A stretch of DNA of 64,000 bases from Thermodesulfobacteriota bacterium. GTDB taxonomy: Bacteria > Desulfobacterota > Anaeroferrophillalia > Anaeroferrophillales > Tharpellaceae. The notes under the pieces are model-generated. The model was given only the letters and a program-made list of their open reading frames with translations, was not told the origin of the DNA and did no database searches. The stretch is taken from positions 8,338-72,337 of the forward strand of contig JANTFH010000002.1 of the NCBI GenBank assembly GCA_024763535.1. Direction: 5' to 3'. The position numbers were made by a program, and so were the translations under genes. Below, piece by piece: positions 1-64,000 of the stretch (position 1 is the first letter of the stretch; every line of letters starts with the position of its first letter).

Positions 1-2
1 TG

Positions 3-2066
3 GCATTTTTAGGCGAGATCCTGGCCCAGCTGAAACAGGACCGACTCAGTGATGCCCGTAAGACCTTTGCCCAACGTCCGGAGGAGTTGCGGGAAGCGCC
101 GGCTGCGGCTGCGGCCCTGCGGGAGCTGGTGGAGGCCTTTTCGGTGGCGGATGACCCGGAATCCGCGGCGGCTCTGGGTGAAGAGTTGGTCGGTACTTTT
201 CCGGTGACCCTGCTCCAGGTGGATGATTTTCGGCGTCTGGCCCGGCTGCAGGCGGCACAGGGGGAGTCGGAGAGAGCCCTGCAGACCTTAAAATCTGGAA
301 TTGAGGCTTTCGCGGAAGAAGACAAAAGCGATGAGCTGCTGTTCTCTCTGCGGCTCGAACAGGCCCGGATTTTATATGACGCGGAAGCCTTTGCCGAGGC
401 ATCCGTCATCCTTGAGAGACTTTACGCTCAAAGGTCAAAAATCGGGGAGATGGCGGATCGTTCGCAGGTCTATCTGCTTCTGGCGCGAACCTTGAATCGG
501 AGTGCCGCCTATCCCCGAACCCTCGAGGTGCTCTCCTCACTGCCGGTTGAGTTTTCTCTGAAGCGGCGGGCGGAACTTATCTACGAAAGAGGCTGGGCGG
601 CTCTACAGAGCGGCCGGTTCAAGCTGGCGGCCAATGATTTTTCAACCTATCTCAAGATAGTTAAAGAGAGTGATGTCAGCCGGAGTTTAATCCAGAATGC
701 CGAGATTAATAAGGCTGAAGCTCTCTTTAATCTGCATCAGGATCAGGAGACAGCCGCCCTTCTGGCCGGCTTTGTGAAGCGCTGGCCGCAGAGTCCCTTT
801 CTTCCCCGGGTGCTTAACTATCAGGGTCTACTGGCCTTAAGGCAGGGGGAGTTTGAGAGAGCTGAAGCCATTTTTTCCGATCTCGCTTCAGCCAATCTGC
901 ATGGTGATAAAAAACTTGAGAACGAGGTTCTCTATAACCTGGGTGAGAGTCTGTTCAGTCTGGAGAAATATCCGGAAGCGATTACCGTCTATAAGGAGCT
1001 TGCGGATAAAAATCCTCATTTGCAAATCAGCGGTCAAGCCCTGATCCGGATCGGTGAGAGTTACTTTAATCAGGGTCAATATCTAAAGTCGCAACTGGTC
1101 TATCTCAAAGCGAAACAGCTCTGGCCTGGAAGTGAGATTGATGAAAAGGCCAGTTACGGTATGCTGCTTCTGGCCTATAATCAGGATAAGTTTGACTACC
1201 TTGAAACCGAGGTCAAAAATTTCATCCGCAATTTCCCTGATTCATCCTATACCGTACCTTTGATGCTGCTTCTGGTTGACCTTTATCAGCGTCAGGGTCG
1301 TGAAGCCGATCTACTTCAGCTTTTTAATAAGCTGGAAACCGGTAATTACGCGGATGATTTGAAGCTGGAAGCCTTTTATCGACATTTTATGCTTGATGCG
1401 AAAAAAGATCGCCGGGAGGCCGCCCGTAAGGACTGCCGGCGGCTGATGGCTCGTTTCCCGTTGAGTAAATACGAGTGTGACTGCCGCCTCTACCTGGCCC
1501 GTTATGATTTCTCCAAAGGAAATTACAAGACGGCTCTGACTATACTGGAAACCCTGCCGGAGAGTGGTTGCCCTGATCCTGAACTCAAACGACAGATATC
1601 TCTGCTGCGGGCTCGGAGTTACCAGGAACTGAGTAAATTTGCCAAGGCCCGGAAACTTTATCTCCTTGTTGCCGAGGATCGTCGCAGCAGTGAAGCTCAG
1701 ACCTTTCTCGCTTTTACCGGATTAGGTGATATCTTTGTCCAAGAAAAAGAGTACGATGAAGCCCTCTTTTTCTATGATAAAGCAAGGCAGAACTCGGTTA
1801 AATCAAAGGCTGCCGCCGCCGCTCTGAAACACGCTTCGACTCTGGAGGCGGCCGGTCGGGTTGCCGCCGCCCGCAAATCCTATCTCCGGATAGCTTACCT
1901 CTATCCGGATCAGCAGCAAACCGTCGGAGAGGCTCTGCTCGCCGCCCTGCGCCTGGCAAAACAGGAGAAAGATACGGCTACTGTCAAGAAAATGGCGGAA
2001 AAACTGAAATCGATTAAGCTTGACAAAGTCCAGAGGCTTGAGTTTGAAAGAATAATGGGTTTGTAA
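3..2066 (+). CDS. Tetratricopeptide-repeat (TPR) protein, 5' end truncated by window edge
   Basis: Frame is open from base 3 through the track ORF 87..2066; repeated TPR-like helices (e.g. VLYNLGESLFSLEKYPEAITVYKEL, ALIRIGESYFNQGQYLKSQLVY). Confidence 0.85.
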   Translation, partial: AFLGEILAQLKQDRLSDARKTFAQRPEELREAPAAAAALRELVEAFSVADDPESAAALGEELVGTFPVTLLQVDDFRRLARLQAAQGESERALQTLKSGIEAFAEEDKSDELLFSLRLEQARILYDAEAFAEASVILERLYAQRSKIGEMADRSQVYLLLARTLNRSAAYPRTLEVLSSLPVEFSLKRRAELIYERGWAALQSGRFKLAANDFSTYLKIVKESDVSRSLIQNAEINKAEALFNLHQDQETAALLAGFVKRWPQSPFLPRVLNYQGLLALRQGEFERAEAIFSDLASANLHGDKKLENEVLYNLGESLFSLEKYPEAITVYKELADKNPHLQISGQALIRIGESYFNQGQYLKSQLVYLKAKQLWPGSEIDEKASYGMLLLAYNQDKFDYLETEVKNFIRNFPDSSYTVPLMLLLVDLYQRQGREADLLQLFNKLETGNYADDLKLEAFYRHFMLDAKKDRREAARKDCRRLMARFPLSKYECDCRLYLARYDFSKGNYKTALTILETLPESGCPDPELKRQISLLRARSYQELSKFAKARKLYLLVAEDRRSSEAQTFLAFTGLGDIFVQEKEYDEALFFYDKARQNSVKSKAAAAALKHASTLEAAGRVAAARKSYLRIAYLYPDQQQTVGEALLAALRLAKQEKDTATVKKMAEKLKSIKLDKVQRLEFERIMGL

Positions 2067-2229
2067 AGATTTGAGCGTTATGATAAGATTAAGAGAGTCA
2101 TGAAAAATTACTTTGCTCTTGCCCAAGATTGAATGAAAATTCTGACTTTTTGAGCGATGTTTTAAGAATGTTTTTCGTTTTTTATACAGTTGAACAACCC
2201 TTAAGTTACCATTAACCGGAGGATTTTTG

Positions 2230-2838
2230 ATGTATCAGTTCGTTATGAAAGGCGGGTATCTGATGTACCCGATTATCTTGTGTTCGATTCTTACTCTGGC
2301 CATTCTGTTTGAGCGGTTGTTCGCCCTGCGCCGCAGCCGGATTATACCGGAAAAGTTTATCATTGAAGTCAGTGACCTGGTTCGCCAGCAGCGGATGGAA
2401 GATGCCATGACCCAGTGTCGTTTGAATGACTCTTCGATCTCCAGAATTATGATGGCCGGAATCTCCCGTCATGATAAATCACGCCAGCAGGTGAAGGAGG
2501 CGATTGAGGATATGGGGCGTCTTGAAGCCGCAAATCTGGAACGTTTTCTCAATATCCTCGGGACTATTGCCGGTATCGCACCGCTGCTCGGACTGCTGGG
2601 AACCGTAACCGGTATGATTAAGGCTTTCAGCGTCATCTCCCATGCCGGTATCGGCAACCCGCAGATGCTGGCCGGCGGCATCTCAGAAGCTTTGATTACT
2701 ACGGCTGCCGGTTTGACGGTGGCGATTCCCTCTTTCGTTTTTTATAAGCTCCTGCGCTCCCGGGTCGACAAACGCATCTTACGTATGGAGCGGGTTTCAA
2801 TCGAGTTGCTGGATCTTATTAATTTGGAAAAGGGGTGA
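2230..2838 (+). CDS. MotA/TolQ/ExbB proton channel family protein
   Basis: TM segment IAGIAPLLGLLGTVTGMIKAF and GISEALITTAAGLTVAIP; ATG at 2230 after GGAGG. Confidence 0.92.
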   Translation: MYQFVMKGGYLMYPIILCSILTLAILFERLFALRRSRIIPEKFIIEVSDLVRQQRMEDAMTQCRLNDSSISRIMMAGISRHDKSRQQVKEAIEDMGRLEAANLERFLNILGTIAGIAPLLGLLGTVTGMIKAFSVISHAGIGNPQMLAGGISEALITTAAGLTVAIPSFVFYKLLRSRVDKRILRMERVSIELLDLINLEKG

Positions 2839-2847
2839 GTGTAGATT

Positions 2848-3258
2848 ATGCGTTTTCAGACTCGCAAACAAGATGATGTTCAGCTTGATATGACTCCGCT
2901 GGTCGATATTGTCTTTCTGCTGCTGATCTTCTTTATGCTCTCTACCAGTCTCTCCGTGAATCCCGGCATCAAGATTGATTTGCCGAAATCATCCGCCGAG
3001 CAGGTGAAAAAGAAGAAGACGACCTTGAGGGTTGCGATTGAGGCCGGCGGCCATATATTTCTTGAGGGTAAAAAACTGAGCCTGGAGCAGCTGCGAGAAA
3101 AATTTGCCGTGGTCGGCAAGGCCAAGGGTGATGATGCTCTGGTGGTAATTGAGGCTGACCGGAAAGTCTATCATGGTCTGGTGGTTAAGGTTATGGACGC
3201 GGCCAAGACCTCCGGACTGAATAAACTGGCGATTGCGACCCGGCCGGAAGATAAGTAA
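2848..3258 (+). CDS. ExbD/TolR family biopolymer transporter
   Basis: Motif DMTPLVDIVFLLLIFFM with the conserved TM Asp; C-terminal ADRKVYHGLVVKVMDAAK. Confidence 0.92.
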   Translation: MRFQTRKQDDVQLDMTPLVDIVFLLLIFFMLSTSLSVNPGIKIDLPKSSAEQVKKKKTTLRVAIEAGGHIFLEGKKLSLEQLREKFAVVGKAKGDDALVVIEADRKVYHGLVVKVMDAAKTSGLNKLAIATRPEDK

Positions 3259-3280
3259 TAAATGCAAAAAGAGGTGACTT

Positions 3281-4150
3281 TTGCTTGATGTACCCCGTTA
3301 TAAGCCAGTTCGCCTGATACCTTTTCTGCTGCTCTCCTGTCTGTTGCACTTTAGTTTCCTGCTGGCGCTGCCGGATCTGAACCGTCTCTTTAATATCCAT
3401 ATAAGACGGCTGATACCGTTGGCACAGGTTGAACTTGAGGTGGATCTGATCAAACCCGATCGTAAGCCGCAGCCCAAACCTAAGCCCAAATCCGGTGTCG
3501 TCGAAAATAACTCCTCCCGTAAGTTTGATCAGCACATAGCCTCCCTGATTGATGCCCGTATGCAGCAACTTCCCGCTCTCGGTGATGCCGAAGAACCGCC
3601 GCCGGCGGCGCTTGAACTGCCGGCGGTAAAGGATCTGCCTGAGAATTCAGCTACGGTTCTGGCGCTGCCGAAAACCGACCCCCTGGCCCGGCCCCGGGAG
3701 TTGCTGGGAAAACTCGGCCGCCAGTCCCAGGGCCGCTTGAGCGGTCGGCGTCTGGGTGGAGTAATCGATAAACCGGAGAGCGATGACCGCCTGACCCGGT
3801 TGTTGGCGGAGGACGTGAAAAAGGCTCTGGATCACTATGCCGTGGCCGAGAAAAAGCCGAAAGAGCGAGACTACAGTTTGAGCGGTCCGGTGGCCGTAAA
3901 CCGTAAGGTTCTGTTTCGCCCGGCTCTGCCCAAGGTTACCCTGGTTCGGGATGTTACTGTCAGTTTTCGTTTCTGGGTGCGGCCCGACGGCAGTGTTAAC
4001 CGGATAGAGACCCGGCGCATCGGTGATCTGGAACTGGTCAATGTGGCGGAAAGATATCTGAAACAGTGGCGTTTTACCCGGCTCTCTCCCGAAGTCAAGC
4101 AGCAGGAGCAGTGGGGGACAGTTAACATTACTTTTCGGGTGCCGCGATGA
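3281..4150 (+). CDS. TonB/TolA-like energy transducer
   Basis: N-terminal TM with SxxxH (SCLLH), Pro/Lys-rich linker (KPQPKPKPK), C-terminal TonB_C-like segment (FWVRPDGSV...LKQWRF); follows exbB/exbD homologues. Confidence 0.75.
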   Translation: MLDVPRYKPVRLIPFLLLSCLLHFSFLLALPDLNRLFNIHIRRLIPLAQVELEVDLIKPDRKPQPKPKPKSGVVENNSSRKFDQHIASLIDARMQQLPALGDAEEPPPAALELPAVKDLPENSATVLALPKTDPLARPRELLGKLGRQSQGRLSGRRLGGVIDKPESDDRLTRLLAEDVKKALDHYAVAEKKPKERDYSLSGPVAVNRKVLFRPALPKVTLVRDVTVSFRFWVRPDGSVNRIETRRIGDLELVNVAERYLKQWRFTRLSPEVKQQEQWGTVNITFRVPR

Positions 4151-4428
4151 GACGCCGTCTGATCTCAGCTCTGCTGTTGCTTTTGATCTTCTATTTCGTC
4201 TGGCTGACCTGGTTCGGGAGCCGGGGAAATCGGGCGTTGAGTGCGGTTGAACACGAGATTGAGCGTCTGCATGATCGTAACCGGGAACTCAAGGTGGAGA
4301 ATCAGCGTTTCAGCCGTAAAATCCGTCTGTTGCAGAGTGATGTTCGTTACCAGGAACTGGTTGTCCGCCGGGAACTTTATATGATTCGTGACAACGAGAT
4401 CATTTTTCTTTTTGCTGAGCATAAGTAG
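4147..4428 (+). CDS. ftsB: Septum formation initiator, FtsB/DivIC family
   Basis: Single TM, WFGSRG motif, coiled coil, ELVVRRELYMIRDNEIIF resembling the FtsB C-terminal motif. Confidence 0.8.
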   Translation: MRRRLISALLLLLIFYFVWLTWFGSRGNRALSAVEHEIERLHDRNRELKVENQRFSRKIRLLQSDVRYQELVVRRELYMIRDNEIIFLFAEHK

Positions 4429-4439
4429 TCAATGTTTGC

Positions 4440-4468
4440 TTGACAATTTTTGAGCAACTGACTACTAT
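4440..4468 (+). promoter_or_regulatory. Sigma70-type promoter upstream of argS
   Basis: TTGACA (4440-4445), 17-nt spacer, TACTAT (4463-4468). Confidence 0.6.
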
Positions 4469-4554
4469 CCTGAGACTTATATTTTCCATTCTCCCTCTGC
4501 TTAAGGGTTGAGGGTATTTTTGTGTTAAGGCACATCCGCCAAGAAAAAATATTT

Positions 4555-6231
4555 ATGAAAAAACGAGTTACAGGATACGTAGAAACCGCAGTAAAAGCTG
4601 TGGCTGCCGCCCGGGGTCTGGCTGAGGCTGAACTGCCTGAGATTGTGGTTGAGCTGCCCCGGGAGAAAAGCTTTGGTGATTTTTCGACCAATATCGCGAT
4701 GCAGCTGGCTAGGCCCTGGCGCGATAATCCGCGTCGGATCGGCGAAGCTATAAAAGCCGAGCTCGAAAATGAGAATGCCTTATCGGAAGTAACGATTGCC
4801 GGACCCGGTTTTATTAATATGACTCTGGATCTCTCGCTCTGGCATCAGCGCTTAAAAGAGATCTATCGGCAGCGGGATAAGTTCGCTCATCTCGACTACG
4901 GCGCCGGTAGGCGGGTGCTGATCGAATTTGTCAGTGCCAACCCTACCGGTCCTCTGCATATCGGTCATGGTCGCGGAGCGGCAGTCGGTGATGTCTTGGC
5001 CAGGCTCCTGAAACGTACCGGTTTTGCGGTTGATCGTGAGTACTACGTTAACGATGCCGGTAACCAGATGCAGGTTTTAGGTCGTTCCCTGCGCTGGCGC
5101 TACCTGGAACTTTCAGGTAAGCGCTCCGGTGAGATTCCGGAAGGCTATTACCGGGGAGAGTATCTACTTGATCTGGCCCGGGAACTGATGGCCGAGTCGG
5201 GGCGGGAGCTGGTATCTCTCGAGGTTGAGGAAGAGGATGATACGGCCCTTGAGTTTTTTACCGCTTATGCCGCCGACTCAATTCTGGATGGTATCCGCCG
5301 TGATCTTGAGCTTTTCGGGGTCGGTTTTGAGCATTGGACCAGTGAAAAAGAGTTTTTTACCTCGGGCAAGGTTGATGCCGCTCTGGCTGACTTGAAAGCC
5401 AAAGAAGTTCTTTACGAGGATGAGGGCGCGCTCTGGTTTGCCTCCTCACGTTTTGGTGATGAGAAGGATCGGGTGGTGGTTCGGGCCAACGGTGTAAAAA
5501 CCTATTTTGCTTCCGATATCGCCTATCACCGGGAAAAATTTGCCCGGGGTTATGATCTTCTAGTCGATATCTGGGGTGCGGATCATCACGGTTATGTCCC
5601 GCGGCTTACGGCCGCGATTGAGGCTCTGGGCGGTAAGCCGGACAGCTTTGCCGCTATTCTGGTGCAGTTGGTCAGTCTCTCCCGGGGCGGAACGCCGGTG
5701 GCGATGTCGACTCGTTCGGGTGAATTTATTACCCTGAAGGAGGTGGTCGAAGAGGTCGGCAGAGATGCGGCCCGCTACTTTTTTCTGACCCGGGATTCGA
5801 ACAGTCATCTTGAATTCGATCTTGAGCTTGCTAAAGCCAAAAATAATGATAATCCGGTCTACTACGCTCAGTATGCGCATGCCCGGATCTGCAGTATCAT
5901 GCGAAAAATTGAGGCCGAGGGCCTCTGTGATAAAGCGGTTGAAACTTTTTCCGGGGCTTCACTGACTTTGCCGGAAGAGCTTGAACTGATCAAAAAACTG
6001 GACAGTCTGCCGAATGTTCTGGAGCGGGCGGCCCGAACCCTGGAACCTCACCGTCTGACCTACTATCTGGACGATCTGGCGGCCCAACTGCACTCCTACT
6101 ACAATCGCAATCGTGTGATCAGCGATCAGCAGGAGGTTTCCGGTGACCGTCTGCTTTTATTCGAAACCATTCGTCAGGTATTGGCGATCTGTTTGAACCT
6201 GCTTGGAGTTTCAGCTCCGGAGCAGATGTAG
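4555..6231 (+). CDS. argS: Arginine--tRNA ligase
   Basis: EFVSANPTGPLHIGHGRGA (HIGH), WGADHHGY, MSTRSGEF, YAQYAHARI; ATG 4555 preferred over the track start at 4522. Confidence 0.98.
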   Translation: MKKRVTGYVETAVKAVAAARGLAEAELPEIVVELPREKSFGDFSTNIAMQLARPWRDNPRRIGEAIKAELENENALSEVTIAGPGFINMTLDLSLWHQRLKEIYRQRDKFAHLDYGAGRRVLIEFVSANPTGPLHIGHGRGAAVGDVLARLLKRTGFAVDREYYVNDAGNQMQVLGRSLRWRYLELSGKRSGEIPEGYYRGEYLLDLARELMAESGRELVSLEVEEEDDTALEFFTAYAADSILDGIRRDLELFGVGFEHWTSEKEFFTSGKVDAALADLKAKEVLYEDEGALWFASSRFGDEKDRVVVRANGVKTYFASDIAYHREKFARGYDLLVDIWGADHHGYVPRLTAAIEALGGKPDSFAAILVQLVSLSRGGTPVAMSTRSGEFITLKEVVEEVGRDAARYFFLTRDSNSHLEFDLELAKAKNNDNPVYYAQYAHARICSIMRKIEAEGLCDKAVETFSGASLTLPEELELIKKLDSLPNVLERAARTLEPHRLTYYLDDLAAQLHSYYNRNRVISDQQEVSGDRLLLFETIRQVLAICLNLLGVSAPEQM

Positions 6232-6322
6232 GGTCTCTGCCGGAATGCAGGCGTAGGGGGTCGGTGTGGAAACTTTTTTATGCCGACAGGTTTATGGATA
6301 TAAAATAGACAAATAACGGTTT

Positions 6323-7033
6323 GTGGGGATTATGTTTGAGCAATTAAAAGCAGCCTTGGTTACATTTCTGGTTATTTTCGTTTTCTTTGTCGGCGGTATT
6401 CTGGTCGGCCTGAAACTGCCGGAGACGGAAATTTATCAGGAGTGGGCCGGTATCCAGCAGCCGGCCCCGGAAAAACTGCGGCCCACCAAGGTGGCGGTAA
6501 TTCAGATTCCGGGATCTCGGCAAGCTTCCGCAGCTACTCCTGAAACCCCCGTCGCGGCGTATCAGGAAGCCTGCCCCGGCGGGGTTTGCAAAATACCGGA
6601 AGCGGGACAGAAGCCGCATCAGCAGGCACCTGTAAAGCCGCAGGAGAAAATTGATCTGACCTTTTACGACGAGCTTGCCGATAAACCGACCGAGAGCGGC
6701 GGGTCGGCTCTGATCGTCAAGCAGACGCCGATAGTGAAAAAAAAGAAATCCGGTTCCATGGCAACAGCCAAAGTTAGGCGTCCGGTTTCCGACTCACAAC
6801 GCTGGGAGATCAGGGTCTGCTCTCTGCCGCAGGAGATCAAAGCCCGTTTGGAGCGGAGCCGGTTGATTAAGGATTTCCCGGGTGTTAAGATTGAACCGGT
6901 GCAGGTGGCCGGTAAGGGCACCTGGTACCGAATCAAGATCAGCGATATCAAGGATCGGGATACAGCGGAACGTTATCAGCAGGAACTGAGTCGTAAATAT
7001 CACTATAAGCCTCTGCTGCGGCAGCAGAAATAA
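6323..7033 (+). CDS. SPOR-domain membrane-anchored protein (FtsN-like)
   Basis: N-terminal TM, low-complexity linker, LTFYDEL motif, C-terminal SPOR-like domain (KGTWYRIKI); directly after argS. Confidence 0.75.
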   Translation: MGIMFEQLKAALVTFLVIFVFFVGGILVGLKLPETEIYQEWAGIQQPAPEKLRPTKVAVIQIPGSRQASAATPETPVAAYQEACPGGVCKIPEAGQKPHQQAPVKPQEKIDLTFYDELADKPTESGGSALIVKQTPIVKKKKSGSMATAKVRRPVSDSQRWEIRVCSLPQEIKARLERSRLIKDFPGVKIEPVQVAGKGTWYRIKISDIKDRDTAERYQQELSRKYHYKPLLRQQK

Positions 7034-7132
7034 GCGATAAAGATTATGAGTGTCTGCAAAAATTGTCTCTATTTTTCAAGACACTCTTATGGAGATTCAA
7101 GCGAATTTTTTTCGCGTATTTTTTAACTCAAT

Positions 7133-7154
7133 CAGGCGCCTGGCGTCTGTTTTT
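7133..7154 (+). terminator. Possible intrinsic terminator after the SPOR gene
   Basis: CAGGCGC-ctg-GCGTCTG stem (one G-U) followed by TTTTT. Confidence 0.4.
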
Positions 7155-7182
7155 GTATTTAATGTTTTGACCTTGGGTGGGC

Positions 7183-8988
7183 ATGGCTTTTCCGCAGAAA
7201 AATATTCGTAATTTCTCGATTATCGCGCATATCGATCATGGTAAGTCAACTCTGGCCGACCGCCTGCTGGAGATGACCGGGGCGGTTACTTCACGGCAGA
7301 TGAAGGATCAGCTCCTGGATAACATGGATCTTGAGCGCGAACGGGGCATTACGATCAAAGCCCAGTCGGTCTGTCTTGACTATGAGGCTGATGACGGTGA
7401 ACTCTATCAGCTCAATCTGATTGATACCCCCGGTCATGTCGATTTCTCCTATGAGGTGTCGCGTTCGCTGGCGGCAACCGAGGGGGCTATTCTCGTGGTT
7501 GATGCCGCTCAGGGAGTTGAGGCCCAGACCCTGGCTAATGTTTACCATGCTCTGGACGCCGATCTTGAGATTGTGCCGGTCTTGAACAAGATCGATCTGC
7601 CGGTGGCGGAACCGGAACGGATTAAACGTCAGATTGAGGACGTTATCGGTCTGGATGCCGAAAACGCCATCCTTATCAGTGCTAAAACCGGAGTTGGTAT
7701 TGATGAATTTCTGCGGGCCGTGGTGGAACGGGTTCCGGCTCCACGAGGTGATCTTGACGCACCTTTGAAAGCGATGATTTTCGACTCCTGGTTCGATCCC
7801 TATCAGGGGGTCATAGCCCTGGCTCGGATTTTTGACGGGATAGTCAAACCGGGTATGAAAATCAAGATGATGTCAACCAATTCCGAATTTGATGTCCTGC
7901 GGGTGGGGAAGATGTCTCCAGCCATGGTTGACAGTAAAACTCTAGAGGCCGGAGAGGTCGGTTTTGTCATTGCCGGGATCAAGGCGGTCGTCGACTGTAA
8001 GGTTGGTGATACGATTACCGGCGTCCGGGATTCAACCGCAACTCCATTTCCCGGTTTTCAGGAAGTGCAGCCGATGGTTTTCAGCGGGCTCTATCCGACC
8101 GACTCTATTCAGTATGAGCCGCTTCGGGACGCGCTCGATAAGCTCAGGCTCAATGATGCCTCCTTTACCTTTCAGCCGGAGACTTCGGTAGCTTTGGGTT
8201 TTGGTTTTCGCTGCGGTTTTTTAGGCCTGCTCCATATGGAGATTATTCAGGAGCGTCTGGAAAGGGAGTATCAGCTGGATCTGATTACAACCTCGCCGAC
8301 GGTTGTCTATGAGGTTGAGTTAAAAGACGGTTCGGTGGTGGCCATCGATAATCCGAGCAGCCTGCCCCTGGCCGGGGAGATCAGCCATATCGGGGAACCG
8401 ATGGTGCGGGCTTCGATTCATGTTCCGAATGAGTATATCGGCAATATCCTGAAACTGTGTGAAGACAAACGCGGTACCCAGCAGGAGATCAAGTATCTGG
8501 ACGAGACCCGGGCCATGGTGGTCTATGACCTGCCCTTAAATGAGATCGTTCTGGATTTTTATGACCGTCTGAAATCTTTAACCCGGGGATATGCTTCTCT
8601 CGATTATGAGCCTTGTGGTCATCGTCACGCCAACCTGGTAAAACTGGATATTTTGATCAACGGTGAACTAGTTGATGCTCTGTCAATGATAGTGCATCAG
8701 GACCGGGCTTTTGATCGCGGCCGGGATCTGGCGGTAAAGATGAAGGAGTTGATTCCCCGGCAGATGTTCGAGGTCGCGATTCAGGCAGCCATCGGTACTA
8801 AAGTGGTGGCGCGAACGACGGTAAAAGCTTTGCGTAAGAATGTTACCGCCAAATGTTACGGTGGAGATATTACCCGTAAACGTAAACTGTTGGAGAAACA
8901 GAAAGCCGGGAAGAAACGCATGAAGCAGGTCGGTAAGGTCGAACTGCCGCAGGACGCTTTTCTGGCGATTTTAAATATTGATTCATAG
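7183..8988 (+). CDS. lepA: Elongation factor 4 (LepA)
   Basis: [30 protein letters not shown]-terminal [18 protein letters not shown]. Confidence 0.99.
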
Positions 8989-9021
8989 TGCTTAATAATT
9001 CCAGATTAAAGAGAAGATGTT

Positions 9022-9663
9022 TTGAGTAAAAAGATAGCGTTAACCGCGGATCGTAAGGGCGGGATGATCCGTGAGTATGCCGAATCGATCATCATCGCCA
9101 TTCTGATTGCCCTGTTTATCCGGGCTTTCATTGTCCAGGCTTTCAAGATTCCCTCCGGTTCGATGGAACCGACCCTTTTAATCGGCGACCATCTACTGGT
9201 AAATAAGTTTGCCTACGGTATAAAGCTGCCTTTGGTCGATCAGAAGGTGCTGGTTTTCAATGAACCGGAGCGGGAAGATATCATCGTTTTTATCTTTCCC
9301 AAGGATAAGAGCAAAGACTTTATCAAGCGGGTTGTCGGGGTTCCCGGCGACACGGTTGAGATCCGTCGGAAAAAGATCTACATCAATGGTAAAATCTGGC
9401 ATGACAGCCATGGTGTCTATCGCGACAGTGAGGTTACCTCACTGGTTCCACGTGATAATTTCGGCCCGGTGGTGGTGCCGCCGGATCAGGTTTTTGTCAT
9501 GGGCGATAATCGGGACCACAGTTACGACAGTCGCTTCTGGGGATTTGTGCCCTTCGACCAGATTAAAGGCAAGGCCTGGATTCTCTACTGGTCATGGGAT
9601 AGTGCAAGTAAGAAGCTTATTGATAAAGTGCGTTTCAAGCGAATCGGCAAATTGCTTCACTGA
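9022..9663 (+). CDS. lepB: Signal peptidase I
   Basis: IPSGSMEPTL (catalytic Ser), FIKRVVG (catalytic Lys), GDNRDHSYDSRFWG. Confidence 0.97.
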   Translation: MSKKIALTADRKGGMIREYAESIIIAILIALFIRAFIVQAFKIPSGSMEPTLLIGDHLLVNKFAYGIKLPLVDQKVLVFNEPEREDIIVFIFPKDKSKDFIKRVVGVPGDTVEIRRKKIYINGKIWHDSHGVYRDSEVTSLVPRDNFGPVVVPPDQVFVMGDNRDHSYDSRFWGFVPFDQIKGKAWILYWSWDSASKKLIDKVRFKRIGKLLH

Positions 9664-9728
9664 TGCTGTTAAGTTATGAGGCCGATGATTGGTCGAATTT
9701 TATAATTACTGGATGAAAGTGTCGGATT

Positions 9729-10274
9729 ATGTCACCAAATGAAGAGAACAGCGTCTGCAGTGCCCGGGATGTGGAACAGATACTTAAGCGCATCGCCTTT
9801 GAGATTGTCGAACGCAACTCGGCCGTGGAAAAACTGGTGCTCGTCGGGATTTTGACCCGGGGTGTCTCACTGGCCCGGCGGCTCAAGAGGATTATTAATG
9901 AGACAGCAGACCGTGATCTGCCGCTGGGGAGTCTCGATATCACTCTCTATCGGGATGACCTCGCCTGTGCGACTCATCATCCGGTGGTTCGCAAAACCGA
10001 GATTCCTTTTTCGCTTGACGGCGTAACCGTGATTCTGGTTGATGATGTGCTCTATACCGGCCGCACCGTGCGGGCGGCAATGGACAGTCTGATCGATTTC
10101 GGGCGGCCGCAGAGTATTCAGTTGGCGGTTCTGGTTGACCGGGGCTGCCGTGAACTGCCGATCGCCGCCGATTTTGTCGGGGTCAGTGTGCCCGCGTCAC
10201 CGCAGGACCGGGTGATGGTTAGGGTCGAAGAGAGTGATGGTTTTGATAAAATAACGGTTATGCCGCGCGATTAA
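9729..10274 (+). CDS. pyrR: PyrR, pyrimidine regulatory protein / uracil phosphoribosyltransferase
   Basis: LDITLYRDD, LVDDVLYTGRT, DRGCRELPI; precedes pyrB. Confidence 0.95.
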   Translation: MSPNEENSVCSARDVEQILKRIAFEIVERNSAVEKLVLVGILTRGVSLARRLKRIINETADRDLPLGSLDITLYRDDLACATHHPVVRKTEIPFSLDGVTVILVDDVLYTGRTVRAAMDSLIDFGRPQSIQLAVLVDRGCRELPIAADFVGVSVPASPQDRVMVRVEESDGFDKITVMPRD

Positions 10275-11225
10275 ATGTCAGGGGAGCAGGGCAAGATGGT
10301 TTTTGAACGTAAAGATCTGTTGGGAACTAGGGATCTGTCGGCGATCGAGATAAGATCTCTTTTGGAGAGCGCTGAATCGTTTAAGGAAATTGCCGAACGT
10401 CCTTTGAAAAAGGTTCCGGCCCTGCGGGGTAAAACCGTGGTAAATCTCTTTTTTGAACCCAGCACCCGGACCCGTACCTCTTTTGAGATTGCCGCCAAGC
10501 GTCTGAGTGCCGATGCGGTTAATATGAGTGCTTCAACCTCCAGTCTGGTTAAAGGTGAGAGCCTTTTAGATACGGTCGACAACATCCAGGCCATGGCTCC
10601 CGACATTCTCGTCGTCCGTCACAGGTTTGTCGGGGCGGCGCATATGATCGCCGAGCGGGTCGGGGCCCGGGTGGTTAATGCCGGAGATGGGGCCAATGAG
10701 CATCCGACTCAGGCCCTGCTTGATCTGGTGACCATGTCCGAACATAAACGGGTGGGGCCCGGTTTGACGGTGGCGATCATCGGCGATATCGCTCACAGCC
10801 GGGTGGCGCGTTCAAATATCTGGGCTTTGACTACCCTGGGGGTGACGGTTCGGATCTGCGCCCCGCCGACGATGCTGCCGCGGGAGTTGGATAAGATTCC
10901 CGGGCTTATCGTCTGTGAGCGTCCCGAAGAGGCTCTGGACGGGGTCGATGTGGTGATGATGCTGAGGATTCAGCTCGAGCGTCAGGACCGGTTGCTGTTT
11001 CCCTCCATCCGGGATTACGCCCGGGTCTTCGGACTTAACCGGCAGCGTCTTGATCTGGCCGCGGAGGATGCGATTGTCATGCATCCCGGACCCATGAACC
11101 GCGGGGTTGAGATTACCTCCGAGGTGGCCGACGGCAGCCGGGCCGTAATCTTGAATCAGGTCAGTAACGGTGTCGCCCTGCGGATGGCGGTTCTTTTTCT
11201 CCTGGGAGGTCAGGGTCATGAGTAG
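10275..11225 (+). CDS. pyrB: Aspartate carbamoyltransferase catalytic subunit
   Basis: [37 protein letters not shown]. Confidence 0.98.
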
Positions 11226-12555
11226 TAATGCCTCGCTGTTGTTGAAAAATGTGCGTTTGATCGATGCCGGCCAGAATCGGGATGAAAAAAATCTGGATAT
11301 TTTTCTGCGGGATGGTAAAGTCGCTGAGATTGGGTCGTCTCTAAATCTGCCTGCCGATCAGGTTTTTGATCTTAACGGGGCCTGGGTTATGCCCGGGGCG
11401 ATCGATCTTCATGTCCATCTGCGGGAGCCTGGTTTTGAGCATAAAGAGACTATCTTAAGCGGGGCCGAGGCCGCGGTTGCGGGTGGTTTTACCTCGATAG
11501 CCTGCATGGCCAATACTAATCCGGTGAATGACAGTGCTGCGATAACCCGGTTTATTCTGGAGCAGGCCGCATCGGCACCAGCCAAGGTTCTGCCGGTTGC
11601 CGCCATCAGCAAGGGGATGGCCGGTCAGGAGCTGGTGGAGATGGGTGACCTGGCCGCGGCCGGGGCCGCAGCTTTTTCCGATGACGGAAAAACCGTTGCC
11701 AACAGTAAGCTTTTGCGGCACGCTCTGGAGTATGCCTCAATTTTCAATAAACCTCTGCTCTGTCACTGTCAGGATAACGATCTTTTTGCCGGGGGTGTGA
11801 TTCATGAAGGCATGATTTCGGCCGCCCACGGTTTGGCGGGAATTCCGACTCTGGCTGAGGATGTCGATATCGCCCGGACGATTATGCTGGCGGAGTATCT
11901 TAAGGTCGGGGTGCATATCTGCCATTTGAGTACGGCCACAGGGGTCAGGCTCGTACGCTCCGCCAAGGCCCGCGGGGTCAAGGTTACCGCCGAAGCGACC
12001 CCGCACCACCTTTTTCTGGATGAGCGGGCGGTGGTTGACTTAGCTTACAGTGAAGATCTGGATGAACATGTCCGGCCGCAGCAGTTGCGCTATAATACCG
12101 CTACCAAGATGAGCCCGCCCCTTAGGGCGGCTGAAGATGTTACGGCCCTGCGGGAGGGGCTGGCGGATGGTACGATCGATGCTATCGCCACCGATCATGC
12201 TCCGCACGAGGCGACCGAGAAGGCGGTTGAATATGAACTGGCCCCCTTCGGGGTGGTCGGTCTCGAAACCGCAGTCGCTTTAGGCTTGAGATTGGTTACA
12301 GAGAAAGTCCTGACCCCGCTTACGTTGGCGGCTCGTTTAAGTCTGGCACCGGCAGCGATTTTAGGACTTGATGACCGCGGTTCGCTGACAATCGGCAAGG
12401 CGGCCGATCTGATGATTATCGATCCCCAACGTGAATGGGTGGTTGATCCCGGAAAGTTTCGTTCAAAAGCCGGCAACACCCCCTTTGCCGGCTGGCGTCT
12501 GCCGGGCCGGGTGGTGAAGACCATTGTTGACGGCAGGATTGTTTTTAATTTATAA
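11218..12555 (+). CDS. pyrC: Dihydroorotase
   Basis: [24 protein letters not shown]; ATG at 11218 after GGAGG, overlapping the pyrB stop. Confidence 0.97.
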
Positions 12556-12639
12556 GGGAATCTTGAACAATTGGTATCTCGGTTTCCGGGGAAAGCGGTC
12601 GCTGAGTTCCGGGATATTTTTTCAAGATACCCGTAAAGG

Positions 12640-13794
12640 ATGATGTTTACGATGGCTGAGACAGTAAAACGGGGCCGTAAGGCGGTTCTTTACTTAAAGG
12701 ATGGTACTCTCTTTAGCGGCCGGGCTTTCGGGGCGGCCGGTGAGGCCTGTGCCGAGGTCGTTTTCAATACCAGTATGAGCGGATATCAGGAGGTCTTGAG
12801 TGATCCCTCATATGCCGGTCAGATGGTAATGATGACCTATCCCCATATCGGTAATTACGGGATTAACGATGCCGATAACGAGTCCCGCCGCTGTTTTTTG
12901 TCCGCCTTTATCGTCAAGGAGTACTGTGCTTATCCGAGCAGCTGGCGGAGTCAGATGGATCTGGCGGAATTTATGGCCGAAAACGGAGTGATCGGGATTG
13001 AAGGAATCGATACCCGGGCCCTGACCCGCCATATCCGTGAAGCCGGGGCCATGCCCGGAATCATCAGCACTGAAGATTTCGCGCCTGAATCTCTGAAAAA
13101 TAAGCTTGAACAGTGGCCCGGCATTGAAGGGGTAAATCTGGTGGCCGGGGTCACCGCGGAGAGAGGTTATGAGTGGCAGCAGGCGACCTGGGATTTGAAA
13201 GACGGCTATCGGGACGGCAGCCGTTCGGAGAAGCGGGTGGTGGTTTATGATTTCGGAGTTAAATACAATATATTACGGCTCTTGAAAAATGTCGGCTGCC
13301 AGGTGACGGTGGTTCCGGCCGGCACCCCGGCGGCTGAGGTTCTGGCTCTTGAGCCGGACGGCCTTTTCCTCTCCAATGGCCCCGGAGATCCGTCGGCCCT
13401 GGGTGGGATCGTTTTGGAAATTAAAAAACTTATCGGCAAACTGCCGATCTGCGGTATTTGTCTCGGACACCAGATCCTAGGTCAGGCCTTGGGCGGAAAG
13501 ACTTTTAAGTTGAAATTCGGTCATCACGGTAGCAATCATCCGGTTATGGATCTGACCACCCGGGAGGTTGAGATTACCTCTCAGAACCATGGCTTCTGTG
13601 TTGATGTGGATTCTTTAGGGGATGAGGTTGAAGTGACTCACATCAACCTCAATGATCAGACGGTCGAAGGCCTGCGCCATCGTCAATATCCGCTCTTTTC
13701 TTTTCAGTATCATCCGGAAAGCTCGCCCGGCCCGCACGACTCGGCCTATCTTTTTGGGCGTTTCCGAAAACTGATGGATGAGTTCAAGGCTTAA
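12640..13794 (+). CDS. carA: Carbamoyl-phosphate synthase small subunit (true start may be 12652)
   Basis: EVVFNTSMSGYQE, LSNGPGDP, GICLGHQ, QYHPE. Confidence 0.98.
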   Translation: MMFTMAETVKRGRKAVLYLKDGTLFSGRAFGAAGEACAEVVFNTSMSGYQEVLSDPSYAGQMVMMTYPHIGNYGINDADNESRRCFLSAFIVKEYCAYPSSWRSQMDLAEFMAENGVIGIEGIDTRALTRHIREAGAMPGIISTEDFAPESLKNKLEQWPGIEGVNLVAGVTAERGYEWQQATWDLKDGYRDGSRSEKRVVVYDFGVKYNILRLLKNVGCQVTVVPAGTPAAEVLALEPDGLFLSNGPGDPSALGGIVLEIKKLIGKLPICGICLGHQILGQALGGKTFKLKFGHHGSNHPVMDLTTREVEITSQNHGFCVDVDSLGDEVEVTHINLNDQTVEGLRHRQYPLFSFQYHPESSPGPHDSAYLFGRFRKLMDEFKA

Positions 13795-13797
13795 ATA

Positions 13798-14511
13798 TCA
13801 CGCTTTATGGAAACTGAAGCGGTTGTCTTCCAGCAGCATATATGAACGCTCGTGAAGCCAGTCGCCAAGTATATAGAGGGATCGGTTTTCCGTGTTGACG
13901 GGGAAGTTCTCAACCCGCTCCTGATGAAAATGGCCGATAACGATGGCCTGAATATCATCCGGGCCGTTAAGCAGCTCAGCGCATCTTCGGAAAATCCGGG
14001 GAGGGATGAATTTTTTGCGCTTTAGGATGGTCTGCGTATCGGTGGAGAGGTGATCGGCAATTTTCAGGGTCAGGCCGGCAGGGGCTAAGTCGATCAGTTT
14101 CAAGGTCAACTTATGGCGGAGAATCCAGCGCCAGAGATGATATAGATAATCGTCTGGATCAAGCCGGTCGCCGTGAGCCAGATAGAGTCTGCGGCCGTCG
14201 ATTTCGATGATGGCGTCATCAGCGTAAAAAGTAGCGATCTCGGTCAGATCCGGGCCGGCGGAAATCTCATGGTTGCCGGCGAAAAAGCAGATCTTTACCC
14301 CTTTTTCGGCCACCTCTTTGAGGACGGTCAAAATAGGGATGAAGTGACTGAAAACCACATTCCGGTAACCGTGCCAGAATTCAAAAAAATCGCCGAGGAT
14401 AAAGAGCCGGTCGAGATCATCGGGCAGCTGTTTGAGAAAATTAATCAGATCCCGGTAGGAGCGGTCTTCGGGATGGCGCAGGTGAGCGTCCGCTAAAAAA
14501 ATTGATTTCAT
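13798..14511 (-). CDS. lpxH: UDP-2,3-diacylglucosamine diphosphatase
   Basis: Calcineurin-like motifs FLADAHL, LGDFFEFW, GNHE, HGD, GHFH and LGDW matching LpxH. Confidence 0.85.
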   Translation of the reverse strand: MKSIFLADAHLRHPEDRSYRDLINFLKQLPDDLDRLFILGDFFEFWHGYRNVVFSHFIPILTVLKEVAEKGVKICFFAGNHEISAGPDLTEIATFYADDAIIEIDGRRLYLAHGDRLDPDDYLYHLWRWILRHKLTLKLIDLAPAGLTLKIADHLSTDTQTILKRKKFIPPRIFRRCAELLNGPDDIQAIVIGHFHQERVENFPVNTENRSLYILGDWLHERSYMLLEDNRFSFHKA

Positions 14512-14519
14512 GATTTCGT

Positions 14520-14549
14520 ATAATAATCGTAAATCAGCTCTATTGTCAA
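14520..14549 (-). promoter_or_regulatory. Sigma70-type promoter for lpxH
   Basis: Minus strand TTGACA (14549-14544), 18-nt spacer, TATTAT (14525-14520), 8 nt before the ATG. Confidence 0.5.
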
Positions 14550-14584
14550 TAACGTAGCATATAATTCGGGTAAGGGTTGTTAAA

Positions 14585-17500
14585 TTGCCGAAACGTACTG
14601 ATTTTAAAAAAATAATGCTGATCGGGTCGGGTCCGATTGTTATCGGGCAGGCTTGTGAATTCGACTACTCCGGCACTCAGGCCTGTAAGGCACTGAAGGA
14701 GGAGGGTTATGAAGTGGTGCTGGTAAACAGTAATCCGGCCACCATCATGACCGATCCCGAGTTTGCCGACCGTACCTATATCGAGCCCCTGACTCCGGAA
14801 ACCGTGGCCCGCATTGTGGCTTTGGAAAAACCCGATGCCCTGCTGCCGACTTTGGGCGGTCAGACCGCCTTGAATATCGGTATCGCCCTGGCGGAAAACG
14901 GTACTCTGGAAAAATACGGGGTTGAGATGATCGGTGCCTCTCTGGAGTCGATCAAAAAGGCCGAAGACCGCCAGCTTTTCAAAGACGCTATGGATCGGAT
15001 CGGTCTGGGATCACCCCGCAGCGGGGTCGCTAAAAGTCTGGATGAGGCCTGGAAAATTTTAGAGCATACCGGTTTTCCGTCCATCTTAAGACCCTCCTTT
15101 ACGATGGGCGGCAGCGGCGGCAATATCGCCTATAATGTCGAAGATTTTGAACTCTTTGTCAAACGCGGTCTGGAGATAAGTCCGGTTCACGAAATTCTGA
15201 TCGAAGAGTCGATTGTCGGCTGGAAAGAGTATGAACTTGAGGTCATGCGTGATCACAAGGACAATGTCGTCATTATCTGTTCGATCGAGAATTTCGACGC
15301 CATGGGCATTCACACCGGCGACAGCATTACGGTAGCTCCGGCCCAGACCCTGACCGATAAAGAGTTTCAGATTATGCGGGATGCCTCTCTGGCAATCATG
15401 CGGGAGATCGGGGTTGCGACCGGCGGTTCCAATGTCCAGTTCGGGGTTAATCCCAAGGACGGCCGTCTGGTGGTTATCGAAATGAATCCCCGGGTTTCGC
15501 GCAGTTCGGCCCTGGCTTCGAAAGCGACCGGTTTTCCGATTGCCAAGATTGCGGCCAAACTGGCGGTCGGCTTTACCCTGGATGAGATCCCCAATGATAT
15601 CACCCGGGAGACCCCGGCCTGTTTTGAACCGACGATTGACTACGTGGTGACCAAAGTCCCGCGTTTTACCTTTGAAAAATTTCATCAGGCCGAGGCGACT
15701 TTAACGACCCAGATGAAATCGGTCGGCGAGGCCATGGCGATCGGTCGAACCTTCAAGGAGTCGCTGCAGAAGGCGATGCGTTCGATGGAGATCGACTCCT
15801 ACGGTTTCGAGCGGCAGTTTCCGGTCGCAACCTATCTGGAGCCGGATCAAGCCAGTATCGATATGGTTGAAGAGCGTCTGCAGATCCCGGGGCCGGAGCG
15901 TCTCTGGTATCTCGGAGACGCCCTGCGCTTAGGTTTTACGGTTGAAAAAATCTATAAAATGACCGGAATCGACCCCTGGTTTATCAATAACATCCGGGAG
16001 ATTATTGAGTTCGAAGAGGATGAGTTAAGTGGTAAGGGTTTGTCTGCAATCTCCCCTGATACCCTGCTCCGGGCCAAAGAGCTGGGCTTTGCCGATAAGT
16101 TTCTGGCAACGGTTTTGGGCTGTTCCGAGGCCGAGGTCAGGGCTCAGCGGGTTCAGCAGGAGATTCTGCCGGTCTTTAAGCGGGTCGATACCTGTGCGGC
16201 CGAGTTTGAGGCCTATACTCCCTATTTTTATTCAACCTACGAAACCGAGGATGAGACCCGGCCGACGGAGCGGAAAAAGATTATTATCCTGGGCGGCGGC
16301 CCCAACCGGATCGGCCAGGGGATTGAATTCGACTACTGCTGCGTTCACTGCTCCTTTGCTCTGGCCGGGGATGGTTATGAAACCATTATGGTCAACTGTA
16401 ACCCGGAGACCGTAAGTACCGACTACGATACCTCTGACAGGCTCTACTTTGAACCCCTGACGCATGAGGATGTACTCCAGATTGTTGAGGTTGAAAAACC
16501 TTTCGGGGTGATTGTCCAGTTCGGCGGGCAAACCCCGTTGAAGTTGGCGGAAGGTCTGGAAAAAGCCGGGGTGCCGATTCTCGGGACGTCACCGGACAGT
16601 ATCGACCGGGCTGAGGATCGACGGCGTTTCAAGGAGTTTCTGGAGAAACTGAAATTGAAACAGCCGGAGAATGATACCGCGACTTCAGTCGATGAAGCGG
16701 TGGCCATCGCCGAGTTGATCGGCTATCCGGTTCTGGTTCGGCCCTCGTACGTTCTCGGCGGGCGCGGAATGGAGATTGTTTACAACCGCGAATCCTTGAA
16801 AGGTTATATGCAGAAAGCGGTTGATGTCTCTTACGACCATCCGGTGCTGATCGACAAGTTCCTAAATAATGCGGTCGAGGTTGATGTCGATGCCGTTTGT
16901 GACGGCACCTCGGTTATGATCGGCGGGATCATGGAGCATATCGAAAAAGCCGGGATTCATTCCGGTGATTCGGCCTGTTCGCTGCCGCCCTACTCTTTGA
17001 CGGAAAAAATCAGCTCAGAGATTGCCCGCCAGACCCGGGCGATGGCGCTGGAACTTGATGTTCGGGGTTTGATGAATGTTCAGTTCGCGGTGCAGGATGA
17101 CGAGGTCTATATCATTGAGGTCAATCCCCGGGCTTCCCGTACGGTTCCGTTCGTCGGTAAAGCCACCGGTCTGCCGCTGGCGTCGATCGCGGCCCGGGTG
17201 ATGGCCGGGAAAACCCTGGCCGAACTCGGGGTTGAAGAAAATTATCTGCCGGCCTGGAGTGCGGTGAAAGAGGCGGTTTTCCCCTTTCTTAAATTCCCCG
17301 GAGTTGATACTTTACTCGGGCCGGAGATGAAATCGACGGGCGAGGTTATGGGCATCGACCGTGATTTTCCGCTGGCTTTTGCCAAGGCTCAGGAGGCCGC
17401 CGGCAACCCGCTGCCGCTCAAGGGTTCGGTATTCCTGAGTATGAGTGATAAATCCGGGCTTAAAGAGATTGCCGGGCCGCTTTTACAGGCGGGGTTTGAT

Positions 17501-17809
17501 TTTATTGCCACTTCCGGTACGGCGAAAGCTTTAAGCGATCTGGGTATTACCAATCGAAGGATCAAAAAACAGAAAGAGGGACGTCCCAACGCGATCGATC
17601 TGGTCTTGAACGGCGAGATCGATATGGTCATCAACCTGCCCGGTGATGCCCGCTCGCATGAGGATTCGCTCTATATTCGACGGGTAGCTCTCGATAACGC
17701 GATTCCCTATTTTACGACCCTGCCTGGGGCTCAGGGTGCGGCCCGGGCGATCGCCGCTCTGCATGATCGTCAGGTTAATCTGCTGGCGATTCAGGGTTAT
17801 CATAAATAG
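14585..17809 (+). CDS. carB: Carbamoyl-phosphate synthase large subunit
   Basis: [23 protein letters not shown], duplicated ATP-grasp ([15 protein letters not shown]), C-terminal MGS domain; TTG start. Confidence 0.99.
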
Positions 17810-17849
17810 GGCTATCTTGAATAATCTGATAGTAATGGAGAATTAAATA

Positions 17850-18341
17850 ATGTGCAGTATGGCAAAAGTACCGTTCACCCCGGAGGGCTATAAACGGCTC
17901 AAAGATGAACTTAATCATTTAAAAACGGTTGAACGGCAGCAGGTTATCAGGGATATCTCCGAGGCTCGTGACCATGGTGATCTGAGTGAGAATGCCGAGT
18001 ACGACGCAGCCAAGAACCGCCAGTCCTTTATCGAGGGTCGCATCAATCATCTGGGTGACCGTTTGACCCGGGCCGAGGTCATCGACCCGACCCAGATGGC
18101 GGATCTTGAGCGAGTGGTGTTCGGGGTTTATGTAACCCTCTGTGATGAAGATTCCGGGGCTGAGATTGTTTATCAACTGGTGGGCGAGGATGAGGCCGAT
18201 ATCGATGAGGGCCGGGTCTCCATCGCCGCCCCTCTGGCCCGGGCGCTGATGGGTAAAGAGATTGATGATGAGATCAAACTGCAGACCCCGAGCGGAGAGA
18301 AAAATTTTACGATTCTCGATATAACACCAACCGTCCCCTGA
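17850..18341 (+). CDS. greA: Transcription elongation factor GreA
   Basis: HGDLSENAEYDAAK, SIAAPLARALMGK. Confidence 0.97.
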   Translation: MCSMAKVPFTPEGYKRLKDELNHLKTVERQQVIRDISEARDHGDLSENAEYDAAKNRQSFIEGRINHLGDRLTRAEVIDPTQMADLERVVFGVYVTLCDEDSGAEIVYQLVGEDEADIDEGRVSIAAPLARALMGKEIDDEIKLQTPSGEKNFTILDITPTVP

Positions 18342-18471
18342 AAGTAGTCCCGGCCGCAGCTCTTTTGCGAATAACCGGGGTGCTGTTCATATTTACTAAA
18401 TGTTCTGGTTTCTTGAGGTTCCGGGAAATAATCTGTTTTCGGACAAGGCCGGGCCGGGTTGAAAACTTCCG

Positions 18472-19218
18472 TTGAATTTATCCCCCCGCAATTTAAAATT
18501 GACCATCGCCTACGACGGTAGCGACTATCATGGCTGGCAGGTTCAGCCTAACGGGATAACCGTACAGGCCCGGATTGAGGATGCCTTCTGCAAGTTCTCC
18601 GGGGCCACTGTCTCCCTCCAGGGTTCGGGCCGTACTGATGCCGGAGTTCATGCCTGGGGTCAGGTAGCTTCACTGGCCTATAACGGCAGTCTGCCGGTTG
18701 AGCGGATTCAGGCGGCCTTAAACAGCCTGCTGCCGGAGGATATCTCGGTACGTCGGGTTGAGGACACTGCGCCTGGTTTTCACGCCCGCAAATCGGCTCG
18801 GGCCAAAACCTACCTCTATATTATTGATAACGGTCGGGTGGCTAATCCCTTTTTGCGGCGCTATGCCTGGCATATCCGGCAGCCGCTCAATCTTTCGGCG
18901 ATGATCCGGGCGGCCGAATTTTTGCCCGGCTGTCAGGATTTTATCTCCTTCAAGGCCGCAGACGGTGAAACCCGAACCAGCCGGCGCACGATTATTCAGG
19001 TTCGCTGGCGGCAGCGCGGATCCAGTCTCTGCTTTTTTATTAAGGGGGATGGCTTCTTGAAGAATATGGTGCGGATTATTGTCGGTACTCTGGTAGATTG
19101 CGGCCGGGGCCGCAACTCGCCTTCAGTAATGGCCGAGATCATCGCCGGCCGCGACCGGGCCGCGGCCGGTATTACCGCGCCGGCTCGAGGGCTTATTTTA
19201 CGGTCGGTGGATTATTAG
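18472..19218 (+). CDS. truA: tRNA pseudouridine(38-40) synthase
   Basis: YDGSDYHGWQ, GRTDAGVHA, FLKNMVRIIVG. Confidence 0.98.
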   Translation: MNLSPRNLKLTIAYDGSDYHGWQVQPNGITVQARIEDAFCKFSGATVSLQGSGRTDAGVHAWGQVASLAYNGSLPVERIQAALNSLLPEDISVRRVEDTAPGFHARKSARAKTYLYIIDNGRVANPFLRRYAWHIRQPLNLSAMIRAAEFLPGCQDFISFKAADGETRTSRRTIIQVRWRQRGSSLCFFIKGDGFLKNMVRIIVGTLVDCGRGRNSPSVMAEIIAGRDRAAAGITAPARGLILRSVDY

Positions 19219-19249
19219 TATTGTGAGGTTATTCTGAAGTTAACTAACA

Positions 19250-19408
19250 TTGATGGCGTCGTAAAAAGTCTCCATCTGCTGCGTTGCTCAAAAAACTTCG
19301 TCACTGCGGTGTACTCTATGTACGCCTCATTCCTCAGTTTTTTGGCGCCTTGCATATGAAGCTTTTTACTTAGCCATCGGGTATTTGGACTTTTTACGAG
19401 TTTGTCAA
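19250..19408. repeat. 159-bp nested inverted-repeat (MITE/REP-like) element between convergent truA and rex
   Basis: Left TTGATGGCGTCGTAAAAAGTC versus right GACTTTTTACGAGTTTGTCAA (12-bp exact core); internal IRs GATGGC/GCCATC, GTAAAAAG/CTTTTTAC, CAAAAAAC/GTTTTTTG, GGTGTAC/GTACGCC. Confidence 0.75.
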
Positions 19409-19418
19409 CACTGTCCCA

Positions 19419-20060
19419 TCAATGTTTTTTGTGGGTCAAAAGATAGGCCAGATTATCCAACTCGCTGGTAATCGATACATTGCGCAGAGTAATTGATTCC
19501 GGGACTTTGACCTTGATCGGGGCGAAGTTTAAGATCCCCTTGATGCCGCCGGCTACGAGTCGGCCGGCAATCTCCTGGGCCGCCGCCGCCGGGGTGGTAA
19601 TGATGCCGATACTGATCTTCTCTTTTCGGACGTAATCTTCGATATTTTCAATCGCCTGAATGGTTACGCCGGCGGTGACCTCCGTGCCGATCTTGTTCGG
19701 GTCGGAGTCAAAGGCGGTGATGATGCGAAAACCGTGATTGCGGAAAAAATCAAAATTGAGCAGAGCCTGTCCCAGTTTCCCGACGCCGACGACGGTCGTC
19801 GGCCAGTTGTGGTTGATGCCGAGAATGTCTTTAATCTCGGCTTCCAGTTTCTTCGTGTCATAGCCGACCCCACGGACGCCGAATTCACCGAAATAGGAGA
19901 GGTCTTTACGGATCTGAGCCGGGCTTACCTGGCACGATTCTCCCAGCATTTCGGAAGAGATCACCGGGTTGCTTTCAGTTCCTAGTCTGCCTAGATAGTT
20001 GACGTAAGTGGAGAGACGTTTGATCGTAGCTTCTGGAATTTTATGCTCTTTAGTTTTCAT
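19419..20060 (-). CDS. rex: Redox-sensing transcriptional repressor Rex
   Basis: IPEATIKRL, IRKDLSYFGEFGVRGVGY, VGVGKLGQAL, GILNFAP; ATG at 20060. Confidence 0.97.
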   Translation of the reverse strand: MKTKEHKIPEATIKRLSTYVNYLGRLGTESNPVISSEMLGESCQVSPAQIRKDLSYFGEFGVRGVGYDTKKLEAEIKDILGINHNWPTTVVGVGKLGQALLNFDFFRNHGFRIITAFDSDPNKIGTEVTAGVTIQAIENIEDYVRKEKISIGIITTPAAAAQEIAGRLVAGGIKGILNFAPIKVKVPESITLRNVSITSELDNLAYLLTHKKH

Positions 20061-20202
20061 TTTCAGCCTGTTGCGTGAAATAGATTGATACTTAGCAGAG
20101 TCTTTGTTCCGTAGTTCTCTTGTGATTATCACATCGTTGTCTGTGGTTCAAGTGAAATTTATCCTTTTTGTCGCTAATAGTTCGAAAAAATCGAGATACT
20201 TT

Positions 20203-20231
20203 TTGACAATTTTGAATTAATACACTACTTT
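20203..20231 (+). promoter_or_regulatory. Sigma70-type promoter upstream of proB
   Basis: TTGACA (20203-20208), 17-nt spacer, TACTTT (20226-20231). Confidence 0.5.
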
Positions 20232-20325
20232 TACTTAAATACCGTTGCCGGAAGAAGTCTGATGTTCAGGGTTGCGTTCAGCGGCCCGGACGCCAGTGCT
20301 GTTAAACCTATTATGTTGACCGGGT

Positions 20326-21456
20326 GTGATGCAGGAAATACGTCGGAAAACGCTGTCGCATGTGAAACTGGTGGTGGTTAAGATCGGCAGTGCCGTTCTG
20401 ACCGAGTCGGGTCAACTCAATCTTACCTTTTTCAGCCGCTTTGCGGCGGAAATCGCTGAACTTCGTGAACAGGGCTACAGCTTTATCATAGTCACTTCCG
20501 GAGCTGTGGCGGCCGGTTTTGAGGCTTTAGGTTTTTCCGCGCCGCCTTTGACTATTCCGGAAAAACAGGCCTGTGCCGCGATTGGTCAGTTGCGGCTGAT
20601 GCGCCAGTATGAGACGGAGTTTATTGAGCACGGCGTGGCCGTGGCTCAGGTTCTGCTGACAGCGGATGATATTCGCAACCGGCGGCGCTATCTCAATGCC
20701 CGCAATACCCTTAAAGTACTGTTGGATAATGAGATTCTACCCCTGGTAAATGAGAATGACACGGTCGTGGTGCGGGAGATAAAATTCGGTGACAACGATA
20801 ATCTGGCCGCTCTTTTGACCTCTTTGGCTGAGGTTGATCTATTACTTCTTCTGACTGATCTGGACGGTGTTTACGACTGTAACCCCAGGGATTCAGGCAC
20901 GGCCTCTCTGATCTCTCTGGTTGGTGAGGTCGATGATGAGATAACCGCGTTCGCCTGTGTCGGCAAGAGTGAGACCGGTACCGGGGGTATGCTCAGTAAA
21001 ATTGAAGCCGCCCGTAAAACTGCGGCTTACGGAATTCCGACGGTGATCGCCAATGGCCGGCGGCCCGGGGTGATGGCCCGGGTGCTGGCGGCGGAAGATG
21101 AAGGAACCATTTTTCTGCCGGGAAGTAACCGGTTAAGCTGCCGCCAGCACTGGCTCGCTTTTGCCGTGGAGCCTAAAGGTGGTCTCTATCTCGACCGGGG
21201 CGCGGTCAAGGCTCTGCTGGAGCGGGGTACCAGCCTCCTGCCAAAAGGTGTGGTCCGGGTGGAAGGAGATTTTGGGGTCGGTGATCCGGTTTCATGTTTT
21301 GATCCTGAGGGAGTTGAAATCGCCCGGGGGCTTACGGCCTACAGCGCTGCCGATGTCAAGAAAATTGCCGGCCTGCATTCGCGTGAGATAGTTAAGTGTT
21401 TAGGCTATGATGCCGGGGCCGATGTTATTCACCGGGATAATCTGGCCCGTTTGTAG
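20326..21456 (+). CDS. proB: Glutamate 5-kinase
   Basis: VVKIGS, VTSGAV, NENDTV, FGDNDNL, GTGGMLSK, C-terminal PUA domain. Confidence 0.98.
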   Translation: MMQEIRRKTLSHVKLVVVKIGSAVLTESGQLNLTFFSRFAAEIAELREQGYSFIIVTSGAVAAGFEALGFSAPPLTIPEKQACAAIGQLRLMRQYETEFIEHGVAVAQVLLTADDIRNRRRYLNARNTLKVLLDNEILPLVNENDTVVVREIKFGDNDNLAALLTSLAEVDLLLLLTDLDGVYDCNPRDSGTASLISLVGEVDDEITAFACVGKSETGTGGMLSKIEAARKTAAYGIPTVIANGRRPGVMARVLAAEDEGTIFLPGSNRLSCRQHWLAFAVEPKGGLYLDRGAVKALLERGTSLLPKGVVRVEGDFGVGDPVSCFDPEGVEIARGLTAYSAADVKKIAGLHSREIVKCLGYDAGADVIHRDNLARL

Positions 21457-21486
21457 ACTTAAATTGCGGTTAAACAGGATAAGAGT

Positions 21487-22743
21487 ATGAGTATCGAAAA
21501 AAAGATTAAGGATCTGGCGGTTGCAGTTAAAGCCGCCGCCAGGACCCTGGCAGCGGCATCTACCAGAGAGAAGGATCTGGCGCTGCGGGCTATGGCCGCC
21601 AACCTGAGAAAACGGCGTGACTTTCTCCAGGATAAAAATCGTCTTGACCTCGATAAGGCGCTTGAGAACGGTTTGAGCCCGGCCATGATCGATCGTCTGA
21701 CCTTGAGTGACCAGGTGATTGAAGGCATGGCGGCGGGTTTGGAGGAAGTGGCGGCTTTTCCCGACCCGGTCGGGGAGATAGTCAGAATGTGGCGGCGGCC
21801 GAATCAGCTGCAGATCGGCAAGATGCGGATTCCGCTGGGGGTTGTCGGGATGATCTATGAGTCGCGTCCCAATGTTACCGCCGATGCCGCCGGGCTCTGT
21901 CTGAAATCCGGGAACGGGGTTATCTTAAGGGGCGGCTCGGAGGCGTTTCATTCGAATATGGCTGTTCTTGAGGTACTCCACGAAGCCCTGGAGACTACGG
22001 CAATTCCCGCTTCTGTGGTGCAGGTGGTTCCCTTTACCGAGCGCCAGGCGATAAATTATCTGCTCGCCTGCGAGGATGAGATTGACCTTATCATTCCGCG
22101 CGGGGGAGAGGGTCTGATCCGTTTCGTTGTCGAGCACTCCCGCATTCCGGTGATAAAACACTATAAAGGCGTCTGTCATGTTTATGTTGATAACGGCGCC
22201 GACCCGGAGATGGCGAAAAATATCGTGCTAAACGCCAAAACTCATCGGCCCGGGGTCTGCAATGCCGCCGAGACCGTACTCGTGCATCAGGAGATGGCCG
22301 CCGGGTTTCTGCCGGAGCTGGTCGATGCCTTAAAGGACGGCGGGGTTGAGATCAGGGGCTGCGCGCGAACCTGTGCTCAGGTTCCGGGGTTGATCCCGGC
22401 GGCTGAGTCCGATTGGGAAACCGAATATCTTGATCTGATTATCGCGGTCAAGGTGGTTGACGATCTCGATGCAGCGATCGCGCATATCGTCGAATATGGT
22501 TCCGATCATACGGAAACGATCGTTACCCGTGACTATCAGCGGGCCCAGGATTTTCTGCGGCGGATCAACTCTTCGGTGGTTATGGTCAATGCTTCGACCC
22601 GTTTTTCCGACGGCGGCCAGATGGGTCTCGGAGCTGAGATCGGTATCAGCACGACGAAACTGCATGCCTACGGCCCGATGGGACTGGAGGGGCTGACCAC
22701 AACCAAATATATTGTCTATGGTAATGGGCAGATCAGAGAGTAA
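21487..22743 (+). CDS. proA: Gamma-glutamyl phosphate reductase
   Basis: IYESRPNVT, LRGGSEA, CNAAET, NASTRFSDG, GAEIGISTTKLHAYGPMGL. Confidence 0.98.
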   Translation: MSIEKKIKDLAVAVKAAARTLAAASTREKDLALRAMAANLRKRRDFLQDKNRLDLDKALENGLSPAMIDRLTLSDQVIEGMAAGLEEVAAFPDPVGEIVRMWRRPNQLQIGKMRIPLGVVGMIYESRPNVTADAAGLCLKSGNGVILRGGSEAFHSNMAVLEVLHEALETTAIPASVVQVVPFTERQAINYLLACEDEIDLIIPRGGEGLIRFVVEHSRIPVIKHYKGVCHVYVDNGADPEMAKNIVLNAKTHRPGVCNAAETVLVHQEMAAGFLPELVDALKDGGVEIRGCARTCAQVPGLIPAAESDWETEYLDLIIAVKVVDDLDAAIAHIVEYGSDHTETIVTRDYQRAQDFLRRINSSVVMVNASTRFSDGGQMGLGAEIGISTTKLHAYGPMGLEGLTTTKYIVYGNGQIRE

Positions 22744-23392
22744 ACGCATCGGTATCTTTGGCGGAACCTTTAATCCCATCCACTTCGGTCATCTGCGGGT
22801 GGCTGAAGAGGTGCGCCAGAGTTTCGCTCTGGAAAAGCTCTATCTGGTACCTTCGGCCCGGCCGCCTCATAAAGGCGAGGCCGATATGGCGGCGGCGGAA
22901 AAACGTCTGCTGATGGTACGTAAGGCGCGCCGCGGCAACCCCTTTCTTGAGGTCAGCGCCTATGAGTGCCGCCGCAGCGGGACCTCCTATTCGGTTACCA
23001 CGATTAAATATTTCAAGCGGCGTTTCCCGGCGGCGGAGATCTATTTTGTGATCGGCGGAGATGTCTGGAGTGAGATTGCTACCTGGCAGGCCTTCCCCGA
23101 GTTTTTCGGTCTGGCCAATTTTATCGTTATCTCCCGTGCCGGTTTTGCTCTGGAAGATGATGTTTTTCCTGAACCCCTTTTTCCATTTGCGCTTAAAGGT
23201 GAATTTTGCTATGAAAAGAGAGGCTGCTATAAACATAGATCGGGACATAGACTCCATTTTATGGCTGTGACCCGGCTTGATATCTCTTCCAGTATGGTGC
23301 GTAAGGAGGCGGCCGCCGGTCGCTCACTGCGCTATCTGGTGCCGGATGGCGTGGCTAATTACATTTCGGAACACGGGTTGTATAATAAATGA
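22712..23392 (+). CDS. nadD: Nicotinate-nucleotide adenylyltransferase (start may be 22724)
   Basis: GGTFNPIHFGH, PPHK, ISSSMVR. Confidence 0.96.
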   Translation: MSMVMGRSESKRIGIFGGTFNPIHFGHLRVAEEVRQSFALEKLYLVPSARPPHKGEADMAAAEKRLLMVRKARRGNPFLEVSAYECRRSGTSYSVTTIKYFKRRFPAAEIYFVIGGDVWSEIATWQAFPEFFGLANFIVISRAGFALEDDVFPEPLFPFALKGEFCYEKRGCYKHRSGHRLHFMAVTRLDISSSMVRKEAAAGRSLRYLVPDGVANYISEHGLYNK

Positions 23393-23787
23393 CTGAAAAA
23401 AAGCCGTTGGCTGCAGAGGATAGAAAAAAAATTTTTCTGATTAAGGATTTGCTTGAAGAGAAGAAAGCCGAGGAGATTGTTATCCTCGATCTTCGTGGAC
23501 TTTCGTCGGTGACCGATACCATGATCGTGGCCAGTGGCAACTCTGATCGCCATGTTCAGTCTGTCAGTGAGTTCCTGTCGCAGGAGATGAAAAAACACGA
23601 CTATATTTCTCTGGGCAGCGATGGCTTGCAGAGCGGCCGCTGGGCGCTGCTTGATTACGGTGATGTGGTGGTTCATGTTTTTTATGATGAGATTCGGCGG
23701 CACTATGATCTCGAGGGGGTCTGGCGTGACGCTCCGGTTATCTACGATCAACGGCAAGCGGTCGGGGTCTCAGGGATTGAAGGGTAA
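23389..23787 (+). CDS. rsfS: Ribosome silencing factor RsfS
   Basis: KKAEEIVILDL, WALLDYGDVVVHVF, RRHYDLEGVW. Confidence 0.96.
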   Translation: MTEKKPLAAEDRKKIFLIKDLLEEKKAEEIVILDLRGLSSVTDTMIVASGNSDRHVQSVSEFLSQEMKKHDYISLGSDGLQSGRWALLDYGDVVVHVFYDEIRRHYDLEGVWRDAPVIYDQRQAVGVSGIEG

Positions 23788-23808
23788 GATGCCGCCCGGA
23801 TTAATATA

Positions 23809-24282
23809 ATGCAACTGCTTTTAATGCTGGTCGGTAAAACCAAAAACAGTATCTACTGTCGCGAGTTGGATGAATACCGGCGGCGGATAAATCGCTACTT
23901 TACTTGTGAGACGAAAGAGATTAAAGAGGGAAAGCCCGGTAAACGGGAAAGTCCGGAGGCTTTCTGCAGGCGTCAGGGCCCCAAACTTCTGCACGAGTTC
24001 CAGAAACCTGCGGGCCTGAAACTGCTTCTGGATGAACGCGGGAAACCGATGACCAGCCGTGAGTTTGCCGCCTTTCTGGAAAAAATGATTATGGCCGGGC
24101 ATCAGCGCCTGGTCTTCTTCTGCGGCGGGCCTTTCGGTTATGATCCGTCTCTGCGCCGGGAGGCCGATCATTTGATCTCACTGTCAGCGATGACGTTTCC
24201 GCATGAACTGGCCCGTCTGCTTCTTTTTGAGCAGCTCTATCGGGCGATGACTATTATAAAGAATGAGCCTTACCATTACTGA
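23809..24282 (+). CDS. rlmH: 23S rRNA m3Psi1915 methyltransferase
   Basis: GGPFG, SLSAMTFPHELARLLLFEQLYRA, EPYH. Confidence 0.96.
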   Translation: MQLLLMLVGKTKNSIYCRELDEYRRRINRYFTCETKEIKEGKPGKRESPEAFCRRQGPKLLHEFQKPAGLKLLLDERGKPMTSREFAAFLEKMIMAGHQRLVFFCGGPFGYDPSLRREADHLISLSAMTFPHELARLLLFEQLYRAMTIIKNEPYHY

Positions 24283-24326
24283 TTTTTAACCGACCTTTTA
24301 ACCTTTTAACTTTATGGATTTATCTG

Positions 24327-25649
24327 ATGCTCTACCGTATAATGTTTTTTGGTGGTTTGCTGGTTATTCTGGGGGTTGCCTATATCGTTAATATCAACTC
24401 GGTCGAGACCTCGGTCGCTTTGAGCGAAGGCCTGAAATTTAATGGAACCATGCCGTTTTTTCTGCTTATGGCTGCGGCTCTGGGCGGTTTCGGCAGCGGC
24501 ATTTTTTTCTCACTTCTGGCACTGCGACGGCAGATTGGTGATTTTGCCCGCCGCTTCAAGGACAAAAGAGAGGCGGCCGCCAGACAGGCGCTGCGGGAAG
24601 GGGTTGAAGCCGGTTTTAAGGGTGATACCAAAAAGGCGGTGGCCAGCTTGAATAAGGTTTTAAAGCTCGATAAGGGGAATATGGAGGCAACTCTGGCTCT
24701 GGTTCGTTTGCAGTTACGTGAACGGCAGCCGGATCAAGCTTTGAAAACTCTGGATGTGGCGATGAAATATAACCCTGAGGATCCGCGTCTGCAGTGGTAT
24801 CGGATTCAGGCACTTAAAGGTCTTGATGATCCGTTACGGATGACCAATCAGCTGCTGTTCATGAAATCCCGTTATCCACGCAACCGAGCCTTGATGACGA
24901 TGCTGGTCGAACAGTTCGGCAGCCGTGGTTACTGGCGCGAGGCTCTGGAGGTTTGGCAGGAGATCAGCAAAAGTGAAGCCAAGGGTTCGGAGGAGAAAAA
25001 GCGGGCGATTGCCGGAATTGCCAACTGTGCCTACGAACTGGCCCGGCGGCATTGGCTGGCGGGTAATCGGGAGGGTGCCGCGGCCTCTCTGAAACTGGCT
25101 CTTGACAGTGATAAAGAGCATATTGCCGCTTACCTGCTCAAGGCGGAGATGGAAGAGAAGGCGAGTGATGGATTAAGTGTACTCAAGAGTGGTTTCTGGA
25201 AAAAGCCGAGTGCAATTTTCCTGCTTGAAATCGAGAAACTGCAGGTTTTGGATGACCCCGATAACAGCTCTGCCAAGACCTTGAAATTATATCGTAAAGT
25301 GCTATCCCGTAATCCCGAATATCGTCCGGCCCGCTGGCTTTATGCTCGTTTCTGTCTCGAAAATCAGAAATTTGATGAGGCTGAAGTGGCCGCTAAAAGG
25401 CTGCGTGAGAGTGGTTTTGACGGGCCTCTGCTGGAAGTCTTGGCCGGGGAACTTGCCTGTCGTAAGGAGCATCGTTTAGAGATTGCGGTTGATCACTTCA
25501 AGAGGGCTTTGGGTTGTTCCGAACGCCTGGAACCGGTTTTTGTCTGTGAAAACTGCGGGCGTCTTTCACCGGACTGGAAATATCGCTGTCCCCATTGCAG
25601 TACCTACAACAGTTACGATATATCTGAGAGGATCTGCTCCTTTGTCTGA
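24327..25649 (+). CDS. LapA-like membrane domain fused to LapB-like TPR/rubredoxin-type protein
   Basis: Two N-terminal hydrophobic segments, TPR helices, C-terminal FVCENCG...YRCPHC...NS as in LapB (YciM). Confidence 0.7.
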   Translation: MLYRIMFFGGLLVILGVAYIVNINSVETSVALSEGLKFNGTMPFFLLMAAALGGFGSGIFFSLLALRRQIGDFARRFKDKREAAARQALREGVEAGFKGDTKKAVASLNKVLKLDKGNMEATLALVRLQLRERQPDQALKTLDVAMKYNPEDPRLQWYRIQALKGLDDPLRMTNQLLFMKSRYPRNRALMTMLVEQFGSRGYWREALEVWQEISKSEAKGSEEKKRAIAGIANCAYELARRHWLAGNREGAAASLKLALDSDKEHIAAYLLKAEMEEKASDGLSVLKSGFWKKPSAIFLLEIEKLQVLDDPDNSSAKTLKLYRKVLSRNPEYRPARWLYARFCLENQKFDEAEVAAKRLRESGFDGPLLEVLAGELACRKEHRLEIAVDHFKRALGCSERLEPVFVCENCGRLSPDWKYRCPHCSTYNSYDISERICSFV

Positions 25650-27204
25650 AAGCTCTCCTTCTCCACAACCGGTTGCTCTGGTTATTCTGGATGGCTGGGG
25701 CCTGGCCGCCCCGGGACCCGGTAATGCCATTGCCGCCGCTCAAACTCCGGTGTTCGATCGTCTTTTTCAGGGGCCGTCGGCGACCCGGCTCAGCGCCAGC
25801 GGTCTGGATGTGGGACTGCCGGCCGGGCAGATGGGGAATTCGGAAGTCGGCCACACCAATATCGGGGCCGGCCGAATTGTCTATCAGGATCTCACTCGTA
25901 TAAGTCGGGCCATTGAAGATGGTACCCTGGCGGACAACCCGGTTTTAAACCGGGCTTTCGCGGCCGCCGCCGTTGAGGGACAGGCCCTGCATCTTTTAGG
26001 GTTGTTGTCGGATGGCGGGGTTCACAGTCATCAGGATCATCTTGAGGCGCTTCTGCAGATTGCGGCTGAACGCGGTCTGAAAAAGATTTACGTCCACGTT
26101 TTTCTGGATGGTCGTGACACCGCCCCGGACAGCGGCTTGGGGTTCGTCCGCCGCCTGGAGAATTTTTTAACCCGGCTCGGCCGCGGCCGAATCGCGACCC
26201 TGGGAGGCCGTTTTTATGGCATGGATCGCGACCAGCGCTGGGAGCGTGTGGAACAGCACTGGCGAACGTTGGTATTAGGCGAGGGTGAATCGTTTATCGA
26301 CCCGATCCGGGCCGTGGAAGAATCTTACGAACGTCAGGTTTTTGACGAGTTTATCGAACCGGTGGTTATCGTTGCCGACGGGGAGGAGAAATCTCTTATA
26401 AGAGCTGGAGACGGGGTGATCTTTTTTAACTTCCGGGGCGATCGGGCCCGGGAGATAACCCTGGCTCTGACGCAGGATGATTTTGCCGGTTTCAAAAGAC
26501 CGGTCTTTCCTAAGCCGGCGGTCTATGTCTGTATGTCGGAGTATGATGCCGATTTCGATCTGCCGGTGGCCTTTCCGCCCCAGAAACTGGTAGACGGTCT
26601 GGGTGAAGTGGTGTCGAATCTGGGGCTATCGCAGTTGCGGATCGCCGAAACCGAAAAATATGCCCATGTCACCTTTTTTTTCAACGGTGGTCGCGAGGAG
26701 CCCTATGCCGGTGAAGAGCGGATTCTGGTTCCTTCTCCCCGGGAGGTGAAAACCTACGACCTGAAACCGGAGATGAGTGCGAAACTGGTGGCTGAAAAGC
26801 TTATTGAACGTCTGGATCAAAAACCTTACGGCCTGATTGTTCTCAACTTCGCCAATGGTGATATGGTTGGCCATACCGGCTTTTTCCAGGCCGCGGTTAA
26901 AGCCTGTGAAACGGTCGATGCCTGTCTCGGTATGGTTCTGGAAAAGTTCAGTGAAAAAGGTATTACGGCTCTAATCACCGCTGATCACGGTAATGCTGAA
27001 GCCTTGCTGGATGAGTCGGGAAAACCGGCCACGGCCCATACCAGCAATCCGGTACCTCTGATTCTTTACGGTGGTGAAGATGTTCAGCAAAAGCTGCGGG
27101 AAGGCGGGATTCTGGCTGATATCGCTCCGACCATGTTGCAGATTATGGGGATCGAAGTGCCGCAGGCGATGACCGGAGTGAGCCTTTTGCAAGCAAGCAG
27201 GTGA
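25642..27204 (+). CDS. gpmI: 2,3-bisphosphoglycerate-independent phosphoglycerate mutase
   Basis: ILDGWG, GQMGNSEVGH, AETEKYAHVT, NFANGDMVGHTG, TADHGNAE; TTG at 25642 preferred over the track start. Confidence 0.98.
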   Translation: MSESSPSPQPVALVILDGWGLAAPGPGNAIAAAQTPVFDRLFQGPSATRLSASGLDVGLPAGQMGNSEVGHTNIGAGRIVYQDLTRISRAIEDGTLADNPVLNRAFAAAAVEGQALHLLGLLSDGGVHSHQDHLEALLQIAAERGLKKIYVHVFLDGRDTAPDSGLGFVRRLENFLTRLGRGRIATLGGRFYGMDRDQRWERVEQHWRTLVLGEGESFIDPIRAVEESYERQVFDEFIEPVVIVADGEEKSLIRAGDGVIFFNFRGDRAREITLALTQDDFAGFKRPVFPKPAVYVCMSEYDADFDLPVAFPPQKLVDGLGEVVSNLGLSQLRIAETEKYAHVTFFFNGGREEPYAGEERILVPSPREVKTYDLKPEMSAKLVAEKLIERLDQKPYGLIVLNFANGDMVGHTGFFQAAVKACETVDACLGMVLEKFSEKGITALITADHGNAEALLDESGKPATAHTSNPVPLILYGGEDVQQKLREGGILADIAPTMLQIMGIEVPQAMTGVSLLQASR

Positions 27205-27905
27205 AATCACAACTCCTCTATATCTCCACTCTGTTCGATATCATTTCTCCCCGCCGTTGTCTGCTGTGTTCACAGTTTCTTACGCATCCTCTGGCTTCGG
27301 TTCCGGCCAAAGGAACAATGGCGAACTACCTCTGTTTATCCTGTAGCCGCCAGCTCGAGGTATGTGACAGCAGTTTTGTGCCTGATCATTTGTCAGCGAT
27401 TGATCAGGTTTTTTCCGGTTATCACTATGCCGGAGCCGCAGCCAGGATTATTCCCGCCTGGAAATACCATCACCGCAACGAATTTTTTCCGCTGATCACA
27501 CTTTTAATGCAGCTGACTCTCTCCCGTCTGCGCCTGTCGGAGTCCAACCTGGATCTGGTTGTCGCCGTACCCTTATTTCGTAAAGCCCTTGCCCGGCGTA
27601 ATTTCAATCAGGCTCTTTTTCTCGCTTCATGTAGCGCGAAAGAGCTTAATTTACCCTTATCACATCAACTGGTGAAGAGTGTTAACACCCCGCAGCAGGC
27701 TTCTCTTGATCGTCGGGAGCGAGCGGCTAATCTGGACATTGGTACCTTTGCTGTTCCTGATCCGGAATCTGTAAAGGGACGAAATATTCTTTTATGTGAT
27801 GATGTTCTGACTACGGGGGCTACACTTAATACGGTGGCCTCTGTTCTTAAGCGTGCGGGGGCTGTTTCAGTTACGGCTTTGACTCTGGCTCGGGTGGGGT
27901 TGTAA
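27201..27905 (+). CDS. comF: ComF family protein (Zn ribbon + phosphoribosyltransferase domain)
   Basis: CLLC...CLSC, RNFNQA, LLCDDVLTTGAT. Confidence 0.88.
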   Translation: MKSQLLYISTLFDIISPRRCLLCSQFLTHPLASVPAKGTMANYLCLSCSRQLEVCDSSFVPDHLSAIDQVFSGYHYAGAAARIIPAWKYHHRNEFFPLITLLMQLTLSRLRLSESNLDLVVAVPLFRKALARRNFNQALFLASCSAKELNLPLSHQLVKSVNTPQQASLDRRERAANLDIGTFAVPDPESVKGRNILLCDDVLTTGATLNTVASVLKRAGAVSVTALTLARVGL

Positions 27906-28072
27906 GCTCTAAGGCTTTAGTGAAATAATTAAGAGCTTTTAACTTCAAAAAGAAGTTTGCAGGTGGTAATAACAGTTGTTCTAGGTTATCCGGCAGGGTG
28001 TAAATCCGTCGCGATAGTCTGTTTTTATGAGCTTTATGGTCTATCTTTTGCGTTAGTCGAGAAGCTTTAGTT

Positions 28073-31000
28073 ATGAAGTTTTTGGGGAGACAGGTTTTGT
28101 TCAGTAAAAATAGAGAAAGATGGCGCTGGCCGGCCCGTTTGGGCGGGGCTCTGCTGCTGAGTTTTTTCCTGTTGCTGATCAGTTTGCCGAACCTGCTTGA
28201 TCTGGACAACTATCGTCCTAAAATAGTTAAATATCTGCAATTGCAACTTGCCGGTGAAGTCTCGGTTGGAAAACTGAGCCTGACCTATAAACACGGTCCG
28301 GGCCTGCGGATCGACGGGGTCAGGGTCTACGATAAATCCGGATCGCAGCATCTCCTGGTTACGACAATTATCGCCAATTTCGATTTTCACCGGCTTCTGG
28401 AAAAACGCCTCCATCTGGCGCGTTTGACTCTGGTACGGCCGGCGCTCACACTCCAACTTGACCGGAAGCTATCCACTCTGAACAATTTTTTACAAACTTC
28501 CGCCGGCAGTGCCGGTGGTCCGAATAGGGATATAGCACCTGCCGGCTGGAAGGTTGATTCAGAAGTCAGCGGGGCTCTGGTGGAGGTTGTCGACGGGAGC
28601 GTAGAGTTTACGGATGCCTGTTTCGGCCTCTCGCCGATGACGACCAGGGTTAAACATCTGAATCTGTTTTTTTCCTGGCCGGCGACCGACTTACAAACTA
28701 AATTTAAGCTTACTGCCACGGTTACTGATAAAGGTGGTGACGGTAGCTTAAATATCGAAGGAAGTCTCTCTCATATTAGGCTGCCATTAGAGCCTGGCAA
28801 GATGATTTTAGATTGTAAGGTTCAGGCGGAAAACCTTAATGCGGGAACCTATTTCCCTTACTATCAAAAGTATGTGCCGATGCGTTTTATCGGCGGCCGG
28901 GTCGATATAGACGCAAATTATGATGGTAGTCTGCTCGGTCTCTTTCGTTCTCAGGGGCGGATTACGCTGCATCAGGCGGAACTTGATTATCAGCAGGTTT
29001 TTCAGCAGAAGCTTGAATTTGAGCGTTTAGCGGTTGATTATGATTTCCGCCTGGCCGACAGCTATAATACCATAGAGACCCGTAACTGTACGATTGATGC
29101 CGACGGCCTGAAAGTGCATGGCTACTGTCTGCTGCATGAGGCCCGGCGGGGTATCGACGGAACCATTGAGGCCCGGCTCGGCAGTATGAATTTAACTCCG
29201 GGGAAGATAATGCCTCTGCTCCCCTGGAAGATTATACCGGAGAAAATTCATGCAATCTGCCGCAAACTTAAGGGTCAGGGAACCCTGAAGGTTGGAGAAG
29301 CCTTTCTCAAAGGTGATTATCGGAAAATTACACACCTGATTGATAAAAAGCCGCTGGTCGGGATAATCGGTGGGCGTATATATGGAAAAAATTTATCTTT
29401 TGCGGGTGCCGGAAGTATACCGTCATTTCTGATCGGGAAAGCGGAAGCAGAATTTGCGGATAATAAGCTTATTTTAAAAGATTTTGACTGGTCGATTCCG
29501 GATCTGATCTCCTGTAAGTCCGGGTCTTTGACATTAAATAATATCTATAACGGGATCGAAACCCTTTTTTCCGGCCAGTTAAAGCTTTATGTAAAAGGGC
29601 TTAACCGATTTTCGGATAATATCTTCGGAGCTGAAAAGAGATCGGCGGATGTGAAAAAGGAGGTTTTGCCGATAGCTTTTGAGCAGGGCCTGATTGCCGG
29701 AAAACTGAATTTTTCCGGGCCGCTCGCCCAACCGGAAAGGATACATTGGAACGGAAACTTCAGCGGTCATGATATCTCGTTTGTGCTGGCCGGAATTCCG
29801 CAAAAGGCAAAAAACGGCAGTGCTCTATTAAAACTTGATGATAATAGTTTGCAGATAGAGTCGGCAAGCTTTGATTTAGCGACGTTGCCGGTAAACCTGC
29901 AGGGCACGCTTCCCGGGCCTGGGTTCTTCCTGCAGACGGATAATGGCCGGCCTTATAGTCTTAACCTTACTGCCGAGTCTACTGATTTTACCCCCGGGCA
30001 GTTGAATATCTTGTCGGGTGAGCAATATAATATCAGCGGGGCGAAAACCGGTCCCTCATCTCTGCAGATCAGTTTAAGAAGTGATAACAGTACTCAGTCC
30101 AAGATCAAACTTTCAGGTAGGATGAATCTGGACTGGGGTGAGTTGTCTCTGCCTTTTCTTGCAGAAAAGCTTGACCGTTTAAGCTGCGAGGCTGAGTTTG
30201 ATCAGAAAAATATTATTTTCAAGCAGCTTGATCTCAAACGGGGGAGGTCGGATTTCTCCTTTCAGGGTAGTTTGCAACAGACCGAAGTGACGGATGGTTA
30301 TCTGCTTGCCGGAAAGATAAAAAGTTCATGCCTGGATATGGATGATTTTCCCTTGAGAGATATGCAGTTTGGTGAGGATAAACCTGAACTGAGTTTTTCG
30401 CTCAATGGGGTTGTCAACGAGTTAATTTTGCCGGTGGATATGGCTGGTAAGGAGAGTCGCATCGGGAGTTTGTGGCGCCATCTTAAAGATTTCAACTTCT
30501 CCCTGGACGGAGGGGGGGCTGATACTCCGATAACCATTGAGAAGTGTCGCTGGCTCTGGGGTGGAGAGCGTGGGCGGGTTAGTCTTTCCGGCAAACTACA
30601 ATTATTAGACAGGTTGCAGGGTGATATCGAAATTGAGGCTGAAGATCTCGATTTTGATACGCTTTTTTCGGTTAAGAGTGATGAGCCGCAGCAAGAGTCG
30701 GAAGTGACTGAAAAAGTACTTGCTGACGGGTCGCAGAATGAACCGGTCAAGCTTACTGTTCTCGAAGATCTGGCTGAAACCGTAGTTGAAGACCGGGTAA
30801 AATCATTAATCTCCTGGAAACCGAAACTAGCCCGTCACGATCTTAACCTCAAAACCCGGATTAAGCACATGCGTTTACAGCATGTTGAGCTTGACGGGCT
30901 TGAATGTGCCTGTCTTGTCAACGCGGCCGGAATCAATGTGAGCCGGTTTACCGGCCGCTCATTTGAGGGTACATTTAATATCTATGCGGGTTGGCGGTTC

Positions 31001-31759
31001 GCTGATGACTCTTTCATGCTTGAGTCTCAGCTTGAGAATGTCAGCCTTGAGCATCTTAATGACTACCTGAAAAACCCCGACCGGGGTCTGCCGATGTCGG
31101 GGGGAGAGGGGTTAGTCAGTCTGGATCTTTACTGGCAGGGAGATTCGGTCAGGAACTGGGAAGAGAGTCTTGACGGCGAACTCGATTTTAATTTTCATGA
31201 TGGCAGTCTCAAGCGCTTTACCCTGATTGCCAATATCAGTTCCTTACTTAACCTTTCACAATTTGCCTCTCTGCATCTGCCCGAATTAAGCGTTGATCGC
31301 GGGGTTCCCTACAAAGAGCTCACCTATAAAGGTTTGATTGTCGGAGGTCAGTTTGAGGTTGATGAATTTGATATGCAGGGCCCGGCATTTAATCTTTTCG
31401 GCAGCGGTAATATCGACTTTATCAACGATCAGCTGGATCTTAAATTTGGAATCCAGCCCCTGCAGACGGTAGATAAAATACTTGCCTCGATTCCTTTGGT
31501 CGGTTATATCATGACCGGCAGTAACAAAACCTTTGTGGTCATTCCGGTAACGGTCAGAGGTTCGTTTGACGATGTAAAGATCAAAACCCACACTATTGCC
31601 GGTATGGGAAGTAATCTTGTCGGCATGGTGCAGAGGTTTTTTAAGACCCCGGTTCGGCTCCTGCGGATGCCGGGGAAATTTATCGATAAAATGGATTCCG
31701 GGAATAAGCCGGATACGGCCGGGGAAAAAGCCGTTAAGAATAAGGTCGTTAAAAATTAA
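28073..31759 (+). CDS. AsmA-like / YhdP-like large envelope protein
   Basis: 1228 aa, N-terminal TM followed by LDNYRPKI, beta-rich body, AsmA_2-like C-terminus (GPAFNLFGSGNIDF, IPLVGYI, VRGSFDD). Confidence 0.75.
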   Translation: MKFLGRQVLFSKNRERWRWPARLGGALLLSFFLLLISLPNLLDLDNYRPKIVKYLQLQLAGEVSVGKLSLTYKHGPGLRIDGVRVYDKSGSQHLLVTTIIANFDFHRLLEKRLHLARLTLVRPALTLQLDRKLSTLNNFLQTSAGSAGGPNRDIAPAGWKVDSEVSGALVEVVDGSVEFTDACFGLSPMTTRVKHLNLFFSWPATDLQTKFKLTATVTDKGGDGSLNIEGSLSHIRLPLEPGKMILDCKVQAENLNAGTYFPYYQKYVPMRFIGGRVDIDANYDGSLLGLFRSQGRITLHQAELDYQQVFQQKLEFERLAVDYDFRLADSYNTIETRNCTIDADGLKVHGYCLLHEARRGIDGTIEARLGSMNLTPGKIMPLLPWKIIPEKIHAICRKLKGQGTLKVGEAFLKGDYRKITHLIDKKPLVGIIGGRIYGKNLSFAGAGSIPSFLIGKAEAEFADNKLILKDFDWSIPDLISCKSGSLTLNNIYNGIETLFSGQLKLYVKGLNRFSDNIFGAEKRSADVKKEVLPIAFEQGLIAGKLNFSGPLAQPERIHWNGNFSGHDISFVLAGIPQKAKNGSALLKLDDNSLQIESASFDLATLPVNLQGTLPGPGFFLQTDNGRPYSLNLTAESTDFTPGQLNILSGEQYNISGAKTGPSSLQISLRSDNSTQSKIKLSGRMNLDWGELSLPFLAEKLDRLSCEAEFDQKNIIFKQLDLKRGRSDFSFQGSLQQTEVTDGYLLAGKIKSSCLDMDDFPLRDMQFGEDKPELSFSLNGVVNELILPVDMAGKESRIGSLWRHLKDFNFSLDGGGADTPITIEKCRWLWGGERGRVSLSGKLQLLDRLQGDIEIEAEDLDFDTLFSVKSDEPQQESEVTEKVLADGSQNEPVKLTVLEDLAETVVEDRVKSLISWKPKLARHDLNLKTRIKHMRLQHVELDGLECACLVNAAGINVSRFTGRSFEGTFNIYAGWRFADDSFMLESQLENVSLEHLNDYLKNPDRGLPMSGGEGLVSLDLYWQGDSVRNWEESLDGELDFNFHDGSLKRFTLIANISSLLNLSQFASLHLPELSVDRGVPYKELTYKGLIVGGQFEVDEFDMQGPAFNLFGSGNIDFINDQLDLKFGIQPLQTVDKILASIPLVGYIMTGSNKTFVVIPVTVRGSFDDVKIKTHTIAGMGSNLVGMVQRFFKTPVRLLRMPGKFIDKMDSGNKPDTAGEKAVKNKVVKN

Positions 31760-31769
31760 GGTAAATTAA

Positions 31770-32012
31770 GTGTTTAGATTGATATTATGGGTAGGTTTAG
31801 GGTATCTCTTTTTTCGTCTCTTGCGTGGTCGGCCGGTAGCCCCGGACAGTAATCCGGAGAGCCGAAACCGAACGGCTTCCGGTGAGAAGATGGTGAAATG
31901 TCTTGAGTGTGGTCTCTACGTTCCGGAAGATGAGGCTCTGGCCGCCGGTCGGCGGCATCCCGGAGGTTATTTCTGCAGCCGTGAGTGTCAAAAGAAGCGC
32001 TCATCAGCTTAA
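31770..32012 (+). CDS. Small membrane-anchored Cys-motif protein, PP0621-like
   Basis: N-terminal TM then MVKCLECGLYVPEDEAL...YFCSREC. Confidence 0.75.
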   Translation: MFRLILWVGLGYLFFRLLRGRPVAPDSNPESRNRTASGEKMVKCLECGLYVPEDEALAAGRRHPGGYFCSRECQKKRSSA

Positions 32013-32053
32013 ATCTGTCTGATTCAGGCGAGAGCCGGAAAACAGTAAAGTTG

Positions 32054-32087
32054 ATCTGAGCCCGGCAGATTGCTGCCGGACTCAGAT
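32054..32087. terminator. Stem-loop between convergent genes
   Basis: ATCTGAGCCCGGCAG-attg-CTGCCGGACTCAGAT, 15-bp stem with one mismatch; no clear U-tract. Confidence 0.5.
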
Positions 32088-32093
32088 AACCGG

Positions 32094-32876
32094 TTACTCT
32101 TCGGCAAGTTCCTGTTTGAGATTTTCGTATATCCCCCGGACATTTTCTGCTATCTTCGGGTTGACCTCATAAGGGGCCTGATCCCGCCGGTCGGCAGTGA
32201 CGATCTCCTGATCATAGTCAAGAAACCCCAGGACCTTCATCCCTTCGAGGTTGTCGGTGATAAAATCCCGGTCATTTTCCTGGCTGAGTTTATTACCGAC
32301 GACATAGACCCGGTCAACTCCCAGGTCGGCTGCCAGTCTCTTGATCTGCCGGGCGGTTTTCAGGCTTCGGGAACCCGGTTCAACGACGACTATGAAAGCA
32401 TCAATGCCCCGGGTGGCGCCGCGGCCCAGATGTTCGAGTCCGGCTTCCATATCGAGGATGATACTCTCGTCGCGCTGCAGGAGAATGTGGCGCAAAAGAA
32501 ACTTCAGGATCACACTTTCCGGGCAGTAGCAGCCGCCGCCGCCTTCGGGGATGGTACCGAGAACCAGCAGTTTCAAGTTCTCTCGGCTCAGACTGAAGCG
32601 TTCGGGAATATCGTCAACCTTCGGATTGAGCTTAAAGGTTCCGCCGTATGTGCCTTTGCGGGAGCCGGTACGTTCCTGGATGAAATCAGTCATCTCCGCA
32701 ACCGGTACGACTTTCTCAACCTCATCCAGATTAAAGCCCAGTGCTGATCCCAGATTGGCATCGGGGTCGGCATCAATTGCCAGAACTTTGTGTTCAGTTG
32801 CCGCGATTACCCGGGCCAGAGTCCCGGCCAGAGTCGTTTTACCGACACCGCCTTTACCGGAAATTGCAATCTTCAT
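32094..32876 (-). CDS. cooC: CooC/AcsF-type nickel-insertion ATPase
   Basis: MKIAISGKGGVGKTT, DADPDANL, GGGCYCPE (CxC), DMEAGLEHLGR. Confidence 0.9.
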   Translation of the reverse strand: MKIAISGKGGVGKTTLAGTLARVIAATEHKVLAIDADPDANLGSALGFNLDEVEKVVPVAEMTDFIQERTGSRKGTYGGTFKLNPKVDDIPERFSLSRENLKLLVLGTIPEGGGGCYCPESVILKFLLRHILLQRDESIILDMEAGLEHLGRGATRGIDAFIVVVEPGSRSLKTARQIKRLAADLGVDRVYVVGNKLSQENDRDFITDNLEGMKVLGFLDYDQEIVTADRRDQAPYEVNPKIAENVRGIYENLKQELAEE

Positions 32877-33010
32877 AATAGAGAGTTCCTTATCATCTGA
32901 TTAATTTATATTTTTGTTTTTAAGGATAAAAGTGTTTCTGTATACTATGAACTTGGGGCGAAAAAATCAAGGCCAAAGTCGGATTGATTTAAACTTGAGA
33001 TAAAGAAATT

Positions 33011-33709
33011 ATGGCTGCGGAAAAAAGAGAAAGCGAAAAAGCAGATGTTTGTGGTCATCGTCAGCGCTTAAAAGAGCGCTTCTTGAATCATGGTCTGGAC
33101 GGTTTGCATGATTATGAAGCTTTAGAGCTGTTGCTGAGTTACGCCATTCCGAGGCGGGACGTGAAGCCGGTGGCCAAGGAGCTGCTGCGGAACTTTACGA
33201 CCTTGAAAAAGGTTATCGATGCCCCTCTTGATCGTCTGCAGGAGATCCCGGGAATCGGTCTGCACAGTGCTCTTTTACTCAAATTGTGTCGCGAGCTGCT
33301 TATCCTCTATCTTGAAGCTCCGGATATTGAGCGGCAGAGTGTTACTTCCGCGAGTCAGATTGCCCATCTCTGCCGGGCCCGGCTTGAGGGTCTGCCGAAA
33401 GAGCAGTTTTTAGTCCTTTTTCTGGATAATCGCCATCGTCTGATTCGAAGTGAGGTGATTCATCGGGGAACTGTGGATATGAGTGTGGTTTATCCGCGGG
33501 AGGTTTTAAGCCGGGCACTTAAATACCGGGCCGCGGCCATCCTCGTGGCTCATAACCACCCCGGCGGCAGCCTGACACCTTCAGCCGAGGATGTCCGGAT
33601 TACCACCGAGCTTAAAAATGCGGCGTCGGTTCTAGGTATCAGGCTGCTGGATCACCTGATTGTCGCTGAGTCAAAAGTAATCAGTCTAAAGGAGCTCAAT
33701 CAGTTATAA
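33011..33709 (+). CDS. radC: RadC (JAB/MPN domain) protein, full length
   Basis: GHRQRLKERF, HhH region, HNHPGG...SAED and LLDHLIV. Confidence 0.95.
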   Translation: MAAEKRESEKADVCGHRQRLKERFLNHGLDGLHDYEALELLLSYAIPRRDVKPVAKELLRNFTTLKKVIDAPLDRLQEIPGIGLHSALLLKLCRELLILYLEAPDIERQSVTSASQIAHLCRARLEGLPKEQFLVLFLDNRHRLIRSEVIHRGTVDMSVVYPREVLSRALKYRAAAILVAHNHPGGSLTPSAEDVRITTELKNAASVLGIRLLDHLIVAESKVISLKELNQL

Positions 33710-33724
33710 TTTAATCTTTCGCAT

Positions 33725-36166
33725 TTAAAGATCAAGGTAGAAATTGATACTGCTGCCATCTTGATCTCTGACCTTGAAACCGAATGATTTACAGAAGTTG
33801 ATCATCTTCAGGTTCTCCGCCAGCACAACTCCGATAATCTGTTTTATCTGACGATCCCGGGCGATTTCCAACAGGCGTCGCATGAGGATTGCTCCCACCC
33901 CGCTGCCCTGAAACTCATCGGCAACCACGATCGCAAACTCGTGCTGGTTGCTGCGGGCCTGATAGGTGAGACGATTAACTCCAATTGAGCGTTCCCGGCC
34001 GGCTTCTTTGAGCAGAGCGATTATTGCGATCTCCCGGTCATAGTCGATCTGGGTGAAACGGGCTGCCTGTTCATGAGTCAGGTGGCGCCGGTAGCTGAAA
34101 AAACGGAAATAGTTGGTTTGCCTTGAGAGTGATTTGAAGAGTTCGTAGTGCAGCTCTTCATCCTCAGGCCGAATCGGTCGGATCATGATTTTCCGGCCGT
34201 CTTTGAGCTGCTCTCGAAATTCATACTCTGCCGGATAGGGAGCGATTACCAGGTGGCGGGGAGCCTCAATCAGGCTCTTACGGATACGCATTGGGCCGGA
34301 TTTAAGATTGAAGGTCTCTTCTGCATTTTCACTCAGATAGAGCTCCATGCTCTCTATCTCCGGATTGTCGGTTATGACGGCCGCCAGCTGCAGAAAGATG
34401 ATGGCCAGCCCTTCATTTAATTTACTGCTTCGTTTCTGTAAAGCCCGGTCGATTGGTGAACGAGAGATCATCACCTGGGCCAGAAACGGATTGATGGGAG
34501 GAAGCATGATTGAGAGAGCGGGTTCGATCTCAGCCGCGACTCCATCTAACCCCAGATAGAGATAGGGGCCGAATTCGATGTCGGTCGCGGTTCCCAGCTT
34601 GAGCAACAGCTGCCGCTTTGGTTGGGGCTTAATCGGGTTTGACGGGGTTAAACCGTAGGCCCGAAGAAATTCTAAAGCTGCTTCATGCGGGAGTTCGCTG
34701 ATATCTTCACTCACGAAAGGTGTCAGGAAATCTTTAGAATTGAAATGCTGAATCTTGTAGTCCCGTTGAAAGCGAGGAGTTAAAGCGGTTAACTGGTTAA
34801 GTTTGTGGCGGTAGCGGCGGCTGTAGAGATAGGCGTTCAGGGCCGCGGGAACACTGAAATAGACATAAACTCCTCGGCGGGCCAAAGGGGCGGCAATGCG
34901 GCGGTCTTTAGGTTTAGCATTGATCCAGGCATAGGTTACGGCGCAGTAGTTTGACTCCAGCTCTTTCTGCACTTCTTTGATCAGTTTACGTGGATCAAGT
35001 TTATGGTGGGCGGCAGCCAGGATAATCAGGGCATCAAATTCCCGCCTCTTGAGGCAGGCCTTAATGACGGTCGCGAATGTGTCGGTATCGTTCGTACCCC
35101 CGATGTCAATTGGGTTTTGAATCAGTTTATGGGGAATTATCTGCCGCAGTTCATTGGTTAACTGCAGGGAGAGAGGGGTTGGCTCAATCTTGTTGAAGAG
35201 CAGGTTGTCGGTTGCGAATATGGCGATGCCGCCGGAGTTGGTAATGATGGCGAGCCGGTCACCGGTCGGGATATTGCGGCGTGAGAGCGAGCGCCCGGCC
35301 AGAACCAGCTCTTTGAGGCTGTTGACGGAGACGATTCCGGCCCGTCTGAAGGCGCTGTCATAGACCGGGCCGGCACCGATTTTAGCAAAAACCCGGGGTT
35401 TGAGGATTTCATGGATTCTGGGATGGCGGCCGCTCTTGATGGCAATTATGGGTTTGATCCGGGAAACTGAACGGCAGGCACTGATAAATTTTTTTACATT
35501 ACGGATGTTCTCAATGTAGAGCATGATCGCTTCAACCTCAGGATCATTGCCGACAAAATCGATGAGATCGCCGAAATCAACATCAACCAGTGAACCAACA
35601 CTGGCGATATGACTGAAACCTATATCAAGTTCTCTGGCCAGATCCAGAATGGTACCGAAAACCGCACCGCTTTGTGAGAAGAAAGCAATTTTCCCGGCTG
35701 CCGGCAGCTGCGGATGAGTAGAGAGGTTAAGTTGTATTGGCGGGCTCAGGATACCACTGGAGTTGACACCGATGACCCGGGTATTGTGTAGCTGAGCGGC
35801 CCGGCTGATCTGGTCCAGGATTTCCCGGTCATGACTTGAGGTGATATTCTTGTTGATTACTATGATTGAAGTTTTTTTGAGGATTGATTCCGTGAAGAAG
35901 TGCGGCAGTTCTTGCAGGGGGCAGGTCAGAAAGAGCAGGTCGATCGTTTCGTTGATCTCTGCCAGAGACTCTTTCTGTATAAAACCGCTGGTGGAGTTAT
36001 CCGCCTTTATCTGGATTAAGTAGATGGTGCGTGGACGGGCAGTAGTCAGCAGGTTAATCAACAGCTCATCCAGTTTGATATCGACCTCCGCCTCGGCTCC
36101 GGACTGACCTTTCGCGACGGCAATAACCTGCGGATTAAACAGTTTTTCCAGCGAGTTAACGCTCAT
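33725..36166 (-). CDS. Pat/PatZ-type protein lysine acetyltransferase (acyl-CoA synthetase-like domains + C-terminal GNAT)
   Basis: SQSGA, IMLYIE, IKSGR, NPIDI; GNAT end RPIRPEDE...TQIDYDRE...EFAIVVADEFQGSGVG. Confidence 0.85.
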   Translation of the reverse strand: MSVNSLEKLFNPQVIAVAKGQSGAEAEVDIKLDELLINLLTTARPRTIYLIQIKADNSTSGFIQKESLAEINETIDLLFLTCPLQELPHFFTESILKKTSIIVINKNITSSHDREILDQISRAAQLHNTRVIGVNSSGILSPPIQLNLSTHPQLPAAGKIAFFSQSGAVFGTILDLARELDIGFSHIASVGSLVDVDFGDLIDFVGNDPEVEAIMLYIENIRNVKKFISACRSVSRIKPIIAIKSGRHPRIHEILKPRVFAKIGAGPVYDSAFRRAGIVSVNSLKELVLAGRSLSRRNIPTGDRLAIITNSGGIAIFATDNLLFNKIEPTPLSLQLTNELRQIIPHKLIQNPIDIGGTNDTDTFATVIKACLKRREFDALIILAAAHHKLDPRKLIKEVQKELESNYCAVTYAWINAKPKDRRIAAPLARRGVYVYFSVPAALNAYLYSRRYRHKLNQLTALTPRFQRDYKIQHFNSKDFLTPFVSEDISELPHEAALEFLRAYGLTPSNPIKPQPKRQLLLKLGTATDIEFGPYLYLGLDGVAAEIEPALSIMLPPINPFLAQVMISRSPIDRALQKRSSKLNEGLAIIFLQLAAVITDNPEIESMELYLSENAEETFNLKSGPMRIRKSLIEAPRHLVIAPYPAEYEFREQLKDGRKIMIRPIRPEDEELHYELFKSLSRQTNYFRFFSYRRHLTHEQAARFTQIDYDREIAIIALLKEAGRERSIGVNRLTYQARSNQHEFAIVVADEFQGSGVGAILMRRLLEIARDRQIKQIIGVVLAENLKMINFCKSFGFKVRDQDGSSINFYLDL

Positions 36167-36202
36167 CCTTATGAACTCCCAGGTTTTACTTTTTTCCAGG
36201 TT

Positions 36203-37603
36203 TTATAAATTATATTTATCCAGGCGATAGCGCAGAGAACGAAAACTTAAACCGAGCAGTTTTGCGGCCCTGGTTTTATTGCCGTGGCCTTTTTCCAGAG
36301 CCTGTTTGATCAGGCTGGTTTCCAGCCGGGTAACGACCTCCTCCAGATTAAGTCCTTCATCCGGCAGGGTCGTAGCTAGAGAATCGGTAGTTTGCTGCCG
36401 TAAAATTTGAGGCAGAGTCGTTGCGGAGATGATCTCTTTATTGGTTTCCAGAACGATGCAGCGTTCGATAATATTCTCCAACTCGCGGATATTCCCGGGG
36501 TAGTCGTAATCCATCAGGGCCTGAGTCGCTTCCGGAGTGAAGCCTTTGAGATCACGTTTATATTCCTGATTGTATTTACGTAGAAAATGTTTAAGCAGCA
36601 GAGGGATGTCTTCCGGCCGCTCTCTTAACGGCGGCAGGTCGATGCGGATAACATCAAGCCGGTAAAAGAGGTCTTCACGAAATTTACCGCTGTCAACCAT
36701 GCTTTTTAAGTCACGATTGGTCGCAGCGATAAACTGCAGGTCAACGCTGATCTCTTTGGGACTGCCGATCTTCTGGAAACACTTCTCCTGGAGAACCCGC
36801 AAAATCTTGACCTGCAGAGCCGGAGGAATTTCGCCGATCTCATCGAGAAAGAGGGTGCCGCCGTCGGCGGCGCCGAGATAGCCTTTGGAGTCACTGACGG
36901 CTCCGGTAAAGGCACCTTTAGTATGTCCGAAAAGTTCACTTTCAAGCAGCTGCTCCGGGATCGCGGCACAGTTGACCGCGACAAAAGGCTGCTCCCGGTT
37001 GGGGCCGGAGAAGTGGATGGCTCGGGCTACGAGCTCCTTGCCGGTGCCGGATTCGCCGCAGATCAGGATATTGGTTTTAGTCGGGGAGACCTGTTTTATG
37101 ATCTCGTAGATGGCCATCATCGGAGAACTTTTGCCGATAATATTGTCAAATCCGAAACGTTTTTCCAACTCTTTGTGCAGCCTCAGATTCTCCCGCTGCA
37201 GCTGCGAGTTCTTGAGTGCCTTTTCAATGGTTAAAAGAATTTCGTCAACCTTGAATGGTTTGTTGATGTAGTCAAAGGCCCCGTTCTTCATGGCATCAAT
37301 CACCGAGGTTGTTGAAGCGAAAGCGGTTATCATTATCATCTCGGTGGTCGGGCTCTTTTTCTTGACGGTACGCAGCATCTCCAGGCCGCTCATCGTGGGC
37401 ATTTTCAGATCGCTTATAACCAGATCGTAATTTGTCGTCTCCAGGCTGCCGACGGCGGCAAAGGCATCCGTGAAACAGCTGACCCGGTAATTATTGCGCA
37501 GCAGGATGATCTCTAGAAATTCACACATGCTCTGTTCGTCATCAACGACCATGATGTGAAATTTGTTGTCGGAGGGTAGATTATGCATATCGTTCAATAC
37601 CAT
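36203..37603 (-). CDS. pilR: Sigma54-dependent response regulator PilR
   Basis: REC domain (VVDDE, DLKMP), GESGTGKE, GAFTGA, YPGNIRELEN, Fis-type HTH; follows pilS/pilC. Confidence 0.88.
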   Translation of the reverse strand: MVLNDMHNLPSDNKFHIMVVDDEQSMCEFLEIILLRNNYRVSCFTDAFAAVGSLETTNYDLVISDLKMPTMSGLEMLRTVKKKSPTTEMIMITAFASTTSVIDAMKNGAFDYINKPFKVDEILLTIEKALKNSQLQRENLRLHKELEKRFGFDNIIGKSSPMMAIYEIIKQVSPTKTNILICGESGTGKELVARAIHFSGPNREQPFVAVNCAAIPEQLLESELFGHTKGAFTGAVSDSKGYLGAADGGTLFLDEIGEIPPALQVKILRVLQEKCFQKIGSPKEISVDLQFIAATNRDLKSMVDSGKFREDLFYRLDVIRIDLPPLRERPEDIPLLLKHFLRKYNQEYKRDLKGFTPEATQALMDYDYPGNIRELENIIERCIVLETNKEIISATTLPQILRQQTTDSLATTLPDEGLNLEEVVTRLETSLIKQALEKGHGNKTRAAKLLGLSFRSLRYRLDKYNL

Positions 37604-37605
37604 TT

Positions 37606-39285
37606 TTAATTGTCCGGTGGCCGGGTCACTGTTGAATTTTTCCGGGGGCTACCGGGGAAGCTTATCCGGGCGCAGGTGCCGGTTTGGTTGTCGGATCTCT
37701 TCTCCAGATGGATACTGCCATTATTGACCTGAGTCAACTGAAAAGCGATATAGAGTCCTAACCCGGTTCCTGAGGCTTTGGTTGTGAAGAACGGTTCGAA
37801 GATCTTTTCCGCAACTTTTTTGTCAATTCCGGGGCCGTTGTCGGTTATCGTAACGGTTATCTGGGAAGAGCTGTTGTTGTCGGTGAAAGTCTGCCTGTCG
37901 GCGGAGCTGGAGATGGTTATCTGACCTTTTTTATCCATCGCCTCAAGGGAGTTCTGGAGCAGATTCCAGAATATCTGTTCGAGTTGTTCGGGACTGGCTT
38001 TGATGATAAAACTGGAACTGTGGAAGGCTTCCTGAAAAACGGTTTCAGGAAACTGGGAGCGAAAGAGAAAAACCATATCTTTCAGCAGGCCGATAACGTC
38101 GGTATCTGTCTGCCGGCGGCTTTCAAACCGGGAAAAACGGAGAAAGTCACTGATCAGGTGGTCCAGCCGGCTGCTCTCTTTCAAGACAATTCGTAACAGG
38201 CGCTGATGGGTTTCGTCGTCCGGTGACAGATCCTGAGCCAGCAGCTCAATCGACCCGCTGATAGAGGCCAGAGGGTTTCTGATCTCGTGGGCGATGCCGG
38301 CTGAAAGACGCCCGATGGCGGCCATTTTCCGGGCTTCCTGAAGTTTTTTTTCGATTATTTTGAGGTCGGTTAAATCCTGAAAAATAAGAATCCAGCCGAT
38401 GTTATGAGATGGCCCTTTCATTAAAGGTACAAAGGAGAAGCCAAGAGTAAGTTTCCTGCCTTCGGGGTTTTGGTAGCTGATTTCGTGGCGGCGGCGGCCG
38501 GGCATGATTTCCATGGGTTTAAGGCTGGGGATAATCTGCCGGAGATCCCGGTTAAAAACCTGATCCCGGTTGAGTCCCAGGATGCTGGAGCCGGCATAGT
38601 TAATTGAGCTTACGGCCAGTTCACGGTTGGTGGTTATCAGACCGCTGTCAATAGAGGCGATGATGTGTTTGTTCAGATCCTGGGATTCTTTCAAGTCCCG
38701 GGTTGTCTTCTGGAGGCGCCTTCTTGTATCAAATCGCTCCTGGGCGATCAGGCGGAGGATAAAAGCCGACAGGTAAAATGGTGTTAAGTTGAAAAATAGT
38801 TCCGAGACAATCTTGCGGTTGCTGCTGATCAGAGGCGGCAGAGGAAAAATGTGTTGCAGGGGGTTAAATGTATGGGCAAAGATGATCAAGAGATAGAGGA
38901 AGGTACAGTAAAAGAGCAGGGCGATGGTGTGCTGGCGCTCAAGATAGATGGAGCCGCCCAGAATAATGAGATAGAAGAGGGGAAAGAAAAGGCTGTAGAA
39001 GCCGCCGGTAAAATAGAGAAGGACGGCAATCAGGGTTGCGTCAATCAGTAGCTGCCGCTGAATAAAACGTTCGATATTGACCACCTTAGGCAGTATCAAA
39101 AGGTAGGCAATGTTGATCAGGTAGGTTGAAACTATAAAGCAGTACAGCGGGACCGGGGTCGGGGTCGTCTGTTCATGGGGCCAGATGAATTCGAAAACTA
39201 CCAGGGCGCCAAGCAACAGTGTGATCAGCAGTAGACGAAAGGCCAGGATGTTTTTCAGCGGACGGAGGCGGATATTGGTGTTCAT
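37606..39285 (-). CDS. pilS: Sensor histidine kinase PilS
   Basis: Multiple N-terminal TMs, PAS, AHEIRNPL, NLLQNS, DNGPGI, FFTTK, GTGLGL; position after pilC. Confidence 0.85.
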   Translation of the reverse strand: MNTNIRLRPLKNILAFRLLLITLLLGALVVFEFIWPHEQTTPTPVPLYCFIVSTYLINIAYLLILPKVVNIERFIQRQLLIDATLIAVLLYFTGGFYSLFFPLFYLIILGGSIYLERQHTIALLFYCTFLYLLIIFAHTFNPLQHIFPLPPLISSNRKIVSELFFNLTPFYLSAFILRLIAQERFDTRRRLQKTTRDLKESQDLNKHIIASIDSGLITTNRELAVSSINYAGSSILGLNRDQVFNRDLRQIIPSLKPMEIMPGRRRHEISYQNPEGRKLTLGFSFVPLMKGPSHNIGWILIFQDLTDLKIIEKKLQEARKMAAIGRLSAGIAHEIRNPLASISGSIELLAQDLSPDDETHQRLLRIVLKESSRLDHLISDFLRFSRFESRRQTDTDVIGLLKDMVFLFRSQFPETVFQEAFHSSSFIIKASPEQLEQIFWNLLQNSLEAMDKKGQITISSSADRQTFTDNNSSSQITVTITDNGPGIDKKVAEKIFEPFFTTKASGTGLGLYIAFQLTQVNNGSIHLEKRSDNQTGTCARISFPGSPRKNSTVTRPPDN

Positions 39286-39459
39286 CGTTTATTGATGCTC
39301 TCCCGGAGCCGGTTCTGACTACCTCCATTTTTTTTCAGTTTTAATGCCGGAGCCGCCCTTTTCTCAGGGATGTTCCCGCAGTTTACTGATAGGGGCTTGA
39401 GGCTCGCAACCTGAAAAGTTTATCTGTACGCCCGCCAATATATTGCCTTATAAGGTCTA

Positions 39460-40671
39460 CTAGTGAACGACCTCGCCCAGCATGAAAATCGGCAGGTACA
39501 TACCAACGATCATCGTTCCCAAAATACCCCCCAGAAAAACCATCAGCAGGGGTTCAATAAGGGAGGTGATTGCGGCGACCGCCGCGTCTACCTCATCGTC
39601 GTAAAAGTCGGCAATTTTGTTGAGCATCTGGTCGAGGGCACCGGTGGTCTCGCCGACCGCTATCATCTGCACGACCATGGCCGGAAAGATACCGCTCTCC
39701 ATCAAGGGCTCGGCAATGGTTTTACCCTGGCTTATGCTCTCCCGGGTTGCCAGGATAGCTTTTTCAATAACCACGTTGCCGGCGGTTCGGGCGACAATCT
39801 CCAGTGAGGTCAGGATCGGCACCCCGCTGGAGATCATGGTTCCCAGGGTACGAGTAAATTTGGCGACCGCCACCTTACGCAGAAGCATACCGAAGATCGG
39901 CATTTTCAGAAACATGTTATCGAAAAAATGGTGGGCTTTGTCACTCTTCTGGTAGGTTTTTCTGAGAGTGTAGCCGGAGATAAAAAGAGCAATGATGATG
40001 TATATAACGTTATCACGCAAAAAGGCACTTATATTGACTATGATCTGGGTTAAGAGCGGCAGATCCGATCCGAAACTGGAAAACATCTTTTGGAACGCGG
40101 GTATAACGAAGATCATCATAATGGCGATAACGATGATTGCCACCGTGATAACCGAAGCCGGGTAGACTAAAGCTCCTTTGACCTGTTTCTTGAGCTTCAT
40201 ATTCTTTTCCATGAAAAAAGCCAAGCGGCCGAGGATGATATCCAGAGCCCCGCCGGTTTCACCCGCTTCAACCATGTTGCAGTAGAGAGAATCAAATGCC
40301 GTGGGATGTTTCCTTAAAGCGTCAGCCAGGGTTTCGCCGGTTTCAACCGCATTTTTGATAGCGGTCAGAACCTTTTTGAACTCTTTATTCTCCTGCTGAT
40401 CCGCCTGGATTTCAAGGCACTGAATGATCGGCAGGCCGGCGTTAATCATGGTTGAAAACTGGCGGGTAAAGACGACGACATCTTTTTCCGGAACCTTGGC
40501 TTTAAAAAATGGAAGGTTGATCTCGATATCTTTGGGTTTCTTTTTGACTTTGAGATCGGTAATGCCTTTCTTGCGCAGGCCCAGGGTGACGATGCTTTCC
40601 GAGAGTGCTTCGGTTTCACCTTTAACTTTTTTACCCTGGCGGTTTTTGCCCTGCCACTTGAATGTGTCCAT
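39460..40671 (-). CDS. pilC: Type IV pilus inner-membrane platform protein
   Basis: FTRQFSTMINAGLP, GETGGALD, GETTGALDQML, IEPLLMV, MYLPIF. Confidence 0.95.
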   Translation of the reverse strand: MDTFKWQGKNRQGKKVKGETEALSESIVTLGLRKKGITDLKVKKKPKDIEINLPFFKAKVPEKDVVVFTRQFSTMINAGLPIIQCLEIQADQQENKEFKKVLTAIKNAVETGETLADALRKHPTAFDSLYCNMVEAGETGGALDIILGRLAFFMEKNMKLKKQVKGALVYPASVITVAIIVIAIMMIFVIPAFQKMFSSFGSDLPLLTQIIVNISAFLRDNVIYIIIALFISGYTLRKTYQKSDKAHHFFDNMFLKMPIFGMLLRKVAVAKFTRTLGTMISSGVPILTSLEIVARTAGNVVIEKAILATRESISQGKTIAEPLMESGIFPAMVVQMIAVGETTGALDQMLNKIADFYDDEVDAAVAAITSLIEPLLMVFLGGILGTMIVGMYLPIFMLGEVVH

Positions 40672-40716
40672 AACTTTTCCTTAACCTTTTATAGCGAAAA
40701 AACCGTTATACGCAGA

Positions 40717-40758
40717 TAGCCGATCTTCAGTCGGATTTTTGAGGCTGAAGATTGGCTA
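40717..40758. repeat. 16-bp inverted repeat between pilT and pilC
   Basis: TAGCCGATCTTCAGTC ... GGCTGAAGATTGGCTA, two mismatches. Confidence 0.6.
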
Positions 40759-40813
40759 GAGCACCGAAATGTATTGAGATTACTTTTCTGTCGCAGCTCT
40801 GCCGGTGGCATTA

Positions 40814-41881
40814 TCAGACCATCTGCCCCAGCATCTGTTTTAATTCCATCAGATCGTTGCTCTTCGAGAAAGCATCATCCAAAGTGATCTTACCGCTCTG
40901 ATAGAGCGTAGCTAAAGACTGGTTCATGGTCTGCATTGAAAATCGGCTCTGGCCGACCTGCATCTGGGAATAGATCTGATGTACCTTGTCTTCCCGGATC
41001 AGGTTACGGATGGCCGCATTGGGCACCATCAGTTCTAATGCAAGAACCCGGCCATTGCCGCTGCGATGGGGTAAAAGCTGTTGGGAGATAACCGCCTGGA
41101 GAACGAAAGAGAGCTGCGAGCGGATTTGCGGCTGTTGGTGTGAGGGAAAGATGTCGATGATCCGGTTGATGGTCTGGGCGCAGGAGTTGGTGTGCAGAGT
41201 CGCCAGGGTCAAGTGCCCGGTTTCGGCTACAGTCAGGCTTGAGGCTACGGTTTCAAGGTCACGCAGTTCGCCGACCAGAACCACATCCGGATCCTGGCGC
41301 AGAATATAGCGCAGTGCTTTGCTGAAATTTTCAGTGTCAGCCTTGACTTCGCGCTGGTTGACGATACAGTTTTTATGGGTATGAATAAACTCAATCGGGT
41401 CTTCGATGGTGATGATATGTTCGTGGCGCTCCTCGTTGACCTGATTGATCATTGATGCCAAAGTCGTGCTTTTACCACTGCCGGTGGGGCCGGTGACCAG
41501 GATCAGACCGCTGGGTTTGCGGAGCAATTCATGAATGACCGGCGGCAGGCCAAGTTCCTCGTAGGGCCTTATTTCGTAAGGGATGGCCCGGAAAGCTCCG
41601 GCGGCCGTGCCGCGCTGGACAAAGATGTTGGCCCGGAAGCGGCTGACCCCTTTGAGTCCGAAGGAGAGATCGAGCTCATTCTCTTTCTCGAAGCGGTGTT
41701 TCTGGCTGTCGGTTAAGACACTGTAGCACATCTGGGTCGTCTCATTCGCAGTCAAAGGCGGAAGATCCAGGGCCTCAAGGACACCGTCGACCCGAATCTG
41801 CGGAGGGCTGGCAACCGTCAAGTGAAGGTCCGAGGCACCTCTGTCGATCATAATTTTCAGAAGCTCATGTAAGCTGGCCAT
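40814..41881 (-). CDS. pilT: Type IV pilus retraction ATPase
   Basis: GPTGSGKSTT, TIEDPIE, LRQDPD, AIRNLIRE motif. Confidence 0.97.
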   Translation of the reverse strand: MASLHELLKIMIDRGASDLHLTVASPPQIRVDGVLEALDLPPLTANETTQMCYSVLTDSQKHRFEKENELDLSFGLKGVSRFRANIFVQRGTAAGAFRAIPYEIRPYEELGLPPVIHELLRKPSGLILVTGPTGSGKSTTLASMINQVNEERHEHIITIEDPIEFIHTHKNCIVNQREVKADTENFSKALRYILRQDPDVVLVGELRDLETVASSLTVAETGHLTLATLHTNSCAQTINRIIDIFPSHQQPQIRSQLSFVLQAVISQQLLPHRSGNGRVLALELMVPNAAIRNLIREDKVHQIYSQMQVGQSRFSMQTMNQSLATLYQSGKITLDDAFSKSNDLMELKQMLGQMV

Positions 41882-41941
41882 AGTTTAGCTCCGTAATAGA
41901 TATTGATTTGCTTATGTCATGCCGGTTAAATTGGGCGTAAC

Positions 41942-43651
41942 TTAATCTCGGGCGGTTACCCGCAGGACCTCCTGGAAACTTGTAGTTCCTTCGAGCATTT
42001 TGCTGAGACCGCTCTGTCGCAGGCTCTTCATGCCGTTTTTGATCGCTATATTCTTTAATTCTATCGTGTTGGCTCCATCGAGGATGGCACTCTTTACCTC
42101 ATCAGCAAAAGTCATGACCTCATAGAGGGCGATTCTGCCCCGGTAGCCGGTACGGTTGCATTCGTCACAGCCTTCACCTTTCATGCAGGCCGCAGTTTCG
42201 GCTGTCTGCGGATCCATGCCGCTTTGAATCAAGGTGGCCGCTGGAATATTGTCCCGGGTGATGCATTTGGGGCAGATTCTGCGGGCCAGCCGCTGGGCGA
42301 TTATAACATTGACGGATGAGACGATCAGGAATGGTTCGATACCCATGTTTACCAGCCGGGTAATACTGCTCGGAGCATCGTTGGTATGCAGGGTTGAGAG
42401 TACCAGGTGGCCGGTCAATGATGCTTTGATGCTGATCTCCGCCGTCTCCAGGTCACGCATCTCACCTACCAGGATAATATCCGGATCCTGCCGCAGGAAG
42501 GAGCGCAGAGCTGAAGCGAAGGTCAGACCGATATTTTCCCGGACCTGAACCTGATTCACGCCTTCCAGATTAAATTCAACCGGATCTTCAGCCGTCATGA
42601 TGTTGTCCGAGACCTTGTTGAGTTCGCTTAAGGCGGAGTACAGGGTTGTGGTTTTCCCGCTTCCGGTCGGGCCGGTGACCAGGATCAGGCCGTAGGGCTG
42701 CCGGATTGCGTCATCCACCGCCTCCAGGGCTTGCGGTTCAAGACCGAGTCTGGTCATGTCAAGTTGAAGGTTGGATTGGTCAAGCAGGCGCATTACTATT
42801 TTTTCGCCGAAGAGGGTCGGTAGTACCGAGACCCGCATATCCATAGATTTGCCCTTGCCGAGTTTCATTTTTATACGACCGTCCTGAGGCAGGCGGCGTT
42901 CGGCAATATCTAGTTCCGACATGATTTTAATGCGTGAAGTAATAGCATTTTTCAGGCGCATCGGCGGTTTCATAATCTCGTAGAGAACTCCGTCAATCCG
43001 GTAGCGAACCCGAAAAAATTTTTCGAATGGTTCGACATGAATATCGCTGGCTCCGCGCCTGATTGAATCGATAATGATTTTGTTGACCAGGCGAATTACC
43101 GGGGCATCCTCTACTCCCTTTTGCAGGTCTGCGGTATCGCTGTCATTTTCCTCCTGCACGACCTCCAGTTCGGAGTCGTCGAATTCGGATATTATGTCAT
43201 CCAGCATCGAGGAAGAATCGTAGTAGCGGTCAATCGCTTTCTTGATTGCGGCTTCGGAAGCGATTGTAGTTTCAATGTCGTAGCCGGTAATAAATTTTAT
43301 GTCATCCAGAGCTGAGAGGTCGGTGGGGTCGCTAGTCGCAATAATCAGGGTTGAACCGATGCGGTTGGTCGGTAGAACATGGTGTTTGTTGGCCAACTCA
43401 CTGGAGATCAATTCTATGACTTGATCGGAGATAGTTATCTCATTCAGGTTTACGGCTGGAACCCCGAATTGAAGACTTAGGAAATTAGTCAGCTGCTCAT
43501 CTTTTATATAGCCTAAGCGAACCAGAGTTGATCCTAGCCGGGCGGGGTTGATCTTTTGCTCAGCCAAAGCATGGTTTAACTGGTCGGGAGTGATTAAGTT
43601 GGCATTGAGCAGCAGATCACCGATGCGCTTATTGGTTTTAGGGGGGGGCAT
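41942..43651 (-). CDS. pilB: Type IV pilus assembly ATPase with N-terminal MshEN motifs
   Basis: ASDIHVEP, RLPQDGR, GPTGSGKTTT, LRQDPDIILVGE, tetra-Cys Zn motif; ATG 43651 preferred over TTG 43672. Confidence 0.97.
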   Translation of the reverse strand: MPPPKTNKRIGDLLLNANLITPDQLNHALAEQKINPARLGSTLVRLGYIKDEQLTNFLSLQFGVPAVNLNEITISDQVIELISSELANKHHVLPTNRIGSTLIIATSDPTDLSALDDIKFITGYDIETTIASEAAIKKAIDRYYDSSSMLDDIISEFDDSELEVVQEENDSDTADLQKGVEDAPVIRLVNKIIIDSIRRGASDIHVEPFEKFFRVRYRIDGVLYEIMKPPMRLKNAITSRIKIMSELDIAERRLPQDGRIKMKLGKGKSMDMRVSVLPTLFGEKIVMRLLDQSNLQLDMTRLGLEPQALEAVDDAIRQPYGLILVTGPTGSGKTTTLYSALSELNKVSDNIMTAEDPVEFNLEGVNQVQVRENIGLTFASALRSFLRQDPDIILVGEMRDLETAEISIKASLTGHLVLSTLHTNDAPSSITRLVNMGIEPFLIVSSVNVIIAQRLARRICPKCITRDNIPAATLIQSGMDPQTAETAACMKGEGCDECNRTGYRGRIALYEVMTFADEVKSAILDGANTIELKNIAIKNGMKSLRQSGLSKMLEGTTSFQEVLRVTARD

Positions 43652-44438
43652 AACCTTGCTTCCTGATTTCAAATAGAGGTTGGTTTGTTAACTTTATGAT
43701 ATCACAAGCTGAAACCGGCATAAACCTTCCGGCCAAGAGCCGCGCAGAGGGCCTGTTTGCCACTTTGTAATTTGTGAGTATACACACCTTTGCATATTCA
43801 ATCAACTATAAAGCTGTTTTCTCAGCTCTTTTTTTATCTTTATTTAAGAACTTTGTATTATCTTGTGAGGTTCTCTCAATTGCCGTCGGCCGGCAAATTA
43901 AAACCCACTGTTTTATTCCTCGATTAGAGGTTGTTAAAAAATTCACCTGAAGCTTTTAATGTTAGTACTCTATTCGGGGTGTTAAAGTGTCTAATCAACA
44001 CTTTTCTTGTCTCCTTTCAGACGGTGTTAATTGGCCGAAGTTATCTCTATATGGTTGTATTTATGATTGTTTTTAGTTGTATATAAAATATTATAGATGA
44101 TATTTATTTGAAACGTAAATATTTATCACGAAAGAATTAAAATGATGTTTTTTTCTTGACATTGTAATTACTATGTTTTAGAGATATTGATCTGTGGGGT
44201 TGTAACTTATTTTTTTCTTTGCAACTTCAGCGATAATTTGATGAGGATTGGATTTGACTCGTAAAGGAGGTGATAAAGAGAGATAGCACGGGTATAGAAT
44301 CTGGTTTGAATCAAACGGCCATCTTAGGGCTTAAGGCGGGCATCTACTTTTTTTCGACATCTTACATCTATTATTCTGTACGCTCAGCCTCAGGTTCGAA
44401 GTAAAGCAACATTCAATTCTAGAAGGAGGGGATAGATA

Positions 44439-44750
44439 ATGAGTGAAGATCGTTACCATATTAACATTTTCAAACCTAATGGTGAATTCCAGAAGACAGA
44501 GGTTAGTTACATCTATTTAATCCTGGCAGTCTGGGCTATCGCTACATACGGCTTTCAGATTCTTCTGAAAATCGTTGAGCGTAACCCCCAGGGGGAAAGT
44601 TTTTTAACCGATATGAATTTTCTCGGTTTTCCTTTTCACTATTGGTACACCGGACAGTTCCTGATTATTCTCTTTATCCTGTTATGCATCTGGTTCAATA
44701 TCATGATCGATGGTCTTGAAGACCGCATGGGTAAAGGTGACGTTTCTTAG
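44439..44750 (+). CDS. DUF4212-family small membrane subunit of sodium:solute symporter
   Basis: Two TMs, LGFPFHYWYTGQ motif, strong SD AAGGAGG, directly upstream of an SSS gene. Confidence 0.85.
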   Translation: MSEDRYHINIFKPNGEFQKTEVSYIYLILAVWAIATYGFQILLKIVERNPQGESFLTDMNFLGFPFHYWYTGQFLIILFILLCIWFNIMIDGLEDRMGKGDVS

Positions 44751-44852
44751 AATTACAAATTTGCCAACGAAGCGTCTATCAGAAAACGTCTCGATTTATG
44801 ATTGGTTGTCAAATTTCATAATCGGGCTTGATGAGGTATAAGGAGTTTATAG

Positions 44853-46388
44853 ATGGAATCGAGTTTTAAATTAGGACCAGCAATTATTCTGGTCGTCGTA
44901 CTTATTGCGTTTATCGGTATCGGGGTCGGGCATAAAGCCAAGGATCAGGACGATTACTGGGCGGCTGGTCGTGGAATCGGTCGGGTCGGGGCTGGGGCCG
45001 CGATCGCCAGTAACTGGATGAGTGCTGCAAGTTTTCTGGGCATGGCCGGACTGCTCTATTTGAAAGGCTATTTCGCTCTGGCGTATGTTATCGGCTGGAC
45101 CGGTGGTTACGTTATGCTGCTGGTTTTGATGGCCGGTCAGATTCGTCGTTTCGGTAAATACACGGCGGCTGACTTTATCGGTGACCGCTTCGAATCACAG
45201 GGCGCTCGTCTGATTGCCGCGTTGACCGCTATTATCATCTCCCTGACCTACGCTATCGGTCAGTACAAAGGTATCGCGATGATGTTCCAGTGGGTTTTCG
45301 GGATGAACTATGCGACTTCGGTTATCGTCGGAACCGCCGTTGTTCTGGCCTATATCATCATCGCCGGTATGCTGGGTGCGACCAAGAACATGCAGTTCCA
45401 GTATGTTATCATCATTACCGCCTTTATCTTTCCGCTGATCTTCATAGCTAAAAAGATGGGCTATTTTTATCTGATTCCGGAAATCGGGTATGGCTCGGCG
45501 GTTTGGGATTTGGGACATAAGTTCGCATCCGATCCCAACAACCTTAAATATGTACAGCCCTGGGGTGTCGCATCTACTTACAAATGGATCGCCCTCTGTT
45601 TTACTCTGATGGTTGGTACCGCCGGTCTGCCGCACGTACTTTCCCGTTTCTATGTTGTTCCCAATACCCGTGATGCCCGCTGGTCGGTTGTCTGGGGTCT
45701 TTTCTTTATCGGTCTGCTCTACTGGAGTTCTCCGGCTTATGCGGCTTTCGCAAGAGTTCAGAATGCTATCGCCGGGGTTCAGCCGGTTAAAGCTCTGGCT
45801 GATGCTATCGTCGTTACCGCGGCTGAAAATGCGGGTCTGCCGCAATGGTTCTGCGGTTATCTCGCAGCGGGTGCTATCAGTGCCGCTTTCTCGACCGTTT
45901 CCGGTCTGCTGATCGCCGCCGGCGGGGCTGTATCCCACGATATCTATTATCGTATCGTCAACCCCAACGCTTCCGAGAATGCGCGGATGGTAATCTCCAA
46001 GGTTGCGGTTTTCGCACTTGGCCTGGTGGTTGTTATCTTCGCTCTGAAACCTTTCGCTCTGATCGCTCAGATCGTTGCCATGGCCTTCGCGATTGCCGGG
46101 AACACCATTTTCCCGACCTTCCTGCTGGGTGTCTGGTGGAGTCGTTCCAATAAACAGGGTTGTATTGCCGGGATGCTGGTCGGCCTGTTCCTGACCGCCT
46201 TCTTCTTCTTCTGGGGCAAAGGCAACAGCCACTGGCTGGCGCAGTTGATTCCGTTCACCTCTTCTTCTCTTATCCTGATGCCGGTAGCATTGTTTACGAA
46301 CATTATTGTTTCGTCAATGACTCCGCCACCCTCTAAAGAGATTCGCAAGTTCCTCTGCGAGCAGGTGCATGGTATTGAGTTCGACTAG
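44853..46388 (+). CDS. Sodium:solute symporter, VC_2705/ActP-like subfamily
   Basis: ASNWMSAASFLG, FGKYTAADFIGDRF, GTAGLPHVL, HDIYY; highly hydrophobic, many predicted TMs. Confidence 0.92.
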   Translation: MESSFKLGPAIILVVVLIAFIGIGVGHKAKDQDDYWAAGRGIGRVGAGAAIASNWMSAASFLGMAGLLYLKGYFALAYVIGWTGGYVMLLVLMAGQIRRFGKYTAADFIGDRFESQGARLIAALTAIIISLTYAIGQYKGIAMMFQWVFGMNYATSVIVGTAVVLAYIIIAGMLGATKNMQFQYVIIITAFIFPLIFIAKKMGYFYLIPEIGYGSAVWDLGHKFASDPNNLKYVQPWGVASTYKWIALCFTLMVGTAGLPHVLSRFYVVPNTRDARWSVVWGLFFIGLLYWSSPAYAAFARVQNAIAGVQPVKALADAIVVTAAENAGLPQWFCGYLAAGAISAAFSTVSGLLIAAGGAVSHDIYYRIVNPNASENARMVISKVAVFALGLVVVIFALKPFALIAQIVAMAFAIAGNTIFPTFLLGVWWSRSNKQGCIAGMLVGLFLTAFFFFWGKGNSHWLAQLIPFTSSSLILMPVALFTNIIVSSMTPPPSKEIRKFLCEQVHGIEFD

Positions 46389-46417
46389 TACTCTATTCTT
46401 TCAATAGAGAGTTGTAT

Positions 46418-46452
46418 AAAAAGAGGGGGTGCATCATTGCACCCCCTCTTTT
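46418..46452 (+). terminator. Intrinsic terminator, probably bidirectional
   Basis: AAAAGAGGGGGTGCA-tcat-TGCACCCCCTCTTTT perfect stem. Confidence 0.9.
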
Positions 46453-46548
46453 CATTGCTTTTTTAGAAATGATTATTTATATAGTAAATTGTTAAACTAG
46501 ATATCTTCTTTATAGGAGTGAGTTTGTAATTATAAGAGGTTTGTCTGA

Positions 46549-47802
46549 ATGCCGATTGCTTACAAATCAGCCGATTTCAGCCAACTCTATCGTCAATACC
46601 GACAAAGCGGCAGGGTTGACGATCGGGCGCGATTGAGTTCCGTTCTGGATTTCGCGGAGGAGTTCAAGTTTTTTCCGGATATCGGCGTACATCTTGAGTC
46701 TCTGGACCAAGGTTGTGAGCTCCTTCAGGAACGCCGTAATTATCTTAAGGTGAGACTGGCTGAAATCAATAAGCTGATCAGTCGTATACCTCAGGTCGAT
46801 GAACTGGAAGATCTGGTTGAGCTGCATCGTCGTCTGAATGTAGTGGCCATAGAGCTCTTTCTTAAGGGCGTAGGGGTGATGGAGGTGCATGCGCTGATCA
46901 CCGACTACCGGCATATTTTGACCGAGAGGGTAGTTGCGCTGATCTCGGCTAAATTATCGCCGCAACCCTGTGAATTTGCCTGGTTTAACATGGGCAGTGA
47001 CGGTCGGCGCGAACAGACCTTTTTTACCGATCAGGATAATGCTCTGGTTTACCGGGTTGACGGGGTGGCGGAGATCGATGCCTATTTTGAAAATTTTGCC
47101 AGGGAGATGGTCGCGGCACTGGACCGTGTAGGCTTTGCTCTCTGTACCGGGAACATCATGCCCTCAAATCCGGATTGGCGCGGTTCTCTGGAGGACTGGC
47201 ACCGGAAAATGGAGCACATTTTTCATGACCAGAGCCAGAATAATCTGTTGCGGGTAATTATTCTGATGGACATCGCCTATTGTGCCGGGACAAAAGATAT
47301 TGCTCAGCAGTTGATCGACAAAGTACACCAGATGATCCATGATAACTTCGGAGCTCTGATGGTGATGGCCCGGAGTGCCGTGATGTCGAGTGTGGCCTTA
47401 ACCATGTTCAAGCAATTTCGTCTGGAAAAAGAGCCTGAACATAGAGGGAAATTTAATATCAAACTTTTCGGCTGGGCTCCTTTGATCATGACGGCCCGGG
47501 TTTTTGCTTTAAAATATGGTTTCCGGGACACCAACACCGTGGCGCGTATAAAACATCTGGAGGCTCAGAACCATTTTGATGTGGAACTCTCACAAAGTCT
47601 GCAGGAAGCTTATCTGGTGCTGGCAAATGCCAAGCTGATCTCGCAAGTCGAAGCAATTGTCTCCGGTCGGAAATATGACTATTATCTAGATCCTAAAACC
47701 CTGAAACCGGAGGAGCAGGAGAGGCTGAAACAAGCGTTAAGCAGTGTCGAGGTACTGCAGAAGCTGGCTTATAACAGTTTTTTCAGTAGTAGTGGTTTAT
47801 AG
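46549..47802 (+). CDS. DUF294 / DUF294_C putative nucleotidyltransferase without cNMP/CBS domains
   Basis: MGSDGRREQTFFTDQDNAL, FALCTGNIMPSNPDW, C-terminal NIKLFGWAPLIMTARVFAL...TNTVARI. Confidence 0.88.
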   Translation: MPIAYKSADFSQLYRQYRQSGRVDDRARLSSVLDFAEEFKFFPDIGVHLESLDQGCELLQERRNYLKVRLAEINKLISRIPQVDELEDLVELHRRLNVVAIELFLKGVGVMEVHALITDYRHILTERVVALISAKLSPQPCEFAWFNMGSDGRREQTFFTDQDNALVYRVDGVAEIDAYFENFAREMVAALDRVGFALCTGNIMPSNPDWRGSLEDWHRKMEHIFHDQSQNNLLRVIILMDIAYCAGTKDIAQQLIDKVHQMIHDNFGALMVMARSAVMSSVALTMFKQFRLEKEPEHRGKFNIKLFGWAPLIMTARVFALKYGFRDTNTVARIKHLEAQNHFDVELSQSLQEAYLVLANAKLISQVEAIVSGRKYDYYLDPKTLKPEEQERLKQALSSVEVLQKLAYNSFFSSSGL

Positions 47803-47960
47803 GTGTGTGACAGCAATATTGTTTAAGTCAGAAATGGCTGGATTCCCTTGATATGCATGGGGCGATAAGCCTCCGGGAGAGAGGCTGAAACTGCCGTCAG
47901 CGGGCAGGATATCTTGTCCCGGCCGCAGTGATGAAGAGCGGCTGGAGCGCTGTCGAGCGG

Positions 47961-48377
47961 TTATCCACTATGGCAGCAACACAGGGCCAGGGCTTTTAAG
48001 ATATCTCCCCGGGTAATGATACCGACGAGTTTGTTGTCATCGACCACCGGCAGCCGGTTGATGTGGTTGTCGGTCATGATCAGAGCGCACTTTTCAACAT
48101 CTTCAACCGGGGTGACGGTGATAACCTCGGTCCGCATATGATCGCCGACATGGTGGGAACAGGTTCTGCGGATCTGCTCCAGAGAGCTGCAGTCCAGGTC
48201 AAAGGTTGTAATCAGAGGCAATATATCTTTCCGGGATATGATGCCTGTAACGCGACCCTGATCCATTACCGGGGCCCCGGTAATATTCTTTTCCAGGAAG
48301 AGATCTATTATATCGCACACCCGATCCCGCGGCGTGACACTGATTACAGCCGGGTTCATTATCTCACTCACCTTCAT
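47961..48377 (-). CDS. Stand-alone CBS-pair protein
   Basis: MKVSEIM, ITGAPVMD, GIISRKD, INRLPVVD, GIITRGD. Confidence 0.9.
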   Translation of the reverse strand: MKVSEIMNPAVISVTPRDRVCDIIDLFLEKNITGAPVMDQGRVTGIISRKDILPLITTFDLDCSSLEQIRRTCSHHVGDHMRTEVITVTPVEDVEKCALIMTDNHINRLPVVDDNKLVGIITRGDILKALALCCCHSG

Positions 48378-48810
48378 AGTTCCTTACCTTTGCCTGCCAT
48401 CGAAATATCAGTTGTGTGAGTTGGATACTTTATCTTGAGCGGCGTCTATTTGCAGTTGTTTCAGCCGCTTTACCTCTCTGTGTTACATATACTCTGTTAG
48501 CATTCATTGTCAACTTATAATTGCTTCTGCCGATCCTGGGTTTAGGTGTCGGAACGCTTTTTACGTCAGCTGTCAGCCACTCCCTCTTCATAGATCGGCT
48601 CCGCGTGGTTTTATGAGGCAGAGTTGTTACAGAGTCTTAAATAAGGCTTAAGCTTGTGGTTCCGGGTCTTTGAGAATAGTCATTTTCTGATGGCTCGGCA
48701 CTTCACACGATCAGAAATATGCCCGCTAACGGAGAGCACATCTGGAAACACATTTCCAGTAAACGAAACTAAAACTTTATGGAGAGCAAATGTTGATTTA
48801 TCTTGTAACC

Positions 48811-48863
48811 GGGGTGGTCAATTTTCGATAATCGCAACTGGTCAATTTTCGCTTGTCATTACT
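48811..48863. mobile_element. Solo IS21-family-like terminal repeat (remnant)
   Basis: Two direct copies of TGGTCAATTTTCG (48815-48827, 48839-48851) ending in CTTGTCATTAC; no istA/istB ORF nearby. Confidence 0.6.
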
Positions 48864-49185
48864 ATTTACTTGACGGTGTTAAGGGTGGGCAAATGTTTTT
48901 TTTGACAGTTTTTTGTGAAAAATATTGCTTATTTCCCGTCGTCTGGCAGAAGGGCTTGTATTTTTTTTCATTAAGGATTAGGAATAGTAAGCCTAAATTG
49001 TTCATTGTTTTTTTTTATGTTTTGCTATCATGTTGTTTATTAAGACCATTTAGCTTGGCGATAGAATATTGTATACAATAAAATTAAGTTGCCATAGGGC
49101 TGTTTTTAGCGTATAGGAATAGTGTTATATTCGCGTCATTTTCAATAGAGTGTAATTTCAGCAATTATTCAGGAGAGATAAGTAG

Positions 49186-52100
49186 ATGGCTTTGAAGCAT
49201 AGAGAGATAGATTTCAAAAAAGATTTTGAGTTTAATTTTAACGGTGCCCGACTTTTTGACCGGGATCGCTATGTTGATGAGATAAAACAGATCGCCGGAG
49301 AAGATTTTGCCAAGATGCGTGAGCAACTCGATTTTATCGGCGACGGCAACAGTGCCACGGTTAATGTCCTGAAGCGGACAGTCACCGGCCTGGTAGGTTA
49401 TCCGATTACCCCCTCAACTCCGATTGCGGAGGGGATGGCAAAAGCCTACGCCGATGGTTTTGTCAATGTTTTCGGCGAGCGGATTTTCTACTTCCAACCG
49501 GAGAGCGAATTAGGAGCCATGGCCTTTTTGGAGGGAGCCGCGTCTCAGGGGGGACGCTACGCGGATAATACCTCATCCCAGGGTCTGACCTACAAGTATA
49601 AGAATATGTATTCGGTGGCCGGAAAACGGCTGCCGGTAGTCATGACGATGCAGACTCGTGAACTCAACAAAGGCAGCTTGAGTATTCATAATGGTCACGC
49701 TGATATCTATGCCGCCCGGGGTGCCGGCTGGCTGCAGTTTATGAGTGCCGACAATCAGGAGATGCACTATCTGATCCCTCTGGCGTTCAAGGCGATTGAG
49801 CAGCGTCAGTTGATGCTGCCCGCGATTGTCGCCGGAGAAGGATTTCTTAAGAGTCACAGTGTTGAAAATATCAAGATCGTTTCCGATCAGTTTCTAAAAT
49901 ACTTTCTTGGCGATCCCAACCGTTTCTTTCAGCCGGATTTCAAAAATCCGGTGCTGATGGGAACCTTCACCGACATCGGGACAACCATGCCGACCCAGAT
50001 GAAACAGGATCTGGCACTGCTTAACGCGAAGAAGTATGTCAAGGCCGCCATGGGGGTTATGAATGCCATTCTGGGTACTTCACTGGATGTGGTTGAAGAC
50101 TATTATGCTTCCGAATCGGAATATGTAATTGTCTGTCTCGGGGCCGCGGGCGGCACCATTAAAGAGGCGGTTGATTACTATCGCAGTAAAGGGGTGTCGG
50201 TCGGCCTTTTGCGGCCGGTACTTTTCTACCCGGTCTGTACCGAAGAGATCGCCCGCGGCATCCAGAATGCTAAAGTGGTTTCAGTCCTGGAAAAAACCGC
50301 TCTTGCCAATGAGCGCTACCTGTTGCGGGATGTCAAACATGCGGCTTACAATGAGCGGACCGGCCGTAGTTTTAATCCGGTAATAACCTCCGGTATTTAC
50401 GGCCTGGGAAGTCAGGATTTCAGTATTGAAGACTGTTTTGCTGTTATTGAAAATATGCTTTCCAAGAAACCGGCCGGAATTTACGGACTTGGTATCAAGG
50501 GGCCGAAGGTTCTGGAAAAAGTAAGTCATGATGATTTTGTTGAGAGTGAAGTTGGTCTGGGTTTCATCGGGGTCGGGGCGGAAGGAGTAAAAACCGCTCA
50601 GGAGACCCTGGCCAAGATTATTGCCAGGGCCGGGAAATATGTGCAGACCAGTGCCAAATATGGCGCCTCACGCAAGGGCGGGATGGTCGTCATGAATGCC
50701 CGGGTCGCGACTGAACCGATTCGCAACTGTTCCGATGTCAGTAAGGTTGAAACCCTGGCGGTATTTAATGATAAGTATCTACTTGACAACAGTCTCTTAA
50801 AATTTATCAAGGGCGTAAAAGCAGGCGGTTATCTGGTAGTTAACACGGTTAAGAGTTATGATGAGTTGAAGAGTCTGGCTACGCCTGAAGTCCGGGGACT
50901 CCTGGAGAAAGCCGCCTTCAGTTTGGTTTTGCTTGACGCGACTGGAGCTTCGGTTAAATTGTTGAAACGTAACCTGCCGGGAACGCCTATCCTAGGGGCT
51001 ATTAACCGGATTATTGAGCTTTTGCCCGGAGATGAGTTTAATAAAGCTTTCCGGAGCGAACTGGCGGGGAAATTCAAGGGCCAGAAAGCTAAACTTGTTG
51101 ATATAAATATGGAACTTCTGGAGGTTCCCTACGAGTTGGTGAAGGCTCGGAAGAGCGCCTCCCTGAGTTCCGTGGCAGAAGCTGGTGCCGGCGGCAACGG
51201 TACTGCCGTTAAACCACTGGTCAAGAAGATTTACTACGATCCGCCGGTTTCACGCGGTTATGATGAATCCGATGAGGATGCCGTCATTACCTTCCCCTCG
51301 GTTCTGGGTGATAAATACCGGCCTCTGTTTATCGAGAAAGTACTAAAACCGATACAGCGCGGGGAAGAGATTCCCTGGGATCAATATTATAATATCGTTC
51401 CGGCAAAAACCTCAGAGTTTAATGACACCAGCCTTATCGGCACAGTGCTGCCGGTCTTTTCGGCCCGGAAGTGTATTGCCTGCGGTCTCTGTATTACGAC
51501 CTGTCCCGATAATGCCCTGCGGGTGACGGTTCTTCATGATCGCGAATACGAGGTCCTGGCGGATTCCGAGAAAACTCTTTTTCGACCCCTGGAGTTAAAG
51601 AAATTTACCGGTTATCGCGACGCGGTTTTTAAAGACAGCTATTTCAATATCAATGTCGTGCCGCAATACTGTAAAGGGTGCGGAGCCTGTGTCGAGATTT
51701 GTAAGGCGAAGGCGTTCTCTCTGGTGGATAAAACCAGCATTGAAAATGATGCGGATGAGCGTTTTCTCAATCCGGCTGTCTATGAGAGTGATGTCAGCAG
51801 TGCGGTTGCGCCTTACGTTAAGGAGAATCGTTATCTGCAACAGTTGATGCTGCTCTACTCCGGCCAGAAATTTCTCCCCGGCGGCCACAGTCTCTGTCCC
51901 GGCTGCGGTGAAGGCATAATTGAGAATCTGGTTTTTGCGGCAACCGAAATGGTGCGTCGCAATCCCCGCTTGATTGCTGATTTCTACCGTTCAATTCCTG
52001 ATCTGATGACCCGGGATCACGGCCGGGGGCTGCAGCATATGATCGATCACGGCTTTGATGTCTATACGGTTAATGCCACCGGCTGTGCCGAGGTTTCATG

Positions 52101-52962
52101 CCTGAGCAATCCCTATAATGCCAGAGTCTATCCTTCCGGCCATTATGGTTTCGGGACTGCCAGTGCAGCAGCTTTAGGAGCCAGGATTTCACTTTTTAAT
52201 GCCTTTCGTAACCAGTATCTGGATAAGCTGACCAAGGTTCTGGTGTTCGGCGGCGACGGCTCTTTTTACGATATCGGTAATCAGGGGCTCAACTTTGCTT
52301 TAGGTGAGAATCAGGATGTTACCTGGATCATCTACAACAATGAAGCCTACATGAATACCGGTTTTCAGAAATCGGGCGCCAGCCGTTTCGGTTCCAACCG
52401 GACAACCTCGCCCTACGGTCTTGAACTTCAGGGCAAAGACGACTTTCACCGCGAGATTGTCAGTCAGGGGATCGCTATTCCCGGGGTCTATGTGGCCCGT
52501 CTGTCGCTGGCTAATCCGGTGCACACCATGCGCGTTTTAACTGAGGCTATCGCTTACAAGGGGCCGTCGTTGATCGAGTTCTTCTCGCCTTGTCCTACGG
52601 GTCAGGGAATGGCGACCGATGATATGCCGATAACTCTGTCAAAAATGATGGTGGAATCACGCGCCTGGACCATCTTTACGAGAAAGCCTTATACCCAGAT
52701 CGATCTCACCGGTAATCCTGATCCGGGAGAGATCTATCCGAAAACCCGCAAGGTTAAGGGGAAAGAGGTGAAGCCGGCAGGTTTTCGTGATATTGTCAAT
52801 CTTCTGGGCCAGTTTACCGGAGATGAGGATACGCTTAATAAAATTGTCAAGGTCAATGAGCGGCAGAATCTCTATCTCTGGTCCCGTTATCAGTATCGGG
52901 CCGGACTGCGGGAAGATGTTCTGACGGAAGATGAAATCAACGATTTAATCAAAGATCGTTAG
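49186..52962 (+). CDS. por: Single-chain pyruvate (2-oxoacid):ferredoxin oxidoreductase
   Basis: YPITP, ESE...TSSQGL, gamma domain, two ferredoxin motifs (CIACGLCITTC; CKGCGACVEIC), CPGCGE, TPP motif GGDGSFYDIG...NNEAYMNTG. Confidence 0.9.
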   Translation: MALKHREIDFKKDFEFNFNGARLFDRDRYVDEIKQIAGEDFAKMREQLDFIGDGNSATVNVLKRTVTGLVGYPITPSTPIAEGMAKAYADGFVNVFGERIFYFQPESELGAMAFLEGAASQGGRYADNTSSQGLTYKYKNMYSVAGKRLPVVMTMQTRELNKGSLSIHNGHADIYAARGAGWLQFMSADNQEMHYLIPLAFKAIEQRQLMLPAIVAGEGFLKSHSVENIKIVSDQFLKYFLGDPNRFFQPDFKNPVLMGTFTDIGTTMPTQMKQDLALLNAKKYVKAAMGVMNAILGTSLDVVEDYYASESEYVIVCLGAAGGTIKEAVDYYRSKGVSVGLLRPVLFYPVCTEEIARGIQNAKVVSVLEKTALANERYLLRDVKHAAYNERTGRSFNPVITSGIYGLGSQDFSIEDCFAVIENMLSKKPAGIYGLGIKGPKVLEKVSHDDFVESEVGLGFIGVGAEGVKTAQETLAKIIARAGKYVQTSAKYGASRKGGMVVMNARVATEPIRNCSDVSKVETLAVFNDKYLLDNSLLKFIKGVKAGGYLVVNTVKSYDELKSLATPEVRGLLEKAAFSLVLLDATGASVKLLKRNLPGTPILGAINRIIELLPGDEFNKAFRSELAGKFKGQKAKLVDINMELLEVPYELVKARKSASLSSVAEAGAGGNGTAVKPLVKKIYYDPPVSRGYDESDEDAVITFPSVLGDKYRPLFIEKVLKPIQRGEEIPWDQYYNIVPAKTSEFNDTSLIGTVLPVFSARKCIACGLCITTCPDNALRVTVLHDREYEVLADSEKTLFRPLELKKFTGYRDAVFKDSYFNINVVPQYCKGCGACVEICKAKAFSLVDKTSIENDADERFLNPAVYESDVSSAVAPYVKENRYLQQLMLLYSGQKFLPGGHSLCPGCGEGIIENLVFAATEMVRRNPRLIADFYRSIPDLMTRDHGRGLQHMIDHGFDVYTVNATGCAEVSCLSNPYNARVYPSGHYGFGTASAAALGARISLFNAFRNQYLDKLTKVLVFGGDGSFYDIGNQGLNFALGENQDVTWIIYNNEAYMNTGFQKSGASRFGSNRTTSPYGLELQGKDDFHREIVSQGIAIPGVYVARLSLANPVHTMRVLTEAIAYKGPSLIEFFSPCPTGQGMATDDMPITLSKMMVESRAWTIFTRKPYTQIDLTGNPDPGEIYPKTRKVKGKEVKPAGFRDIVNLLGQFTGDEDTLNKIVKVNERQNLYLWSRYQYRAGLREDVLTEDEINDLIKDR

Positions 52963-52998
52963 AACCTCTACTCACCGAAAGAAACCTGAAAAAACCTC

Positions 52999-53034
52999 AA
53001 AAAAAGCCCCTTATCATTTTAAGGGGCTTTTTTT
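52999..53034 (+). terminator. Intrinsic terminator after the oxidoreductase
   Basis: AAAAAAAGCCCCTTA-loop-TAAGGGGCTTTTTTT. Confidence 0.9.
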
Positions 53035-53182
53035 GGGGTAGACTTTTTCCCCTCGGCAGACTATATTGAACTTTAATTGTCGGGTTTTTCAGCCGGTGAC
53101 CACAACTGGCGGCGACCCTGATTAATCATGGTTTTATTGTAGAGCTGGTAGCGCCCAGCAAAAGTTTTTTAAGGAGATCTAA

Positions 53183-54013
53183 ATGAAACGTCTAATAATT
53201 GGAATAGTTGTGATGGTGGTAATTGCCGGGGCGGCAGTCTTGCTGGTTATGCAGAATCATAAAGTAGCGTATTCCGCTAAAACGGAAAATCCCGTGGCTT
53301 CTCCAGCTAAATCAGTGCCCTCGGCCGGAACTCTCAGCGGCAAGGTTTTAGAGACGATGGACAGCGGCGGCTACACTTATGTGCTTTTAGATACCGCCAA
53401 CGGGAAAAAGTGGGTGGCGGCTCCGAAAACCGTGGTTACCGTCGGTCAGACGGCCGCTTTCGCTCCGGGAATGGTTATGCACAAATTTAAGAGTGAAACT
53501 CTTAATCGAACCTTTGATGAAGTTGTTTTCTCTCCCGGCAAAGCGGGCGGTCATGGCGGCGGCCCGGCGGCTATGGGAGGAGCCTGCCCGAGCGGCGGCA
53601 AAAAGAATGGTTCCGGATCGTCCATGGGCTCGATGGGCGGGGGTATGGGTGCGATGCAGTCTTCCGGCCGGGTAATCGTACCGCCGGTTGATCTGGCTAT
53701 TGAGAAAGCTCCGGGAGACAATGCCTTCACGGTTGTGGAAATTTATCAGCAGGGACCGAAACTGGATAAGAAAAAGGTTGTTGTCCGCGGTAAAGTGGTT
53801 AAAGTCTCTCCGAATATTATGGGGAAAAACTGGATTCATATGCAGGACGGCAGCGGCGATTCGAAAAACGGCACACATGATCTGGTTTTAACCTCACAAC
53901 AACAGCCTAAGGTCGGTGAAATCCTTATTGCTGAAGGGGTTCTGGCAGCCGATAAGGATTTCGGGGCCGGCTATCGCTACAAGGTTATTGTCGAGGAGAC
54001 CACATTTAAGTAA
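53183..54013 (+). CDS. Exported NrfJ-like / OB-fold protein with Met/Gly-rich linker
   Basis: N-terminal signal/TM; GKVLETMDSGGYTYV...WVAAP; second domain VVVRGKVVK...NWIHMQDGSG...KDFGAGY. Confidence 0.65.
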   Translation: MKRLIIGIVVMVVIAGAAVLLVMQNHKVAYSAKTENPVASPAKSVPSAGTLSGKVLETMDSGGYTYVLLDTANGKKWVAAPKTVVTVGQTAAFAPGMVMHKFKSETLNRTFDEVVFSPGKAGGHGGGPAAMGGACPSGGKKNGSGSSMGSMGGGMGAMQSSGRVIVPPVDLAIEKAPGDNAFTVVEIYQQGPKLDKKKVVVRGKVVKVSPNIMGKNWIHMQDGSGDSKNGTHDLVLTSQQQPKVGEILIAEGVLAADKDFGAGYRYKVIVEETTFK

Positions 54014-54048
54014 TCATAAAAGCTTATCTTTGCAAACGATAGTTTTTT

Positions 54049-54085
54049 ACAGAGGCGCCGGGTTGATGAAATCCGGCGCCTCTGT
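54049..54085 (+). terminator. Intrinsic terminator between convergent genes
   Basis: ACAGAGGCGCCGG-loop-CCGGCGCCTCTGT followed by TTT. Confidence 0.8.
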
Positions 54086-54086
54086 T

Positions 54087-55916
54087 TTATGGTGGACTTT
54101 GATTGAATTTTTCCAGTTGTTCGCGGTAGTATTCACGCCGGTCCGGGTCAGACAGGTTTTTGAGAATATCTTCTTCAATAGCAATGGCCTGTTTTTGTTC
54201 CTGATGCCGCCAGCAGGCTTCGGCCAGGGTGTCGAGGATATAGGGCTCGGGTTTTAAGTCAGCGGCTTTTCGGGCCAGGGTCAGAGCCCGGCCGTAATCA
54301 CGCAGTTTCAGATCTTTTGCTGTGAGTAGGAGCCAGGCCAGACTGTTGAGGACTTCCGGGTCTTCAGGATTACGCTGCCGAGCTTGATGCAGGGCTTTAA
54401 TAGCCTTGTCTTCCTGATTATTCTCGATATAGAGAGAAGCCAGTAAAAACCAGAGTTCAGGCCGATCCGGCTCTTTCCGCAGTTGATGTTCAATCTTGAT
54501 ACCCAGATAACGATAATGCAGCTTGGTGATCATGTTGTTCTGCTGCCAGTAGATTCCGGGTAGAGAAATCAGACTGAAAATGGCAATATAGAGCAGCAGA
54601 CATTTTTTCAGAAAGCGGTGGTGCCTGGTTGCGACTGCCTGGTTTGTCAGGGCCGTTTGCAGAAAAGTTATCCGCTGCGGAATGTTAAAGTGATGCCAGT
54701 TGGGTTTTCGCCCCGCCGCCCCCAGAAGCAGACCCAGCTTATTAAAGGCCGAAACCAGTTCATAGCCGAAACCCGGCGGGTCGAGGCTGGCCAGATCCGC
54801 CTGACGTTCAAAGTTGCGCAGAAAAAATCCGAAGACATAACGGAAAAAGAGGAAATAGATGATTAAGAGTGGAAAAATCTCGAGGCATGAGAGCAGTGTG
54901 TTTTCAGCCATTAAACCATTTTCGAGCAGATAGACGATCGGTGCGGTTGTCAGTGCCCAGGCCAGCATCAGATCATAATAGAGGAAATTGCAGACAAAAA
55001 AACTTAAGAAAAAGAAGAGAAAAATAAGCAGATGGTGATAGCGGACATGGCCCAGTTCATGGCTGGTGACAGCCAGAATCTCATCATCATTGAGCAGGTG
55101 AATCAGATCCGGGGTTAAAAGCAGATAGCGGCTGCAGGCAAAAGCTCCAACTACCGCTGCGGTTGCCATTCTTCCCTCGAAGGCGGGCCATATAAGAATC
55201 CGGCGATAGCCGATCTTCTGGCTGTGACAGAGTGCCGCAAGCTTTAGCCGCAGGTCTGAGTCAGGTAGACTGGAACAGCCCCAGAAACGTACCAGCAAGG
55301 GCGGTGCCACGGTTGTGAAAAGCAGCAGGAAGGCGATAAAGAGTGCAACTTCACCCAGCGGCTGCTGCAGTATCTCCGCCAGCGGCTGCGGTATCATAAA
55401 GTTAAGAAGATCAACGGCAAAAAGCAGAGTCAGCCAGGGAACCATAAGCCCCAAGGCAAACCGCAGCCGGGCCTTGATGTAGGCGGAGGCTGGGTGGAGC
55501 AGGATTATATCTTGAGAAAAACGGCGATGGCTCTCCCGCCAGATAATCGTCTGCAGCAGGAAAAACATGGACAGTCCGATAAGATTGTTGACTCCCTCGC
55601 TGGCGGCGGCCGGCGGCAGCGAGTCGATCAGTGATCCCAGGCCGGTACCGTAAATCATGCCGGAGAAGACGATTACCGCCCCTGCCTGTAATTCCAGCTG
55701 CAGGCGATCATAGAGGGCGGGCAGCTGCCTGCGATCCGGGTCGGTGGCTTTCCGGTAGACCATCCGGCAGCGGTAGCTGACGATCACGTAAAAAAGGGCA
55801 AACAGGCCGGTTGTCAGTAACAGGCTGGTCGCGGTCGTCATCCCTTCAGGCGGGCTATCTGGGTGAGTGGAGTAGATCAGGATGACAATGATATAAAAAA
55901 TAAGTGACTGATACAT
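54087..55916 (-). CDS. M48-family membrane zinc metalloprotease with C-terminal TPRs
   Basis: Multiple TMs, SHELGH (HExxH), FERQAD, HFNIPQRI, TPR tail (LNSLAWLL, PYILDTLA). Confidence 0.9.
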   Translation of the reverse strand: MYQSLIFYIIVILIYSTHPDSPPEGMTTATSLLLTTGLFALFYVIVSYRCRMVYRKATDPDRRQLPALYDRLQLELQAGAVIVFSGMIYGTGLGSLIDSLPPAAASEGVNNLIGLSMFFLLQTIIWRESHRRFSQDIILLHPASAYIKARLRFALGLMVPWLTLLFAVDLLNFMIPQPLAEILQQPLGEVALFIAFLLLFTTVAPPLLVRFWGCSSLPDSDLRLKLAALCHSQKIGYRRILIWPAFEGRMATAAVVGAFACSRYLLLTPDLIHLLNDDEILAVTSHELGHVRYHHLLIFLFFFLSFFVCNFLYYDLMLAWALTTAPIVYLLENGLMAENTLLSCLEIFPLLIIYFLFFRYVFGFFLRNFERQADLASLDPPGFGYELVSAFNKLGLLLGAAGRKPNWHHFNIPQRITFLQTALTNQAVATRHHRFLKKCLLLYIAIFSLISLPGIYWQQNNMITKLHYRYLGIKIEHQLRKEPDRPELWFLLASLYIENNQEDKAIKALHQARQRNPEDPEVLNSLAWLLLTAKDLKLRDYGRALTLARKAADLKPEPYILDTLAEACWRHQEQKQAIAIEEDILKNLSDPDRREYYREQLEKFNQSPP

Positions 55917-56143
55917 AAAAATAGGATATCCGGGTAATTTGAGTTTTTTATCGGCTGAAAGCCGGTTCTGAAATCCATCGGGTTTGTAGCATGGATTCGC
56001 TTCTATGGGAACCGGTGATTATTTTAGGAGTCATCCTCCTGAAAATCAAGCTGAGCACGACTTCATTGTTTGACTTAGCCCGGCATATCCGATAATAATG
56101 CTGTCAATATCCTTTTGTAACTCCTCAGCCTGATAGTAAGTCC

Positions 56144-56322
56144 GGGGTCGGTGGCGGCTTTTCTCCGCTAGGCGTTAAGATTTCTGTTTTTCCTTGCACT
56201 CGCTTTGCCCGCATTGCAAAACTCGCTTCGCTCAAACAGTTGCAACGCCTATGGGCTCTCGCTCATTGGGAAAAACAACGAAATCATTTCCGCAACCGCT
56301 TAAGAAAAACCGCCACCGCCCC
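56144..56322. repeat. ~180-bp nested stem-loop element, copy A
   Basis: Outer IR GGGGTCGGTGGCGGCTTTTCT/AGAAAAACCGCCACCGCCCC; GATTTCTGTTTTTCC/GGAAAAACAACGAAATC; TTGCAA/TTGCAA closing AACTCGCTTCGCTCAAACAG. Confidence 0.75.
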
Positions 56323-56434
56323 CTTAAGCAAGACGGGAGATATTATTTGGCTTAAGTAGTTACAATATTTTTAAGTTCTCATATGATGATTGATCGATAA
56401 AATTGTCCACCGGTAGATGAAAAGGGGTTGTTAA

Positions 56435-58159
56435 GTGAAAGAGCAGAGTTGTGAAACAAAATCAGCAGAAGAACGGGTTAACTTTATTCAGCAGCAGATT
56501 GTCGATGATCTGCAGGCCGGGAAAAACGGCGGTCTGGTTCATACCCGGTTTCCGCCTGAACCCAATGGCTATCTGCATATCGGGCATGCCAAATCGATCT
56601 GTCTCAATTTCGGTCTGGCAAAAACCTTTGCCGGAGTCTGCAACCTGCGCTTTGATGATACCAATCCCAGCAAAGAAGATGTTGAGTATGTGGATTCCAT
56701 CAAAGAGGATGTCAAATGGCTCGGTTTTGACTGGGGTGAAAATGAGTTTTTCGCGTCCAACTATTTTGCCGAACTTCACGATTACGCGGTTCAGCTGATC
56801 AAGATGGGCCGGGCCTACGTTTGTGATCTGACCCCGGCTGAAATGCGGGAGTATCGCGGCACCCTTAAGGAACCCGGTCGAAACAGCCCCTTTCGGGAGC
56901 GTTCGGTAGCTGAGAATCTTGACCTGTTTGCCCGGATGCGAGCCGGGGAATTTGCTGACGGTACCCGGGTTCTGCGCGCTAAAATTGATATGGCTTCCGG
57001 TAATATGAATATGCGTGATCCGGTAATCTACCGGATCGCCAAGGTTCCGCATCATCGTACCGGTACGCAGTGGTGTATCTATCCTATGTACGATTTTGCC
57101 CACGGTCTTTCCGATGCGATTGAGGGGATTACCCACTCAATATGTACCCTTGAGTTTGAGGATCACCGGCCACTGTACGACTGGTTTATCGAGCAGTTGC
57201 AGACCCCGGCCCGGCCCCGGCAGATTGAGTTTGCCCGGCTGAACCTGAGTTACACGGTGATGAGTAAGCGAAAATTGATGCAGCTGGTTGATGAAAATCT
57301 GGTTTCCGGCTGGGATGACCCGCGTCTGCCGACCCTCTCCGGTTTAAGACGTCGGGGTTACACGCCGGCCTCAATCCGGAATTTTTGCGAACGGATCGGG
57401 CTGGCTAAACGTAACAGTATGGTCGATGTTGCTCTTTTAGAACATGCCGTGCGTGAGGGTCTCAATAAAGAAGCGGCCCGCTATATGGCCGTGCTGCGGC
57501 CGTTGAAGGTGATTATTGAGAATTATCCGGAGGCTCAGGTGGAAGAGCTGGATGCGGTTAATAATCCCGAAGATGAGAGTATGGGGCGGCGTAAGGTTCC
57601 TTTTGCCCGGGAACTTTATGTGGAGCAGGACGATTTTATGGAGGATGCCCCGAAAAAATTCTATCGTCTGACCCCGGGTCGGGAGGTACGGCTGCGTTAC
57701 GCCTATTATATCCGCTGCGAGCGGGTCGAAAAAGATGAGAACGGTGCGGTGACGACTCTCTACTGTACCTATGATCCGGCCACCAGGGGCGGTTCATCTC
57801 CGGATGGCCGCAAGGTTAAGTCGACCTTGCACTGGGTGGCCGCAAAAACCGCAGTTTCGGCCGAAGTCAGGCTTTATGACCGGCTCTTTTTAGATCCCGA
57901 CCCCGCGGCGGAAAAAGACGGTGCTTCTTTTACGACAAAAATCAACCCCGATTCCCTTGAAGTCTTAAACGACTGTAAACTGGAACCGGCTCTGGCGGAA
58001 ATCAGCGCGGAGACGGCGGTACAATTTGAACGACTGGGTTATTTTATCGTCGATAACAAGGAGAGTACGCCCGCAAAACCGGTTTTCAACCGGACCGTTA
58101 CATTACGGGATAACTGGGCCAAAAAGGCGGGGAACAAGCGCTTGGGAAAGCGGCGCTGA
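56435..58159 (+). CDS. glnS: Glutamine--tRNA ligase
   Basis: [50 protein letters not shown]. Confidence 0.98.
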
Positions 58160-58200
58160 TAACCCGGTTTGTAGAGGCTTAAGAGATAGTCTTAGCTTTT

Positions 58201-60519
58201 TTATTCGCTTGCGGCTTCAAGTTCGGGCTGGTTCTGCTTCATTATGATATTCACTTTTCCACCCTGTTTTAAGTCTCCGAAGAGGAGCATGTCAGCCAGC
58301 GGGTCTTTGATTTTATCCTGAATCAGGCGATCCAGCGGCCGGGCCCCGAATTTAGGGTCAAAACCTTTTTCCGCAAGCCAGGTACGCACCTCGGGGCTGA
58401 TCGTTAGTTGAACCTTGCGGGGTCTGAGAAAATCGTCAAACCGATCCATAAATTTATCGACTACCTTAAGCATTATATCTCGGTTTAAGGGATGGAAAAA
58501 TATGATCTCATCCAGGCGGTTGCGGAATTCCGGGGTGAAGAGTTTTTCCAGAGCCTTTCTCCCTTTATCTTTAGTGGTGCCGGCTTGTGTCTCGCCGAAG
58601 CCGACCGTATTGGCCGCCATCTCCCGGGCCCCGGCGTTGCTGGTCATAATCAGGATAGTGTGGCGGAAATCGGTTTTCCGGCCATTGTTGTCGGTCAGTG
58701 TGGCATAATCCATTATCTGCAGCAGGATGCTGAAAATATCGGGATGGGCCTTATCGATTTCATCCAGCAGAACCAAGGCGTGCGGGGTTTTGCGAATCTG
58801 TTCGGTCAAGAGTCCGCCCTGTTCAAAGCCGACATAACCGGGCGGAGCCCCGATGAGCCGGGCGACCGCGTGTTTCTCCATATATTCACTCATGTCGAAG
58901 CGGACCAGTTCAATCCCGAGCCGGTGGGCCGCCTGGCGGCAGATTTCGGTTTTGCCGACCCCGGTCGGGCCGGTAAAGAGGAAAGAGCCTAAAGGGCGTT
59001 CCGGCTGATTGAGCCCGGCATGGGCTCTTTTTAAGGCCCGGAAGAGGGCGGCAATCGCTTCATCCTGGCCGAAGATCTGTTTCTTTAGGTAGTCATCCAG
59101 CCGGGCCAGGCGGTTGGAGTTATCCGTGGTTACCTTTTTAACCGGGACCCTGGCAATCTGGGAAACCACTTTTTCGATTTCCGGTACGGTAATGGTGCGA
59201 ATTTCATTGTTGCCGCTGGCCAGCCGGGCCGCCGCCGCCGCCTCATCGATAACATCAATCGCTTTATCCGGAAGAAAACGGTCATTGATATAGCGGGCTG
59301 AGAGTTCAGCCGCGGCTTTTATCGCCGCCCGGCTGTAGCGTACCCGATGGTGACGGGCGAAATCCGGAATCAGTCCCTTTAAGATGGCTACGGTTTCAGT
59401 GATGCTGGGTTCATCCAGGGTAACCGGCTGAAAGCGCCGGGCCAGAGCCCGATCTTTAGCAAAGTTCTGCTTGTACTCTTCGTGTGTGGTGGAGCCGATG
59501 CAGCGGATATGACCGGCGGCTAAGACCGGTTTTAAGATGTTGGCCGCATCCATGGAGCCGCCGCTGGTGGCTCCGGCCCCGACCAGGGTGTGAATTTCAT
59601 CAATAAAAATAATGACTTTTGGTTTTTTTTCTAGCTCATCGATCACCCCTTTGAGGCGTTCTTCAAACTGGCCGCGATATTTGGTTCCGGCCAGAACCGC
59701 CCCCAGATCAAGGGCAAAAATCTCATAATCAAGCAGGTTGTCCGGCACCAGAGCCTTCTCGATATGCAGGGCCAGACCCTCGGCCATCGCCGTTTTACCG
59801 ACCCCGGAGTTGCCGATAAAGAGGGGGTTGTTCTTCTGCCGGCGGCAGAGTACCTGCAGGGTTCTCCGCATCTCCTTCTCCCGGCCGATAAGCGGGTCGA
59901 TATTGCCGGCCCGGGCTTTAGCTCTTAAATCGACGGTAAACTTATTCAGCAGCGGCAGCTTCCGGCCGGGTTGTTCTTTCTGGTTGGTTGCAGTCGTCGG
60001 GCGGCCGGCCTGAGGGTCTCCCGGCGTCGTCGTAAAACTTGAGTCATCAGCGGGATAGGGCCGCGGTTTAAGCTTATCCGGGTGCGCGGCACTCATATCT
60101 TCGCTGGAGATAAGGCGCAGGATATCGAGTCGGTTTATATCCTGCTCCTTGAGAAAGAAACAGGCGTAGCTCTCCTCTTCGGCAAAGATCGCCGCCAGTA
60201 GATCGCCGATCTCGGCTTCCGGTTTCTCCGACATCTGTACCTGAATCAGGGTGCGTTGTATAAGCCGCTGGAAAGCTATGGTCTCGGTCGGGGCAGTGTT
60301 GCTGTCGTTCCTGAGTTTCGGTACCTTGGCGGAGAAGTAGTTTTCCAGCCGGGCGATTAGAGTTGCGACATTGCCGCCGCATCTCTCGATCAGATCCCGT
60401 CCGGTTTCATCCTGAAGGATGCTAAAGAGCAGATGCTCGACGGTCAGGTATTCATGCTCGCGGTTTTTGGCCTCCCGAAAAGCTGAAATAATAGCCTGTT
60501 CAAATTGTTGATTCATCAT
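58201..60519 (-). CDS. clpA: ATP-dependent Clp protease ATP-binding subunit ClpA
   Basis: [46 protein letters not shown]; adjacent to clpS. Confidence 0.97.
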
Positions 60520-60521
60520 AA

Positions 60522-60836
60522 TTATACTTTTTCCATTGTGCAGCGCAGGGGAAATCCGGCTTCGGTGGCCCGCCGCTCGACTTCAGCTACCTTGCTCTCG
60601 GCAATCTGGTGTTCGTATTCACCGCAGCAGCCGATGCCGGTGCGGTGCACCATCATCATTATCTGTTCGGCCTGTGCCGCCTGATAATGGAAAACTTCCT
60701 GAAGAATTTCGACGACAAATTCCATGGTAGTATAGTGGTCGTTATGGATGAGAACCCGGTAGAGCGGCGGTTCCGGCAGCTCAGTCAGCTGCTCATCTAA
60801 AATCTCACTGCTTTGATCAGGTGCGAATTCCGTCAT
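60522..60836 (-). CDS. clpS: Clp protease adaptor ClpS
   Basis: YRVLIHNDHYTTMEFVV, MVHRTG, FPLRCTME. Confidence 0.97.
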   Translation of the reverse strand: MTEFAPDQSSEILDEQLTELPEPPLYRVLIHNDHYTTMEFVVEILQEVFHYQAAQAEQIMMMVHRTGIGCCGEYEHQIAESKVAEVERRATEAGFPLRCTMEKV

Positions 60837-61010
60837 GAATTTTTCTCACTGTTTAATCCGATTCTATTTCAGGGCGTTTCTATAAAATCACCATCAGTGA
60901 AATCTAAGCTTGCTTTTTATGGCGAGTTGCCCTTAAAATGCAAGAGAAAAATTTTGTTTTCTCTATTTAGCAAAATAATAGACAGGTGTCCGGCCTGGGT
61001 ATTATAACTC

Positions 61011-61190
61011 GGGATAACGGGTAATTTTCTTCCACTTCTTACGCTCAATTTCTGTTTTTCCAGCGCTCATTGCGCTGGAATTGCTAAACTCGTTCGTATC
61101 TTACTCAAAGAGTCGCAATTCCGGCCGCTTTATGCGCTGGGGAAAACCTCGAAATTTCGCGAGACACTACGGGAAACAACCCTGAATCCC
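61011..61190. repeat. ~180-bp nested stem-loop element, copy B
   Basis: Outer IR GGGATAACGGGTAATTTTC/GAAACAACCCTGAATCCC; AATTTCTGTTTTTCCAGCGC/GCGCTGGGGAAAACCTCGAAATT; GGAATTGC/GCAATTCC closing TAAACTCGTTCG...CTCAAAGAGTC. Confidence 0.7.
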
Positions 61191-61249
61191 TGGAGTTTAG
61201 AGTCTGCAATCATCTAACTGGGCAACCCTGAAAATAATCGGGAATTTTT

Positions 61250-62539
61250 ATGCTTCGTCGCCGGCGAAATATTTTTTTACTCTCTCTTCTGTTACTTACA
61301 ATTCTGTTTTCGGCTTTCTTCTACTATTTCAAGTCCCAGGTTGCGGTTATTCCCAGATTAAATCTGGTGTCGGTTTCTGATGCTGAATGGCCGCTTATCG
61401 AGGATGATCTGGAGTTGGATTCCCTGCGGCAGGCTCTGACCTATAATCTCGATTATCTTAAAAGATTGCCCGGATCGCGAATTATGAATTACGGCCGGCA
61501 GACGGTTGTTGTTGAGCGCATCCGTAAAGCTCAGGAGGCGTTGCTGGAGTTCCTTGGCAAGAATCCGGAAAGCTCTGCACTCAATCAGTATCTACGGGAT
61601 AATTTTCAACTTTTGGAGTCGCTGGCGGCGGCGGAAAATCAGGCCCAGAAAGAGCCGGTGCTGTTTACCGGTTATTATGTGCCGATGCTTAAGGGTTCTT
61701 TGACGGCGGATGAAAAATATCGCTATCCGCTTTACCGGAAACCGGATGATCTGGTTACCGTTGATCTACCCAGGTTTAAGCTTGAACGCCGGGTGCTGAG
61801 ATTGTGGCCGTGGCTTGATAGAGTGCCTTTCGGGCCGCGTTTTGCGGATCTGCACTTTCCGGTGATGCGCGGGCGGTTGTCGGAGTCCGGCCGGGTGGTT
61901 CCCTACTATACCCGGGAGGAGATTGATTATAAAGGGAAGCTTAAGGGAAAAAGACTGGAACTTCTCTGGGTTGATGATGAGATCGACCGTTTTTTTCTGC
62001 AGATTCAGGGATCCGGCTTGGTAGAGCTGAAAAGTGGGGCTTGGGTTATGGTTGGATACAGTGCCGCCAACGGTCAGCCCTATCGCAGTATCGGGGGCTG
62101 GCTCATACGTCAGGGACTGATGGCCCGGGAGCAGGTGTCAATGCCGTCGATCAGAGCCTGGCTGCAGGCTCATCCCGAACGTCTTAAAGAGGTTTTTACG
62201 GTCAATTCGAGTTATGTTTTTTTTCGTAAACTGGCGAGTCCTGAAGCGCTGGGCTGTTATCAGACGCCGATTACCGGAGGCCGCTCCATCGCCACCGATC
62301 GTAAGGTTTTCCCCGGCGGGGCTCTGGCCCTGATTGCCACGGAGAAACCGGTTTTTTCACAAACCGGAGACCTTCTTGAATGGCGCAGGTTTCAACGTCT
62401 GGTCTTAACCCAGGATACCGGCGGAGCCATTAAAGGCCCGTACCGGGTCGATATCTACTGTGGTGATGATGGGGCCGCCGCCCGGATGGCCGGAGTTATG
62501 AAACAGTCCGGGCGTCTTTTTCTGTTATTGCCGAAATGA
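61250..62539 (+). CDS. mltA: Membrane-bound lytic murein transglycosylase A
   Basis: FTGYYVP, YYTREEI, FFLQIQGSG, NSSYVFF, SIATD, QDTGGAIKG...D (3D domain). Confidence 0.95.
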   Translation: MLRRRRNIFLLSLLLLTILFSAFFYYFKSQVAVIPRLNLVSVSDAEWPLIEDDLELDSLRQALTYNLDYLKRLPGSRIMNYGRQTVVVERIRKAQEALLEFLGKNPESSALNQYLRDNFQLLESLAAAENQAQKEPVLFTGYYVPMLKGSLTADEKYRYPLYRKPDDLVTVDLPRFKLERRVLRLWPWLDRVPFGPRFADLHFPVMRGRLSESGRVVPYYTREEIDYKGKLKGKRLELLWVDDEIDRFFLQIQGSGLVELKSGAWVMVGYSAANGQPYRSIGGWLIRQGLMAREQVSMPSIRAWLQAHPERLKEVFTVNSSYVFFRKLASPEALGCYQTPITGGRSIATDRKVFPGGALALIATEKPVFSQTGDLLEWRRFQRLVLTQDTGGAIKGPYRVDIYCGDDGAAARMAGVMKQSGRLFLLLPK

Positions 62540-62550
62540 GCCTCTAAACT

Positions 62551-63420
62551 CTATCTTTTCAGTAGAGGGTAGCCCATCTCTTCGCGCTGTTTCAGGTAGT
62601 TGGTGGCGGAGAGTTTGGCCAGGTTCCTGACCTTGCCGATGTAGTTGGTGCGCTCCGTAACCGAGATTGCCCCCCGGGCATCAAGCAGATTGAAAACGTG
62701 TGAACACTTTAAGCAGCAGTCATAGAGCGGCAGGACAAAATCCTTCTCCGCCAGCCGTATGCCCTCCTGTTCAAACATCTTGAAGAGCTCCAGCAGCATC
62801 TCAACATCGGCCTCTTCGAAGTTGTATCTGGACCACTCAACCTCACTCTGGTGATGGACGTCACCATAGAGAAACTGATCATTCCAGCGCAGATCATAGA
62901 CGTTGTCAACCCCCTGCAGATACATGGCGATGCGTTCGATCCCGTAGGTTATCTCCCCGGGGATCGGTTTCAAGTCAAAACCGCCGACCTGCTGGAAGTA
63001 GGTGAACTGCGTAATCTCCATGCCGTCGAGCCAGACCTCCCAGCCCAGACCCCAGGCTCCTAAAGTCGGAGATTCCCAGTCATCTTCAACAAAGCGGATA
63101 TCATGATCTAAAGGATCGATACCGAGAGATTTCAGACTGTCTAGATAGAGCTCCTGAATCTCAACCGGTGAAGGCTTGAGGATTACCTGATACTGGTAGT
63201 AGTGCTGCAGGCGGTTGGGGTTTTCTCCGTAGCGGCCGTCGGTCGGTCTTCTTGAGGGTTCGACGTAGGCGACATTATAGGGCTCTGGTCCCAGTGAACG
63301 CAGGAAGGTTGCCGGATTAAAGGTTCCGGCACCGACTTCAAGATCATAGGGCTGTTGAATAATACAGCCGTGATCGGCCCAGTATCGTTCCAGATTGAGG
63401 ATGACATCTTGAAAATTCAT
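62551..63420 (-). CDS. glyQ: Glycine--tRNA ligase alpha subunit
   Basis: [52 protein letters not shown]. Confidence 0.99.
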
Positions 63421-63998
63421 TGTTTGACTCCGTATTTATTTAAATTATTTCGCTTGTTTACATTATCAGGGATTAAGGTGGATAAATCATCGCTACGGCT
63501 CAGGAAGCCTTCCATGATCTTCAGGCTCTTGAAACTGCAGCCGCTGTGCCAGCTGAGCAAGGCCCGGCAGAGTCTTGCGCTTTCGGCCTCAACCTGAGGG
63601 GTAAAGTTTACCTTGTTCCGAAGCTCATTGTCAAGTCTGTGGGCCTGATTCAGAAGATTAATGGTTCCCTGACTGACTGTAAAAGCGGCTGGGTGGCGTT
63701 TTCGGCACTGCTTGCAGACGATTCCCCCGCTTTGCGGGGAGAAGTGGAAAAAGCGATCCTTTGAGTTCTCTTCCTCCAGTTTAAGACCGCAGTTAAGACA
63801 GCTTAAGAGCTCCGGTTTAAAACCTAACAGGGTTATTATCTGGAGTTCAAAAAGCCGGATTCGGCAATTAAAGTTGCGGTTGTACGGCACCGCACTCAAA
63901 AATGTGAAGAGGTCACCTAAGAGTTCAAAGATCTTCCGGTTGTGCTGGCGCTCGGCGGCACAGCGGTTGATGATCTCAAGGAAATAGCAGCCGTTCAA
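63417..63998 (-). CDS. recO: DNA repair protein RecO, 5' end truncated by window edge
   Basis: [13 protein letters not shown]...GGIVCKQC Zn motif; overlaps the glyQ start (recO-glyQ order). Confidence 0.88.
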
Positions 63999-64000
63999 GT

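Follow-up and report, generated by a model that had tools for sequence, protein, structure and literature searches.

Two long hairpins in a bacterial genome are very probably decayed IS66-family MITEs whose central core recurs between unrelated ends

Introduction

In the Correia or NEMIS elements of Neisseria, insertion duplicates TA, pairing is largely confined to the 26-bp ends, and an IHF site is present. The ERIC and YPAL sequences of enterobacteria and yersiniae are intergenic, imperfect palindromes of 127-170 bp that pair over their whole length. To our knowledge, ERIC has neither a parent insertion sequence (IS) nor a clear 8-bp duplication. In mobile insertion cassettes (MICs), IS ends enclose passenger DNA, and the passengers are usually genes. 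Ends that start with GTAA, combined with an 8-bp duplication, point to the IS66 family, the transposition of which has been little studied. Correia elements are mentioned in PMC4853749, ERIC is listed in PMC10969869, and the IS66-family ends GTAAGCGTCCGG... and GTAACCGTCCGGGCA (GTAAGCG..., GTAACCG...) agree with a GTAA start (PMC12888890).

Here we analysed two hairpin elements, copies A and B, in a 64,000-nucleotide stretch of bacterial DNA (the window, meaning the whole stretch), which occurs in hydrothermal-vent metagenomes. An initial annotation had described both as long nested hairpins and had read them either as a structured non-coding RNA (ncRNA) family or as a mobile element of the REPIN or MITE (miniature inverted-repeat transposable element) kind. 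Copies A and B are additions to a known class, the IS66-family MITEs, and the central hairpin that they share with other types is their unusual feature.

Results

Two hairpins in the window are the inner parts of larger elements

Copies A and B both fold as long imperfect hairpins, and the nested stems ascribed to A were present as described. On the + strand of A, defined as the strand where the core reads CTGTTTTTCC...AAACTCG, the outer arms (56144-56164 and 56303-56323) extend over 21 nt and are 90% complementary, the middle stem is formed by ATTTCTGTTTTTCC and GGAAAAACAACGAAAT with a 2-nt bulge, and the inner stem TTGCAA/TTGCAA closes a 20-nt loop, AACTCGCTTCGCTCAAACAG. The minimum free energy of the RNA was −69.2 kcal/mol for A (z −5.97), which was equalled by none of 200 shuffles, and −66.7 kcal/mol for B (z −6.76), with again no shuffle folding equally well. 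The motifs quoted as common to both elements were found exactly at both places, with ATTTCTGTTTTTCC at 56180 and 61048 and ATTGC.AAACTCG at 56213 and 61080; when up to two mismatches were allowed, ATTTCTGTTTTTCC had nine matches in the window compared with 0.8 expected, and the aligned regions of A and B were 75% identical. The statement that each outer stem pairs with itself was solid for A, whose outer stem alone is strongly paired (z −6.4), and weak for B, whose outer stem alone shows modest pairing (z −2.9) that 2 of 500 shuffles equalled. Besides A and B, no further copies were recovered in the window by motif search, a repeat finder, nhmmer with --max, or a covariance model of the core run unfiltered. 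A match at 19667 that resembles a terminal inverted repeat (TIR) falls within a coding ORF and was set aside as chance.

In BLAST comparison with the collected loci, window positions 56104-56372 aligned at 79-85% with many copies, past the limits first drawn for A. The boundaries of copy A, which is row 1 of alignment A2, were set by the conservation drop over 58 copies together with the table of TIRs and target-site duplications (TSDs). The flanks of A agree at just five of eight positions, so this copy is an old, worn insertion. Copy B found its full-length alignment partner in an intact type B copy (L095:1409-1634, ends GTAATTACTCAGC and GGCTGAATAGTTAT); pairing in its terminal part is no longer above chance, its ends are decayed, and its flanks contain no recognisable TSD. 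The annotated hairpins are real, and their limits were too narrow: they are the inner parts of two decayed MITE copies, the full units of which are given in Table 1.

Table 1. Coordinates of the two window copies and their parts, of the genes downstream, and of MITE types C and D in other loci
Feature	Location	Strand	Basis or remarks
MITE type A, complete but decayed copy (copy A), 247 bp	56117..56363	+	BLAST alignment, conservation drop, TIR/TSD table
Left TIR of copy A, GTAACTCCTCAGCC	56117..56130	+	12/14 to family consensus GTAACTATTCAGCC
Right TIR of copy A, GGCTTAAGTAGTTAC	56349..56363	+	Consensus GGCTGAATAGTTAC, one extra base
Left half of decayed 8-bp TSD of copy A, ATCCTTTT	56109..56116	.	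5/8 match to 56364-56371
Right half of decayed TSD of copy A, AATATTTT	56364..56371	.	Read from sequence
Hairpin of the initial annotation, inner arms and core of copy A	56144..56322	+	Fold and arm pairing
Conserved central core of copy A, common to MITE types A, B, C and D	56176..56286	+	Covariance model R1, 108.2 bits; alignment A3
Gln-tRNA synthetase gene (glnS)	56435..58159	+	Pfam tRNA-synt_1c 6.7e-109 and both anticodon-binding domains; 72 bp downstream of A
MITE type B, decayed copy (copy B), ~220 bp	~60999..61218	+	Ends uncertain by a few bases
Second hairpin of the initial annotation (copy B)	61011..61190	+	Fold
Conserved central core of copy B	61044..61157	+	Covariance model R1, 101.6 bits
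mltA-like gene	61250..62539	+	Pfam MltA 2.1e-56 and 3D domain; ~30 bp downstream of B
MITE type C	L115:620-864		Ends CTGGAATTCCGATATAAGG (CTGGAATTCC...), 8-bp duplication TTCCCGTC
MITE type C, second independent insertion	L117	-	Duplication TAACCCA(T)
MITE type D	Together with the second type C insertion: L117 ~6080-6330, ~3640-4060 and ~7420-7840 (-); L116:770-1190		Ends CAGTGGTGTCCGGTTAG (CAGTGGTGTC...), 9-bp duplication

The family is dispersed in vent bacteria with uniform ends and variable 8-bp duplications

By scanning one genome per species with the pattern CTGTTTTTCC-N(12-30)-ATTGCNAAACTC, we obtained core matches in at least 111 genomic stretches. Among the matches listed, 80 loci belonged to the vent MAG 'Proteobacteria bacterium S015_20', nine to S015_14, two to the MAG JANTGZ01 and one to JAOZRP01, and many of the S015_20 and S015_14 loci lay at contig ends; the 19 remaining listed matches were isolated chance hits in which the rest of the element is absent, and were discarded. 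Through a profile search, about 114 real copies were counted in the collected loci, so that the search of related genomes proposed at the outset did find a family, mostly in S015_20 and S015_14. The core pattern gave no match in viral contigs, and the consensus element gave a single 26-nt chance match in plasmids.

The full type A copies (n = 55) measure 236-242 bp, with ends GTAACTATTCAGC... and ...GCTGAATAGTTAC and 14-bp TIRs, GTAACTATTCAGCC and GGCTGAATAGTTAC; across 58 copies, conservation sets in abruptly at GTAACTATTCAGCC and stops at GGCTGAATAGTTAC. Most intact copies are flanked by perfect 8-bp direct repeats whose sequence differs from copy to copy (e.g. ACAAAAGT, GATAAATT, CTCCTGTG, AACCCAAC and TTGCCAAC), and a single imperfect hairpin extends over the element from end to end. 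Over types A and B the length ranges from 226 to 247 bp (226-242 bp in intact copies), and the sole ORF seen in the element, of 36 codons, is not conserved between types in alignment A3. The elements thus combine TIRs with a duplication of fixed length and variable sequence, and are small, non-coding and dispersed, as MITEs are. The MITE-like proposal of the initial annotation is borne out by these TIRs and 8-bp duplications, by more than 100 intergenic copies, and by the IS66-family IS with the same ends described below.

A small additional stem-loop, CTCC-TGAAAGA-GGGGAG, is confined to the right arm of type A (columns 225-243 of alignment A2; window 56323-56341). In some copies it has matched variants, which read CTCCG...CGGAG (S015_14) or CTCTC...GAGAG (L019), and it is the most variable segment of the type A element (pi 0.18).

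None of 54 copies lay inside an ORF of at least 100 aa; all were intergenic, and many were 0-30 bp from gene ends. The orientation relative to co-directional flanking genes was 8 versus 15-16, which is not significant (~0.2, two-sided binomial, our own calculation), and the same survey counted nine divergent and eight convergent contexts, the copies adjoining unrelated genes in all four arrangements. In the best vent metagenome, the summed contig depth was 570-630 over the element compared with 17.6 in its flanks, and contigs break or end inside it. Across 55400-57100, contigs of three vent metagenomes displayed a repeat-type pile-up with contig breaks and no precise-excision joint; neither these contigs nor the S015_20 locus next to an orthologue of the window (L109), where synteny is limited to the MITE, yielded a pair of empty and filled orthologous sites.

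Types A and B coexist in the MAG JANTGZ01 (L012 and L095). This MAG is labelled Thermodesulfobacteriota, a phylum label different from that of the Proteobacteria MAGs carrying the family, which could reflect either horizontal spread or a binning or labelling problem. Two copies, L021:2622-2859 in S015_20 and L075:3395-3692 in S015_14, lie directly beside an orthologous gene that is 81% identical between the two MAGs, which suggests that this insertion is older than the split of the two species.

Pfam assignments of the flanking genes confirmed the divergent intergenic setting upstream of + strand glnS and mltA, with copy A between a TPR protein gene (−) and that of Gln-tRNA synthetase (+), and copy B between ClpS-ClpA (−) and MltA (+). 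At both ends of copy A, the last five element bases and the first flank base form GTTACA, an outward −35-like hexamer (56116-56121, −; 56359-56364, +). A consensus scan of the flanks located −10-like hexamers 17-18 nt outward of it, TATGAT at 56382-56387 facing glnS and TATTAT at 56097-56092 facing the minus-strand gene, and these promoter-like sites match the consensus at only 9 of 12 positions. A terminator scan found no terminator-like site in A and two weak sites around B. For the core, a sigma-54 promoter, an intrinsic terminator, a conserved small ORF and an IHF site were all dropped after comparison by eye with the consensus, no motif fitting all four types.

Two other repeats were observed in the window. 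An unrelated hairpin repeat at 19246-19424, folding as one long hairpin (ACATTGATGG...CCATCAATGT), sits between two convergent genes, one for a pseudouridine synthase (18472-19218, +) and the other Rex-like (19419-20132, −). This repeat has copies in S015_20 (L043:5216-5374, 90%; L030:4740-4855, 91%), in S015_14 (L075) and on the contig of types C and D (L117:11362-11468, 78%), and is probably another MITE family common to these bacteria. The stretches 41250-41523 and 42444-42705, 1182-1194 bp apart and 77-86% identical, look like tandem paralogous genes, with a nucleotide-binding motif that also appears at 58948-58982 in clpA.

Types A and B share their ends with a single-ORF IS66-family insertion sequence

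Viral contigs scanned with the 14-mer end gave mostly chance singles, and three pairs with perfect 8-bp duplications. A 1613-bp element at L168:369-1981 has the same ends as the MITE and an 8-bp duplication, ATTAAATG. Its single ORF of 490 aa matched Pfam DDE_Tnp_IS66 (PF03050, 4e-60) and zf-IS66, and scored 347.8 bits against the NCBIfam model transpos_IS66 ('IS66 family transposase'), the cutoff of which is 180; over its full length, the IS shares 86-87% identity with copies on Geobacillus plasmids that bear the annotation 'IS66-like element ISGst1 family transposase' (NC_010420.1). The copy on pGS18 has the ends GTAACTATTCACCC and GTAACTATTCAGCC and the duplication GTTCTTTT. We take ISGst1 to belong to the ISBst12 group in ISfinder terms.

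Since both the ends and the duplication length match those of the L168 and pGS18 IS, types A and B carry the ends of a single-ORF IS66-family IS. With the L168 IS the MITE shares just the 14-nt ends, so that simple deletion of this IS does not account for it. The IS comes from Geobacillus-type sequence, of a phylum different from that of the MITE hosts. Searching by tblastn with the IS66-family transposase found no match either in the window itself or in the ~0.75 Mb of host-MAG loci (L001-L117), and a search for an autonomous partner found no long repeats among 111 host loci. MAG assemblies usually lose IS copies. As the transposase was not found in the host loci, we infer, rather than see, a partner in the vent bacteria. 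Of the transposases for which the initial annotation had suggested a search, an IS66-family one, in an IS with the same ends, was seen in L168; none, RAYT or IS66-family, was seen in the host loci. Altogether, we are highly confident that A and B are decayed members of two sister subfamilies of an IS66-family (single-ORF, ISGst1-type) MITE.

Two shorter elements with GTAACTATTCAGCC ends were seen in viral contigs, one of 195 bp (L147:803-997, 8-bp duplication AAAAATGA) and one of 204 bp (L126:6156-6359, 8-bp duplication GATTATTT), each with an unrelated, non-core inside. These are further MITEs with the same IS66-type ends, from other environments.

A central core is shared by four MITE types

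A metagenome scan excluding type A identified two additional types, C and D (Table 1). The three type D insertions have the 9-bp duplications AGCGCAAGT, ATAAATAGT and (A/G)TTATTAAT. One 45.6-kb contig, made up of housekeeping genes, carries both C and D, and in a 14-kb contig piece bearing three C/D copies the genes are all housekeeping ones (Lon, NUDIX and 2-oxoacid:ferredoxin oxidoreductase subunits).

All four types are whole-length hairpins of 220-250 bp and have in common a core of ~110 nt, which reads CTGTTTTTCC ... GCTC ... ATTGCnAAACTCG, a small apical hairpin, and CTCAAACAG ... CAAT ... GGAAAAAnnACG. Its stems CTGTTTTTCC/GGAAAAAC and ATTGC/GCAAT surround the unpaired motifs AAACTCG and CTCAAACAG, which, together with GCTC, are conserved on one strand only, and the apical mini-hairpin covaries (GCGC/GCGC versus GCCC/GGGC). 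Because CTCAAACAG is neither part of the search pattern nor complementary to it, the homology of the cores is not a search artefact; a profile of the right half alone relocated the C/D copies weakly (E 0.02-0.95).

Between A and B, the ends are identical at 12-13 of 14 positions and the core at ~85%, and the arms between them diverge. Among copies, the arms had a diversity of 0.08-0.18, compared with ~0.05 for both the ends and the right core stem; the left core stem and part of the apex also vary little, which is partly due to ascertainment, the collection pattern covering those columns. Homology decays outward from the centre, the reverse of the usual MITE pattern of conserved ends around a variable inside, and ends and core are separable, with A ends occurring around other insides and the core between other ends. 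A parent IS for types C and D was identified neither in viral contigs, searched with both ends, nor in plasmids, searched with the C end: the type C end had no match in viral contigs and chance matches only in plasmids, and the type D end had four matches in viral contigs, none of them a paired element. The idea that a small element had inserted into larger MITEs was discarded, the borders of the shared module in C and D being inverted, not direct, repeats.

RNA structure and DNA palindrome compared

Rfam models at gathering scores gave no match in the whole window, and at E values up to 10 returned only noise in 55900-61400, so that no named family emerged from the comparison with Rfam. A look for the sequence among RNA runs returned none that contains it. 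RNAalifold on 52 type A copies assigned a covariation term of +0.06, and double changes were found in only 2 of 58 pairs. One-sided changes led to G-U in ~31 and to A-C in ~35 cells, which is about equal (our own tally), and the arm consensus of every type showed no excess of top-strand wobbles; selection on a one-strand transcript would favour G-U. The absence of covariation among these copies and of a Rfam match, the similar numbers of G-U and A-C changes, and the lack of a strand bias argue against an ncRNA family, the first of the two readings offered initially: the inserted copies decay neutrally.

Comparison between types gave a different picture, with both-sided changes in 7 of 19 core pairs and pairing in 97% of cells versus 42-59% in slid controls (alignment A3, 11 cores), compensatory changes that come from only two or three lineage splits (A, B, C/D). 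Hence the claim that pairing was kept while sequence diverged holds between subfamilies, but in a DNA palindrome this is not itself proof of selection on RNA. Template switching at quasipalindromes, or re-copying of one arm, is an established mutational mechanism that changes both arms together, and the both-sided changes seen here can have come from it without selection on the fold. Symmetric indels on both arms, read from the alignments of A/B versus C/D, would likewise fit a DNA-level process.

Discussion

A and B are ordinary selfish DNA, except that their central hairpin is also found in MITEs with quite different ends. By the mechanism we propose, an IS66-family transposase encoded elsewhere in the host would bind both ends and move the element in trans, and insertion would duplicate 8 bp of the target. 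The long hairpin would arise because the whole element is an imperfect DNA palindrome, not a structured-RNA gene, and inserted copies would subsequently decay neutrally. With less confidence, we read the ~110-nt core, like the ends, as a part that would have to stay intact in lineages that keep spreading, and suggest that the arms between may be kept complementary by DNA-level palindrome processes (template switching or re-copying of one arm) rather than by selection on an RNA fold. The core, whose loop the initial annotation had proposed as a protein-recognition site, could serve as a binding site, as a hairpin nucleating inverted duplication next to an IS end, or in some other role. A high-copy MITE that has exactly the ends of a single-ORF IS66-family element is a natural minimal substrate, and these repeats explain the breakage of vent bacterial assemblies into hundreds of contigs.

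Conservation of the core in types C and D, whose ends are unrelated, and of unpaired motifs on one strand only is not predicted by a pure model of a selfish palindrome. The core might instead be a functional, selected module, either a structure-specific protein-binding site or a cis-acting RNA or ssDNA element, that is repackaged between different IS ends with the MITE shells as vehicles, a possibility to which we give a clear minority of our belief. It accords with the central position of the same core in four types with three unrelated end sequences (A/B, C in two insertions and D in three), with the presence of A-type ends around unrelated insides (L147 and L126), and with the both-sided changes and high pairing between types, the covarying apical mini-hairpin and the one-strand motifs. 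It is weakened by the small number of independent lineages (A, B, C/D), in which the covariation amounts to two or three events, and by the capacity of template switching to change both sides of a DNA palindrome without selection; moreover, G-U and A-C changes show no asymmetry, strand bias relative to genes is not significant, Rfam gave no match, and no naked cores without ends were found. Somewhat less probable still is that the ~110-nt hairpin is a selected portable module, a candidate structure-specific recognition site or palindrome 'nucleator', around which IS66-type and at least two other ends were repeatedly captured or regrew; if so, the hairpin hitch-hikes on several unrelated transposases and is not the by-product of one. 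The same hairpin between three unrelated end pairs, with arms that remain complementary while changing, is a test case for the birth of palindromic MITEs, for which template switching at a hairpin and selection on structure are the alternatives.

A reading of A and B as a structured ncRNA family, or as a cis-regulatory leader acting on glnS and mltA, is already largely refuted, and we regard it as highly improbable. Both copies do precede a + strand gene and have the same orientation, both fold strongly, and compensatory changes exist between subfamilies; but both lie in divergent intergenic regions, where orientation is uninformative, more than 100 copies adjoin unrelated genes in every one of the four arrangements, the family has the ends and target duplications of a transposon, copies decay without compensation, and Rfam has no match. 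For annotation, the hairpins should be masked as an IS66-family MITE, and not as ncRNA genes, riboswitch-like leaders or terminators.

The least credible proposal, with hardly any probability left to it, is that A and B are REPINs or REP-like palindromes moved by a RAYT (HUH/Y1) as single-stranded hairpins, since their long hairpin shape, abundance and intergenic location are indeed REPIN-like, whereas REP and REPIN insertion occurs without target-site duplication and these elements show clean 8-bp ones, their 14-bp TIRs are the same as in a DDE (IS66-family) element, their ~240 bp far exceed REP doublets, and the loci showed no RAYT gene with copies on its flanks. The target duplications and DDE-type TIRs imply a DDE transposase, not a RAYT, the HUH transposase that acts on single-stranded DNA.

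With the IS66-family MITE as our preferred reading, the closest described relative is ISGst1. The TIR GTAACTATTCAGCC agrees at 14 of 14 positions with the right end of the pGS18 copy, and the duplication is also 8 bp. The IS, however, is 1613 bp long with a transposase gene, compared with ~240 bp and no such gene in the MITE; only the 14-nt ends are common, the subterminal sequence being different; the host is Geobacillus rather than the Proteobacteria of the vent MAGs; and the inside of the MITE is a full-length palindrome, which the IS lacks. Correia/NEMIS elements resemble the family as short, non-autonomous elements with TIRs and hundreds of intergenic copies, whose transcripts can fold as hairpins and whose ends can supply promoter hexamers, but the elements described here have an 8-bp duplication, IS66-type ends and a palindrome that spans the whole length around a conserved asymmetric core. 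ERIC and YPAL share the whole-length imperfect palindrome, the intergenic location and a MITE-like distribution, yet have no sequence similarity to this family, for which an IS with the same ends and an 8-bp duplication were found. As in MICs, the same ends surround different passengers (L147 and L126 versus type A) and the same passenger, the core, lies between different ends (A/B, C and D); unlike in MICs, a hairpin of ~110-165 nt without coding function serves as the passenger and is placed exactly at the centre of the palindrome.
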